Virus record (IMG/VR): IMGVR_UViG_3300025018_000268
Location: 1-40,377 of that record
Source of the DNA: a virus
Taxonomy: Duplodnaviria; Caudoviricetes
Length of the DNA stretch: 40,377 nucleotides
Strand: one strand, 5' to 3'
The position numbers and the translations under genes were made by a program. Positions 1 through 40,377 of this stretch are shown here, piece after piece; positions within the stretch are counted from its first letter, which is position 1, and the number at the start of each line of letters is the position of its first letter. The notes below the pieces were generated by a model. That model was not told the origin of the DNA and made no database searches. It was given only the letters and a program-made list of their open reading frames with translations.

Positions 1-2
1 AA

Positions 3-1046
3 AGAATTATTATTGTTGTGCCTACTGTATCCTTGGTTCTCCAGATGTATTCGGATTTTAAAGATTACAGCTCTGAAATAGAATGGGATGTTGCAGAACA
101 TTGTCATAAAATATATGCAGGAGAAGAGAAGGACAGTATAAAGCCTATCATAATAACAACATGGCAGTCCATGCAAAAGAAGAAACCAAGCTACTTTCAT
201 AAATTTGATGTTGTTATTGTGGATGAAGGCCATTTGGCCAAAGCCGATCAATTAACCAAGATACTTGAAAGTTCTGTTAATGCTTCAATAAGATATGGTT
301 TTACTGGGACATTACAAGATACTGAAATGCATAAGCTAGTCATTCTTGGGCTTCTTGGTCCTGACAAAAAGATTATTGGAACAAAGCAATTGATGGATGA
401 GGGATATGTTGCAAACCTTACAATAAAAGTGTTGCTTTTGAAATATTCCGAAGAAGCCAGAAAAGAATTAAGACGGGCATGTTTATCTGCAAAGAAAAGT
501 GGTGGCTCAGCATATCAAACAGAAATGGAGTATATTGTTTCTAGTGAAATAAGAATGAAACAAGTGATGAATCTATGTAAATCCACTGTAGGCAATTCTC
601 TGGTTCTGTTTCAATTAGTGGAGAAACATGGTAAATTGATAGCCAAAGAATTAGAAAAGAAAACAGGAAAGATTGTGCTGTTTATTAGTGGCGCTACCAA
701 AGCAGAGGACAGGGAAGAAATAAGAAAAAGAATGGAGGTTGAGGAAAATATTATTCTTGTCGCATCATACGGAACTTTTTCCACAGGAGTAAGCGTAAAG
801 AATATCAAGAATGTAATCTTTGCTTCTCCTTCGAAAAGTAAAATAAAAGTCCTACAATCCATTGGACGAGGATTAAGGGTATCAAAAACAAAGAAATCCG
901 TAACATTATTTGATATAGTGGATGACCTTACGTATTCAACTAAGAAAACAAGCTATCCAAATTATGTAATCAAGCACTTCCATTCTCGCTGGCAATTTTA
1001 CAAAGATGAAAAATTTAACGTAAAACTTTATGAAAGAAATATATGA
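3..1046 (+). CDS. uvsW: UvsW SF2 DNA helicase (5'-truncated by window edge)
   Basis: Frame open from base 3 (RIIIVVPT). SF2 motifs TTWQS, VIVDEGH, GFTGT, ASYGTFSTGV and LQSIGRGLR; lies next to gp55/47/46. Confidence 0.92.
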   Translation, partial: RIIIVVPTVSLVLQMYSDFKDYSSEIEWDVAEHCHKIYAGEEKDSIKPIIITTWQSMQKKKPSYFHKFDVVIVDEGHLAKADQLTKILESSVNASIRYGFTGTLQDTEMHKLVILGLLGPDKKIIGTKQLMDEGYVANLTIKVLLLKYSEEARKELRRACLSAKKSGGSAYQTEMEYIVSSEIRMKQVMNLCKSTVGNSLVLFQLVEKHGKLIAKELEKKTGKIVLFISGATKAEDREEIRKRMEVEENIILVASYGTFSTGVSVKNIKNVIFASPSKSKIKVLQSIGRGLRVSKTKKSVTLFDIVDDLTYSTKKTSYPNYVIKHFHSRWQFYKDEKFNVKLYERNI

Positions 1047-1047
1047 C

Positions 1048-1076
1048 TTGACATTAAGAATTTAATGTGATATAAT
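1048..1076 (+). promoter_or_regulatory. Sigma70-type promoter
   Basis: TTGACA 1048-1053, 17-nt spacer, extended TGn then TATAAT 1071-1076. Confidence 0.8.
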
Positions 1077-1091
1077 TAATTATAATTATAT

Positions 1092-1181
1092 CTTGAGGAG
1101 TTAAAATGTCCATATTGCGGAAAAGTTGGAAGAGGTAATTCAATGAAACGATGGCATTTTGATAAATGTAAAAATAAATAA
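1092..1181 (+). pseudogene. Remnant of a homing-endonuclease C-terminal Zn-binding tail
   Basis: Reads LEELKCPYCGKVGRGNSMKRWHFDKCKNK*. There is an in-frame stop at 1083 and no start codon ahead of the CxxC. CPxCGK..MKRWHFDxCK is typical of phage homing endonuclease C-termini. Confidence 0.6.
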
Positions 1182-1194
1182 TTTTGGGATTATA

Positions 1195-1785
1195 ATGGCT
1201 AAACGGATGAATTATGTAAATAATAAAAAATTCACTAAGGATATTATTGAATTTGTTAAGGCAAGAACTGAGGATGATACCATCACATTAAGAATACATC
1301 CTGCAGGAGAATATATAGGCCATTGCATAATGGAGATTTGTAATAACTTAGCTAAGAAGGCTAATTTCGTGAACTACACCTACAAAGAGGAAATGATTGC
1401 TGATGGTATAGAGAATTGCATCAAGGCTGCAATGAACTTCAATTGCGAGAAATCAAGTAATGCATTTGGCTATTTCACTCAAATCGCCTTCAATGCCTTT
1501 ATTAGAAGGATCCAAAAAGAGAAAAAACAAGCAGTAAGGAAGCTTCAATTGCTTTCGGATCCAAAAGCTCTTAATGACATTATATCCAAACAATTCGATG
1601 ATGGTGTCCCCGGCTCGGAGCATGAAGGGAATGTACAGCATTTTATTGATCAAATGCAGGCTACTCTTGTTGAGACAGGCCAGTTAATAGAATTACATCA
1701 AAGAGCATTGCCTAAGAAGAAGGATAAGCAGATTATAGAATCCTCTATATCAAAGTATTTTCAGGAGGATTGTTCGTGGCTTTAA
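1195..1785 (+). CDS. gp55: Late-transcription sigma factor gp55
   Basis: NYVNNKKF, NFVNYTYKEEMIADGIENC and NAFGYFTQIAFNAFIRRIQKEKKQ are gp55 signatures. ATG 1195 preferred to TTG 1159. Confidence 0.95.
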   Translation: MAKRMNYVNNKKFTKDIIEFVKARTEDDTITLRIHPAGEYIGHCIMEICNNLAKKANFVNYTYKEEMIADGIENCIKAAMNFNCEKSSNAFGYFTQIAFNAFIRRIQKEKKQAVRKLQLLSDPKALNDIISKQFDDGVPGSEHEGNVQHFIDQMQATLVETGQLIELHQRALPKKKDKQIIESSISKYFQEDCSWL

Positions 1786-1816
1786 TTTATTATATTACTT
1801 CAGTGAGGTTAAATAA

Positions 1817-2854
1817 ATGTCATTAATTGCATTGATTGCGGACACACATTTTGGCGCTGGTAATAGTAATAACATGCTTTTACGATATCAGGATGATTAT
1901 TTTAAAGGCCTTGTTGAAAAATTAACAGCTTTAGGTGTTACTGATTTATTCCATGCAGGAGATTTATATGATGTAAGAAAAAGTATTAACTTCAAAACTC
2001 TACGGCAGACGGCTCGATTCTTTAGAGAAAGAATGCAAGCAGCACCTTTTAATGTTCATATCGTGGTTGGCAACCACGATTCATACAGCAAGAATACATT
2101 GAAAATAAATGCTCCTGTTGAATTGCTTGATTGGACTGATTTCAAGATATACCAAGAGCCTACTGAAATTGTTATTGATGACTGTAAAATTTTGATGATG
2201 CCTTGGATATGTAAGGATAATGCTGAAAGAAGCGAGTCCTTATTAGAATCCTCATTTGCTGATATCTGTATAGGCCATTTTGACATTTCAGGCTTTGGTA
2301 TGTCAAAAGAAGTAATCAATAAAGTTGGTATGCCTCGCTCTACTTTTAAGAAATTCAAGAGAACATTTTCTGGTCATTTTCATCTACCAAGTGAGCAGGA
2401 TAATATAATTTATGTAGGCAGTCCATATCAATTGACTTGGTCTGATTACGGGGACACCAAAAGGGTGATTCTGTATGATACAGTAACTAATTCAATGAAT
2501 TATCTTGAAAATGATAAAAATATTTTTGAGAAAGTTCATTATAGTCCTGATATTGTATTGACAGAAAACCAATATTATGATAAAATTGTTAAAGTATATG
2601 GGAATGGCCAATGTAACTCATATGAGTTTGATTTGTTTGTCAAGAAGATTGAATCCCAAAACCCATATAGCTTGTCTGTTATTGATTCTGTTGCTCTGTT
2701 TGACGAAGTTGAATCAAACAATGTAAACATGACCAAAGATACAATGTCTTTTCTTGTTGATTGTGTAGAATCATTGGAAGCAAGTGATTCTGAAAAGGAT
2801 GAAGTCAAGGCTTTGATGTTAACATTGTATACCAAATCACAGGAGCTTTCTTAA
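1817..2854 (+). CDS. gp47: Recombination endonuclease subunit gp47 (Mre11/SbcD-like)
   Basis: Metallophosphoesterase motifs DTHFG, GDLYD, GNHD, GHF, SGHFH; abuts gp46. Confidence 0.95.
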   Translation: MSLIALIADTHFGAGNSNNMLLRYQDDYFKGLVEKLTALGVTDLFHAGDLYDVRKSINFKTLRQTARFFRERMQAAPFNVHIVVGNHDSYSKNTLKINAPVELLDWTDFKIYQEPTEIVIDDCKILMMPWICKDNAERSESLLESSFADICIGHFDISGFGMSKEVINKVGMPRSTFKKFKRTFSGHFHLPSEQDNIIYVGSPYQLTWSDYGDTKRVILYDTVTNSMNYLENDKNIFEKVHYSPDIVLTENQYYDKIVKVYGNGQCNSYEFDLFVKKIESQNPYSLSVIDSVALFDEVESNNVNMTKDTMSFLVDCVESLEASDSEKDEVKALMLTLYTKSQELS

Positions 2855-4555
2855 ATGCTGGTGTTCAAATCTGTAAGATTCAAGAATTTTTTGTCGTTCG
2901 GGAATGTGTGGCAGGAAGTAAATTTAATGAATGCCAAAAAAACCATTATACTAGGAACAAATGGTCAAGGAAAATCTGCCTTAATAGATGTCATTACATT
3001 TGCCCTTTATAGCAAACCCTTTAGAAAAATTAATCGAGGGTTGCTTGTAAATTCCATTAACAAAAAGGATCTGGTTGTTGAATTATTTTTTGAGATAAAA
3101 GGAATAAATTATAAATTGATACGAGGCCAAAATCCAGGTATCTTTGAAATTTATGTCGACGGCGTTTTATTGCCTCAGGATGCTTCATCAAGAGACTATC
3201 AAAATATTCTGGAAATGGATATCCTAAAATTTAATTACAGGACATTTACTCAAATAGTAATCTTAGGCTCTGGTAGTTATGTTCAATTTATGAAATTGAG
3301 CACTTCAGCAAAAAGAGAAATTATTGAGGACATTCTTGATATCTCTGTTTTCTCTAAAATGAATGATCTACTTAAGCCAATGATTAAGGAAGGAGAGAAT
3401 AATATTCAATTGCTTGAAAGCAAAAAGGATATGCATAAATCTCATTACACTTTCATGTTTGAAAAATCCTTAAAGAATAAAGACACAAAAGAGAAAAGAA
3501 GATTACAGAAGATTGAGGAAATTGAGAGATTGGAAGTGGAAAGACTTGAGAAATTGGAGCTGATTAATGAAACAGCAATCAAAACAATTGAAGTGGAACC
3601 AATTGAGCCTCCTAGAGCAAGAAAAAACAAATTGTCAGAATTTGGTATTGGTATAAAGAAAAATCTCTCACTTGTTGATACAGAGATTGAATTCTATAAC
3701 CAAAATGATACATGTCCTAAATGTAAGAAGGTTCTTGATGATGAATTTAAAGAAGAAAGGATCTCCTTTCTTGCGGGGAAGAAAAAAGAATTTGATAATG
3801 CATTAGAACAATTGAATATAGGGCTGAATGCTGCTAATGATAAGATTAAGAAAATCCAATCATTAAATAAGAAGAATGATTCCATTAATAAAGCCGTCCA
3901 GGCTATTGAGGCTGATTTATCATCTATAAATTATAAGATAAATTACCTAAGAAAGGATATTGAATCAATCAATAATGAGGATGATGAAATAATTTCAGCT
4001 GATGAACTTGAGGAGCTCAAGAACCTCGTGAAGGAATCAGACCAATTACTACAGCAACAATATCATGACCTACACATCATGAAGCTGGGAATATCTATAC
4101 TCAAGGACTCTGGGGCTAAAACATCAATCATAAAATTTTATCTCCCTTTGATCAATAAGACTATAAATTATTTTCTTGAGAGGTTTGACTTTAATGTACT
4201 GTTCATGTTTGATGAAAATTTTGATGAAAGTATCCGAGCAAGGCATATTGACACTTTCAGGTATGGAAGCTTCTCTGAGGGTGAGCGCACAAGAATCGAT
4301 CTTTCCTTGATGTTTACGTGGCGTGAAATAGCCAAGAAGAAAAATTCCGCATCAACCAACCTTCTCTTCTTTGATGAGGTGCTTGATTCAGGCATGGATG
4401 CAGATGGCCTTGAGAATTTCATGGCAATTATTAGTGAATTTGATCCAGATACTAATTTATTTGTCATATCACATAGAGAAGGCGTTGAGGCTGGCTTTGA
4501 TGCTTCTATAACAGCTGTGAAGGAAAATAATTTTTCAACCTATACATTCAATTAA
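2855..4555 (+). CDS. gp46: Recombination ATPase gp46 (Rad50/SbcC-like)
   Basis: Walker A GTNGQGKS, coiled coil with CPKC zinc hook, FSEGE signature, LLFFDEVLD and ISH. Confidence 0.95.
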   Translation: MLVFKSVRFKNFLSFGNVWQEVNLMNAKKTIILGTNGQGKSALIDVITFALYSKPFRKINRGLLVNSINKKDLVVELFFEIKGINYKLIRGQNPGIFEIYVDGVLLPQDASSRDYQNILEMDILKFNYRTFTQIVILGSGSYVQFMKLSTSAKREIIEDILDISVFSKMNDLLKPMIKEGENNIQLLESKKDMHKSHYTFMFEKSLKNKDTKEKRRLQKIEEIERLEVERLEKLELINETAIKTIEVEPIEPPRARKNKLSEFGIGIKKNLSLVDTEIEFYNQNDTCPKCKKVLDDEFKEERISFLAGKKKEFDNALEQLNIGLNAANDKIKKIQSLNKKNDSINKAVQAIEADLSSINYKINYLRKDIESINNEDDEIISADELEELKNLVKESDQLLQQQYHDLHIMKLGISILKDSGAKTSIIKFYLPLINKTINYFLERFDFNVLFMFDENFDESIRARHIDTFRYGSFSEGERTRIDLSLMFTWREIAKKKNSASTNLLFFDEVLDSGMDADGLENFMAIISEFDPDTNLFVISHREGVEAGFDASITAVKENNFSTYTFN

Positions 4556-4567
4556 AAAGGAGATGAA

Positions 4568-4762
4568 ATGAAACTGTCAGATGACACATTAAATGCTGCG
4601 GCTAAGGTTGCTTATGAGAATTATTGTTACAAAACAAATTGGAGATCAATAGCTACTGGTGACATCCTTCCTCCCTGGTACGACCTCTCCGTTGAGGTAC
4701 AGGATGCATGGAAGGCTGCTGTGATTGGGTTGGACGAATTTTATCAAGAGAAAAGAAAATAA
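4568..4762 (+). CDS. Hypothetical protein (64 aa)
   Basis: ORF with AGGAG RBS in operon orientation. Confidence 0.65.
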   Translation: MKLSDDTLNAAAKVAYENYCYKTNWRSIATGDILPPWYDLSVEVQDAWKAAVIGLDEFYQEKRK

Positions 4763-4775
4763 ATGCTTTTTTCTG

Positions 4776-4804
4776 TTGACATTGCATAGACCTCATGTTA
4801 TAAT
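4776..4804 (+). promoter_or_regulatory. Sigma70-type early promoter (diverged cassette copy)
   Basis: TTGACA-17-TATAAT with extended TG, followed by a GATTGATTGAGA leader like the other cassette copies. Confidence 0.8.
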
Positions 4805-4852
4805 GCTGTATATTGATTGATTGAGAGAGAAAATAAAACATGAGGTCTGTAT

Positions 4853-6994
4853 ATGTCATATATGAATTATTATCAAGTAGCAGAAAATAAAAAGAAAGAA
4901 TTCTTAAGTCAGTTGCCTGTCTCTCAAGAGAGGAACAAGATACTTTGTTCTCTCCTCGCCGCAGAAAACATTTCCATTGTATACAAAAACGTAAAAACAG
5001 CTTCCTTTGATACTATCAATCGAGTGCTTGTGATTCCTCAATGGAATGATATCTCCGTTTCTATTATTGACAGGATTATCATTCATGAGGTAGGTCATGC
5101 TCTGTTTACTGAAGATTGGTCAGAATTGATGGCTCCTTTGTCTGGTATCGCAAGAAAGGCATCCAATATTGTTGAAGACCGTAGAATTGATAATGCTATG
5201 CGCAAAACATATCCTGGTGTTGCTAAGGATTATGCTGCTGCTGGCAAAGAAATAGTTGCTAAAAATATCTGGGACATTCAAAAAATTTCATTCAATACAT
5301 TAGGTTTCTTTGACCGTGCCAACATGCTTTCAAAGGTAGGGCATTCCAAGGAGCTTATAAATTTTTCTGCTCAAGAAAAAGGATGGCTGAAGGAAATAGA
5401 AAATGCTCAGTCTACTAAAGAGGCAGTGGATTTGGCAGTAAGAATTCTTAATGAGCTCAAAGAGCAAAAGAAAGAAGAGAAACCTGAAGAAGGTGAGGAG
5501 AAGGTTGAGGAGAAGGTTGAGGAAAAACCTGATGAAAAAGATCCTGGGGAAGAGCAAGGCGAGGATTTTGAAGAGGCTGAAGAGGAAAAAGATCCTGAGG
5601 AAGAGCAAGGCGAGGATTTTGAAGAAGTCGAAGAGGAAGAAGGCGAAGGAAGTAAATCCGAAACACCTGAGAAAAATACTGAAGAAGATGATGGAGCCTC
5701 GTCTGAAGGAAATGGCTCTGATGAAGCGGCTGCGGAAGAGGAAGAAATACTCTCCTCTGATATATTCGAGGACATTCAAGGTGATCTTGATACAGTAAAA
5801 AATAATCAATCAATCAATCATTACTTGGATATGCCTATCAATCCTAAGAATTATATCATTACTCTTGATACTCTTATGCGACAGGGCAATATTAAAAAAC
5901 ATGACCTAGAGTATTGCAATTTCTCTAAGGAAAATCGTGTTTCAATTAAGAAGGATGCTGCTCAATTGTTCAAGGAATTTTCTGTAAGAAAAGAAGCTAA
6001 TGTTCATAACACATTTTTTACTGACCGCGGAACATTGGACATGAATAGATTGGCAGAGTATAAAACGAATGATCAAATTTTTACGAGAACGGTAAAACGA
6101 GTTGCCAATGCCCAGAATCATAAATTTTATTTCTTGATTGATTATAGTGGTTCTATGACAGGCCAAAATATTGTGTTTGCTGCTAGGCAGGCTTCTGTGT
6201 TCAAGGAATTTTGTCAAATGGCGAAAGCTGAGTATGAAATATACTTGTTTACTACTGGTACTTCAAAGTTAGGACCCGATCGGGATTCTTATAAAGCGGT
6301 TCTTGCTATCGATAATGGTCGAAAACAATATTTTGTTGGTAGTGTTCAATTATTAGAAATCGCAAATAATAATCAAAGTGAGCAGGATTTTTATAACATT
6401 ATGCATTGCACAACCCGACATATGCTAGCTGATTATCATATGGGAGGAACACCTTCTACTCATGCTGTTAAGTTAATCCGTACTTTGATTGAAAAAGAGA
6501 AAGCTGCTTTCCCTGATAAGAAAATCAATTTTGTCATGCTTACAGATGGAGAAGAAGGTTCTCAGTTAGGAAATAATTGTATTTTTGAATCTCAGGACAG
6601 AGTTCATTATTCAACTGCAGGTTCTTCTTATCTCGCACAGCTGAAGATGCTGAAAAAGAGTTGTCATTCAATTCTTGGCTTTACAATTGGCACAGCACGA
6701 ACAATTTATGATAATATCAAGGCTTGCGACAATCCAGACAATAAATCATTCAGTGACATGTATCATGATTTCAAAAATGAGTTAATCAAAAATCATTACC
6801 TGAAGCTCCCTTTGGATGGCTTTGATGATTTTTATGTCTTGAAAAATACGAGGGAAGGTTCTCTTGAGGATGAATTAAGCAATATTGATTCTGATGCATC
6901 CTACAAAAAATTCTCTGCTACTTTCATCAAGAGCCAGAAATCAGCGATGGTACAAAAAGAAATAACAAAGAAAATATCTGAAAAAATCTCTTGA
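4853..6994 (+). CDS. CobT-like protein: N-terminal HExxH metallopeptidase, acidic linker, VWA domain
   Basis: IIHEVGHAL zincin motif, Glu-rich low-complexity linker, MIDAS motif LIDYSGSM plus GGTP and LTDGE; adjacent to a MoxR-type ATPase. Confidence 0.85.
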   Translation: MSYMNYYQVAENKKKEFLSQLPVSQERNKILCSLLAAENISIVYKNVKTASFDTINRVLVIPQWNDISVSIIDRIIIHEVGHALFTEDWSELMAPLSGIARKASNIVEDRRIDNAMRKTYPGVAKDYAAAGKEIVAKNIWDIQKISFNTLGFFDRANMLSKVGHSKELINFSAQEKGWLKEIENAQSTKEAVDLAVRILNELKEQKKEEKPEEGEEKVEEKVEEKPDEKDPGEEQGEDFEEAEEEKDPEEEQGEDFEEVEEEEGEGSKSETPEKNTEEDDGASSEGNGSDEAAAEEEEILSSDIFEDIQGDLDTVKNNQSINHYLDMPINPKNYIITLDTLMRQGNIKKHDLEYCNFSKENRVSIKKDAAQLFKEFSVRKEANVHNTFFTDRGTLDMNRLAEYKTNDQIFTRTVKRVANAQNHKFYFLIDYSGSMTGQNIVFAARQASVFKEFCQMAKAEYEIYLFTTGTSKLGPDRDSYKAVLAIDNGRKQYFVGSVQLLEIANNNQSEQDFYNIMHCTTRHMLADYHMGGTPSTHAVKLIRTLIEKEKAAFPDKKINFVMLTDGEEGSQLGNNCIFESQDRVHYSTAGSSYLAQLKMLKKSCHSILGFTIGTARTIYDNIKACDNPDNKSFSDMYHDFKNELIKNHYLKLPLDGFDDFYVLKNTREGSLEDELSNIDSDASYKKFSATFIKSQKSAMVQKEITKKISEKIS
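5495..5638 (+). repeat. Tandem repeats in the acidic linker (12-nt x2 and 51-nt x2)
   Basis: GAGGAGAAGGTT occurs twice. GAAAAAGATCCTG(G/A)GGAAGAGCAAGGCGAGGATTTTGAAGA starts at 5534 and again at 5585. Confidence 0.85.
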
Positions 6995-7019
6995 CATAAG
7001 GAGAAAATATTAGTATAAT
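6991..7019 (+). promoter_or_regulatory. Sigma70-type promoter overlapping the upstream stop codon
   Basis: TTGACA 6991-6996, 17-nt spacer, TATAAT 7014-7019. Confidence 0.75.
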
Positions 7020-7070
7020 ATCTGTATAAGAATTTGACAGAGGTATTAATTTTACTATGAGGTGTTACTG

Positions 7071-8270
7071 ATGGACATGACTGACAAACAAAAAGGTTTC
7101 TTTTCTCTTCTCAAAGAAAGAGTTGCAGATCCTAAAAAAGTTACTGATATTGAAATTAAGGACGTAGCTGCGCATACAGGCGTCAGGGCTCCTTGGAAAT
7201 GCATTACTCCTTATACAGTTGAAAAGGATGTTTTCGATTGCACAGTTCTTTTTGATGAGGTCGCAGGCATAGTCAGTCAGTATAAAGCTCAGCCCTTTGC
7301 AAAGGCTCCTGCACAGAAAAGAGAGAAAAAAATCAAGAATCAGGTTCCTGTCTCTGAATATGTTAAAACCTCTGTTGTTGATTCATTAGAGAAAAATGTT
7401 GAGGAGATGATTTCAGCGGATTATTTTGTCCCTGTCATTAATGAAACATTTGTTCCTTTCGGTTCTATGTCAACTACGACAAAAGTTATCAAATCAGGCA
7501 AATTCTGTCCAATGTTTATTTTCGGTGAGACAGGACTTGGTAAATCATTCTCTGTTAGCCAGATAGCAGCAAGAGCAAAAAGAGAAGTGATCAGGATCAA
7601 TGTTACCGCTCAAACATGTGAGGAAGATTTAATCGGTGGTTTCCGATTGATAGATGGCGAAACAGTATGGCAAGATGGACCCTTAGTAATCGCTATGAAA
7701 AGAGGTGCAATCCTTCTCATAGATGAAGTTACTGCCTTGAATCCTGCTTATGCTTTCATGCTGTTTACTGCTCTTGAAGGCGAGCCTATCTATGTTAAGA
7801 AAATTAACAAGATCGTTGCTCCTGCTCCTGGTTTTAATATTATCGCTACTGATAATACAAGAGGATACGGTACTTCTTCAGGTCGTTATGTAGGTGTTAA
7901 TGTCCAGAACGAAGCCTTCTTGGATCGGTTTACTATTGCTGTTGAATACAATTACCCCTCTCCTACCCAAGAGCTGAAAATTATTTCTTCTTTTGGTACT
8001 GATACAAAGATTATGCAGGAATTGATCAAATGGGCGAATTTTGTCCGTAATACATACAATGAAGGAGCAATTGATGTAACAATATCTCCTAGGAGATTGA
8101 TCAAGATTATGGTCATTAATGATATCTTTTGTGACCTCAAGCAATCAATCAGGCATTCCATCGCACGGTTTGAGTCGGATGTCGTGGAATCTTTGCTTGA
8201 TTTCTTTGATAAGATTGTTAGTGATCCTAATTACTCTTCGGACGATTTTACTTTAGAATTTGAAGAATAG
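7071..8270 (+). CDS. cobS: CobS/MoxR-family AAA+ ATPase
   Basis: Walker A GETGLGKS, EEDLIGGFRL, Walker B LLIDEV, NEAFLDRF, ISPRRL. ATG 7071 follows GAGGTG. Confidence 0.88.
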   Translation: MDMTDKQKGFFSLLKERVADPKKVTDIEIKDVAAHTGVRAPWKCITPYTVEKDVFDCTVLFDEVAGIVSQYKAQPFAKAPAQKREKKIKNQVPVSEYVKTSVVDSLEKNVEEMISADYFVPVINETFVPFGSMSTTTKVIKSGKFCPMFIFGETGLGKSFSVSQIAARAKREVIRINVTAQTCEEDLIGGFRLIDGETVWQDGPLVIAMKRGAILLIDEVTALNPAYAFMLFTALEGEPIYVKKINKIVAPAPGFNIIATDNTRGYGTSSGRYVGVNVQNEAFLDRFTIAVEYNYPSPTQELKIISSFGTDTKIMQELIKWANFVRNTYNEGAIDVTISPRRLIKIMVINDIFCDLKQSIRHSIARFESDVVESLLDFFDKIVSDPNYSSDDFTLEFEE

Positions 8271-8288
8271 AAAATTTAAGGAGGCTTT

Positions 8289-8465
8289 ATGTTTATTTTG
8301 ATTGAGAAAGATGATGGAACTTTTATTGTTCGTAAAAAGGCGGGCATTCGTGAAGTATCGGAGAAGGACAGCAAGACCACAGTATACTTTTATCACAAGA
8401 AGGATTATCCAATCCATGTGGAGGAATCACCCGAAGCTTTCGCCCTAAAACATAATTTGGTATAA
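8289..8465 (+). CDS. Small hypothetical protein (58 aa, not in ORF track)
   Basis: AAGGAGG RBS; reads MFILIEKDDGTFIVRKK...ALKHNLV*. Confidence 0.65.
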   Translation: MFILIEKDDGTFIVRKKAGIREVSEKDSKTTVYFYHKKDYPIHVEESPEAFALKHNLV

Positions 8466-8501
8466 ATAGTCCTTGACAAGACAAGGAATATGTGTTATAC
8501 T
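8461..8501 (+). promoter_or_regulatory. T4 late promoter plus sigma70-type promoter upstream of gp45
   Basis: TATAAATA 8461-8468; TTGACA 8473-8478, 17-nt spacer, TG-T-TATACT 8496-8501. Confidence 0.75.
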
Positions 8502-8544
8502 TCTTTTTTGTAGTAAAATAATATTAATTAAACAGGAGATGTGA

Positions 8545-9228
8545 ATGAAGATTTCAAAAGAAACAATGGTTATACTGAAGAATTACACTCAAATTAATCC
8601 TTCAATTCTGATCCAGAAAGGAAGCACTCTTAGGACGATTGACCATGAACAAACTATCACTTCAAGTGCAGCGGTCAAGGAGGATTTTCCAAAGGATTTT
8701 GCGATTTACGATTTGCCTAATTTTCTGTCAGTTGTGAATATGTTTGATGGTGCAGAGCTTGATTTCGGCGATGATGATACTAACCATTGTATAATTAAGT
8801 ATGCTAATGCTGATACTATGGTGCGGTATATGTATGCTTCTCCTGATGCTGTTGAACATGTTAAGAAGGATATTGTTATGCCTATTACTGAAATCAATTT
8901 TGATATCAGTAAGGAGCAGCTGTCAACCATCATGAGAGCGGCTATTACTATGGATCTACCTCATATTCTGTTGACCCCAGATGGTGATAAAGGGATAATT
9001 ATCACAGCAACCAGTGTTGATAATCCTTCATCTAATACATTCAGGATTTTTCTCCCTGCTGAGCTGACAATAAAGGATTTTTACGTGGTTATTGATTTTC
9101 AGAAATTTACCAATTTGATGGAAAGCAATTACAGTGTAGGTATTTCCACCAAAGAGATTAGTCATTTCTTTAACCCTAATATTGAATACTGGATTGCACT
9201 GAATACGAATTCTTCCTTTGAGGATTAA
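8545..9228 (+). CDS. gp45: Sliding clamp gp45
   Basis: MKISKETMVILKNYTQINPSI, DFAIYDLPNFL, C-terminal YWIAL; 45-44-62 synteny. Confidence 0.93.
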   Translation: MKISKETMVILKNYTQINPSILIQKGSTLRTIDHEQTITSSAAVKEDFPKDFAIYDLPNFLSVVNMFDGAELDFGDDDTNHCIIKYANADTMVRYMYASPDAVEHVKKDIVMPITEINFDISKEQLSTIMRAAITMDLPHILLTPDGDKGIIITATSVDNPSSNTFRIFLPAELTIKDFYVVIDFQKFTNLMESNYSVGISTKEISHFFNPNIEYWIALNTNSSFED

Positions 9229-9230
9229 TT

Positions 9231-10175
9231 ATGATTTCTACGTCAAAAAATAGTTTGTGGGTCGAGAAGTATAGGCCACAAACTATTGAAGATTGCATTC
9301 TCCCTATAAGTACAAAGAAATTTTTTACTGAAATGAGGGAGTCCCGAGATATCCAAAATATGCTGCTTACAGGCAGTCATGGCGTAGGCAAAACCACAAT
9401 TGCTCAGGCTTTCCTTAAGGAAATGAAAGCTGAAACATTATTCTTGAACTGTTCTAAAAACAATTCAATTGATGATGTTAGGACAAAGATATACAATTTT
9501 GCATCTTCTATGTCATTATATGGTGAGGGATTAAAAGTTGTCCTAGGCGATGAGTTTGATTATTTTGGACAAGCAGGACAAGCTGCTTTGCGAGGCGTTA
9601 TTGAACAGGTATCGAAAAATTGCAGGTTTATCTTTACTTGCAATTTCCCTAATAAGATAATTGCTCCTCTGCAATCTAGACTCTTGCTGGTTGATTTTAA
9701 AATTCAGCCTAAGGACAAGCCTGAGCTTGCAAAGCAATTCATGAAAAGATGCTGCAACATTCTTGATCAGGAAGGCGTGAAGTATGAAAAACAAGTCTTG
9801 GCTATGCTTATTCAAAAACAATTTCCTGATTTCAGGAAAGTAATTCAAATGTTGCAACATTCATCATTGGTTGGTGAATTAACTATAGAGGCCTTGGATA
9901 AGTCAGATGGTGATTTTGGCCCTTATATTGTTGCTTTGAAAGCAAAAGATTATAAGGCAGCAAGAACCTGGATAGGCCAGAATGCTGTTGATGCCTCTGA
10001 TTTCTTCCATACTTTGTTCATGAAGGTTAATGAAATATTTACTAAGGATTCTTTAGCTCAGGCTATTCTAATTCTCCATAACGCCCAGGTCAATCATGCT
10101 GTTGTTGTTGACGAGGAACTTTCATTGTCGGCATTGACCATTGAGTTGATGTCGCAATGTTCTTTCCAGAAATAA
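9231..10175 (+). CDS. gp44: Clamp loader large subunit gp44
   Basis: LWVEKYRP, Walker A GSHGVGKTT, DEFD, PLQSR, FPDFR. Confidence 0.95.
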   Translation: MISTSKNSLWVEKYRPQTIEDCILPISTKKFFTEMRESRDIQNMLLTGSHGVGKTTIAQAFLKEMKAETLFLNCSKNNSIDDVRTKIYNFASSMSLYGEGLKVVLGDEFDYFGQAGQAALRGVIEQVSKNCRFIFTCNFPNKIIAPLQSRLLLVDFKIQPKDKPELAKQFMKRCCNILDQEGVKYEKQVLAMLIQKQFPDFRKVIQMLQHSSLVGELTIEALDKSDGDFGPYIVALKAKDYKAARTWIGQNAVDASDFFHTLFMKVNEIFTKDSLAQAILILHNAQVNHAVVVDEELSLSALTIELMSQCSFQK

Positions 10176-10178
10176 TCA

Positions 10179-10207
10179 TTGACAAGGGATAAGGCTTATG
10201 TTATACT
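10179..10207 (+). promoter_or_regulatory. Sigma70-type promoter
   Basis: TTGACA-17-TATACT with extended TG. Confidence 0.75.
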
Positions 10208-10250
10208 TCTTGTATATGATGCACAAGAAGTATAAATTAATTTTGGAGGG

Positions 10251-10517
10251 ATGATGAAAAACATTATATTAGAAGGCCAGAGTGAGAGGATATCAATAGG
10301 TGAATTGCTTGATATCTTGATGGATGGGCATGTTATTATTTGTGATGGAATCACTTATAGCATGAAGAAACATAAAATGAATTACACAGAGGAAATAAAT
10401 TATAAATTCTGTATTTTTGAATGCGCAGGAATACAATATTTTCATAGTATATCTTTGGATTCTTTCATCAAGATGTTTTCTAATAGCACTGTGAGGGTGG
10501 TATGCAAGAAGGATTAG
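10251..10517 (+). CDS. Hypothetical protein inserted between gp44 and gp62
   Basis: GGAGG RBS and its own promoter. Confidence 0.65.
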   Translation: MMKNIILEGQSERISIGELLDILMDGHVIICDGITYSMKKHKMNYTEEINYKFCIFECAGIQYFHSISLDSFIKMFSNSTVRVVCKKD

Positions 10518-10519
10518 GG

Positions 10520-10897
10520 ATGTTTGATTACATTAAAATGATCACCACGACAAAGGAGATGCCTGAGTTTGATGACCATTTTGAAAAAACATATAATCCT
10601 TTCATGACAAACAGAGCTTTATCATTGTTCGGAGATAATTCAGTGGTAATAGCTAATGCTGTTAATAAGAATTATGGAATGTCCAAGAAGAATCATTTCT
10701 TGTTCCTGCATTCTATGGTGAGAAAGGGTAAACGTAAAAATAGCAAATGGCCTAAATTCATAAAGGAGGATAAAATATCTTTCATTATGGAGGAGTATAA
10801 TTACTCTTACAAGAGAGCAAAAGAAGCAAGCGTGTTGATTTCAGATGAACAACTATTAGAAATGCGAAAATCTAAACAACAAGGCGGAGTATTCTAA
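10520..10897 (+). CDS. gp62: Clamp loader small subunit gp62
   Basis: MFDYI, YNPFMTNRALS, RKGKR..KW, YNYSYKRAKEA; synteny with gp44 and regA. Confidence 0.9.
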   Translation: MFDYIKMITTTKEMPEFDDHFEKTYNPFMTNRALSLFGDNSVVIANAVNKNYGMSKKNHFLFLHSMVRKGKRKNSKWPKFIKEDKISFIMEEYNYSYKRAKEASVLISDEQLLEMRKSKQQGGVF

Positions 10898-10906
10898 CAA
10901 TTAAGG

Positions 10907-11347
10907 ATGATTACTATGAATAATAAAATTAGTGTTACAATTGATGAATGGTATGCAAACATGTCCAAAGAGATTCGGCTTCCTACTAATGATGATTTCT
11001 TGAAAATCAAGGAAACTCTTACAAGGATCGGCATCGGTACTAACAAAGAAGGCCGTAATAAGCTGTATCAGACCTGCCATATCCTCCAGAAGCGCGGTAA
11101 ATATTACATTGTCCATTTCAAAGAGCTTTTGCTACTTGATGGTAAGGAAGTTGATATCACTGATTCTGACTTTAAACGGCGTAATGCTATTATTGGATTT
11201 CTCGAGGAGTGGGGATTAGTAGAACAAGTTAAACCGCCTATTGCTGATGAGGATAAAGCTAAGTCTTCTTCAATTAAAATTATCCCATTCTCTGAAAAAG
11301 GAAATTGGGATTTAGTACCTAAATATACTATAGGGTCTAAATCATGA
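10907..11347 (+). CDS. regA: Translational repressor RegA
   Basis: DDFLKIKETLTRIGI, LYQTCHILQKRGKYYIVHFKEL, WDLVPKYTIG. Confidence 0.97.
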   Translation: MITMNNKISVTIDEWYANMSKEIRLPTNDDFLKIKETLTRIGIGTNKEGRNKLYQTCHILQKRGKYYIVHFKELLLLDGKEVDITDSDFKRRNAIIGFLEEWGLVEQVKPPIADEDKAKSSSIKIIPFSEKGNWDLVPKYTIGSKS

Positions 11348-11889
11348 TTGCATTAAAATTTTATGACATGACAGGCGAGGCTAATACTTCATTTCTCCCT
11401 GAGGTCAAGACTGCACAATCTGCTTGTGCTGATGTGAAAGCTAGGTTTCATTCAGCTGGTGTTACTTTTTTTGATGATATGAATGTAAAAAGAACAGGAA
11501 ACGTTTATTTTAATTCTGATGATAGGAGATTTTTTACTTTGTATCCTAGGGAGAGGGCTTGTATCCCAACAGGTTGGCGAGTAATTATACCTCATGGATA
11601 TCAAATGAAATTGGTTCCTCGATCTGGCCTTGCTCTTAAATTTGGCATTACCTTGATCAATACTCCAGGGACGATTGATTCGGATTATACTGATGAATTG
11701 ATGGTTATATTATATAATACATCAAGACAACCTTATGTAATCACTGAGGGCGATTCTATAGCACAAATGGAGATTGTTCCTAACAATATGTCCAATGTAG
11801 AATTTTATGTAATTGCTGATATTCTTGAAGTGAGAGCACATAAAAGCACTTCAAATAGAGAAGGTGGCTTCGGCAGTACAGGAAAATAA
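11344..11889 (+). CDS. dut: Trimeric dUTPase
   Basis: SACAD, PRSGLA, PGTIDSDY, IAQM, REGGFGSTG. Confidence 0.95.
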   Translation: MIALKFYDMTGEANTSFLPEVKTAQSACADVKARFHSAGVTFFDDMNVKRTGNVYFNSDDRRFFTLYPRERACIPTGWRVIIPHGYQMKLVPRSGLALKFGITLINTPGTIDSDYTDELMVILYNTSRQPYVITEGDSIAQMEIVPNNMSNVEFYVIADILEVRAHKSTSNREGGFGSTGK

Positions 11890-11892
11890 TAC

Positions 11893-11973
11893 TTGACAAA
11901 CCCTAAAAACAATTGTATAATGTGTTTATACAATTGTTTATAAGATTGTATAATGTGTTTATACAATTGTTTA
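11893..11973 (+). promoter_or_regulatory. Promoter with palindromic, duplicated operator-like element
   Basis: TTGACA 11893 / TATAAT 11916. Perfect 14-bp inverted repeat 11907-11939. Exact 29-nt direct repeat at 11912 and 11945. Confidence 0.75.
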
Positions 11974-12001
11974 ATAGTTATATAAAATTTGAGGAGTTAT
12001 T

Positions 12002-12352
12002 ATGAGAATGTGGATGGTAGAACCTGAGATTTTATGCAGGAAACATCTTCTTGGCGAACATGTGGAGACTCATATGTTTAAGGGAAGTATACAGAGAAAA
12101 AAGAATATCAATGGGTTCATCAATAATAATTTGCTTGAACCCATGAGTTTATTAGATCGTCATGAGCAATTGAAACAAGAGATGATAAACAGAGGCTATA
12201 ATCACAATTCGCCTCTGGTTGATGATTATGATCTTGAATATTTGCCTGATTCTGTGTTGTATTATGAAATTGATAAGGAATCAGCTTTAAAGGATTTAAT
12301 TAAAAGATGTCCTGAGTGTAATAAAAATTATATAGAGAGAAATTCAATATGA
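12002..12352 (+). CDS. denV: Pyrimidine-dimer DNA glycosylase / endonuclease V-like
   Basis: MRMWMVEPEILCRKHLLGEHVE.H and RHEQLKQEMINRGYNHNSPL are typical of this family. Confidence 0.78.
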   Translation: MRMWMVEPEILCRKHLLGEHVETHMFKGSIQRKKNINGFINNNLLEPMSLLDRHEQLKQEMINRGYNHNSPLVDDYDLEYLPDSVLYYEIDKESALKDLIKRCPECNKNYIERNSI

Positions 12353-13473
12353 AAGAAATTATTTTACCACATAAATGTAATTTTCAATTGAATATGTTTG
12401 AAACTGATGCATCCAAAGCCAAGTGCATCATTTGTGGAAAAGGCATTATGGATGATTATGTCCCTGAGCCTCCATCTGAAATCAAACCATTGGAATTTAA
12501 GCGGTACCGAAGTATTCATGACACTGGCTCCCAAAAAGTAATCAATAAAGCATATGAAGAAGGTCTTGATGCCTATTCATGGGTTGCTACAAATAAATAC
12601 CATGGGACAAATTTTTCATTGCTAGCTGATTCCGAAAAGATCCTTGCCTGCTCAAGAAATCAAATTATACCTGAAGGTGAATCACATTTCGGCCATGAAG
12701 TAATGCTGCTTCATCTTAACAAAATAATCAAGGCGATGCAGTCTTATTTTGGTAAGAATATTCAAGTATTCTTTGAGTTGTTTGGTGGATCTTATCCTCA
12801 TCCAGACGTGTCTGTATTGAAAAATTTTTCAAGAGTAGCTAAGGGTGTTTATTACTGTCCATGGATCGACATTAGAGTAATTGATATTAAGGTTGAAGGA
12901 AAATATCTCGATTACGATGAGATGGTTGAAATAGCACTCAGGCACTCTTTGGCAGTAGCGGCATTGATAGCTCGTGGAACATTAGATGAGATGCTTGCAT
13001 TGGATCCAAACTTCGAAGACGAGACATATAAGCATTATAATCTCCCAAAGATTGAAGGCAATATTTCTGAAGGTCTTGTTATAAGACCGACTAAGGATTT
13101 ATATTTCAAGAACGGCGAAAGGGTTATGCTCAAGAAAAAGAGTGAATCTTTTAAAGCTAAGAAAAGAGAGCCTAAAGCCAAGCAACCTGATATTGAACTT
13201 TCTGCTGAAGCTAATGAGATATTCAATGAACTTTCTTCTTATGTAACTGAGGCTAGATTTGATAGTATCATTTCACATGGCGGAAAGTATACCGCAAAGG
13301 ACTTCGGAAAGCTTGTAGGTTTAATGATGTCTGATATTATGGAAGAGGTTGACTTAGGTGATTCTTTTGATTCAATTACTAAGGCAGAAAAGAAGCACAT
13401 AAACCAGCTTTTAATGAAGGAGATTGGTGTCTGTATAAGACCTCTCTTTATAAATTTGGTTTCGGAATTCTAA
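12349..13473 (+). CDS. rnl2: RNA ligase 2 (Rnl2 family)
   Basis: Motif I KYHGTNFS, SRN, FELFGG, EGLVIRP, LKKKSESF, Rnl2-type C-terminal helical domain. Confidence 0.88.
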   Translation: MKEIILPHKCNFQLNMFETDASKAKCIICGKGIMDDYVPEPPSEIKPLEFKRYRSIHDTGSQKVINKAYEEGLDAYSWVATNKYHGTNFSLLADSEKILACSRNQIIPEGESHFGHEVMLLHLNKIIKAMQSYFGKNIQVFFELFGGSYPHPDVSVLKNFSRVAKGVYYCPWIDIRVIDIKVEGKYLDYDEMVEIALRHSLAVAALIARGTLDEMLALDPNFEDETYKHYNLPKIEGNISEGLVIRPTKDLYFKNGERVMLKKKSESFKAKKREPKAKQPDIELSAEANEIFNELSSYVTEARFDSIISHGGKYTAKDFGKLVGLMMSDIMEEVDLGDSFDSITKAEKKHINQLLMKEIGVCIRPLFINLVSEF

Positions 13474-13493
13474 TATGCACACGAAGTATATAT

Positions 13494-13979
13494 TTGATAT
13501 ATCCAAAGTGGTGTATCCTAAACCGTATGAGGAAAATATTTGGTGAATGTATGATACAATCAGGCAGAACAACAAGAATGATACTGAAGGCTTTACTTTG
13601 GTCTATGGAACATGGACCCGGAATGACTATAGTGGTTGCGGTTAATTATGATCATGCCTCGCTTCTTATGCGCAAGATGACTGATTTGATTTATGCTATG
13701 TTTAATATGGATTCTGGCATTTTCAAGATACATAGATCGGACAAATACATAGTGCTTGGTGAGAAGAAAATTCATTTTGTTTCAGGTTATGATAAAGTGG
13801 ATTGGCTTTTACTTGGTAATCATGCTCCTTTCAGAATTTTCGAGGATCATTACTTTACTGCCTCACAGGGTATGAACAGACCTTTAAGATACAATAATTT
13901 GGCAAAAACAAAAATACTAGCAAAAAAACCTTTGACATTCTTCCAAAAATGTGTTAATATATTTAAAATGAATGAGTAA
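13494..13979 (+). CDS. Hypothetical protein (start uncertain, possibly ATG 13551)
   Basis: ORF in operon orientation; QSGRTT resembles a degenerate P-loop. Confidence 0.5.
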   Translation: MIYPKWCILNRMRKIFGECMIQSGRTTRMILKALLWSMEHGPGMTIVVAVNYDHASLLMRKMTDLIYAMFNMDSGIFKIHRSDKYIVLGEKKIHFVSGYDKVDWLLLGNHAPFRIFEDHYFTASQGMNRPLRYNNLAKTKILAKKPLTFFQKCVNIFKMNE

Positions 13980-14005
13980 ATATATCATGTAAAAGGAGCT
14001 TAGCT

Positions 14006-14176
14006 ATGAAAAAACCAGAATTGAAACAATACAACAATCTAAATGATGTGGAAAAGAACATCATACGAGAATACAAATCCTGGAAACAATCCGAATCTCC
14101 TGCGGCGTACAAAATATCTATGATGGATTATTGGAGAAAGCGAGCAAGAACAGCAGGCATTGAACATATTCTATAG
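14006..14176 (+). CDS. Small hypothetical protein (56 aa)
   Basis: AAGGAG RBS; upstream TTGACA 13932 / TAATAT 13955; reads MKKPELKQYNN...IEHIL*. Confidence 0.65.
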   Translation: MKKPELKQYNNLNDVEKNIIREYKSWKQSESPAAYKISMMDYWRKRARTAGIEHIL

Positions 14177-14359
14177 AAGAATATTATGGTACCATTATGA
14201 GCATAGGCCTGATATTGATCGTATCTGTGGTCTTCTTTTTGAGTCCAATGGAAATGCATTATGATTTGTCTGAAAGTATTGTAGCTGATCCTAAAGCAGA
14301 AAATAAATTGCTGAGGATCCAATCGATCCTCAGTGAAGGGTAATATATTATCTACCTTG

Positions 14360-14367
14360 TATAAATA
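14360..14367 (+). promoter_or_regulatory. T4-type late promoter
   Basis: TATAAATA, upstream of the first cluster of capsid-targeted ORFs and tRNAs. Confidence 0.65.
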
Positions 14368-14368
14368 A

Positions 14369-14539
14369 ATGAAAGAAAACATTGTATTCATACAGACAAG
14401 ATTTATTTGTAAAAAATGTAAATCTGAGTTGACTTATAAGCCAAGATTTGGTGATTACTACTCTTGCGAAAAATGCGACTGCTGGACTGCTGAAATAGAA
14501 ATAAAAGAAAAATCATATTTTGATAAAAAACAATGTTGA
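14369..14539 (+). CDS. Small zinc-ribbon protein (56 aa)
   Basis: CKKC...CEKC; weak RBS. Confidence 0.45.
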   Translation: MKENIVFIQTRFICKKCKSELTYKPRFGDYYSCEKCDCWTAEIEIKEKSYFDKKQC

Positions 14540-14564
14540 CAAAATTCATATTTCATGTTATTAT
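14536..14564 (+). promoter_or_regulatory. Sigma70-type promoter
   Basis: TTGACA-17-TATTAT with extended TG. Confidence 0.65.
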
Positions 14565-14598
14565 GTTGTTATAACAATGAAACAAAGGAAAACAAAAA

Positions 14599-14934
14599 AT
14601 GAAAAAATTTCAAGAATTCGTGTTGTCTGAAAAAGTGTCCAAATTTGATCCTAATACTGTTTATAAATTGACATCTAAAGTGGATGCAGAGGGTAAAACA
14701 ATTCCTTCTAGGTTTGATTTAAATGCTCCTCTTATGTTTCATGCTAATAAAGGAACTTCCGTTGATTCAGGACTCAAGAAAATCCCAGGCGGTATGTTTG
14801 AATTCATGAAGATAGAAGGTTCTGCTGCGGTTCCCTCTGGTAAAGTTGTAATGCTTACTGCTGGTCAAGTAAAGGACACAGGGAAGAAATTCACCAAAAT
14901 CACTGGAAACACCAAGAAATACGAAATATCATAA
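14599..14934 (+). CDS. Putative internal head protein with capsid-targeting sequence
   Basis: N-terminus MKKFQEFVLSE resembles T4 IPII/IPIII MKTYQEFIAE; Lys-rich body. Confidence 0.72.
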   Translation: MKKFQEFVLSEKVSKFDPNTVYKLTSKVDAEGKTIPSRFDLNAPLMFHANKGTSVDSGLKKIPGGMFEFMKIEGSAAVPSGKVVMLTAGQVKDTGKKFTKITGNTKKYEIS

Positions 14935-14940
14935 TATATT

Positions 14941-15016
14941 GCCGGTATAACTCAATTGGAAGAGTTCCTGATTTGTACTCAGGATGTTGCGGGTTCAAAT
15001 CCTGCTACCGGCTCCA
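14941..15016 (+). tRNA. tRNA-Thr(TGT)
   Basis: Acceptor GCCGGTA/TACCGGC, anticodon arm CCTGA-TTTGTAC-TCAGG, GTTCAAATC, encoded CCA. Confidence 0.93.
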
Positions 15017-15037
15017 ATTATTATTAAAGAGAAACAA

Positions 15038-15295
15038 ATGAAAACATTTTCCGAATTTGGTGCTATTAAAGGCTCAGTGATTGACAGATTAGAAAAATTT
15101 CTTGGTCATCAGCTTAAGCCTGGCATGACAAAAATTGCAGGCTTTCAGGTCAAACTCATTGATGAACATGAACACGGAGATTGGCTTGAATTTGAATTCA
15201 TCAACCAGAAAGATAGAAAGCCTTTTTCTGCTGCTATGAAGAAAGCAGGATTTAAGCTCAAGGCAGTAGGACAGGATGGAATTATTATCTCTTAA
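15038..15295 (+). CDS. Putative internal head protein with capsid-targeting sequence
   Basis: True start ATG 15038 (the track start lies inside the tRNA). MKTFSEF resembles T4 IPI MKTFKEF. Confidence 0.7.
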   Translation: MKTFSEFGAIKGSVIDRLEKFLGHQLKPGMTKIAGFQVKLIDEHEHGDWLEFEFINQKDRKPFSAAMKKAGFKLKAVGQDGIIIS

Positions 15296-15303
15296 AATGA
15301 ATG

Positions 15304-15376
15304 CGCGGGTTCAAGCAGGGCTTGCTCAGGCCTCATAAGCCAGATGCGCTAGGATCGTTACCTAGACCCGCAACCA
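15304..15376 (+). tRNA. tRNA-Met(CAT), atypical initiator-like
   Basis: Acceptor CGCGGGT/ACCCGCA with C1xA72 mismatch, loop CTCATAA, T arm CTAGG-ATCGTTA-CCTAG, CCA end. Confidence 0.75.
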
Positions 15377-15383
15377 AATAAAT

Positions 15384-15433
15384 ACCAACAAGATAAAGTC
15401 ACAGTAATGGTTCATATCCATCTGCTGGTACCA
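15384..15433 (+). ncRNA. tRNA-like minihelix (acceptor plus T arm only)
   Basis: ACCAACA/TGCTGGT-A-CCA and ATGG-TTCATAT-CCAT joined by only about 15 nt. Confidence 0.5.
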
Positions 15434-15454
15434 AATTATAATATAAGGAATTAA

Positions 15455-15649
15455 ATGAAAACATTTAAGACAATTGTATCTGAGTCAAGCTCAGTTCTTC
15501 CTCAGGATATGAAAGAATTTTTTGAGAAACAACTAAAAGCAAAGATACGACAAACAGGCACAGACCCTAAAGATAAGGATGCTGTTACAAAACTCATGAA
15601 AGCAAATATTGAGAGTTGGGCAAAGCTCTGGTTGCATCTAGGTAATTAA
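15455..15649 (+). CDS. Putative internal head protein (paralog of 16577-16729)
   Basis: MKTFKTIVSE tag, then KEFFEKQLK...DPKDKDAV...WAKLWLHLGN. Confidence 0.75.
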   Translation: MKTFKTIVSESSSVLPQDMKEFFEKQLKAKIRQTGTDPKDKDAVTKLMKANIESWAKLWLHLGN

Positions 15650-15666
15650 ATATAATAAGGAATTAA

Positions 15667-16011
15667 ATGAAAACATTTAAGACAATAGTAAAAGAATCAG
15701 TAAATGAAGCTAAGGATGCCTACAAAGTGTATCATGATACATATACTTCCGCCATTCAGGAGGTAGAAAAATTTGTCAAGAGCAAAAAATACATGCTTGA
15801 TAAAGAAGAGATGGCTTCTGAGGTAGGTATGGGCCCCGCAAAGCCTGGAGCAGGAAAAACAAATCGATTTACCCTTCCTTTGTATAAAGAGAAATCAGGT
15901 CAGCAAGAGCCTGTAAAACAGAAGAAAGCAGTTCATTTCCAGATTTACGGCAGGGGCAATACAAAAGACCTGGGTGCTAAGTCCTACGAGTTAAATGTTT
16001 ACATAAGCTAA
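15667..16011 (+). CDS. Putative internal head protein with capsid-targeting sequence
   Basis: MKTFKTIVKESVNEA; RBS and tag DNA identical to that of 15455 over 32 nt. Confidence 0.75.
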   Translation: MKTFKTIVKESVNEAKDAYKVYHDTYTSAIQEVEKFVKSKKYMLDKEEMASEVGMGPAKPGAGKTNRFTLPLYKEKSGQQEPVKQKKAVHFQIYGRGNTKDLGAKSYELNVYIS

Positions 16012-16022
16012 GGAATAAATAT

Positions 16023-16160
16023 ATAAAAAATTTTTAAGAATTTGTTAAAGAAGAAGCAAAGCCTAAAAAGAAACTTTGGACGATGAAGTCTTTAAAATCC
16101 AAACATAAAGATGATAAATCGAAAATAGGCAAAAAAGATAACCTTTGCGTGCCAAAGTAA
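16023..16160 (+). pseudogene. Decayed capsid-targeted internal-protein gene
   Basis: AGGA RBS then ATA AAA AAT TTT TAA GAA TTT GTT AAA GAA GAA GCA = (I)KNF*EFVKEEA; start lost and early nonsense codon. Confidence 0.55.
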
Positions 16161-16359
16161 GCTAGAGGATTTTTCTGGATGTATTAATAAAAGTAAATAA
16201 AATATTCAAATCTATAAAAGTGTAATAAAAATGAACGTCCGAATTAATCTCTATAATCTAAAGCTAATTAATGATGCGAAACCTGCGTCATATCCTGGCC
16301 ATAGATTTAATAATGGAGAAAGACTACTCAAATAGATTGAGAATATATACGGGAATTTT

Positions 16360-16400
16360 AAGCCTCGTGGATCTTCTTGATCCACGAGGCTTTCCTTGTT
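16360..16400 (+). terminator. Rho-independent terminator-like hairpin
   Basis: 14-bp stem AAGCCTCGTGGATC/GATCCACGAGGCTT, 5-nt loop, T-rich tail. Confidence 0.7.
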
Positions 16401-16403
16401 TGT

Positions 16404-16476
16404 GTGTAGCTAGCTTAATTGGCAAAGCTCAAGGTCCACGACCTTGCAGATTCAGGTTTGAGCCCTGAACCACACC
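16404..16476 (+). tRNA. Degenerate tRNA (nominal anticodon CAC, Val)
   Basis: D arm GCTT..AAGC, CAAGG-TCCACGA-CCTTG, TCAGG-TTTGAGC-CCTGA; two acceptor mismatches, C33, no CCA. Confidence 0.55.
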
Positions 16477-16502
16477 CTATGAAAAATAAATGAAAAAAGT
16501 GC

Positions 16503-16531
16503 TTGCAATTTGTTTTTAGTCATGTTATAAT
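16503..16531 (+). promoter_or_regulatory. Sigma70-type early promoter
   Basis: TTGCAA-17-TATAAT with extended TG; leader resembles the cassette. Confidence 0.7.
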
Positions 16532-16576
16532 ATCTTTATAAGAATGAGAGATAAACAATACATCATAAGGAACAAA

Positions 16577-16729
16577 ATGGACGCATATACGAAAGAATTT
16601 TTTGCAAAGCAATTGAAAATGAAATGCAGAATACTTGGTGTTGACCTTAAGGACAAGAAAGCAGTTGTTGAGGTCATGAATGAGTATAAAGTCGAGTGGT
16701 CTAAAATATTTCTTGCATTGGGGAATTAA
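16577..16729 (+). CDS. Untagged paralog of 15455-15649
   Basis: MDAYTKEFFAKQLK...DLKDKKAV...WSKIFLALGN; AAGGA RBS favours ATG 16577. Confidence 0.72.
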   Translation: MDAYTKEFFAKQLKMKCRILGVDLKDKKAVVEVMNEYKVEWSKIFLALGN

Positions 16730-16731
16730 TT

Positions 16732-16887
16732 ATGAAATTAGAAACTAAAGCAGATTGGCAGAGAAAGGCTAGAGGAAGAAATCAGGATGGGTATGAGATT
16801 TATCTTGATTGTGCTAACGACGGAAAAGGCATCGATATTACGACTGGGAAGCCTTTGCTGTCATATGATGAATGGATGAACAAATAG
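16732..16887 (+). CDS. Small hypothetical protein (51 aa)
   Basis: MKLETKADWQRKARG...LSYDEWMNK*; directly follows the previous ORF. Confidence 0.6.
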   Translation: MKLETKADWQRKARGRNQDGYEIYLDCANDGKGIDITTGKPLLSYDEWMNK

Positions 16888-16898
16888 GATTCACATAT

Positions 16899-17042
16899 AT
16901 GGACAATTTTGATTGTTATAATGATGACCGGGTATGTGGCAATTGTATGCATTCATGGTGTGATGAAGAATGTACCTTGGATGGCAATGAAATCTATCCA
17001 GATACTGAAGGATGTATTGATCATCAATTTATTGATGAATGA
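16899..17042 (+). CDS. Small acidic Cys-rich protein (47 aa)
   Basis: MDNFDCYNDDRVCGNCMH...GCIDHQFIDE*. Confidence 0.55.
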   Translation: MDNFDCYNDDRVCGNCMHSWCDEECTLDGNEIYPDTEGCIDHQFIDE

Positions 17043-17052
17043 AAAATAGTTG

Positions 17053-17126
17053 TTGACAAGACCTCAGAATCATGTTATACTCTTTATATAAGATTTATTG
17101 AGAAACAAAATTCTGAGGAGATCAAA
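17053..17126 (+). promoter_or_regulatory. Repeated early promoter/leader/RBS cassette
   Basis: TTGACA-N14-TGTTATACTCTTTATATAAGAT...TTCTGAGGAG. Confidence 0.85.
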
Positions 17127-17285
17127 ATGCCTGATTATGCTGAATGTCAACATTGTGAAAATGAATTTGAATTTGATTTCTCTGAGGTAGAGGAAAGAGA
17201 GGATATGGATTATGAAGGTAGATGGTTTGTGTATTATGTTGTTGTCTGCCCTCATTGTCAAGAATATACGAGAACTGATTGGTAA
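17127..17285 (+). CDS. Small acidic zinc-ribbon protein (52 aa)
   Basis: CQHC...CPHC; GAGGAG RBS from the cassette. Confidence 0.7.
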   Translation: MPDYAECQHCENEFEFDFSEVEEREDMDYEGRWFVYYVVVCPHCQEYTRTDW

Positions 17286-17291
17286 TAAAAT

Positions 17292-17366
17292 GGCGCTGTA
17301 GTATAACGGTAGTGCAGCACTTTGTCAGAGTGTTAGGTGCGGATTCGATTTCCGTCAGCGTCGCCA
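17292..17366 (+). tRNA. tRNA-Asp(GTC)
   Basis: GGCGCTG/CAGCGTC, GCACT-TTGTCAG-AGTGT, G73, CCA. Confidence 0.88.
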
Positions 17367-17456
17367 AAAAATAAATACAATTAGTAAATAATTTGTTTTC
17401 AGGTGTATTATAATGATTGAGAAGTTCTAAACAATGAAATTTTGAAGGAGAGTTAA

Positions 17457-18086
17457 ATGAAAGTTGCAGCTAGAAAATTAGAATTACAAAAAATGGCTGA
17501 TTGTGCATCATTAGAGGAAATGTCGTATATGCTATTTTATGCAGCAGGTAAGCGTGGTGTAAAAAACCCATTGGATAAGAGTAAGCTCATTGAAATAATT
17601 TTTGCTGAATTGCTCGGACATGATTTATTCGTAAATGCATCAGGTGGAAAAAATAATTTAGACACCTATGGAGCAGATGCAAAGGATAAAAATGGAATAA
17701 AAGTTGAATATAAATCAAAAACTCTGACAGAACCTCAATATAATGCATGGGTGAATAAAAAATATAAAACTACAGCTTCAATGGTTTATAATGGCGCTTT
17801 TAGTGATGAAAATATATATAAGTATAAAAGTATAAGGCATATACTTTGTTTGCATTATCAGGGTACGCCAGTTGCTGCTATTGAAGTTAATGAGAATTTT
17901 ATCTTATCCACTTTAGAATACAACCTCGAGGAGAGAAAGAAAAAACTTCAATTACCTGGAGCAAAACCAAAAACAACAAATGCCAGTACAGTTTATATAA
18001 AGTTTTCTGCAAATACGCCAACAGAAGGAAAAATCATATATGATTCAAATGTTAGATTGCCTGGAGTATCTCAGTTCTATAAATGA
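17457..18086 (+). CDS. Putative type II restriction endonuclease (PD-(D/E)xK)
   Basis: E...GADAKD...VEYKS active-site pattern; overlaps a DNA methyltransferase gene. Confidence 0.65.
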   Translation: MKVAARKLELQKMADCASLEEMSYMLFYAAGKRGVKNPLDKSKLIEIIFAELLGHDLFVNASGGKNNLDTYGADAKDKNGIKVEYKSKTLTEPQYNAWVNKKYKTTASMVYNGAFSDENIYKYKSIRHILCLHYQGTPVAAIEVNENFILSTLEYNLEERKKKLQLPGAKPKTTNASTVYIKFSANTPTEGKIIYDSNVRLPGVSQFYK

Positions 18087-18789
18087 TAATTCTGTTGACT
18101 TAGTTCTTACTGATCCTCCTTATTTTATAGGTTTCGATGGGGGAAAGGGTTGGGATTCTCAATGGAAAAGTGATCAAGAATATTTGGATTGGTGTAATCT
18201 ATGGACTAAAGAGTGTGTGAGAGTGTTGAAGCCAAATAGAATGATATTAGTTTGGGGAACATTGAAGACTGATATATTCCTTAGATACAAATTGGAGATC
18301 CTAAACAACATTGAGGATCTATACCCTCAGAATGAGATTATATGGTCTTATAATTGGGGAGGCAGGACAAAGAAAAATTTTGCCAGAAAACATGAATACG
18401 CTTGGTCATATAGTAAAGGGAAAGAATTCTTGTTCAATGCTGATGCTGTCCGAGTAGAGAGAAAACTAAAAATAAATATGAGGACAGGTAAAGCTTTTGC
18501 AAAAGGAACAATACCTACTTGTGTATGGGAGAAAAATAATCATACATGCTCTAAAGATGCGATAAATTGGCATCCAACAACAAAACCAGTTGAGATTCTT
18601 GATAGAATAATAAGAGCATATACCAATCCTGGTGATACTGTGTTAGATATTTTCATGGGTTCAGGTTCAACAGCTGTTGCTTGTCTTGAATCTAATAGAC
18701 AGTATATAGGTTGTGAAAAAGATCCTGAATATTTTGATAAGTTACAAAAAAGAATACATAGTAAAAAAGGTGTTCGTGATTTTTTATAA
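18040..18789 (+). CDS. Beta-class N4-cytosine/N6-adenine DNA methyltransferase
   Basis: LTDPPY precedes HPTTKP and VLDIFMGSGSTA. Confidence 0.93.
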   Translation: MIQMLDCLEYLSSINDNSVDLVLTDPPYFIGFDGGKGWDSQWKSDQEYLDWCNLWTKECVRVLKPNRMILVWGTLKTDIFLRYKLEILNNIEDLYPQNEIIWSYNWGGRTKKNFARKHEYAWSYSKGKEFLFNADAVRVERKLKINMRTGKAFAKGTIPTCVWEKNNHTCSKDAINWHPTTKPVEILDRIIRAYTNPGDTVLDIFMGSGSTAVACLESNRQYIGCEKDPEYFDKLQKRIHSKKGVRDFL

Positions 18790-18790
18790 A

Positions 18791-18865
18791 GCCTGGGTAT
18801 CCCAACGGCAGAGGAAATAGGTTTAGACCCTATCCAGTGAGAGTTCAAATCTCTCCCAGGTACCA
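18791..18865 (+). tRNA. tRNA-Leu(TAG), short variable loop
   Basis: GCCTGGG acceptor, ATAGG-TTTAGAC-CCTAT, GAGAG-TTCAAAT-CTCTC, ACCA. Confidence 0.87.
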
Positions 18866-18874
18866 AATTATAAG

Positions 18875-18948
18875 GCGGGTGTAGCTCAGAGGCAGAGCAG
18901 TAGGCTTCCACCCTATGTGCGAGATTTCGAAATTCTCCATCCGCTCCA
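18875..18948 (+). tRNA. tRNA-Gly(TCC)
   Basis: GCGGGTG/CATCCGC, GTAGG-CTTCCAC-CCTAT, U73, CCA. Confidence 0.9.
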
Positions 18949-18967
18949 AGTCAACTAAGGTGATAAT

Positions 18968-19186
18968 ATGTCTGACAGTAATTGGGAAAATATCATAGCA
19001 GAAACTAAGCCATTGTTTGACAAAAGATTTATTGAGAATAAAACAGGTAAAGTATACATTCTCTATGGCGTAGTTTACGCAAGTGATGATTACTATTATG
19101 GATTAGTAGATTTACAGGGAGAGAATTATCTTGCATCTTGTGTTACTGATTTACTTGGCAATGGTTTTAGATTGGTTGACAGGTAA
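18968..19186 (+). CDS. Hypothetical protein (72 aa)
   Basis: AAGGTG RBS. Confidence 0.65.
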   Translation: MSDSNWENIIAETKPLFDKRFIENKTGKVYILYGVVYASDDYYYGLVDLQGENYLASCVTDLLGNGFRLVDR

Positions 19187-19239
19187 TATGCAGGATGTTT
19201 ATAATGCAGTTGTTTCAAACATAAAATCAAAGGAGATTT

Positions 19240-19518
19240 ATGTATAAATTTTTTATAGCCATTGTATGTGTTGTTTTATTGTCATCTTGCAGCTGTGGTT
19301 ATCCTTATAAGGTCGGGGTATCTAGTTTGAGTTTTTCTTATGGTAATGTGGGAACTTATGGTGCAGGATCATTTTATAGTCATCCAGCGCCTGTTTATCA
19401 ACCTTATCCTGTTTATCAACCTTATCCTGTTTATAGAGATTATTCATACAGACATCGGAACTATTACCCTCATCCTAGGCCAGTGTATAGATCACATATG
19501 AGAAGAGATCGTTGGTAA
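19240..19518 (+). CDS. Putative lipoprotein with Pro/Tyr/Arg-rich tail
   Basis: Signal peptide with lipobox LLSSC; 18-nt repeat x2.5 (PVYQPY) at 19390-19434; promoter TTGACA 19176 / TATAAT 19200. Confidence 0.65.
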   Translation: MYKFFIAIVCVVLLSSCSCGYPYKVGVSSLSFSYGNVGTYGAGSFYSHPAPVYQPYPVYQPYPVYRDYSYRHRNYYPHPRPVYRSHMRRDRW

Positions 19519-19522
19519 AAAA

Positions 19523-19608
19523 GCTCCCTGTACATGGCTAGGTCTTCTAAACCCGACCTTTAAGCATATGAAGGAAGGTATCTGGTTCGATTCCAACAGG
19601 GAGTGCTA
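19523..19608 (+). tRNA. Atypical D-armless tRNA-like RNA, anticodon TCT (Arg)
   Basis: GCTCCCTGT/ACAGGGAGT terminal stem, GGT-CTTCTAA-ACC, long variable hairpin, TGG-TTCGATT-CCA; ends GCTA. Confidence 0.55.
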
Positions 19609-19621
19609 AAGGAGATTAATA

Positions 19622-19951
19622 ATGTTCAGTAATGAAATATTATTTAAGGACGTAAAGCCTGGGATGCTTATTCAAGGGCATAGACATTTTGGTTTGATTG
19701 CTGCAATACATCAAGAAGGAAACCTAGGAGCAATCTTCGAAGGCAAACCTTATTTGGAAATGTATGATGCTCAGGATGTGTACTATGGGTCGTCCTTATC
19801 TACATTTTTCCCTGAAGAAATGGTTACTGTGATTTCTGGTGAAGAGAGAGAAATAATTATCAAAAAAATACTGAAAGATTTGGAATTAAGATCAAATGAT
19901 ATACGAAAAGATTTAGTACGTGTTGAAGCTCTATTGGATGCGCAGGATTAG
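19622..19951 (+). CDS. Hypothetical protein (109 aa)
   Basis: AAGGAG RBS. Confidence 0.65.
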   Translation: MFSNEILFKDVKPGMLIQGHRHFGLIAAIHQEGNLGAIFEGKPYLEMYDAQDVYYGSSLSTFFPEEMVTVISGEEREIIIKKILKDLELRSNDIRKDLVRVEALLDAQD

Positions 19952-19978
19952 TTTAACGGTAGAACGAGTAACTGAAAA
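19942..19978 (+). pseudogene. 5'-half tRNA fragment
   Basis: GCAGGAT-TA-GTTT-AACGGTA-GAAC is a canonical 5' strand plus D arm, with no T arm or 3' acceptor strand downstream. Confidence 0.45.
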
Positions 19979-20019
19979 AGGTGCTGCCTTAATAAGATGG
20001 AAACCAAAAGGAGAATGAT

Positions 20020-20904
20020 TTGGAATTAGTTAATCAGGAAGTCCAGGAAATGATGGTTGTGCCTTCAACGTATGAGGATACAATAAGACACATAGAGAAG
20101 ATAGGAAGAATTTGCTATCAGTCAGAGGAATCCATAAAAGAAGGTTCAGCTGAAAAGTTTTGTTCTATGCTGTTCAATAAAGGCCATAATGCCATGATTG
20201 AGCATTCATGGGCGGTTTTGCGATTTAAAGATTTGGAAGAATCAGGATGGTATGATTATATCTTTGATCTGTTTCATTCTCCGTTTATGAAATTTGTTAA
20301 TGCTGATGATTGTGTTTATGTCTGTGGTAATTGGAGAGCATTCATTGAATGCCTGAATGAGGATAAGAATTTGGATTTCTTTAAAGGCATGCCATTTTCT
20401 ATTCTTAATTATTTGCCTCAAGGTGATGAGCTTAATGTTGATATTCTTCTTGATGATGAGATTCCTGAAAATCTTCGGGCTTTTACTGTTGTATTGAAAA
20501 CTGGAAGGGATGTTACCCATGAGCTTGTTCGACATCGTCCAGCATCATTCGCACAAGAAAGTCAAAGATATTGCGCATACCGAAAGGATGTAGAATTCAT
20601 TATTCCTTATTTCTATCAGGACATTGATTATTTCACTCCATTCAGTCGCAGAGTAAAGAAAAAAATTATATTCAATATGTGGAAGACATATCTTTGGGTT
20701 ACTGAAAAATTCTATAAATTCCTGCTCAGCTCAGGCGAGAAGCCTCAGGAAGCAAGATCAGTTCTTCCTAATTGTACTGCCACTCAAATAGCTATTACTG
20801 CTGATGTACCTGAATGGAAACACATTTTCAAATTGAGGACTTCTCCTGCTGCTTATCCTCAAATTAGAAACCTAATGAGAAAAGTGGAAGATTGGCTTTT
20901 CTAA
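20020..20904 (+). CDS. thyX: Flavin-dependent thymidylate synthase
   Basis: GRICYQS, GHNAMIEH, HELVRHRPASFAQESQRY (RHRx7S), EARSVLPN, LRTSPAAYPQIR. Confidence 0.93.
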   Translation: MELVNQEVQEMMVVPSTYEDTIRHIEKIGRICYQSEESIKEGSAEKFCSMLFNKGHNAMIEHSWAVLRFKDLEESGWYDYIFDLFHSPFMKFVNADDCVYVCGNWRAFIECLNEDKNLDFFKGMPFSILNYLPQGDELNVDILLDDEIPENLRAFTVVLKTGRDVTHELVRHRPASFAQESQRYCAYRKDVEFIIPYFYQDIDYFTPFSRRVKKKIIFNMWKTYLWVTEKFYKFLLSSGEKPQEARSVLPNCTATQIAITADVPEWKHIFKLRTSPAAYPQIRNLMRKVEDWLF

Positions 20905-20988
20905 AATAATAAATAGGAATATACAATGAAACAATTTTATACAGCAGGATATATTTAGGTAACCTTAACCAAAGGAGCTTAAACATAT

Positions 20989-21219
20989 ATGAGAATATCA
21001 GAGGTGTACGCCAAAACCAGTAATAGTTCAGTTTACAAAAAAGCAAGAAAATGGGTTCTTGAAAGTAAATGTGAAATTAAATGTGGATATTGTCCTTATC
21101 ATAAACATGAAAATTGGTCCCGCCACAATGATAGCTGTAATTGGAAAAAATACAGAAGAACACAATACAAGAACAAGGCTATATTCTCTGGCGAGGTGAT
21201 ACAGCTGCAACCTGTATAA
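20989..21219 (+). CDS. Small basic Cys/His protein (3' end overlaps tRNA-Cys)
   Basis: AAGGAG RBS; CGYCPYH..EN and WKKYRRTQYK. Confidence 0.55.
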   Translation: MRISEVYAKTSNSSVYKKARKWVLESKCEIKCGYCPYHKHENWSRHNDSCNWKKYRRTQYKNKAIFSGEVIQLQPV

Positions 21220-21248
21220 ACCCAGTTCGATTCTGGGTATGGCTTCCA
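21177..21248 (+). tRNA. tRNA-Cys(GCA), reduced D arm
   Basis: GGCTATA/TATGGCT, TACAG-CTGCAAC-CTGTA, CCCAG-TTCGATT-CTGGG, U73, CCA. Confidence 0.78.
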
Positions 21249-21258
21249 AATTTAAAGC

Positions 21259-21332
21259 AGGGGATTAGTTCAATGGTAGAATATCAGCTTCCAACCCTGA
21301 AGATGAGGGTTCGATTCCTACATCCCTTGCCA
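21259..21332 (+). tRNA. tRNA-Trp(CCA)
   Basis: AGGGGAT/ATCCCTT, G73, loop TTCCAAC with one stem mismatch, CCA. Confidence 0.75.
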
Positions 21333-21334
21333 AT

Positions 21335-21406
21335 GCTCCCTTAGGCGGCACCTACTCAAACGCTACGAACGTTTTATGGTCAGTTCAACTCTGACAGGGA
21401 GTTCCA
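21335..21406 (+). tRNA. tRNA-Arg(ACG), atypical D arm
   Basis: GCTCCCT/AGGGAGT, AAACG-CTACGAA-CGTTT, GTCAG-TTCAACT-CTGAC, CCA. Confidence 0.75.
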
Positions 21407-21422
21407 GAATTAGGAGGATACA

Positions 21423-21614
21423 ATGAATACTGATGATATGTTCACTTACAAGATTTGGGATAAGAAAGAAAAAGTATATGATTCTAATGGGAATTATGGA
21501 CGAGCTGCTTATGATTGTTTCCCAGCCAAATCTGCTGCGAAAATTGCAGGTAGACGTTTAGGTGCAGGTAATTACGAGATACATAAATTTAAATTGGAAA
21601 GGGTGCATGAATGA
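21423..21614 (+). CDS. Hypothetical protein (63 aa)
   Basis: AGGAGG RBS; ATGA overlap with the next gene. Confidence 0.65.
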   Translation: MNTDDMFTYKIWDKKEKVYDSNGNYGRAAYDCFPAKSAAKIAGRRLGAGNYEIHKFKLERVHE

Positions 21615-21946
21615 AAGGGACGGAGAAATATACAAAGGTTGAGGCTGTTGATGAAAAAGAATACAATGCCCATCATCATTACGAGGTCCATAATGCTGAA
21701 AATCAAGAGTGCTTGACTAACATTTATTTTCAAAAAGGACCCATCAAAGAATGTGGTGTTAATGGCTGCCATCATGAGGACCTTATTGCTATTGTGCTTG
21801 ACAGATTAGACAGCTTCCAGGAATCTCCTTATAATTGCTATGAAAATGCTATGGCAATCAGGAGCTTGGAGGATGCTATGGCATGGCTGAGGAAAAGAAC
21901 TGATAAGAGAGAAGAAAGAGGCGTGGAAGGCACCCACATAATTTAA
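21611..21946 (+). CDS. tad1: Tad1-like anti-Thoeris/anti-CBASS sponge protein
   Basis: AHHHY..FQKGP...GVNG..EDL..IV.DRL.SFQ..P...EN..A...LE.A..W...R...R.ERGVEGT matches the Tad1 family pattern as recalled. Confidence 0.82.
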   Translation: MKGTEKYTKVEAVDEKEYNAHHHYEVHNAENQECLTNIYFQKGPIKECGVNGCHHEDLIAIVLDRLDSFQESPYNCYENAMAIRSLEDAMAWLRKRTDKREERGVEGTHII

Positions 21947-21958
21947 GGAGAATGCACA

Positions 21959-22285
21959 ATGATTGAAGAAAAAGAATTTATAGATCTGCTGGGAGATGTG
22001 ACAGAGGAATTTGCATCAAGAGAAACTCATAATCCTATCGATGGGAATTATGTCTTTGCTGCTCTGAGTGTAGAAAAGCCAATGGAGATGAGAACCCAGT
22101 TTGATGCTGTCACCTTCTCTGCTAAGGATAAATTTCTCCCTAATATGATAATTACATACATTACTGAAATTATCAAGAGTGGCGGGTCTGATGAATGCAT
22201 CCTCAGCGCTGAAGCTCTTCTTGATCGTGTTTTTGCATACCAAGCAGAACATGGTACAGAATTACCTTCGGATACATTAAAATAA
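21959..22285 (+). CDS. Hypothetical protein (108 aa)
   Basis: AAGGAG RBS; same operon as the Tad1-like gene. Confidence 0.7.
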   Translation: MIEEKEFIDLLGDVTEEFASRETHNPIDGNYVFAALSVEKPMEMRTQFDAVTFSAKDKFLPNMIITYITEIIKSGGSDECILSAEALLDRVFAYQAEHGTELPSDTLK

Positions 22286-22309
22286 TTTCAAAATAATTTC
22301 ATTTTTATG

Positions 22310-22389
22310 TTGACACTTCCTGAGGATAATGTTATACTCTTTATATAGGATTGATTGGGAGAAAAACAAAATTATGAGGAGAAAACAAC
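22310..22389 (+). promoter_or_regulatory. Repeated early promoter/leader/RBS cassette
   Basis: TTGACA-17-TATACT, 22-nt core with one mismatch, GAGGAG. Confidence 0.85.
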
Positions 22390-22698
22390 ATGAATGATGC
22401 TGAATATAAAAAGGCACTTAAGGCAGCAAGAATGGACTATGACCGAGCAGTAAATAAAATCAGCACTGATTTTGCATTTTCAAACAATACGATAAAGATT
22501 GGTGACTTTGTTACTGATCATGTTGGTACTGTCAAAGTTGAAAAAATTGGTGTTTATACTGGTCTTAGCCAAAATCCAAAATGTACCTACTTTGGTACCT
22601 GCTATACTAAGAAAGGCGCTCCTTATAAGGACGATAAAAAAGCTACTGTGTATCAAAAAAATGTTTTAAAGGTGAATAGCGAAGTTTACAAGCAATAA
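22390..22698 (+). CDS. Hypothetical protein, paralog of 22964-23278
   Basis: Shares EYK, FA..NN....GD.V, KVEKI and YTKKG.PYKD with the paralog. Confidence 0.75.
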   Translation: MNDAEYKKALKAARMDYDRAVNKISTDFAFSNNTIKIGDFVTDHVGTVKVEKIGVYTGLSQNPKCTYFGTCYTKKGAPYKDDKKATVYQKNVLKVNSEVYKQ

Positions 22699-22699
22699 A

Positions 22700-22786
22700 G
22701 GCTAGTTGTGCTAATGATATGCGGTTTGTTTGCTAAACAAGTCCAGGGTAAAACCTATGAAAGTTCGAATCTTTCACTAGCCGTCA
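22700..22786 (+). tRNA. tRNA-Ser(GCT)
   Basis: GGCTAGT/ACTAGCC, TTGT-TTGCTAA-ACAA, long variable arm, GAAAG-TTCGAAT-CTTTC, G73; ends TCA and D loop is degenerate. Confidence 0.75.
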
Positions 22787-22799
22787 AAAAGAAGGTGTT

Positions 22800-22967
22800 A
22801 TGAAAGCAAGACAAAAGAAAAAGAACGATAAAAAGCAAGAGAAGTGTCCTGAATGTTCTTCCACAGATGGAATCATAGGAATTTTTTCTCACGGTAAGCT
22901 CAAAAGGACACTTTTCTTGTATTGCTCTAAATGTGAATACACTTATAAATCTGGTGAAACTGAATGA
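22800..22967 (+). CDS. Small basic zinc-ribbon protein (55 aa)
   Basis: AAGGTG RBS; CPEC...CSKC; ATGA overlap with the next gene. Confidence 0.65.
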   Translation: MKARQKKKNDKKQEKCPECSSTDGIIGIFSHGKLKRTLFLYCSKCEYTYKSGETE

Positions 22968-23278
22968 ATTTGGATGAGTATAAAGCAGAGATAAAAAGAC
23001 TCACTGAGCTGCCAAATACATACAATGAACAGATGGCATTGGGGCGAAAATTTGCATTGGATAATAACAAGGTAAATGTTGGCGATATAGTCAGCTCTTC
23101 ATATGCTCATTTGAAGGTTGAAAAAATTATAGTAAATCTCTCCTCAAATGTTCCTTTCTGTATCTACTCTGGCATTAGATACACGAAAAAAGGAACGCCA
23201 TATAAAGATGGGAGTCGAATAGGCATTCCATCTTATGGTGTCACAAGAATTTTACCTGGGTATATAGATGAATATTAA
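22964..23278 (+). CDS. Hypothetical protein, paralog of 22390-22698
   Basis: Same motif series as the paralog. Confidence 0.75.
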   Translation: MNLDEYKAEIKRLTELPNTYNEQMALGRKFALDNNKVNVGDIVSSSYAHLKVEKIIVNLSSNVPFCIYSGIRYTKKGTPYKDGSRIGIPSYGVTRILPGYIDEY

Positions 23279-23301
23279 TCATGCTCATAAGAAGATTTAT
23301 G

Positions 23302-23378
23302 TTGACAACACCAAAAAATAATGTTATACTCTTTATATAAGATGAATTGAGAGACAAAAAATTCTGAGGAGGGAGTAA
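23302..23378 (+). promoter_or_regulatory. Repeated early promoter/leader/RBS cassette
   Basis: TTGACA-17-TATACT, exact 22-nt core at 23322-23343, TTCTGAGGAG. Confidence 0.85.
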
Positions 23379-23708
23379 ATGACCAAAACCCAACAATTGA
23401 TTATAAGGGCCTGTAAATCAAAAAACCCACAGAGAAGGCTCCGTAGTGTGTATCGAAGGTTTTACGGCAGATTTGATTATGATATTGAATCTAGATATCT
23501 GTCTATTGTTGTTTGTGATGTAGTTGATGATTACATCAAGCCATCCACATTTGATGTAATTACAGGCGTTTCAGGTTGGGATTTCATTCCTAAATTGAAT
23601 GCTTTCGATCATAATCAAAAGGTCTTACAATATTTGATGGATTTGATTAGATTCTCGGAGGAATCAAAATTCCCAGGATTAACAAAAGCAGCAAAATTTA
23701 GAAATTGA
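23379..23708 (+). CDS. Hypothetical basic protein (109 aa)
   Basis: ORF directly behind a promoter cassette. Confidence 0.72.
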   Translation: MTKTQQLIIRACKSKNPQRRLRSVYRRFYGRFDYDIESRYLSIVVCDVVDDYIKPSTFDVITGVSGWDFIPKLNAFDHNQKVLQYLMDLIRFSEESKFPGLTKAAKFRN

Positions 23709-23794
23709 ACACAGGTGATGTAATGGAATATACAAAGAGTTTAGGCTTCTTTGCTTGCAAGGGATTGAGAGTTCAAATCTCTCTCAGTGTACTA
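23709..23794 (+). tRNA. Degenerate tRNA-Leu(TAG), long variable arm
   Basis: ACACAGG/TCAGTGT, AAGAG-TTTAGGC-TTCTT, GAGAG-TTCAAAT-CTCTC; ends ACTA. Confidence 0.55.
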
Positions 23795-23807
23795 AATTAG
23801 AAAAAAG

Positions 23808-23911
23808 AAAAGGAATGTCAATTTAATTGTTGACATTCCTTTTTTTATTTGTTATACTCTTTATATAAGATTGATTGTGAGACAAAAAATAAATTCTGTG
23901 AGGAGAGTAAA
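23808..23911 (+). promoter_or_regulatory. Terminator hairpin fused to an early promoter cassette
   Basis: 14-bp inverted repeat AAAAGGAATGTCAA/TTGACATTCCTTTT whose 3' arm begins with the -35 box (23830); TATACT 23853. Confidence 0.82.
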
Positions 23912-24430
23912 ATGTTTAAAGCTGAAGTTGATGATGTAATACAATTCATTGTTGATAGCAATCGTGTAAAATCCGAATTAGGTAAGAATTTCTTTCTTTT
24001 AGATTCAGGAGTCACTCAGAAGGAGGCTTTGTATATCAAATTTGAGGTCAGAGTAAGAGACTTTAAAGCGAAAGGCGATAGAATTATCCGTGATGAAGAA
24101 CTTTCTTGCCCTGTACATATGATCTTTTTCGGCGATACAAGTGTGTTTTTCTATGCTGATAAAAATCTTGAATGTAGTGACATTCCTTCTCCTGAATTGT
24201 TCGTCAATACATCAAATCATAATTCTTGTTGGCGAAGTGATGGCTTCAGTAAATTAAATGAATTGTATTTTGATATGTGTGAAGAAATAAACCCAAAGAT
24301 GGATCCTGATAATTTAGAATCATATGTGAATTTTTCATTTGTTTCCATGAAAAAAGTTGATGTTACTTATGCTTCTGCTGAAGATTATGGTTGTAATCTT
24401 TTAAGCATTACAAAAAAGGAGGTTGAATAA
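23912..24430 (+). CDS. Hypothetical protein
   Basis: ATG 23912 follows GAGGAG; the track start at 23849 lies inside the promoter. Confidence 0.7.
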   Translation: MFKAEVDDVIQFIVDSNRVKSELGKNFFLLDSGVTQKEALYIKFEVRVRDFKAKGDRIIRDEELSCPVHMIFFGDTSVFFYADKNLECSDIPSPELFVNTSNHNSCWRSDGFSKLNELYFDMCEEINPKMDPDNLESYVNFSFVSMKKVDVTYASAEDYGCNLLSITKKEVE

Positions 24431-24431
24431 T

Positions 24432-25607
24432 ATGGAAAGAGTTGTGATACATACGAATCACCCAATTAAATTATGGGTTGGTGATGATTTTGAACACGAG
24501 GCATTACAGCAAGCAATCAATGTTGCCAATCTTCCTGATATCTTTCGGCATGTAGCAATTATGCCTGATGCGCATATGGGAATGGGGGTGCCAATTGGTT
24601 GTGTTTTTGCTACTCAAAAAACCGTTGTCCCTAATGCTGTTGGTGTGGATATTGGTTGTGGTATGACTGCTGTTAAATTACCTGTTACAGAATGGCAAAT
24701 CCGTGAGGCAGCAACCGTAATCATCAATGATATTCATCAATCAGGAATTCTTTCTGTTCGTCAGCAGAATCCAATGTTTGATTTACAATATTATCTTAAA
24801 AAACCCTGTACTGACTTTGTGAATTTACATTTGGGCAATGCAGTAAATCAATTAGGAACCTTAGGTGGCGGGAATCATTTCATTGAATTCCAAAGAGACC
24901 ATAATAATGATATATGGTTGATGATACATTCAGGTTCCAGAAATCTAGGACAGAAAATTGGTGTTGAGTATAACATGATTGCTGAGGACCTGAATGAAAG
25001 ATATTTCTCTTCTGTCCATACATCCCATAAATTGGCATTTCTTCCTTTGGATTCTGAGGAAGGAAAGAATTATATCAAGGACATGAATTTTGCAGTTGCA
25101 TACGCAAAGGCAAACAGGAGAACGATTATCATGACCATTCTTGATATACTGGAAAAGATTTATCCTGATGTGTCAAAAGTTGATTTCGATGATGATTCAA
25201 TCAATTCAACTCATAATTTCGCAAGACTGGAATATCATTTCGGACATAATGTGATGGTTCATCGTAAAGGTGCCACTTTCGCTGGTTCAGGAGAGATTGG
25301 TTTAATTCCAGGGTCTCAAGGAACATGCTCTTACATTGTTGAAGGAAAAGGAAACAGAGATTCATTTGATTCCTGTTCTCATGGAGCTGGCAGAAAGTAT
25401 TCAAGAACCAAAGCAAGAACTACACTTGATCTTGATTACGAGCAATTATTTATGGATGAACAGAACATAATCCATAATATGACTTCAGTATCAAATTTAG
25501 ATGAGGCTGCTGGTGCCTATAAAGATATTGATGAGGTAATGACATTACAGCAAGACCTTGTTAGTATCACTCATAAACTTTCACCTATTCTTGTTGTCAA
25601 AAACTAA
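24432..25607 (+). CDS. rtcB: RtcB 3'-5' RNA ligase
   Basis: MPDAHMG, GVDIGCG, LGTLGGGNHFIE, HSGSR, HN, VHRKGAT, SCSHGAGR, DEAAGAYKDI. Confidence 0.97.
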   Translation: MERVVIHTNHPIKLWVGDDFEHEALQQAINVANLPDIFRHVAIMPDAHMGMGVPIGCVFATQKTVVPNAVGVDIGCGMTAVKLPVTEWQIREAATVIINDIHQSGILSVRQQNPMFDLQYYLKKPCTDFVNLHLGNAVNQLGTLGGGNHFIEFQRDHNNDIWLMIHSGSRNLGQKIGVEYNMIAEDLNERYFSSVHTSHKLAFLPLDSEEGKNYIKDMNFAVAYAKANRRTIIMTILDILEKIYPDVSKVDFDDDSINSTHNFARLEYHFGHNVMVHRKGATFAGSGEIGLIPGSQGTCSYIVEGKGNRDSFDSCSHGAGRKYSRTKARTTLDLDYEQLFMDEQNIIHNMTSVSNLDEAAGAYKDIDEVMTLQQDLVSITHKLSPILVVKN

Positions 25608-25619
25608 GGAGATTTATAT

Positions 25620-25814
25620 ATGGAAACAGACTGGAAACCTGGTGATGTGATAGAATTCTGTGAAAATCTTTATATTGTGGTTGAAAATCATGGTGACTCT
25701 GGTGTTGTTAGAGAAAATTGTGAAGGTGGCTTAGTCATTAGCCATTGGCAATGGGATTTCGCAGGAGCTAAGTGTGAATTAGTAAAATCTGCTGATAGCA
25801 ATAAAACTGCTTAG
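25620..25814 (+). CDS. Hypothetical protein (64 aa)
   Basis: AAGGAG RBS. Confidence 0.65.
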   Translation: METDWKPGDVIEFCENLYIVVENHGDSGVVRENCEGGLVISHWQWDFAGAKCELVKSADSNKTA

Positions 25815-25890
25815 AATCGTCCTGAAGATGCAGTTGTAGGAAGACATATCAATATATAAAACCTAAAATTTAATGCGAGGAGAAGCAGCC

Positions 25891-26109
25891 ATGAATGCGG
25901 AGATCAAATTTAAGAAAGACGGTCGATTAAAAATATTTGTTAATGTAGAACCGAGCACCCATAACCAGAATCAAGAAGTAATTTCATATAAGATTGTTGA
26001 AAAGCGGGAAGGCGATATGTTTAAGGTGTCCATGAAAACTACCAACCTTTGGTCGACTGTTTTCGAGGACAATTCTTTAGAATTCATTTTTGGAACACTA
26101 GGGATATAA
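25891..26109 (+). CDS. Hypothetical protein
   Basis: GAGGAG RBS before ATG 25891. Confidence 0.6.
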   Translation: MNAEIKFKKDGRLKIFVNVEPSTHNQNQEVISYKIVEKREGDMFKVSMKTTNLWSTVFEDNSLEFIFGTLGI

Positions 26110-26110
26110 T

Positions 26111-26545
26111 ATGTTTATTACAGAGAAGAAACAAGAAATCATCAATCAGGTAGTCGGCTTTAAATGTGACAAATGTAACACATCTTTTACTTCTGAGGAT
26201 TTTGTTGAAATGCAGGAATGTGTCTCTATCAATATCATGGGAGGCTGGGGTTCTGTATTCGGCGATGGCTCTGATTTGAGTGCTACATTTTGTCAAAATT
26301 GCGCAAAAGAATTGTTTGGAGAATATATGAATGATAATATAAATGAAGAACCTGAGGAATTTGAAGGGTTCAATTTGTCTTATGAACAGGCAATACAAAT
26401 AAGAGAATGGGAAGAGGCTGGATGTACCTGGAGAAAAATTGCTGAGAAGGCTGCTGAAGCATGGCCAGATATGGACATTGGTTTTGACAATCAATTAGAT
26501 GGAAGAGAACTTGCCTTTGCTACTGATAGAATTCTGGCAGCATGA
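26111..26545 (+). CDS. Hypothetical protein with N-terminal zinc ribbon
   Basis: CDKC...GGWGSVFGDG...FCQNC followed by an acidic helical C-terminus. Confidence 0.7.
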   Translation: MFITEKKQEIINQVVGFKCDKCNTSFTSEDFVEMQECVSINIMGGWGSVFGDGSDLSATFCQNCAKELFGEYMNDNINEEPEEFEGFNLSYEQAIQIREWEEAGCTWRKIAEKAAEAWPDMDIGFDNQLDGRELAFATDRILAA

Positions 26546-26555
26546 TTAATAGTGC

Positions 26556-26627
26556 TTGACATCTCCTTCGGGTTATGTTATACTCTTTATATAAGATTGA
26601 TTGAGAGTAAAGAATTAAAGGAGAATC
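26556..26627 (+). promoter_or_regulatory. Repeated early promoter/leader/RBS cassette
   Basis: TTGACA-17-TATACT, exact 22-nt core at 26576-26597. Confidence 0.85.
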
Positions 26628-26816
26628 ATGAAAGCAATGTCAACAAGGGATAAACTTCAAGAAATAATTTCTACTCTGGAATTTCTACTCATTGAAATTC
26701 CAGATGAGGATGAGGCTATTGAGGCTAATATTGACCTAGATGAATTGACCTCATCAATATCACATTTGGTTATGGCTATTAATGGCTTGAATGCTTCATT
26801 AATCACTGCAAAATAG
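26628..26816 (+). CDS. Small acidic helical protein (62 aa)
   Basis: ORF behind the cassette, upstream of gp43. Confidence 0.68.
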   Translation: MKAMSTRDKLQEIISTLEFLLIEIPDEDEAIEANIDLDELTSSISHLVMAINGLNASLITAK

Positions 26817-26825
26817 GAGAATCAG

Positions 26826-29390
26826 TTGCCGAATTATAACCAATATCTCTCTGTGAATCATATAGGAGGGTATGTATACTCTAAGGAGGTGCATACCCTT
26901 AACAGAGAAATAGAAATCAAAAGAGTAAAGAAATTCAATTGGAAATTTTTCATTCAGGATCAATTAGGTGAAGGGAAATATCAGGATGTTAAAGGTCATC
27001 CTCTTAAACTTATTTCCTCTGCAACAATAAAGGATTTCAAAGATAAAGTAAAAGCTTTCAATGATTATGGTCATAAGGTTTATGGTACAGACAAATTAGC
27101 ATATCAATACATATATGAAAATTTTGAGAAGGATAAGATAAATAACAAATTTGTAAGAATAGGGTATTTTGATATTGAAACATCAAGAGACCCTATTCAT
27201 GGATATAGTCCTGCACATGAAGCAAAGAATCCTATCACGACTATTTCATTGGTCTTGAATGGAAAGAATTATTACTGGGCGAGAAAGGATCTTCCTTCAT
27301 CTTTCCTTGATAAATTTAATGTTGAATTCTTTTGGTTTGACAATGAAGCTGAAATGCTTGATAATTTCAATCGATTCGTTGGGCTTAATGTTGATATCCT
27401 TTCTGGATGGAATATTGAAACATATGATATAACGTATCTTGTAACAAGGTCATTGAATTTGGGAGTAGATCCTAAGAAGTTATCGCCTTTCAATATGATC
27501 ACCAAGAAAGAAATTAAGGATGGGTTCTATAATACACATACAACATACAATATTATAGGCGTAGCTATTCTTGATTATCTTCAGTTGTATAAAAAATTTA
27601 CATATGTTACAAGAGACAATTATCGGTTAGATACTATTGCTGAAGTTGAATTAGGCGACAAGAAAGTGGATTATGCTGCTTATGGTAACCTTGAGAATCT
27701 CTATCATGAAAATTTTGAGCTGTTCTCCGAGTACAATATCAAGGATTCACAAATTGTAAGCAGATTAGAGAACAAATTGAGGCTTATTGATCTTGCTATT
27801 ACTCTTGCGTATAAAACAGGCTGTAACTTCGAGGATACATTAGGTACTGTGAAGATATGGACAGTATATCTTTATCAGGAGATGATGGATAAAAACATTG
27901 TCCCACATATGTTTCCTGAAGCAATGCCTGAAAAAGAGATTGTTGGCGGATATGTCAAGGATCCTATTCGAGGTAAGCATGAATGGGTAATGTCTTTCGA
28001 CTTAGCTTCTCTGTATCCACATAATCAAATGGGGATGAATATTTCATTTGATAAAATTCTTGATGATGAGGAATTACCAGCTGACATTTTACAATTGAAA
28101 GCTGACATCCTTAATAATTGTAATTCTGTTGAACAGCACATAGAGAATATTGTGTCGAAGGAATACGACCTTAGCATCCTCAAGCAATATAATATTGGTA
28201 TGACACCGAACATACAATTCTATAAAAATGATGGTCTGGGCATCATTCCTAGCATCCTGAAAGGTGTTTATAATGAAAGAAAAGCTGTAAAAGTTGAAAT
28301 GCTCAAGAGAAAACAGGAAAAGATTGATACTGGTAACAATGCTCTTGATAATGAAATCGCTAGGTTGAATGCCATTCAATTAGCTTTAAAGGTCCTAATG
28401 AACTCGCAGTATGGAGCTTTGGCAAATCCCTGGTTTCTTTATTTCGATACACGAAATGCTGAAGCAATTACTTCTGTGGGCCAAACTGCAATCAAATTCA
28501 TTGGGAACAAGCTCAATGAATTTATGAATAAAATAATGCAAACTACGGGTATTGATTACATTATCGCTACTGATACTGACTCTGTGTATATTAATTTCGG
28601 AGGTCTTGTCAAAAAGTATTTCCCTGATAAAACGAAAGAAGAAACAACTAATATGCTTGACAAGATGGCTAATGAGAAAATTCAGCCTTTCATCAATAAA
28701 TCTTATCATGAATTGAAGGATTACCTCAACGGTTTCAATATGGAATGGTTTATGAAAAGAGAGGCTATTGCTTCTTCTGCTGTGTTTGTTCAAAAGAAAA
28801 GGTATTTTATGCATATTCTTGATGATGAAGGCGTAAGAATGAAGGTTCCTAAATTGAAGGTTACTGGCCTTGAAGCAGTAAGATCAAGTACGCCTGATAT
28901 CTGCAGGAAGGCATTAAAAGCCATCATGGGAACAATTCTTGAAAAGAATGAGGAGGCAGTCCAGAAAGAAGTAGAAAGGTTCAAGAAGGAATTTTATAAA
29001 GCTGATCCTATTGACATTTCAATTCCTAAATCAGTAAATGATATTGAGAAATGGATATCAAATAATAACACATCATGGAAAACAGGTACACCGTTCGGAG
29101 TGAGAAGTGCTATTATATTTAATGCTTTGATGTCGAAAGTTGATCCATTGTATGAGACAATAAAGAGTGGCGATAAGGTCAAGATTTGCTATCTTAAATT
29201 GCCTAATAAATTTAAGTCGAATGCGATCGCTTTCCCTAATGAAATCCCTAAGAAATTGGGATTGGATAATGTAATGATTGATCGAGAGACACAATTCGGA
29301 AAGACGTATCTAAATGCTCTTGATGCCATTCTTGGTGTGATAGGCTGGAGTTCAGCAAAGAAAAACAAATTATCTGGTTTCTTCGGATAA
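26826..29390 (+). CDS. gp43: Family B DNA polymerase gp43
   Basis: ExoI FDIET, ExoII GWNIETYD, ExoIII YNIKD, SFDLASLYP, KVLMNSQYG, DTDS, KKRY; C-terminal clamp-binding LSGFF. Confidence 0.97.
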   Translation: MPNYNQYLSVNHIGGYVYSKEVHTLNREIEIKRVKKFNWKFFIQDQLGEGKYQDVKGHPLKLISSATIKDFKDKVKAFNDYGHKVYGTDKLAYQYIYENFEKDKINNKFVRIGYFDIETSRDPIHGYSPAHEAKNPITTISLVLNGKNYYWARKDLPSSFLDKFNVEFFWFDNEAEMLDNFNRFVGLNVDILSGWNIETYDITYLVTRSLNLGVDPKKLSPFNMITKKEIKDGFYNTHTTYNIIGVAILDYLQLYKKFTYVTRDNYRLDTIAEVELGDKKVDYAAYGNLENLYHENFELFSEYNIKDSQIVSRLENKLRLIDLAITLAYKTGCNFEDTLGTVKIWTVYLYQEMMDKNIVPHMFPEAMPEKEIVGGYVKDPIRGKHEWVMSFDLASLYPHNQMGMNISFDKILDDEELPADILQLKADILNNCNSVEQHIENIVSKEYDLSILKQYNIGMTPNIQFYKNDGLGIIPSILKGVYNERKAVKVEMLKRKQEKIDTGNNALDNEIARLNAIQLALKVLMNSQYGALANPWFLYFDTRNAEAITSVGQTAIKFIGNKLNEFMNKIMQTTGIDYIIATDTDSVYINFGGLVKKYFPDKTKEETTNMLDKMANEKIQPFINKSYHELKDYLNGFNMEWFMKREAIASSAVFVQKKRYFMHILDDEGVRMKVPKLKVTGLEAVRSSTPDICRKALKAIMGTILEKNEEAVQKEVERFKKEFYKADPIDISIPKSVNDIEKWISNNNTSWKTGTPFGVRSAIIFNALMSKVDPLYETIKSGDKVKICYLKLPNKFKSNAIAFPNEIPKKLGLDNVMIDRETQFGKTYLNALDAILGVIGWSSAKKNKLSGFFG

Positions 29391-29393
29391 TAA

Positions 29394-29457
29394 AGAGAGG
29401 TGTCAAGTATTATTTGACACCTCTCTCCTTTTGTGTTATTATTACATCTTATAAATA
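29394..29457 (+). promoter_or_regulatory. gp43 terminator hairpin fused with a sigma70 promoter, plus late promoter
   Basis: 13-bp stem AGAGAGGTGTCAA/TTGACACCTCTCT; -35 at 29414, TATTAT at 29437; TATAAATA 29450-29457. Confidence 0.8.
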
Positions 29458-29501
29458 ATAAGAACACAAGATAATAACACAAATGCACAAGTGAGGACAC
29501 A

Positions 29502-29642
29502 ATGAGAAAAATAAAGATCAATAAAACCAAAATAAAAATAAGATACCCTATCCCTGGGCCTAACAAGGTCACTATAGATAAATCTAAATATTGCAGAACA
29601 CAAAAACATAAAAATGAAAACATACAAAGAATTTATTCTTGA
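29502..29642 (+). CDS. Small highly basic protein (46 aa)
   Basis: GAGGA RBS; MRKIKINKTKIKIRYPIPGPNKVTIDKSKYCRTQKHK. Confidence 0.55.
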   Translation: MRKIKINKTKIKIRYPIPGPNKVTIDKSKYCRTQKHKNENIQRIYS

Positions 29643-30357
29643 GGCTGGCCAGCAATTTGAGAGGCAAGAAAATAGCTTCATTATGTCCGTCAATGATGCT
29701 GTGCTGAAGAACAACGGCAAACCCATTGCATTACATTCAACCCATGCAACCATAAAGAATGTACTCAAGGCAGAGAAATTCACAGGAAGACAATCTTCTG
29801 GCTCTGAACCATATACTGATGTACAACTTATTACTTCTTCAGGCCATGTCAATCTGTCAATGAAAGGTCCAACAGCTCCATCATTAGCAGGAGGTGGCTT
29901 GAGAGGCCTTGAGATTATCATCCCAGGACTAGGCACTAGATTCTTTCGGGCTGTTCATGACCGTCTCATAAAGACAGGACATAAGCTTGGCGATAAAGTT
30001 CCTGATCAATATGGCATTCTCTCTTTTAAAGATAAAGAATTGATTGTTGTTGGTAATGCTGCTATGGGTGGACCGATTGATTACATGTACATAGGGCCAA
30101 TGGAAGTGAAATCAAAATACATTAGTGGTTCTCTTACTGTAAATGGTAAATTGATTGCTGCTATGGAATACGCCAAATCAAAGGATCTTTATTTTAGATT
30201 ACGAGCAAGAAGAGCTGACCAAACATTTGATCCTCATGCCTCTGATAAAAACGGTGTGCCTAAAATATATGGCAAATCTCCATCGAAGGGTGATACTGCA
30301 GGAAGGTTAGTTGTTACTGACAAACCTACCAAAGCAAGCAACCTTATAAAATTCTAA
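29614..30357 (+). CDS. Capsid-targeted protein, possible PD-(D/E)xK-like nuclease
   Basis: MKTYKEFILEA tag; E...PYTDV...NLSMK pattern. Confidence 0.6.
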   Translation: MKTYKEFILEAGQQFERQENSFIMSVNDAVLKNNGKPIALHSTHATIKNVLKAEKFTGRQSSGSEPYTDVQLITSSGHVNLSMKGPTAPSLAGGGLRGLEIIIPGLGTRFFRAVHDRLIKTGHKLGDKVPDQYGILSFKDKELIVVGNAAMGGPIDYMYIGPMEVKSKYISGSLTVNGKLIAAMEYAKSKDLYFRLRARRADQTFDPHASDKNGVPKIYGKSPSKGDTAGRLVVTDKPTKASNLIKF

Positions 30358-30370
30358 TGCAAGAACCTAA

Positions 30371-30814
30371 ATGAAAACATTTAAGCAAATAGTAGATGAG
30401 GCAAAAATAGTGGGACATATCAATCTCCCGAAAGAAGCACCAAAGAAAGAAGGAGAAGTATCAAAGAAGGAATTGGATGCTCTTGAGAAAATCCTTGATG
30501 CTTTGTTCAAACATGCAGGGCTGGATATAGAATTTACTCGACATTTCCTGGATAGAGTAAATGACAAGAGAAACATCAAGCAAATTGATATACCAGAATT
30601 ACAAAAGCTCTTTGTCAAGACACACCAAAAATATACTGATGCCTTGAAAAAGATGCCGGACAGTGCTGAAGCTGTGCTCAATGACATACAGACTGATATC
30701 AATCTTCCCTTCGTTATCAAATGGAATCCAAAATCAAAGATGATGGAATTGGTTTCTAAAACAGTAATGCGTAAACGGAATTTTAATACCCCGGACAAAA
30801 AACTGAAGGTATAA
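30371..30814 (+). CDS. Capsid-targeted protein, RegB/RelE-fold RNase-like
   Basis: MKTFKQIVDEA tag; KHAGLDIEFTRHFLDR...ID...LF resembles T4 RegB KAAG..HLKYSQHLLDR..ID....LF as recalled. Confidence 0.55.
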   Translation: MKTFKQIVDEAKIVGHINLPKEAPKKEGEVSKKELDALEKILDALFKHAGLDIEFTRHFLDRVNDKRNIKQIDIPELQKLFVKTHQKYTDALKKMPDSAEAVLNDIQTDINLPFVIKWNPKSKMMELVSKTVMRKRNFNTPDKKLKV

Positions 30815-30816
30815 GG

Positions 30817-31380
30817 ATGAAAAGTTTTACAGAATACCTCCTGGAATTATCATTACAGAAAGCTGATAATTTCCAAAAAAACGCACATCAAGGGCAAACA
30901 AGAAAAACAAGCGGAGAACCTTATTCAGTGCATCCAACAGCTGTGTATCAATTTCTTGTAAGCCTAGGCATTAAGGACAGGAATCTTCTTGTTGCTGCTT
31001 ATCTGCATGATACCATCGAGGACTCTCCTACTTCATTCAATGACATCAAGAAAGAATTCAACCAAGATGTTGCAAGAATAGTCAAGGCATTGTCAAGCTC
31101 TGATAAAGGGATTCAAGCATTAGGCAAAGCATCATACCTAGCAAAGAAGATGATAGCAATGGATCCTGATGTGCTTGTCATTAAGTTAGCTGATCGGTGG
31201 CACAATACCACCGATATGAATTCATTACCTAAGGATAAAGCAGAAAAATATATGGCACAAACTGATTACATCATCCAGGAATTAGAATCCTCAAGAAGAT
31301 TGAATAAAACTCATAAGAAAATCATCAAGCAGATTGAAAAAAATATGAAAAATTCTGGATACAAGACAATAACCGTATAA
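30817..31380 (+). CDS. Capsid-targeted HD-domain small alarmone hydrolase (Mesh1/SpoT-HD like)
   Basis: MKSFTEYLLE tag; AH.GQTRK.SGEPY..HP, AAYLHDTIEDS, IKLADRWHN. Confidence 0.88.
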   Translation: MKSFTEYLLELSLQKADNFQKNAHQGQTRKTSGEPYSVHPTAVYQFLVSLGIKDRNLLVAAYLHDTIEDSPTSFNDIKKEFNQDVARIVKALSSSDKGIQALGKASYLAKKMIAMDPDVLVIKLADRWHNTTDMNSLPKDKAEKYMAQTDYIIQELESSRRLNKTHKKIIKQIEKNMKNSGYKTITV

Positions 31381-31420
31381 TTGCTCACTAATATTAGTTG
31401 TGTTACTGTGTAAAAATATG

Positions 31421-31496
31421 TTGACAAGAACAGAAAATAATGTTATACTCTTTATATAAGATTGATTGAGATAAAAATAAATTACTGAGGAGTGAA
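31421..31496 (+). promoter_or_regulatory. Repeated early promoter/leader/RBS cassette
   Basis: TTGACA-17-TATACT, exact 22-nt core at 31441-31462, GAGGAG. Confidence 0.85.
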
Positions 31497-32669
31497 ATGA
31501 AACAGCTTAAACATTTGGATCATATTGAAGATTTGTTATTGATGAAAGGCTCTGAAGGATTGAATAGGGCTTTGTATATTTGCGAGCGCATGATTTCGGA
31601 GCCTAAGAGTCATAAAGTAAGCGTAAAAATTGATGGTGCTCCTTCTGTGATTGCTGGATGGAATCGATACAGCGAATTCTTTGTTGCTACAAAGAGCTTA
31701 TTCAATAAAACGCCAAAGGTAAATTACTCTATTGAGGATATACAAAAAAATCATGGACATGCTCCTGGCCTAGAAAACAAATTGGTTTATGCTCTGACAT
31801 ATTTCAAAGATATTATCCCTCAAGGAAGAATCTTTCAAGGCGATATCCTTTTTACTGCTATGGATGTGCATTCTTTTATTGATGATGAAGGCTGTTATGT
31901 GTCAATAAAACCGAATACAGTAGAATACAGAACAAGAGACCGAAAAATAATTGATACAGTCAAATATGCTAAAATAGGTGTTGTCTGGCATACTGAATAC
32001 ATTGGTCAATCTTTTGATGATTTAGAGGCGATGATTTCATCGGATGTGTCTTGTATCAAATCAAATGAAAATGTTTACATTGCCAAGTCCGATTTCATTG
32101 ATAAATTTGGAAAATCTCGATTTAATGAAATGGAAGAGGCTGGTCTCTTTGCATATGTCAATGCCATTGAAATGAAGATGCAACGGTTGAAAGAAAATAA
32201 TAATAGGATTGATGAAATCTTTAATGAAAAATCGGAAATTTCTGACCTGGCAATGCAATTCATCAATGCAAGGTTACGAGAAGGTAAAGTATTCGTCAAC
32301 AAGGAAGAAAGTCTTCTGGAGTTTGTCAATTTCACAAGATATAAATATAATAAAGTAAAATTGATAAGTAAATCCGCTATTGATGCAAATGAACAGAAAT
32401 ACATGAATCTTTATTCATTCATAATGTATTCACTAGGAGTAAGGCAATGCATCATGGAAGTATTTGAGCTTCATTACTGGTTGCAGTGCCTCAAGCAAAG
32501 ATTGATTGAAAAATTAAATCTCCCTACGAAGGATTACAAATGGAAATGTTTTATCGATGGGTCTCCTTCTAATCATGAAGGCTTTGTTGTGACAAACAAT
32601 TTTTCTTCTGTAAAGTTTGTTGATCGTATGGAGTTTTCAAGAGCAAATTTTAATAACAGTAGGTTCTAA
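31497..32669 (+). CDS. Conserved T4-like phage protein (DUF6267-like) with ligase-type nucleotidyltransferase motifs
   Basis: HLDHIEDL, KIDGAP (KxDG), FQGDILF, HEGFVV, KFVDRMEFSRANF. Confidence 0.7.
   Translation: MKQLKHLDHIEDLLLMKGSEGLNRALYICERMISEPKSHKVSVKIDGAPSVIAGWNRYSEFFVATKSLFNKTPKVNYSIEDIQKNHGHAPGLENKLVYALTYFKDIIPQGRIFQGDILFTAMDVHSFIDDEGCYVSIKPNTVEYRTRDRKIIDTVKYAKIGVVWHTEYIGQSFDDLEAMISSDVSCIKSNENVYIAKSDFIDKFGKSRFNEMEEAGLFAYVNAIEMKMQRLKENNNRIDEIFNEKSEISDLAMQFINARLREGKVFVNKEESLLEFVNFTRYKYNKVKLISKSAIDANEQKYMNLYSFIMYSLGVRQCIMEVFELHYWLQCLKQRLIEKLNLPTKDYKWKCFIDGSPSNHEGFVVTNNFSSVKFVDRMEFSRANFNNSRF
32340..32347 (+). promoter_or_regulatory. Intragenic T4-type late promoter
   Basis: TATAAATA about 325 nt upstream of three consecutive capsid-targeted ORFs. 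Confidence 0.5.
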
Positions 32670-32671
32670 TA

Positions 32672-33118
32672 ATGCTTTCATTTACTGAATTTTTGATTGA
32701 AGGGATGAACATCAAAGTAAACAAGAAGGAAATAGAAATCACTAAACCTTCAAGAGCAGCGAAGGATACTCTTGTTGTTCTTGATGTTGCTAATTTTGAT
32801 AAGGCATACAAATCAATTGCACTCAAGCAAGGCTTTTATATAGGTAAAAAAGGATCAGGTGGCATTTCTGGCAGATATAAAAGATTTGGATTATTTGTCA
32901 TGGGAGGGAAGGAAGAAATCGAACCTGGGTTCGATATTGATCATGAACCTGCTAAATCCATAGAAGCCGCTGAAGTTTCTGTCAATGACAAGGGTGAAAT
33001 TCAATTTACCAATGGTCGACATCGATATGCATGGTTAAGAGATAATAATGCATCGAAAATAATTGTTGCAATGGATAAAGAATCTGTGTATAATGCCAGA
33101 AAGTACAAATACATTTGA
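32672..33118 (+). CDS. Capsid-targeted ParB/Srx-fold-like protein
   Basis: MLSFTEFLIEG tag; IQFTNGRHRYAWL matches the (D/N)GxHR motif. Confidence 0.68.
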   Translation: MLSFTEFLIEGMNIKVNKKEIEITKPSRAAKDTLVVLDVANFDKAYKSIALKQGFYIGKKGSGGISGRYKRFGLFVMGGKEEIEPGFDIDHEPAKSIEAAEVSVNDKGEIQFTNGRHRYAWLRDNNASKIIVAMDKESVYNARKYKYI

Positions 33119-33134
33119 TTATATAGAGGTAAAC

Positions 33135-33740
33135 ATGCTTTCATTTTCTGGATTCAAGACAGTAGGATTAATCAACGAAGTAAAATCAAGCAAGGCTGCC
33201 GTGATTACTTTCGGTAGATTCAACCCAATAACCTCAGGTCATGAAAAGGTTGTCAATACTGTTTTACAATGGGCCTCAAGTAAAAGAGCTGATGCTCTTA
33301 TTTTTCCTTCTCAATCAGAGGATCCAAAAAAGAATCCTCTGCTGTATAAGGACAAAGTCAAATACATGAAGCAACTCTTTCCGAAAGCAAAGATTATAAA
33401 TGACCTGAGCGTAAAAAATGTTTTCTATGCGTTGAAAATGTTATCAGCGGCTGGATATAAAGATGTTACTCTTGTTGTCGGTTCAGATAGAGTAGAGGAA
33501 TTTGATGCTCAAATAAGAAAATACATCAAGCATCCAGATGCAACAAAGTCTTATGATTTTGATAATTTTAAGGTGATAAATGCAGGCGAGAGAGAAGGTG
33601 CGATATCAGCCTCATTAATGAGACAGTACGCAAAGGATGATGATTTTGAATCATTCAAGAAAGGTCTTCCCTCAACAGCTACAAAAAGTATTGCAAGTGC
33701 AATTTTTAAGGATGTCCGAAAGGGCATGAAAATAACATAA
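33135..33740 (+). CDS. Cytidyltransferase-like (HxGH-superfamily) nucleotidyltransferase with tag-like N-terminus
   Basis: TFGRFNPITSGHEK, KNPL, VVGSDR, ISASLMR; ATG 33135 follows GAGGT. Confidence 0.85.
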   Translation: MLSFSGFKTVGLINEVKSSKAAVITFGRFNPITSGHEKVVNTVLQWASSKRADALIFPSQSEDPKKNPLLYKDKVKYMKQLFPKAKIINDLSVKNVFYALKMLSAAGYKDVTLVVGSDRVEEFDAQIRKYIKHPDATKSYDFDNFKVINAGEREGAISASLMRQYAKDDDFESFKKGLPSTATKSIASAIFKDVRKGMKIT

Positions 33741-33756
33741 CATTAAGGAAAACAAA

Positions 33757-34080
33757 ATGAAAAGTTTCAAACAGTATTCAATCGATGAAGCCACTATGAC
33801 TGATTACGAATTGGCTGTGTATCCAGACAAAGTGAAGTTTACTAAGGATGGCAATGTATCTTCTTATTCATTGATCATGAAGATGGAAGGCGGAAAAAAG
33901 ACTACTGTTGTTAAGGATGCAAAATTGGAAAGAGCCATTATTAGTTTCCTTGGTGATGATGACATCAAAACTTCTCTTGCTGTTAACCCAGAAGCAGGTG
34001 TGTATGATGTGGAAGTTTATCAGGATGCAAAGGGAATGTATATTGAATTAGGTTCCAAAAAAGTTTATTTCAAAGGATAA
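33757..34080 (+). CDS. Putative internal head protein with capsid-targeting sequence
   Basis: MKSFKQYSIDEA. Confidence 0.72.
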   Translation: MKSFKQYSIDEATMTDYELAVYPDKVKFTKDGNVSSYSLIMKMEGGKKTTVVKDAKLERAIISFLGDDDIKTSLAVNPEAGVYDVEVYQDAKGMYIELGSKKVYFKG

Positions 34081-34084
34081 TCAT

Positions 34085-34441
34085 ATGAAAAAAATTCTCA
34101 TTGCTGCTTTACTGGTAATGTTCATAGCCGTACCATTGCAAGCAGCTGCACCAACTGATACTCTGCAAGTAGATTATGTATTCGATCAATCACCTCTTCC
34201 TGATAAATTAAGATTGTATGTTGGTGATGCTCAAATATGCGAGACGGCTGCAACAATTGATACATTTACTTGTTCTGTTACTTCTTTGCCATATGGCGAT
34301 AATGTAATCACAATGACCGCGGTATCAGGTGACAAAGAATCTCCAAAAAGCCCTGAGTATATATTCACAAAAGATATCAATGCTCCTACGATTACTAATA
34401 TTAAGGTCACTACAACTGTGACTATTACTACTCAACAATAA
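34085..34441 (+). CDS. Exported beta-sandwich (Ig/FN3-like) protein
   Basis: Sec signal MKKILIAALLVMFIAVPLQA; Thr-rich strands and TAV...ESPKS. Confidence 0.62.
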   Translation: MKKILIAALLVMFIAVPLQAAAPTDTLQVDYVFDQSPLPDKLRLYVGDAQICETAATIDTFTCSVTSLPYGDNVITMTAVSGDKESPKSPEYIFTKDINAPTITNIKVTTTVTITTQQ

Positions 34442-34451
34442 GGGAACTATA

Positions 34452-34670
34452 ATGGCATGGTTAACAGTGCCTGAAGATTCTAATTGGGAGTATTCAACTG
34501 CTCCCAATACTGATAAGAAGGCAATAGATACATACGATTATGATGCCAACACAAACCACGTGGCAGGTGTTCGTGGTGATGCTAATCATATATGGTATGT
34601 TCTAAGCAGACAAAAAATAAATATAAACCCAAACCCAGGTTACGGGGAATTATATTTCTATTCATCTTAA
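34452..34670 (+). CDS. Hypothetical protein (72 aa)
   Basis: AGGGA RBS. Confidence 0.6.
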   Translation: MAWLTVPEDSNWEYSTAPNTDKKAIDTYDYDANTNHVAGVRGDANHIWYVLSRQKININPNPGYGELYFYSS

Positions 34671-34699
34671 AATAATTTAGCAGGAGGCATGTTTCAAAT

Positions 34700-35407
34700 A
34701 TGAAGCTAATAAAAAGTATTATTACCCTTTCCTTAATTGGAATGTTAATGACAGGATGTTCTGGCGCAGGCGGGATGGTCCCGATATCGGATCAAATGGT
34801 TTCAACCACAACAGGAGCAATGACAAGCCAGCTTGGATACATTACTGATGCTTCTGCTATGAAAGAAAAGTTTGTGCATGATTCTCTACAAAACAGAGAC
34901 AAGATGATTGCTATGGCTCATACCACTGACGGCTTTCATATGTCATTTGAGCTTGTAGAAGTTGCGCCTGGAGTAAAAGCATTACTCCCTAAGGACATTT
35001 CGTATAAAGAGCAAGCAAGATTTGACCAAGTTCTGCCTACTGCGCCTTCAATTCATCCTGGTTGGAAAACAGCTGAGGTCTTAGGAAAAGCTGCTATCAA
35101 TGGTACTGTTATTGGCCTTGGTATTAATGCTGCCTCTGATATCATTAGTGAAGGTATAGCGGCATCAAGGAGTAATGTAAACACAAACACAACTACCACA
35201 TCGATTGATAATTCAGTAGGACCTGTTGATAGTTCTAGGGTCAATACCATTACTGACAATTCTTCTGTTGATAATTCTGTCGGACCAGTGGATAATTCAT
35301 GGGCTGATAATTCCTCAAGACCAGTGGATAATTCTGTCGGTCCTGTTGACAATTCAATTGGTCCAGTTGATAACACCAATAACAGCACTGTTCCTATTGT
35401 GGAGTAA
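34700..35407 (+). CDS. Lipoprotein with C-terminal DNSVGPV repeats
   Basis: Lipobox LMTGC; repetitive Asn/Ser/Thr/Asp tail. Confidence 0.75.
   Translation: MKLIKSIITLSLIGMLMTGCSGAGGMVPISDQMVSTTTGAMTSQLGYITDASAMKEKFVHDSLQNRDKMIAMAHTTDGFHMSFELVEVAPGVKALLPKDISYKEQARFDQVLPTAPSIHPGWKTAEVLGKAAINGTVIGLGINAASDIISEGIAASRSNVNTNTTTTSIDNSVGPVDSSRVNTITDNSSVDNSVGPVDNSWADNSSRPVDNSVGPVDNSIGPVDNTNNSTVPIVE
35206..35376 (+). repeat. Degenerate coding repeats (DNS[V/I]GPV units)
   Basis: GATAATTC(A/T)GT(A/C)GG(A/T)CC(A/T)GT recurs with synonymous changes. Confidence 0.8.
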
Positions 35408-35409
35408 AC

Positions 35410-35643
35410 ATGGATCCTATACATTATACAATCAAAATGCTTTTACCCACGATAGCATCAAATATTATTCTGTTGGTGATAGTATTTGTCTGGGCTAAAT
35501 TGTCAATAGAGAACAATAAATTGATGGATGTTTCAAACAAATTTATTGTTCTTGCCGTAATTCTTTCAGGTCAGGAAGCTGTCAAGTTAGTATTGATTCT
35601 TAAGGATCTTCTTTTCCCTGTTATTAACAATGTAGTAAATTAA
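35410..35643 (+). CDS. Small membrane protein
   Basis: Two hydrophobic segments in 77 aa; GGAG RBS. Confidence 0.6.
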   Translation: MDPIHYTIKMLLPTIASNIILLVIVFVWAKLSIENNKLMDVSNKFIVLAVILSGQEAVKLVLILKDLLFPVINNVVN

Positions 35644-35660
35644 ATAAAGGTATACAAAAT

Positions 35661-37724
35661 ATGGCTGAAAATGATTTAATTTTGGCGCCTGAAACAGTTA
35701 CCAAAGGCACAGCTGAAACTAATTTTATACGTTCACAAGCAAGATTAGATGAAATAAATGGTATTGCTTCTGGTGCTGATACAAAGGCAGATAATGCTCT
35801 TGCTTTATTTGAAGATTCTGGGTATCCAAATATTAAACCGTCTTTGCTGTTGAACTTTGCAGCAACCAAGAGCCTCGATCCAAGGATTACTTTTACTAGG
35901 GCTTCAGAGGCCACTTACCTCAATGATAAAGGATTGCTGTCCTATGCTGCTGTTGACGAGCCAGTGTTCGACCATGATCCGGTTACAGGAGAGTGCAAGG
36001 GGTTGGGGATATGGGAGGCTCGGACTAATCTGCTGAAATACTCTGAGGACTTCAGCAATGCTGTTTGGCAAAAGACTGCAACAGGACTAGCTTCATTACC
36101 TCAAGTTAGCCTCAATTATGGGACTGCTCCTGATGGTACTCTTACTGCCACTAGGGTTGATCTCTCTATAAATGGTGGAACTACAACTACAGACAACTGC
36201 TATATTATGTACACTGCAGATTTATCCGTAGTTGGGCAACCAACTTTGTGCAGCGTCTTTTTAAAGACCGTTGATGGTTCTACCAAGACACTGCGTTTTG
36301 ATTTTAATGGCTCTACTGCTGACATAGCACCCTTTAACGTACCCCTTCTGACTGTTACAGGGAAGTGGCAGAGATTTACTATTGGTTTAAGTTCAGCCAT
36401 TGATACACAGAGAAGATTCGCATTAAGGCTTAGAGGTTCATTGGGTACTTCAGATAGTGCATCAGTATTGGTATGGGGAGCAACCCAGGAGAATAATGTA
36501 ACCTTCCCAACTCCCTATATCCCATCAACTGAAACATTCACTTCAAGAGCATCCACAGCGACCTACATTGGTTCTGATGGACTGATAAAGATTGCTGCTA
36601 GTAATGCACCAAGGATGCAATATACTCCTGATAATTTGGGGTTAAGACCTAAGCTGTTGCTGGAAGGTGCCAGTACTAATCTACTTACTTACTCTGAGCA
36701 GTTTGATAATGCTGGCTGGACTAAGGCGAGAGCATCTATAACACCTAATGTTATACTTGCTCCCGATGGTACCTTGACTGCTGATAAATTGGTGGAAGAT
36801 ACTTCAGCTTCTACAAGTCACTACATTAGACATTCACCCACTTTATCTGGCACTACAACTCACACTTTCACTATCTTTGCCAAAAGTGCTGGCCGCCATA
36901 TTAATATCACAACATTTGGCTCTAACGGATGGATTGTCTCAAAGACCGTTATAGTTAATCTTATAGACGGATCTTACACGGGTGAAGGAGTGGTAGAGCA
37001 TTTACCTGGAGGCTGGTTTAAAATATCTCTTACCAATACTACAGGTGCAGAAACCAAGGCTTATGCTATAGATGTACTTCTTTCAAGTGTCGGAGATGAG
37101 TTCTTCACAGGTGATGGTACTTCAGGCATCTACCTATGGGGTGCCCAACTAGAACAATCCCCATACCCAACCTCCTACATCCCCACAACCTCAGTGGCAG
37201 TAACTAGAGCAGCGGATGTAAGCTCCAGTGCTGCAACTACACGAGCTGCTGATATTGCTCAGATGACAGGGAGTAACTTCAGTGATTGGTATAGGCAGGA
37301 CGAGGGGAGCTTTGTTTGTAAGTATCAACTTGATTACAAACTAGGGGCAAGTAGGGTTCTTTCAGTAGGGACTGCAGATGCATATATGGAACTTATATCA
37401 GCAACAGGGGCGACAGCTGATGTGGGGAACGGCGGGTACCTGTATGGTAAATCTGATGGTGTGGTGGGATCAATAGCCACGAGTGGTATCCTTAATGTTG
37501 CTTTAGCAATTCGCCATGTTGCTTTTGGTTATAAAAAGGATGACTTTGCCTCATCTGTCAATGGCATAACTGCTAAGGTTGATACAACAGGAAGTGTTCC
37601 TCCAGTTGATAGACTAAGGTTTACAAATAACGTGGGAGAGGCCTTGCTTTGTGGCCACATAGCTTACCTAGCCTACTACCCGAAACGCATCTCTAACACT
37701 GAACTTCAAGTAATCACTCAATAA
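35661..37724 (+). CDS. Virion fibre/spike protein with duplicated carbohydrate-binding-like modules
   Basis: Two copies of FT.RAS.ATY / E...TNLL.YSE.F.NA.W.K / APDGTLTA / WGA..E...PT.YIP; LamG-like C-terminus. Confidence 0.72.
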   Translation: MAENDLILAPETVTKGTAETNFIRSQARLDEINGIASGADTKADNALALFEDSGYPNIKPSLLLNFAATKSLDPRITFTRASEATYLNDKGLLSYAAVDEPVFDHDPVTGECKGLGIWEARTNLLKYSEDFSNAVWQKTATGLASLPQVSLNYGTAPDGTLTATRVDLSINGGTTTTDNCYIMYTADLSVVGQPTLCSVFLKTVDGSTKTLRFDFNGSTADIAPFNVPLLTVTGKWQRFTIGLSSAIDTQRRFALRLRGSLGTSDSASVLVWGATQENNVTFPTPYIPSTETFTSRASTATYIGSDGLIKIAASNAPRMQYTPDNLGLRPKLLLEGASTNLLTYSEQFDNAGWTKARASITPNVILAPDGTLTADKLVEDTSASTSHYIRHSPTLSGTTTHTFTIFAKSAGRHINITTFGSNGWIVSKTVIVNLIDGSYTGEGVVEHLPGGWFKISLTNTTGAETKAYAIDVLLSSVGDEFFTGDGTSGIYLWGAQLEQSPYPTSYIPTTSVAVTRAADVSSSAATTRAADIAQMTGSNFSDWYRQDEGSFVCKYQLDYKLGASRVLSVGTADAYMELISATGATADVGNGGYLYGKSDGVVGSIATSGILNVALAIRHVAFGYKKDDFASSVNGITAKVDTTGSVPPVDRLRFTNNVGEALLCGHIAYLAYYPKRISNTELQVITQ

Positions 37725-37736
37725 TAAGAGGATAAG

Positions 37737-38072
37737 ATGAAACAATACTGTCTAAAATTCACAGATGAAGCACAAGCCAAGGAAGCACTGAAAGATTATG
37801 TTTCCACTAATCAATGGCTCGATGAAATACCAGTAGGTTCTTGGTTGACCAGTAGTAAAGACCACGCACTAGATATAGTAGGAGTGATCCATAAAGCTAC
37901 AGGTGTAACCCTTATAGATACAGAAGGTAATGAATACCCTGAAATGGCACCACTGGAAGGCTTTCATGCCAACCTTGCGGTTGATACTCTTCCTGTTGAA
38001 CTGGAAGAATACGTAGTAATACCTGAGACACCTTCAAGAGTATTTGCAGGGATGGAGATGAACAATGAGTAA
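37737..38072 (+). CDS. Fibre-associated protein / assembly chaperone
   Basis: LDIVGVI.KATG...EGFHANL...P.TPSRVFAG; directly follows the fibre gene. Confidence 0.6.
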   Translation: MKQYCLKFTDEAQAKEALKDYVSTNQWLDEIPVGSWLTSSKDHALDIVGVIHKATGVTLIDTEGNEYPEMAPLEGFHANLAVDTLPVELEEYVVIPETPSRVFAGMEMNNE

Positions 38073-39720
38073 ATTAATAGGAACAAATCCAAACCAGATA
38101 TCAACTAATAGTATGCTCAGTGAGACTGCCTTTATGACGCCTGGAGCAATAGCAAATCTTATAACCTCACTTGAACCCGCCCTAGGGAAGATTCCTATAG
38201 CTGGTACTGACGGATTAATAGATATTAAATGGATAAGGCAGTTCTCCAACGATATTGGTAATCCGGGGAGTCAGGGTTTTGGTGTAGGAATATGTCCGAG
38301 TGAGCTACCTGCTGGTATGACTACCATGACAGGAACCCTAGATGTAGCATCTGGCAATTATGGCAACTATCAGTATTCCGATGGTTCAATCATGTGCTGG
38401 ATTCCAGCTTTTTATTATCTCTACGGTGACGGCACAAACGGTCTGGCGGTCAATATGGTTGATATCAAACCATACAGTACCTATGACTCCGTAGCATCAG
38501 CTAATACGGCAGGATATGCCCTGCACCGGGCATTTTATGATGGAGGGGTTATTCAGCCAGGATTCTTTGTCGATAAATATCTGGCTTCGAACAATGGCGG
38601 TATTGCGTCGTCCATCAAAAATGGTGCACCGCTCAGTACGCACGCTGATCACAATCCTCTCTCTGGTTTGACGGGTGCGCCACCAAATTTTTACTATGGG
38701 GCATTTGCCGCTAGCAAGACTAGGGGCGCTGAATTCTTCCCGAAGAGCCTGTTCATCAATTCAGCACTGGCCTTGCTGTCACTAGCCCACGGACAGGCAG
38801 CTACAGCCACGACATGGTGTGCATGGTACGATGCTGCTGGAATAACAAATTTCCCCAAGGGTTGCAATAACAACGCTCTTGGTGACTACAATGATGTCAC
38901 AATATCCTACACATCGGATGGGTACCCCAACTGCGGTCTGACTGGCTCTGGATTACCTTTTGCAAAGACCACGCATAACGGTCAGGCGTGTGGTGTTGCC
39001 GACCTCAATGGCAATATGTACGAAATCTCTCCTGGATTGACATGTGTTGCACCGCTGACAAATATTACCGGGGCTACCCAGGCAAATCCATGTGTCTTGA
39101 CAGTCGTCGGCCACAGTGTGCAGGCTGGTGACTACGTCACGGTACGTTTCATAGGCGGCATGACGCAGCTCAATGATAGGATCTACACTGCGACGGTAAT
39201 AGACGCAAATACAATATCACTGGACGGAGTTGACTCCACTGGCTTTACCGCCTACTCATCTGGTGGGAACATTCTGGCCGGTACGTTCAAGGTCATCAAG
39301 CCGACCGTTGCACTAAAAAACATTACCGGCGGCAACACCGTAGACACAGATCATTGGGGTACTGCTGGTCTGGCTGCCAACTTTAACGATGTCAATGTCA
39401 AACTTGCTACCACATACCCGAACAACGGTTTTGCGCAGAAATTCGGCAGCGGTGGCAACCAGGTGCTCTCCCCGACAGTTACCGGAAACGACTGGACGCT
39501 CACTGGTTTGGGTTTCCCGATTGCGGGTGGCGTCAGCATATCAGGCTCAAACCTGTTCGGTGTGGATTATTTTTATCAGCATATGCTGCAGGACATGTGT
39601 CCGATTGCGGGTGGCCACTGGCCCAACGGCGGTAGCGCTGGGGTGTGGATGCTGACTCTGAGCTCTGTGCGCGGGAGCTCGAACAGCGGCGCTGGTTTTC
39701 GTTCAGCCCTATATCTCTAA
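38065..39720 (+). CDS. Receptor-binding fibre with FGE-sulfatase/C-type-lectin (Mtd-like) fold
   Basis: FFVDKY, GVADLNGNMYE, C-terminal GGHW...AGVW.L.L...R..SN...GFRSA; inserted beta domain ITGATQANPCV...AYSSGG. Confidence 0.75.
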   Translation: MSKLIGTNPNQISTNSMLSETAFMTPGAIANLITSLEPALGKIPIAGTDGLIDIKWIRQFSNDIGNPGSQGFGVGICPSELPAGMTTMTGTLDVASGNYGNYQYSDGSIMCWIPAFYYLYGDGTNGLAVNMVDIKPYSTYDSVASANTAGYALHRAFYDGGVIQPGFFVDKYLASNNGGIASSIKNGAPLSTHADHNPLSGLTGAPPNFYYGAFAASKTRGAEFFPKSLFINSALALLSLAHGQAATATTWCAWYDAAGITNFPKGCNNNALGDYNDVTISYTSDGYPNCGLTGSGLPFAKTTHNGQACGVADLNGNMYEISPGLTCVAPLTNITGATQANPCVLTVVGHSVQAGDYVTVRFIGGMTQLNDRIYTATVIDANTISLDGVDSTGFTAYSSGGNILAGTFKVIKPTVALKNITGGNTVDTDHWGTAGLAANFNDVNVKLATTYPNNGFAQKFGSGGNQVLSPTVTGNDWTLTGLGFPIAGGVSISGSNLFGVDYFYQHMLQDMCPIAGGHWPNGGSAGVWMLTLSSVRGSSNSGAGFRSALYL

Positions 39721-39735
39721 ACCAAAGGAATCAAA

Positions 39736-40173
39736 ATGACTAAGATACTAAGTTATATAAAGGTAACCGATCAGCATACAACATATACGCTCTTTACCGA
39801 GGAAGGCTGTACTGAGCTGTGTACCCTAGATGGTACAACCTATGTTGCTGTGCCGGATGGCGTGGAACTTCCTTCTCAACCAGAACAGATAGCCGCTAGT
39901 ATTCAGGAGGTTGTTGTTACCCCGGAACTTAACGTAGCCATCAAAGAAGCATCTCCTCATGCGCGCCTTATCAGTAAGTGCATCATAGATAAAATACGTG
40001 AGCGATACACTGTGGATCATGAGCTGTACCTAGCGCGTATAGGGGTGGGTGCGGCAACAGGTATGTATACACCAACACCAGAGGAGATGACTGAACTGAG
40101 CGAGTTTGGCGTCTTTGTTGAAGGGACGCGGCAATGGGGCAGGGATGAAAGGGCTAAGCTAGGGTTATCGTGA
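39736..40173 (+). CDS. Fibre-associated hypothetical protein
   Basis: AAGGA RBS; KIRERY..D.E and C-terminal ERAKLGL; follows the CLec-fold fibre gene. Confidence 0.65.
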   Translation: MTKILSYIKVTDQHTTYTLFTEEGCTELCTLDGTTYVAVPDGVELPSQPEQIAASIQEVVVTPELNVAIKEASPHARLISKCIIDKIRERYTVDHELYLARIGVGAATGMYTPTPEEMTELSEFGVFVEGTRQWGRDERAKLGLS

Positions 40174-40377
40174 GGTACTTCTCACTTTGTGCTCCAATGC
40201 CAGGAACACTCTACACCCATGGCAGAAATAGAGTCGGTTAATACGCAATTTGGTCTATGGAATGCAGCAAAGAATTGTAATGCAATAAGCTGGAATAATG
40301 GTGGCAAAGGTCAGGTAGTACTTAATTGTATTTTAAATAATTGTCTAGTCTACGGTTAATGGAACGAGAATGGGGAT

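What the first reader, a model, noticed from the sequence alone, without database searches (positions are those of the whole stretch)
29614..34080. Late enzyme block that may disarm host nucleotide signalling on entry
Right after gp43 there is a contiguous run: nuclease-like (29614), RegB/RelE-like (30371), HD alarmone hydrolase (30817), KxDG ligase-type nucleotidyltransferase (31497), ParB/Srx-like (32672), HxGH nucleotidyltransferase (33135) and an unknown (33757). Six of the seven carry the capsid tag. All recognisable folds act on nucleotides or nucleic acids. Inference: a co-delivered module that makes, transfers or destroys nucleotide signals or cofactors, or AMPylates host targets. I know of no described system with this composition.
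Basis: partly seen in the sequence, partly recalled or inferred. Interest (0 to 1): 0.82.

Follow-up and report, generated by a model that had tools for sequence, protein, structure and literature searches.

The report
Capsid-cargo island around nuclease-ligase core
A T4-like phage keeps a widespread, unstudied trio of genes (a predicted DNA-cutting enzyme, a predicted strand-sealing enzyme and a predicted adenylyltransferase) among extra genes such as a likely alarm-signal hydrolase; six carry a head-loading tag and are likely injected, but the sealing enzyme has no tag and is likely made early in infection.

Summary
All seven genes are real. Folds are supported for five: MspI/HinP1I-like nuclease (29614), alarmone hydrolase (30817), RNA-ligase-like DUF6267 (31497), ParB/PFIN (32672) and HIGH adenylyltransferase (33135). 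RegB/RelE for 30371 was not confirmed. Six carry a T4-type capsid leader; that of 33135 is degenerate.

It is not one late signalling module. DUF6267 has no tag here and follows a copy of this phage's repeated sigma-70-type promoter.

Nuclease, DUF6267 and cytidyltransferase form a widespread core: DUF6267 directly follows the nuclease in 50 of 77 loci, and the transferase lies within 2.5 kb of DUF6267 in 31 of 48. 30371 is often fused to the core. The hydrolase, ParB-like gene and 33757 are accessory; one contig of a close relative lacks the ParB-like gene.

Best reading: a capsid-cargo island on a nucleic-acid cut-and-seal core, with only the hydrolase fitting 'disarm signalling'. This scan has already noted the DUF6267 ligase fold and tagged hydrolases on other DNA. 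The nuclease link and the untagged, early-promoter DUF6267 are what this window adds. No activity was measured.

The parts
29394..29426 (+). Terminator-like hairpin after gp43, overlapping a second sigma-70-like match (29414-29442)
29450..29457 (+). T4-type late promoter motif TATAAATA upstream of 29614 (motif recalled from T4)
   Evidence: gp55-type late sigma gene at 1207
29614..30357 (+). A: tagged PD-(D/E)xK nuclease, MspI/HinP1I/HhaI-like fold; core gene
   Evidence: E16, E19, D69, S82, K84 invariant in 42 of 42; D follows within 120 bp in 50 of 77 loci
30371..30814 (+). B: tagged conserved domain of unknown fold (invariant H58, R62, D65, R67); frequent fusion partner of F and D
   Evidence: F in 26 of 80 loci, 20 fused; D in 21, 3 fused
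30817..31380 (+). C: tagged small alarmone hydrolase (HD_4), motifs intact; accessory
   Evidence: absent from 168 core loci and 80 B loci
31421..31470 (+). Extended sigma-70-type (likely early) promoter in front of D
   Evidence: 6 copies of the long motif in the window; the other 5 are intergenic in 17-27 kb
31497..32669 (+). D: DUF6267, RNA-ligase-like covalent nucleotidyltransferase fold; untagged here; core gene
   Evidence: K44, D46, G47, G115, D116, E361, G362, K373, R377 invariant in 58 of 58
32340..32347 (+). Possible internal late promoter for E, F, G (single 8-mer inside D; may be chance)
32672..33118 (+). E: tagged ParB/Srx-fold PFIN-like domain; accessory
   Evidence: skipped by one contig of a relative
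33135..33740 (+). F: HIGH-family adenylyl/cytidylyltransferase, degenerate tag; core gene
33757..34080 (+). G: tagged protein of unknown function

Best explanation
The block is a cluster of likely head-loaded proteins built on a widespread three-gene core that likely cuts and re-seals nucleic acid, and it is likely not one dedicated signal-disarming module.

Shown: gene order, linkage in relatives, tags, promoter motifs, folds and intact motifs.

Inferred working: late in infection A, B, C, E, G and probably F are loaded into the prohead by their leaders, clipped at the xxE site and injected into the next cell. A would cut or nick DNA (host or rival), leaving ligatable ends. D would adenylylate its Lys44 and seal nicks, most plausibly in phage nucleic acid; in this phage it is likely made early instead of carried. 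F would adenylylate a small phospho-metabolite (NMN is the usual guess). C would hydrolyse (p)ppGpp or (p)ppApp on its own. E would act as a separate NTPase/DNase. Confidence is about 0.7 for the island-plus-core layout and about 0.3 for the specific cut-and-seal chemistry.
For: Core is widespread: D in 443 and F in 558 of 50,697 phage records (many near-identical).

Linkage: D follows A within 120 bp in 50 of 77 loci; F lies within 2.5 kb of D in 31 of 48. D and F are fused in PHROG 455, a S-PM2 model and loci L032, L045, L050. A nuclease-like motif occurs in 20 of 54 large ORFs directly upstream of D against 6 of 420 elsewhere. A and a D-like gene are adjacent even in the jumbo phage PA5oct.

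End-processing partners: HAD phosphatase within 3 kb of D in 32 of 148 loci; P-loop kinase domain in 17 of 54 F tails.

Accessory status: C, E and G absent from 168 loci; a relative's contig joins 32668 to 33135; E's relatives lie in large polyvalent or MuF proteins.

Packaging: T4 targeting depends on residues 4 and 7 (PMC9026906 passages); tagged F relative in S-CREM2 virions.

Early D; its 85% relative is also untagged.
Against: No activity, substrate, transcript or virion data exist for this phage. Fold scores are middling (Z 7-8). D's best matches are RNA ligases while A is DNase-like, so a shared substrate is not shown. Only 18 of 84 A relatives are tagged against 117 of 143 D relatives, the reverse of this window, which fits loose co-location as well as partnership. 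F occurs far from D in S-CREM2 and without a detectable D in phAPEC6. A and D are unlinked in Sf-FS3. The motif used was written after seeing the sequences and has some spurious hits. Loci are redundant and were not corrected for kinship.
Confidence: 0.55

Rival explanations
1. One reading: one co-delivered late module that makes, transfers or destroys nucleotide signals or cofactors, or AMPylates host proteins.
For: C has intact alarmone-hydrolase motifs. F resembles NadD/NadM/PPAT. In jumbo phage G010 an F-like gene, a B gene and a ParB+HD+CCA polyprotein are adjacent, so this mix recurs. D's acceptor is unknown and could be a protein.
Against: D is untagged with an early-type promoter. C, E and G are missing from 168 core loci. 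E is skipped in a relative. The most constant neighbour is a DNase-fold protein.
Confidence: 0.15
2. D is simply the phage's replication ligase, replacing gp30, and the neighbours are unrelated cargo.
For: 8 of 11 complete or near-complete D-bearing genomes (PA5oct counted) lack a PF01068 ligase, and 0 of 19 records have an NAD-dependent one. Cyanomyoviruses lack g30 (PMC2984593 passages). An early promoter suits a replication role.
Against: DLP_6, PA5oct and G010 carry both D and a gp30-type ligase. No OB-fold domain is seen in the model. Most D relatives are tagged. The first look of the genome search can miss divergent ligases.
Confidence: 0.12
3. The core is an RNA/tRNA repair kit (ligase with phosphatase and kinase) against host ribonucleases; A is a hitch-hiker.
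For: Best folds are Rnl2/Rnl5/Trl1. HAD and kinase partners are common. The window has 10 tRNA genes. Such kits are described in jumbo phages (PMC7824862 section 3.4.9).
Against: This phage already encodes Rnl1 and RtcB and has no HAD or kinase in the block. The tight link to a DNase fold and the role of F are left unexplained.
Confidence: 0.13
4. F and D form an NAD cycle: D uses NAD+ as AMP donor and F regenerates it from NMN, or F alone counters NAD depletion.
For: D-F adjacency and fusion. F's best NCBIfam hit is NadD at E 9e-6.
Against: F is far below all NMNAT cut-offs. ATP-dependent RNA ligases outrank LigA in the fold search (LigA Z 4.8).
Confidence: 0.05

Closest known systems
T4 internal proteins IPI-III and Alt with the capsid targeting sequence (PMC9026906, passages read; PMC12373910, abstract and outline)
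   Same: Leader with aromatic residues 4 and 7 and an xxE site; variable cargo; more tagged small genes near tRNA genes in this window.
   Different: Cargo here is enzyme-fold proteins unrelated to IPI-III; packaging is not shown for this phage.
Cyanomyovirus DUF6267 (PF19782, phrog_455) plus 'cytidyltransferase' (phrog_395/3041)
   Same: Same two families, same order, with a nuclease-like gene upstream as in S-CAM9, DLP_6 and Melnitz.
   Different: Here split by insertions; D has its own early-type promoter; F lacks the long tail. No paper in the library names DUF6267.
Polyvalent proteins of phages (PMC5512222, passages read)
   Same: A pool of co-injected conflict domains including ParB-like ones; E's relatives occur in LPD38, MuF and ART-PolyVal proteins.
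   Different: Separate tagged genes instead of one polypeptide; I saw no mention of the A-D-F core in the passages read.
ATP-dependent RNA ligases Rnl2/Rnl5 (T4 Rnl2, Naegleria 5cot)
   Same: Adenylyltransferase fold; ordered KxDG, GD, EGxV and K motifs (motif labels recalled).
   Different: 12-14% identity; long helical insert; own conserved N-terminal His/Glu segment; substrate unknown.
Small alarmone hydrolases, including phage HD-alarmone enzymes (PMC7824862 section 3.4.8; PMC10083569 passages)
   Same: Stand-alone Rel-type HD domain with intact motifs.
   Different: Carries a capsid leader; preference for ppGpp or ppApp not determined.

Membership tests
T4-type internal proteins | N-terminal targeting leader | tested here: met
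   Five clear, F degenerate, D none; rule
T4-type internal proteins | Late transcription | tested here: inconclusive
   TATAAATA at 29450 and 32340; early-type promoter before D; no RNA data
T4-type internal proteins | Presence in virion, cleavage by gp21, ejection | not testable with these tools
   Only indirect: tagged F relative in S-CREM2 virions; PA5oct A and D-like genes not marked
DUF6267 (D) | Pfam PF19782 over cut-off | tested here: met
   271.5 bits against 27
Ligase-type covalent nucleotidyltransferases (D) | Fold and ordered catalytic motifs | tested here: met
Rnl1/Rnl2 RNA ligase families (D) | Family profile match | tested here: not met
   No such Pfam or PHROG hit; no PDB sequence match
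Rnl1/Rnl2 RNA ligase families (D) | RNA ligation | not testable with these tools
   needs assay
PD-(D/E)xK nucleases (A) | Fold with invariant D and K in the core | tested here: met
   Z values middling but most top rows are this superfamily
Type II restriction-modification system (A) | Adjacent cognate methyltransferase and specific cutting | tested here: inconclusive
   No adjacent MTase; one lies at 18040
Small alarmone hydrolases (C) | Stand-alone Rel-type HD domain with catalytic motifs | tested here: met
Small alarmone hydrolases (C) | (p)ppGpp/(p)ppApp hydrolysis | not testable with these tools
   needs assay
HIGH nucleotidyltransferases (F) | T/HxGH motif and PF01467 over cut-off | tested here: met
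   23 bits against 21; G35, H36 invariant
NadD/NadM/NadR NMNAT (F) | Equivalog cut-off | tested here: not met
   25.9 against 112; 19.5 against 341; 13.5 against 181
ParB/Srx, PFIN (E) | Profile match and GxHR motif | tested here: inconclusive
   19.5 bits against 27 for E itself; 3 relatives over cut-off; motif in 148 of 149 relatives
RegB/RelE (BECR) RNases (B) | Fold or profile match | tested here: inconclusive
   No hit; no model of my own was folded

The most novel reading that the evidence does not exclude
A large group of aquatic T4-like and jumbo phages carries an undescribed 'cut-and-seal' system: a fast-evolving restriction-type nuclease paired with a new ligase family (DUF6267) and an adenylyltransferase, delivered in the capsid or made at once on entry. 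It could be the missing means by which these phages degrade host DNA and seal their own, since many lack gp30.
Probability: 0.3. Interest if true: 0.8.

Novelty: new variant of a known kind. Interest (0 to 1): 0.5.

Why it matters
DUF6267 and its partners are in hundreds of cultured phages and, by the tool's estimate, thousands of viral contigs, yet no paper in the library names the family. A review notes that cyanomyoviruses lack g30 and leaves their route of host-DNA degradation open. The nuclease-DUF6267 link gives direct assays for both questions. This phage also suggests cargo can move between 'carried' and 'made early' by losing a tag and gaining a promoter.

Tried and rejected
A single-sequence locus search with D found nothing; the alignment worked. 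Foldseek against PDB gave no match at E<=0.001 for D or A. Profile searches of PDB sequences for D, A and B gave nothing usable. E has no match in cultured phages. G: no family and a poor Atlas model; its ATP-grasp rows are under TM 0.5 and were rejected. RegB/RelE for B was not found. The D-F complex prediction never ran because the queue was full, so binding is untested. No RNA holder was listed. Parts without cover in the laid runs were not read as absence. A longer contig of the same phage (L257, identical over 12,444 bases) could not be searched as a whole, so whether this phage has gp30, gp21 or gp23 is open. General promoter counts were at chance level; only the extended repeated motif was used. 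Literature searches; subscription papers and supplements were not seen, and the supplements of PMC7824862, PMC9503650 and PMC5512222 may list these families.
Full report
Setting. The window is a 40-kb fragment, 22% complete, of a T4-like phage. It holds gp55, gp46/47, gp45/44/62, RegA, Rnl1, a DNA methyltransferase, RtcB and gp43 and 10 tRNA genes. I call the seven genes A (29614), B (30371), C (30817), D (31497), E (32672), F (33135) and G (33757).

What each gene is. A folds (pLDDT 86.6) like the restriction enzymes MspI, HinP1I and HhaI (Z 7.6, 6.7, 6.5), with D69, S82 and K84 invariant in 42 of 42 aligned relatives. C is a stand-alone Rel-type HD hydrolase with its motifs intact. D is DUF6267; its model (pLDDT 92.7) matches RNA ligases best (5cot Z 8.3, rmsd 4.0, 185 aligned; T4 Rnl2 Z 7.4), and the ligase-type motifs are invariant in 58 of 58. 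E is ParB/PFIN-like on weak direct and stronger indirect evidence. F is a HIGH-family transferase below every NMNAT cut-off. B is a conserved domain whose RegB/RelE label I could not confirm. G is unknown. The structural scores are middling; they agree with the motifs but show no function.

The tag. T4 targeting rests mainly on residues 4 and 7, and processing on 8 and 10 (PMC9026906, passages). A matrix trained on leaders of D relatives ranks C, E, A, G and B among the top eight of 61 window genes, together with three small genes at 14599, 15455 and 15667. All eight beat the best of 203 internal Met positions. F is marginal and D negative. 'Six of seven' holds if F's displaced site is accepted.

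The block is not one late unit. A TATAAATA site precedes A, B and C. In front of D lies a sigma-70-type promoter sharing a long motif with five other intergenic sites in the 17-27 kb region, with no copy on the other strand. That D is made early is my inference from this motif. D's 85% relative is also untagged, whereas 117 of 143 D relatives in viral loci are tagged.

Core and accessory genes. D and F have matches in 443 and 558 of 50,697 phage records, mostly cyanomyoviruses. Of 80 loci found with A, 77 had at least 300 bases downstream; D starts within 120 bp in 50 and within 1.5 kb in 57. Of 80 loci found with D, 48 had at least 2.5 kb downstream; F lies within 2.5 kb in 31. Other nuclease-like families fill the same slot: a motif occurs in 20 of 54 large ORFs directly upstream of D against 6 of 420 elsewhere (motif written after inspection). 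In PA5oct an A relative abuts a 446-residue gene with D-like motifs; my D profile did not detect that gene, so the assignment rests on the fold hit and motifs. B is tied to the core: of 80 B loci, 26 hold F (20 fused) and 21 hold D (3 fused), and Atlas clusters show the same fusions. C, E and G were found in none of 168 loci. One contig of a relative about 85-88% alike joins the end of D to the start of F, skipping E (single contig, depth 4.55). E's relatives sit in large polyvalent proteins of unrelated phages. These loci are redundant and uncorrected for kinship.

What the partners suggest. A HAD phosphatase lies within 3 kb of D in 32 of 148 loci, and 17 of 54 non-redundant F tails scanned (of 56 picked) carry a P-loop kinase domain. 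Nuclease, phosphatase, kinase and ligase are the parts of end-processing systems (PMC7824862 sections 3.4.8 and 3.4.9 read). F is unexplained by that reading. A jumbo phage (G010) has an F-like gene, a B gene and a polyprotein with HD, CCA-adding and nucleotidase domains and a ParB-like motif side by side, so the same pool of cargo domains is reshuffled across phages.

Packaging evidence from other phages. In S-CREM2 the tagged F relative was detected in virions (3 peptides, 11.2% coverage); D lies 65 kb away and is not in that table; the authors note contamination is possible (PMC10665884, section 18 and passages). In PA5oct the A and D-like genes are not marked as detected while 9 of 14 neighbours shown are. 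Packaging is therefore plausible for tagged copies and not general for the core.

Is D the missing DNA ligase? Eight of 11 complete or near-complete D-bearing genomes lack a gp30-type ligase, but DLP_6, PA5oct and G010 have both, and none of 19 records has an NAD-dependent ligase. A review confirms that cyanomyoviruses lack g30. The idea is neither shown nor excluded.

Mechanism I commit to. A capsid-cargo island grown around a nuclease-ligase-adenylyltransferase core. The tagged proteins are likely injected; A likely cuts DNA; D likely seals nicks and is here likely made early; C likely removes alarmones independently. Layout, linkage, tags and folds are shown; delivery and all chemistry are inferred.

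Novelty. The kind is known (T4 internal proteins, polyvalent proteins), and the D-F pair is old and common. DUF6267 is named in no paper of the library; other searches showed no description of the trio in listings or the passages read. The scan has reported the DUF6267 ligase fold and tagged hydrolases on other DNA. In the notes I saw, the tight nuclease link and the untagged early-promoter state were not mentioned. Verdict: new variant of a known kind, interest 0.5.

Noticed in passing
window 14599-16011: Three or four more small tagged ORFs (14599, 15455, 15667; 15038 degenerate) lie among tRNA genes, behind a TATAAATA site at 14360.
   Followed up: partly
window 15295-15370: A tRNA-like stretch ending in CCA after the 15038 ORF (seen output) that ARAGORN did not list.
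   Followed up: no
window 12349-13473 and 24423-25607: The phage has both Rnl1 and RtcB besides D: three ligase-type enzymes in 40 kb.
   Followed up: no
window 23805-23858 and 29394-29442: Hairpins whose arms contain the TTGACA hexamer of the next promoter-like site; terminator and promoter overlap.
   Followed up: no
window 35661-40173: Tail-type genes with GC rising from about 35% to 50%, suggesting recent acquisition.
   Followed up: no
window 34700-35407: Lipoprotein-like ORF with C-terminal repeats of a short DNSVGPV unit; no family hit.
   Followed up: no
L176:7777-14066 (G010): F-like gene, B gene and a 1216-residue polyprotein (ParB-like motif, HD, CCA-adding, NT5C) in a 342-kb phage.
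   Followed up: partly
L005:5537-8674 and L023:1734-3788: F fused to a RimK-like ATP-grasp domain, in L023 with a RimK-associated protease domain.
   Followed up: no
L171:4477-5528: In Asteriusvirus phAPEC6 a minimal F stands beside a Dam methyltransferase and no D was detected in the genome.
   Followed up: partly
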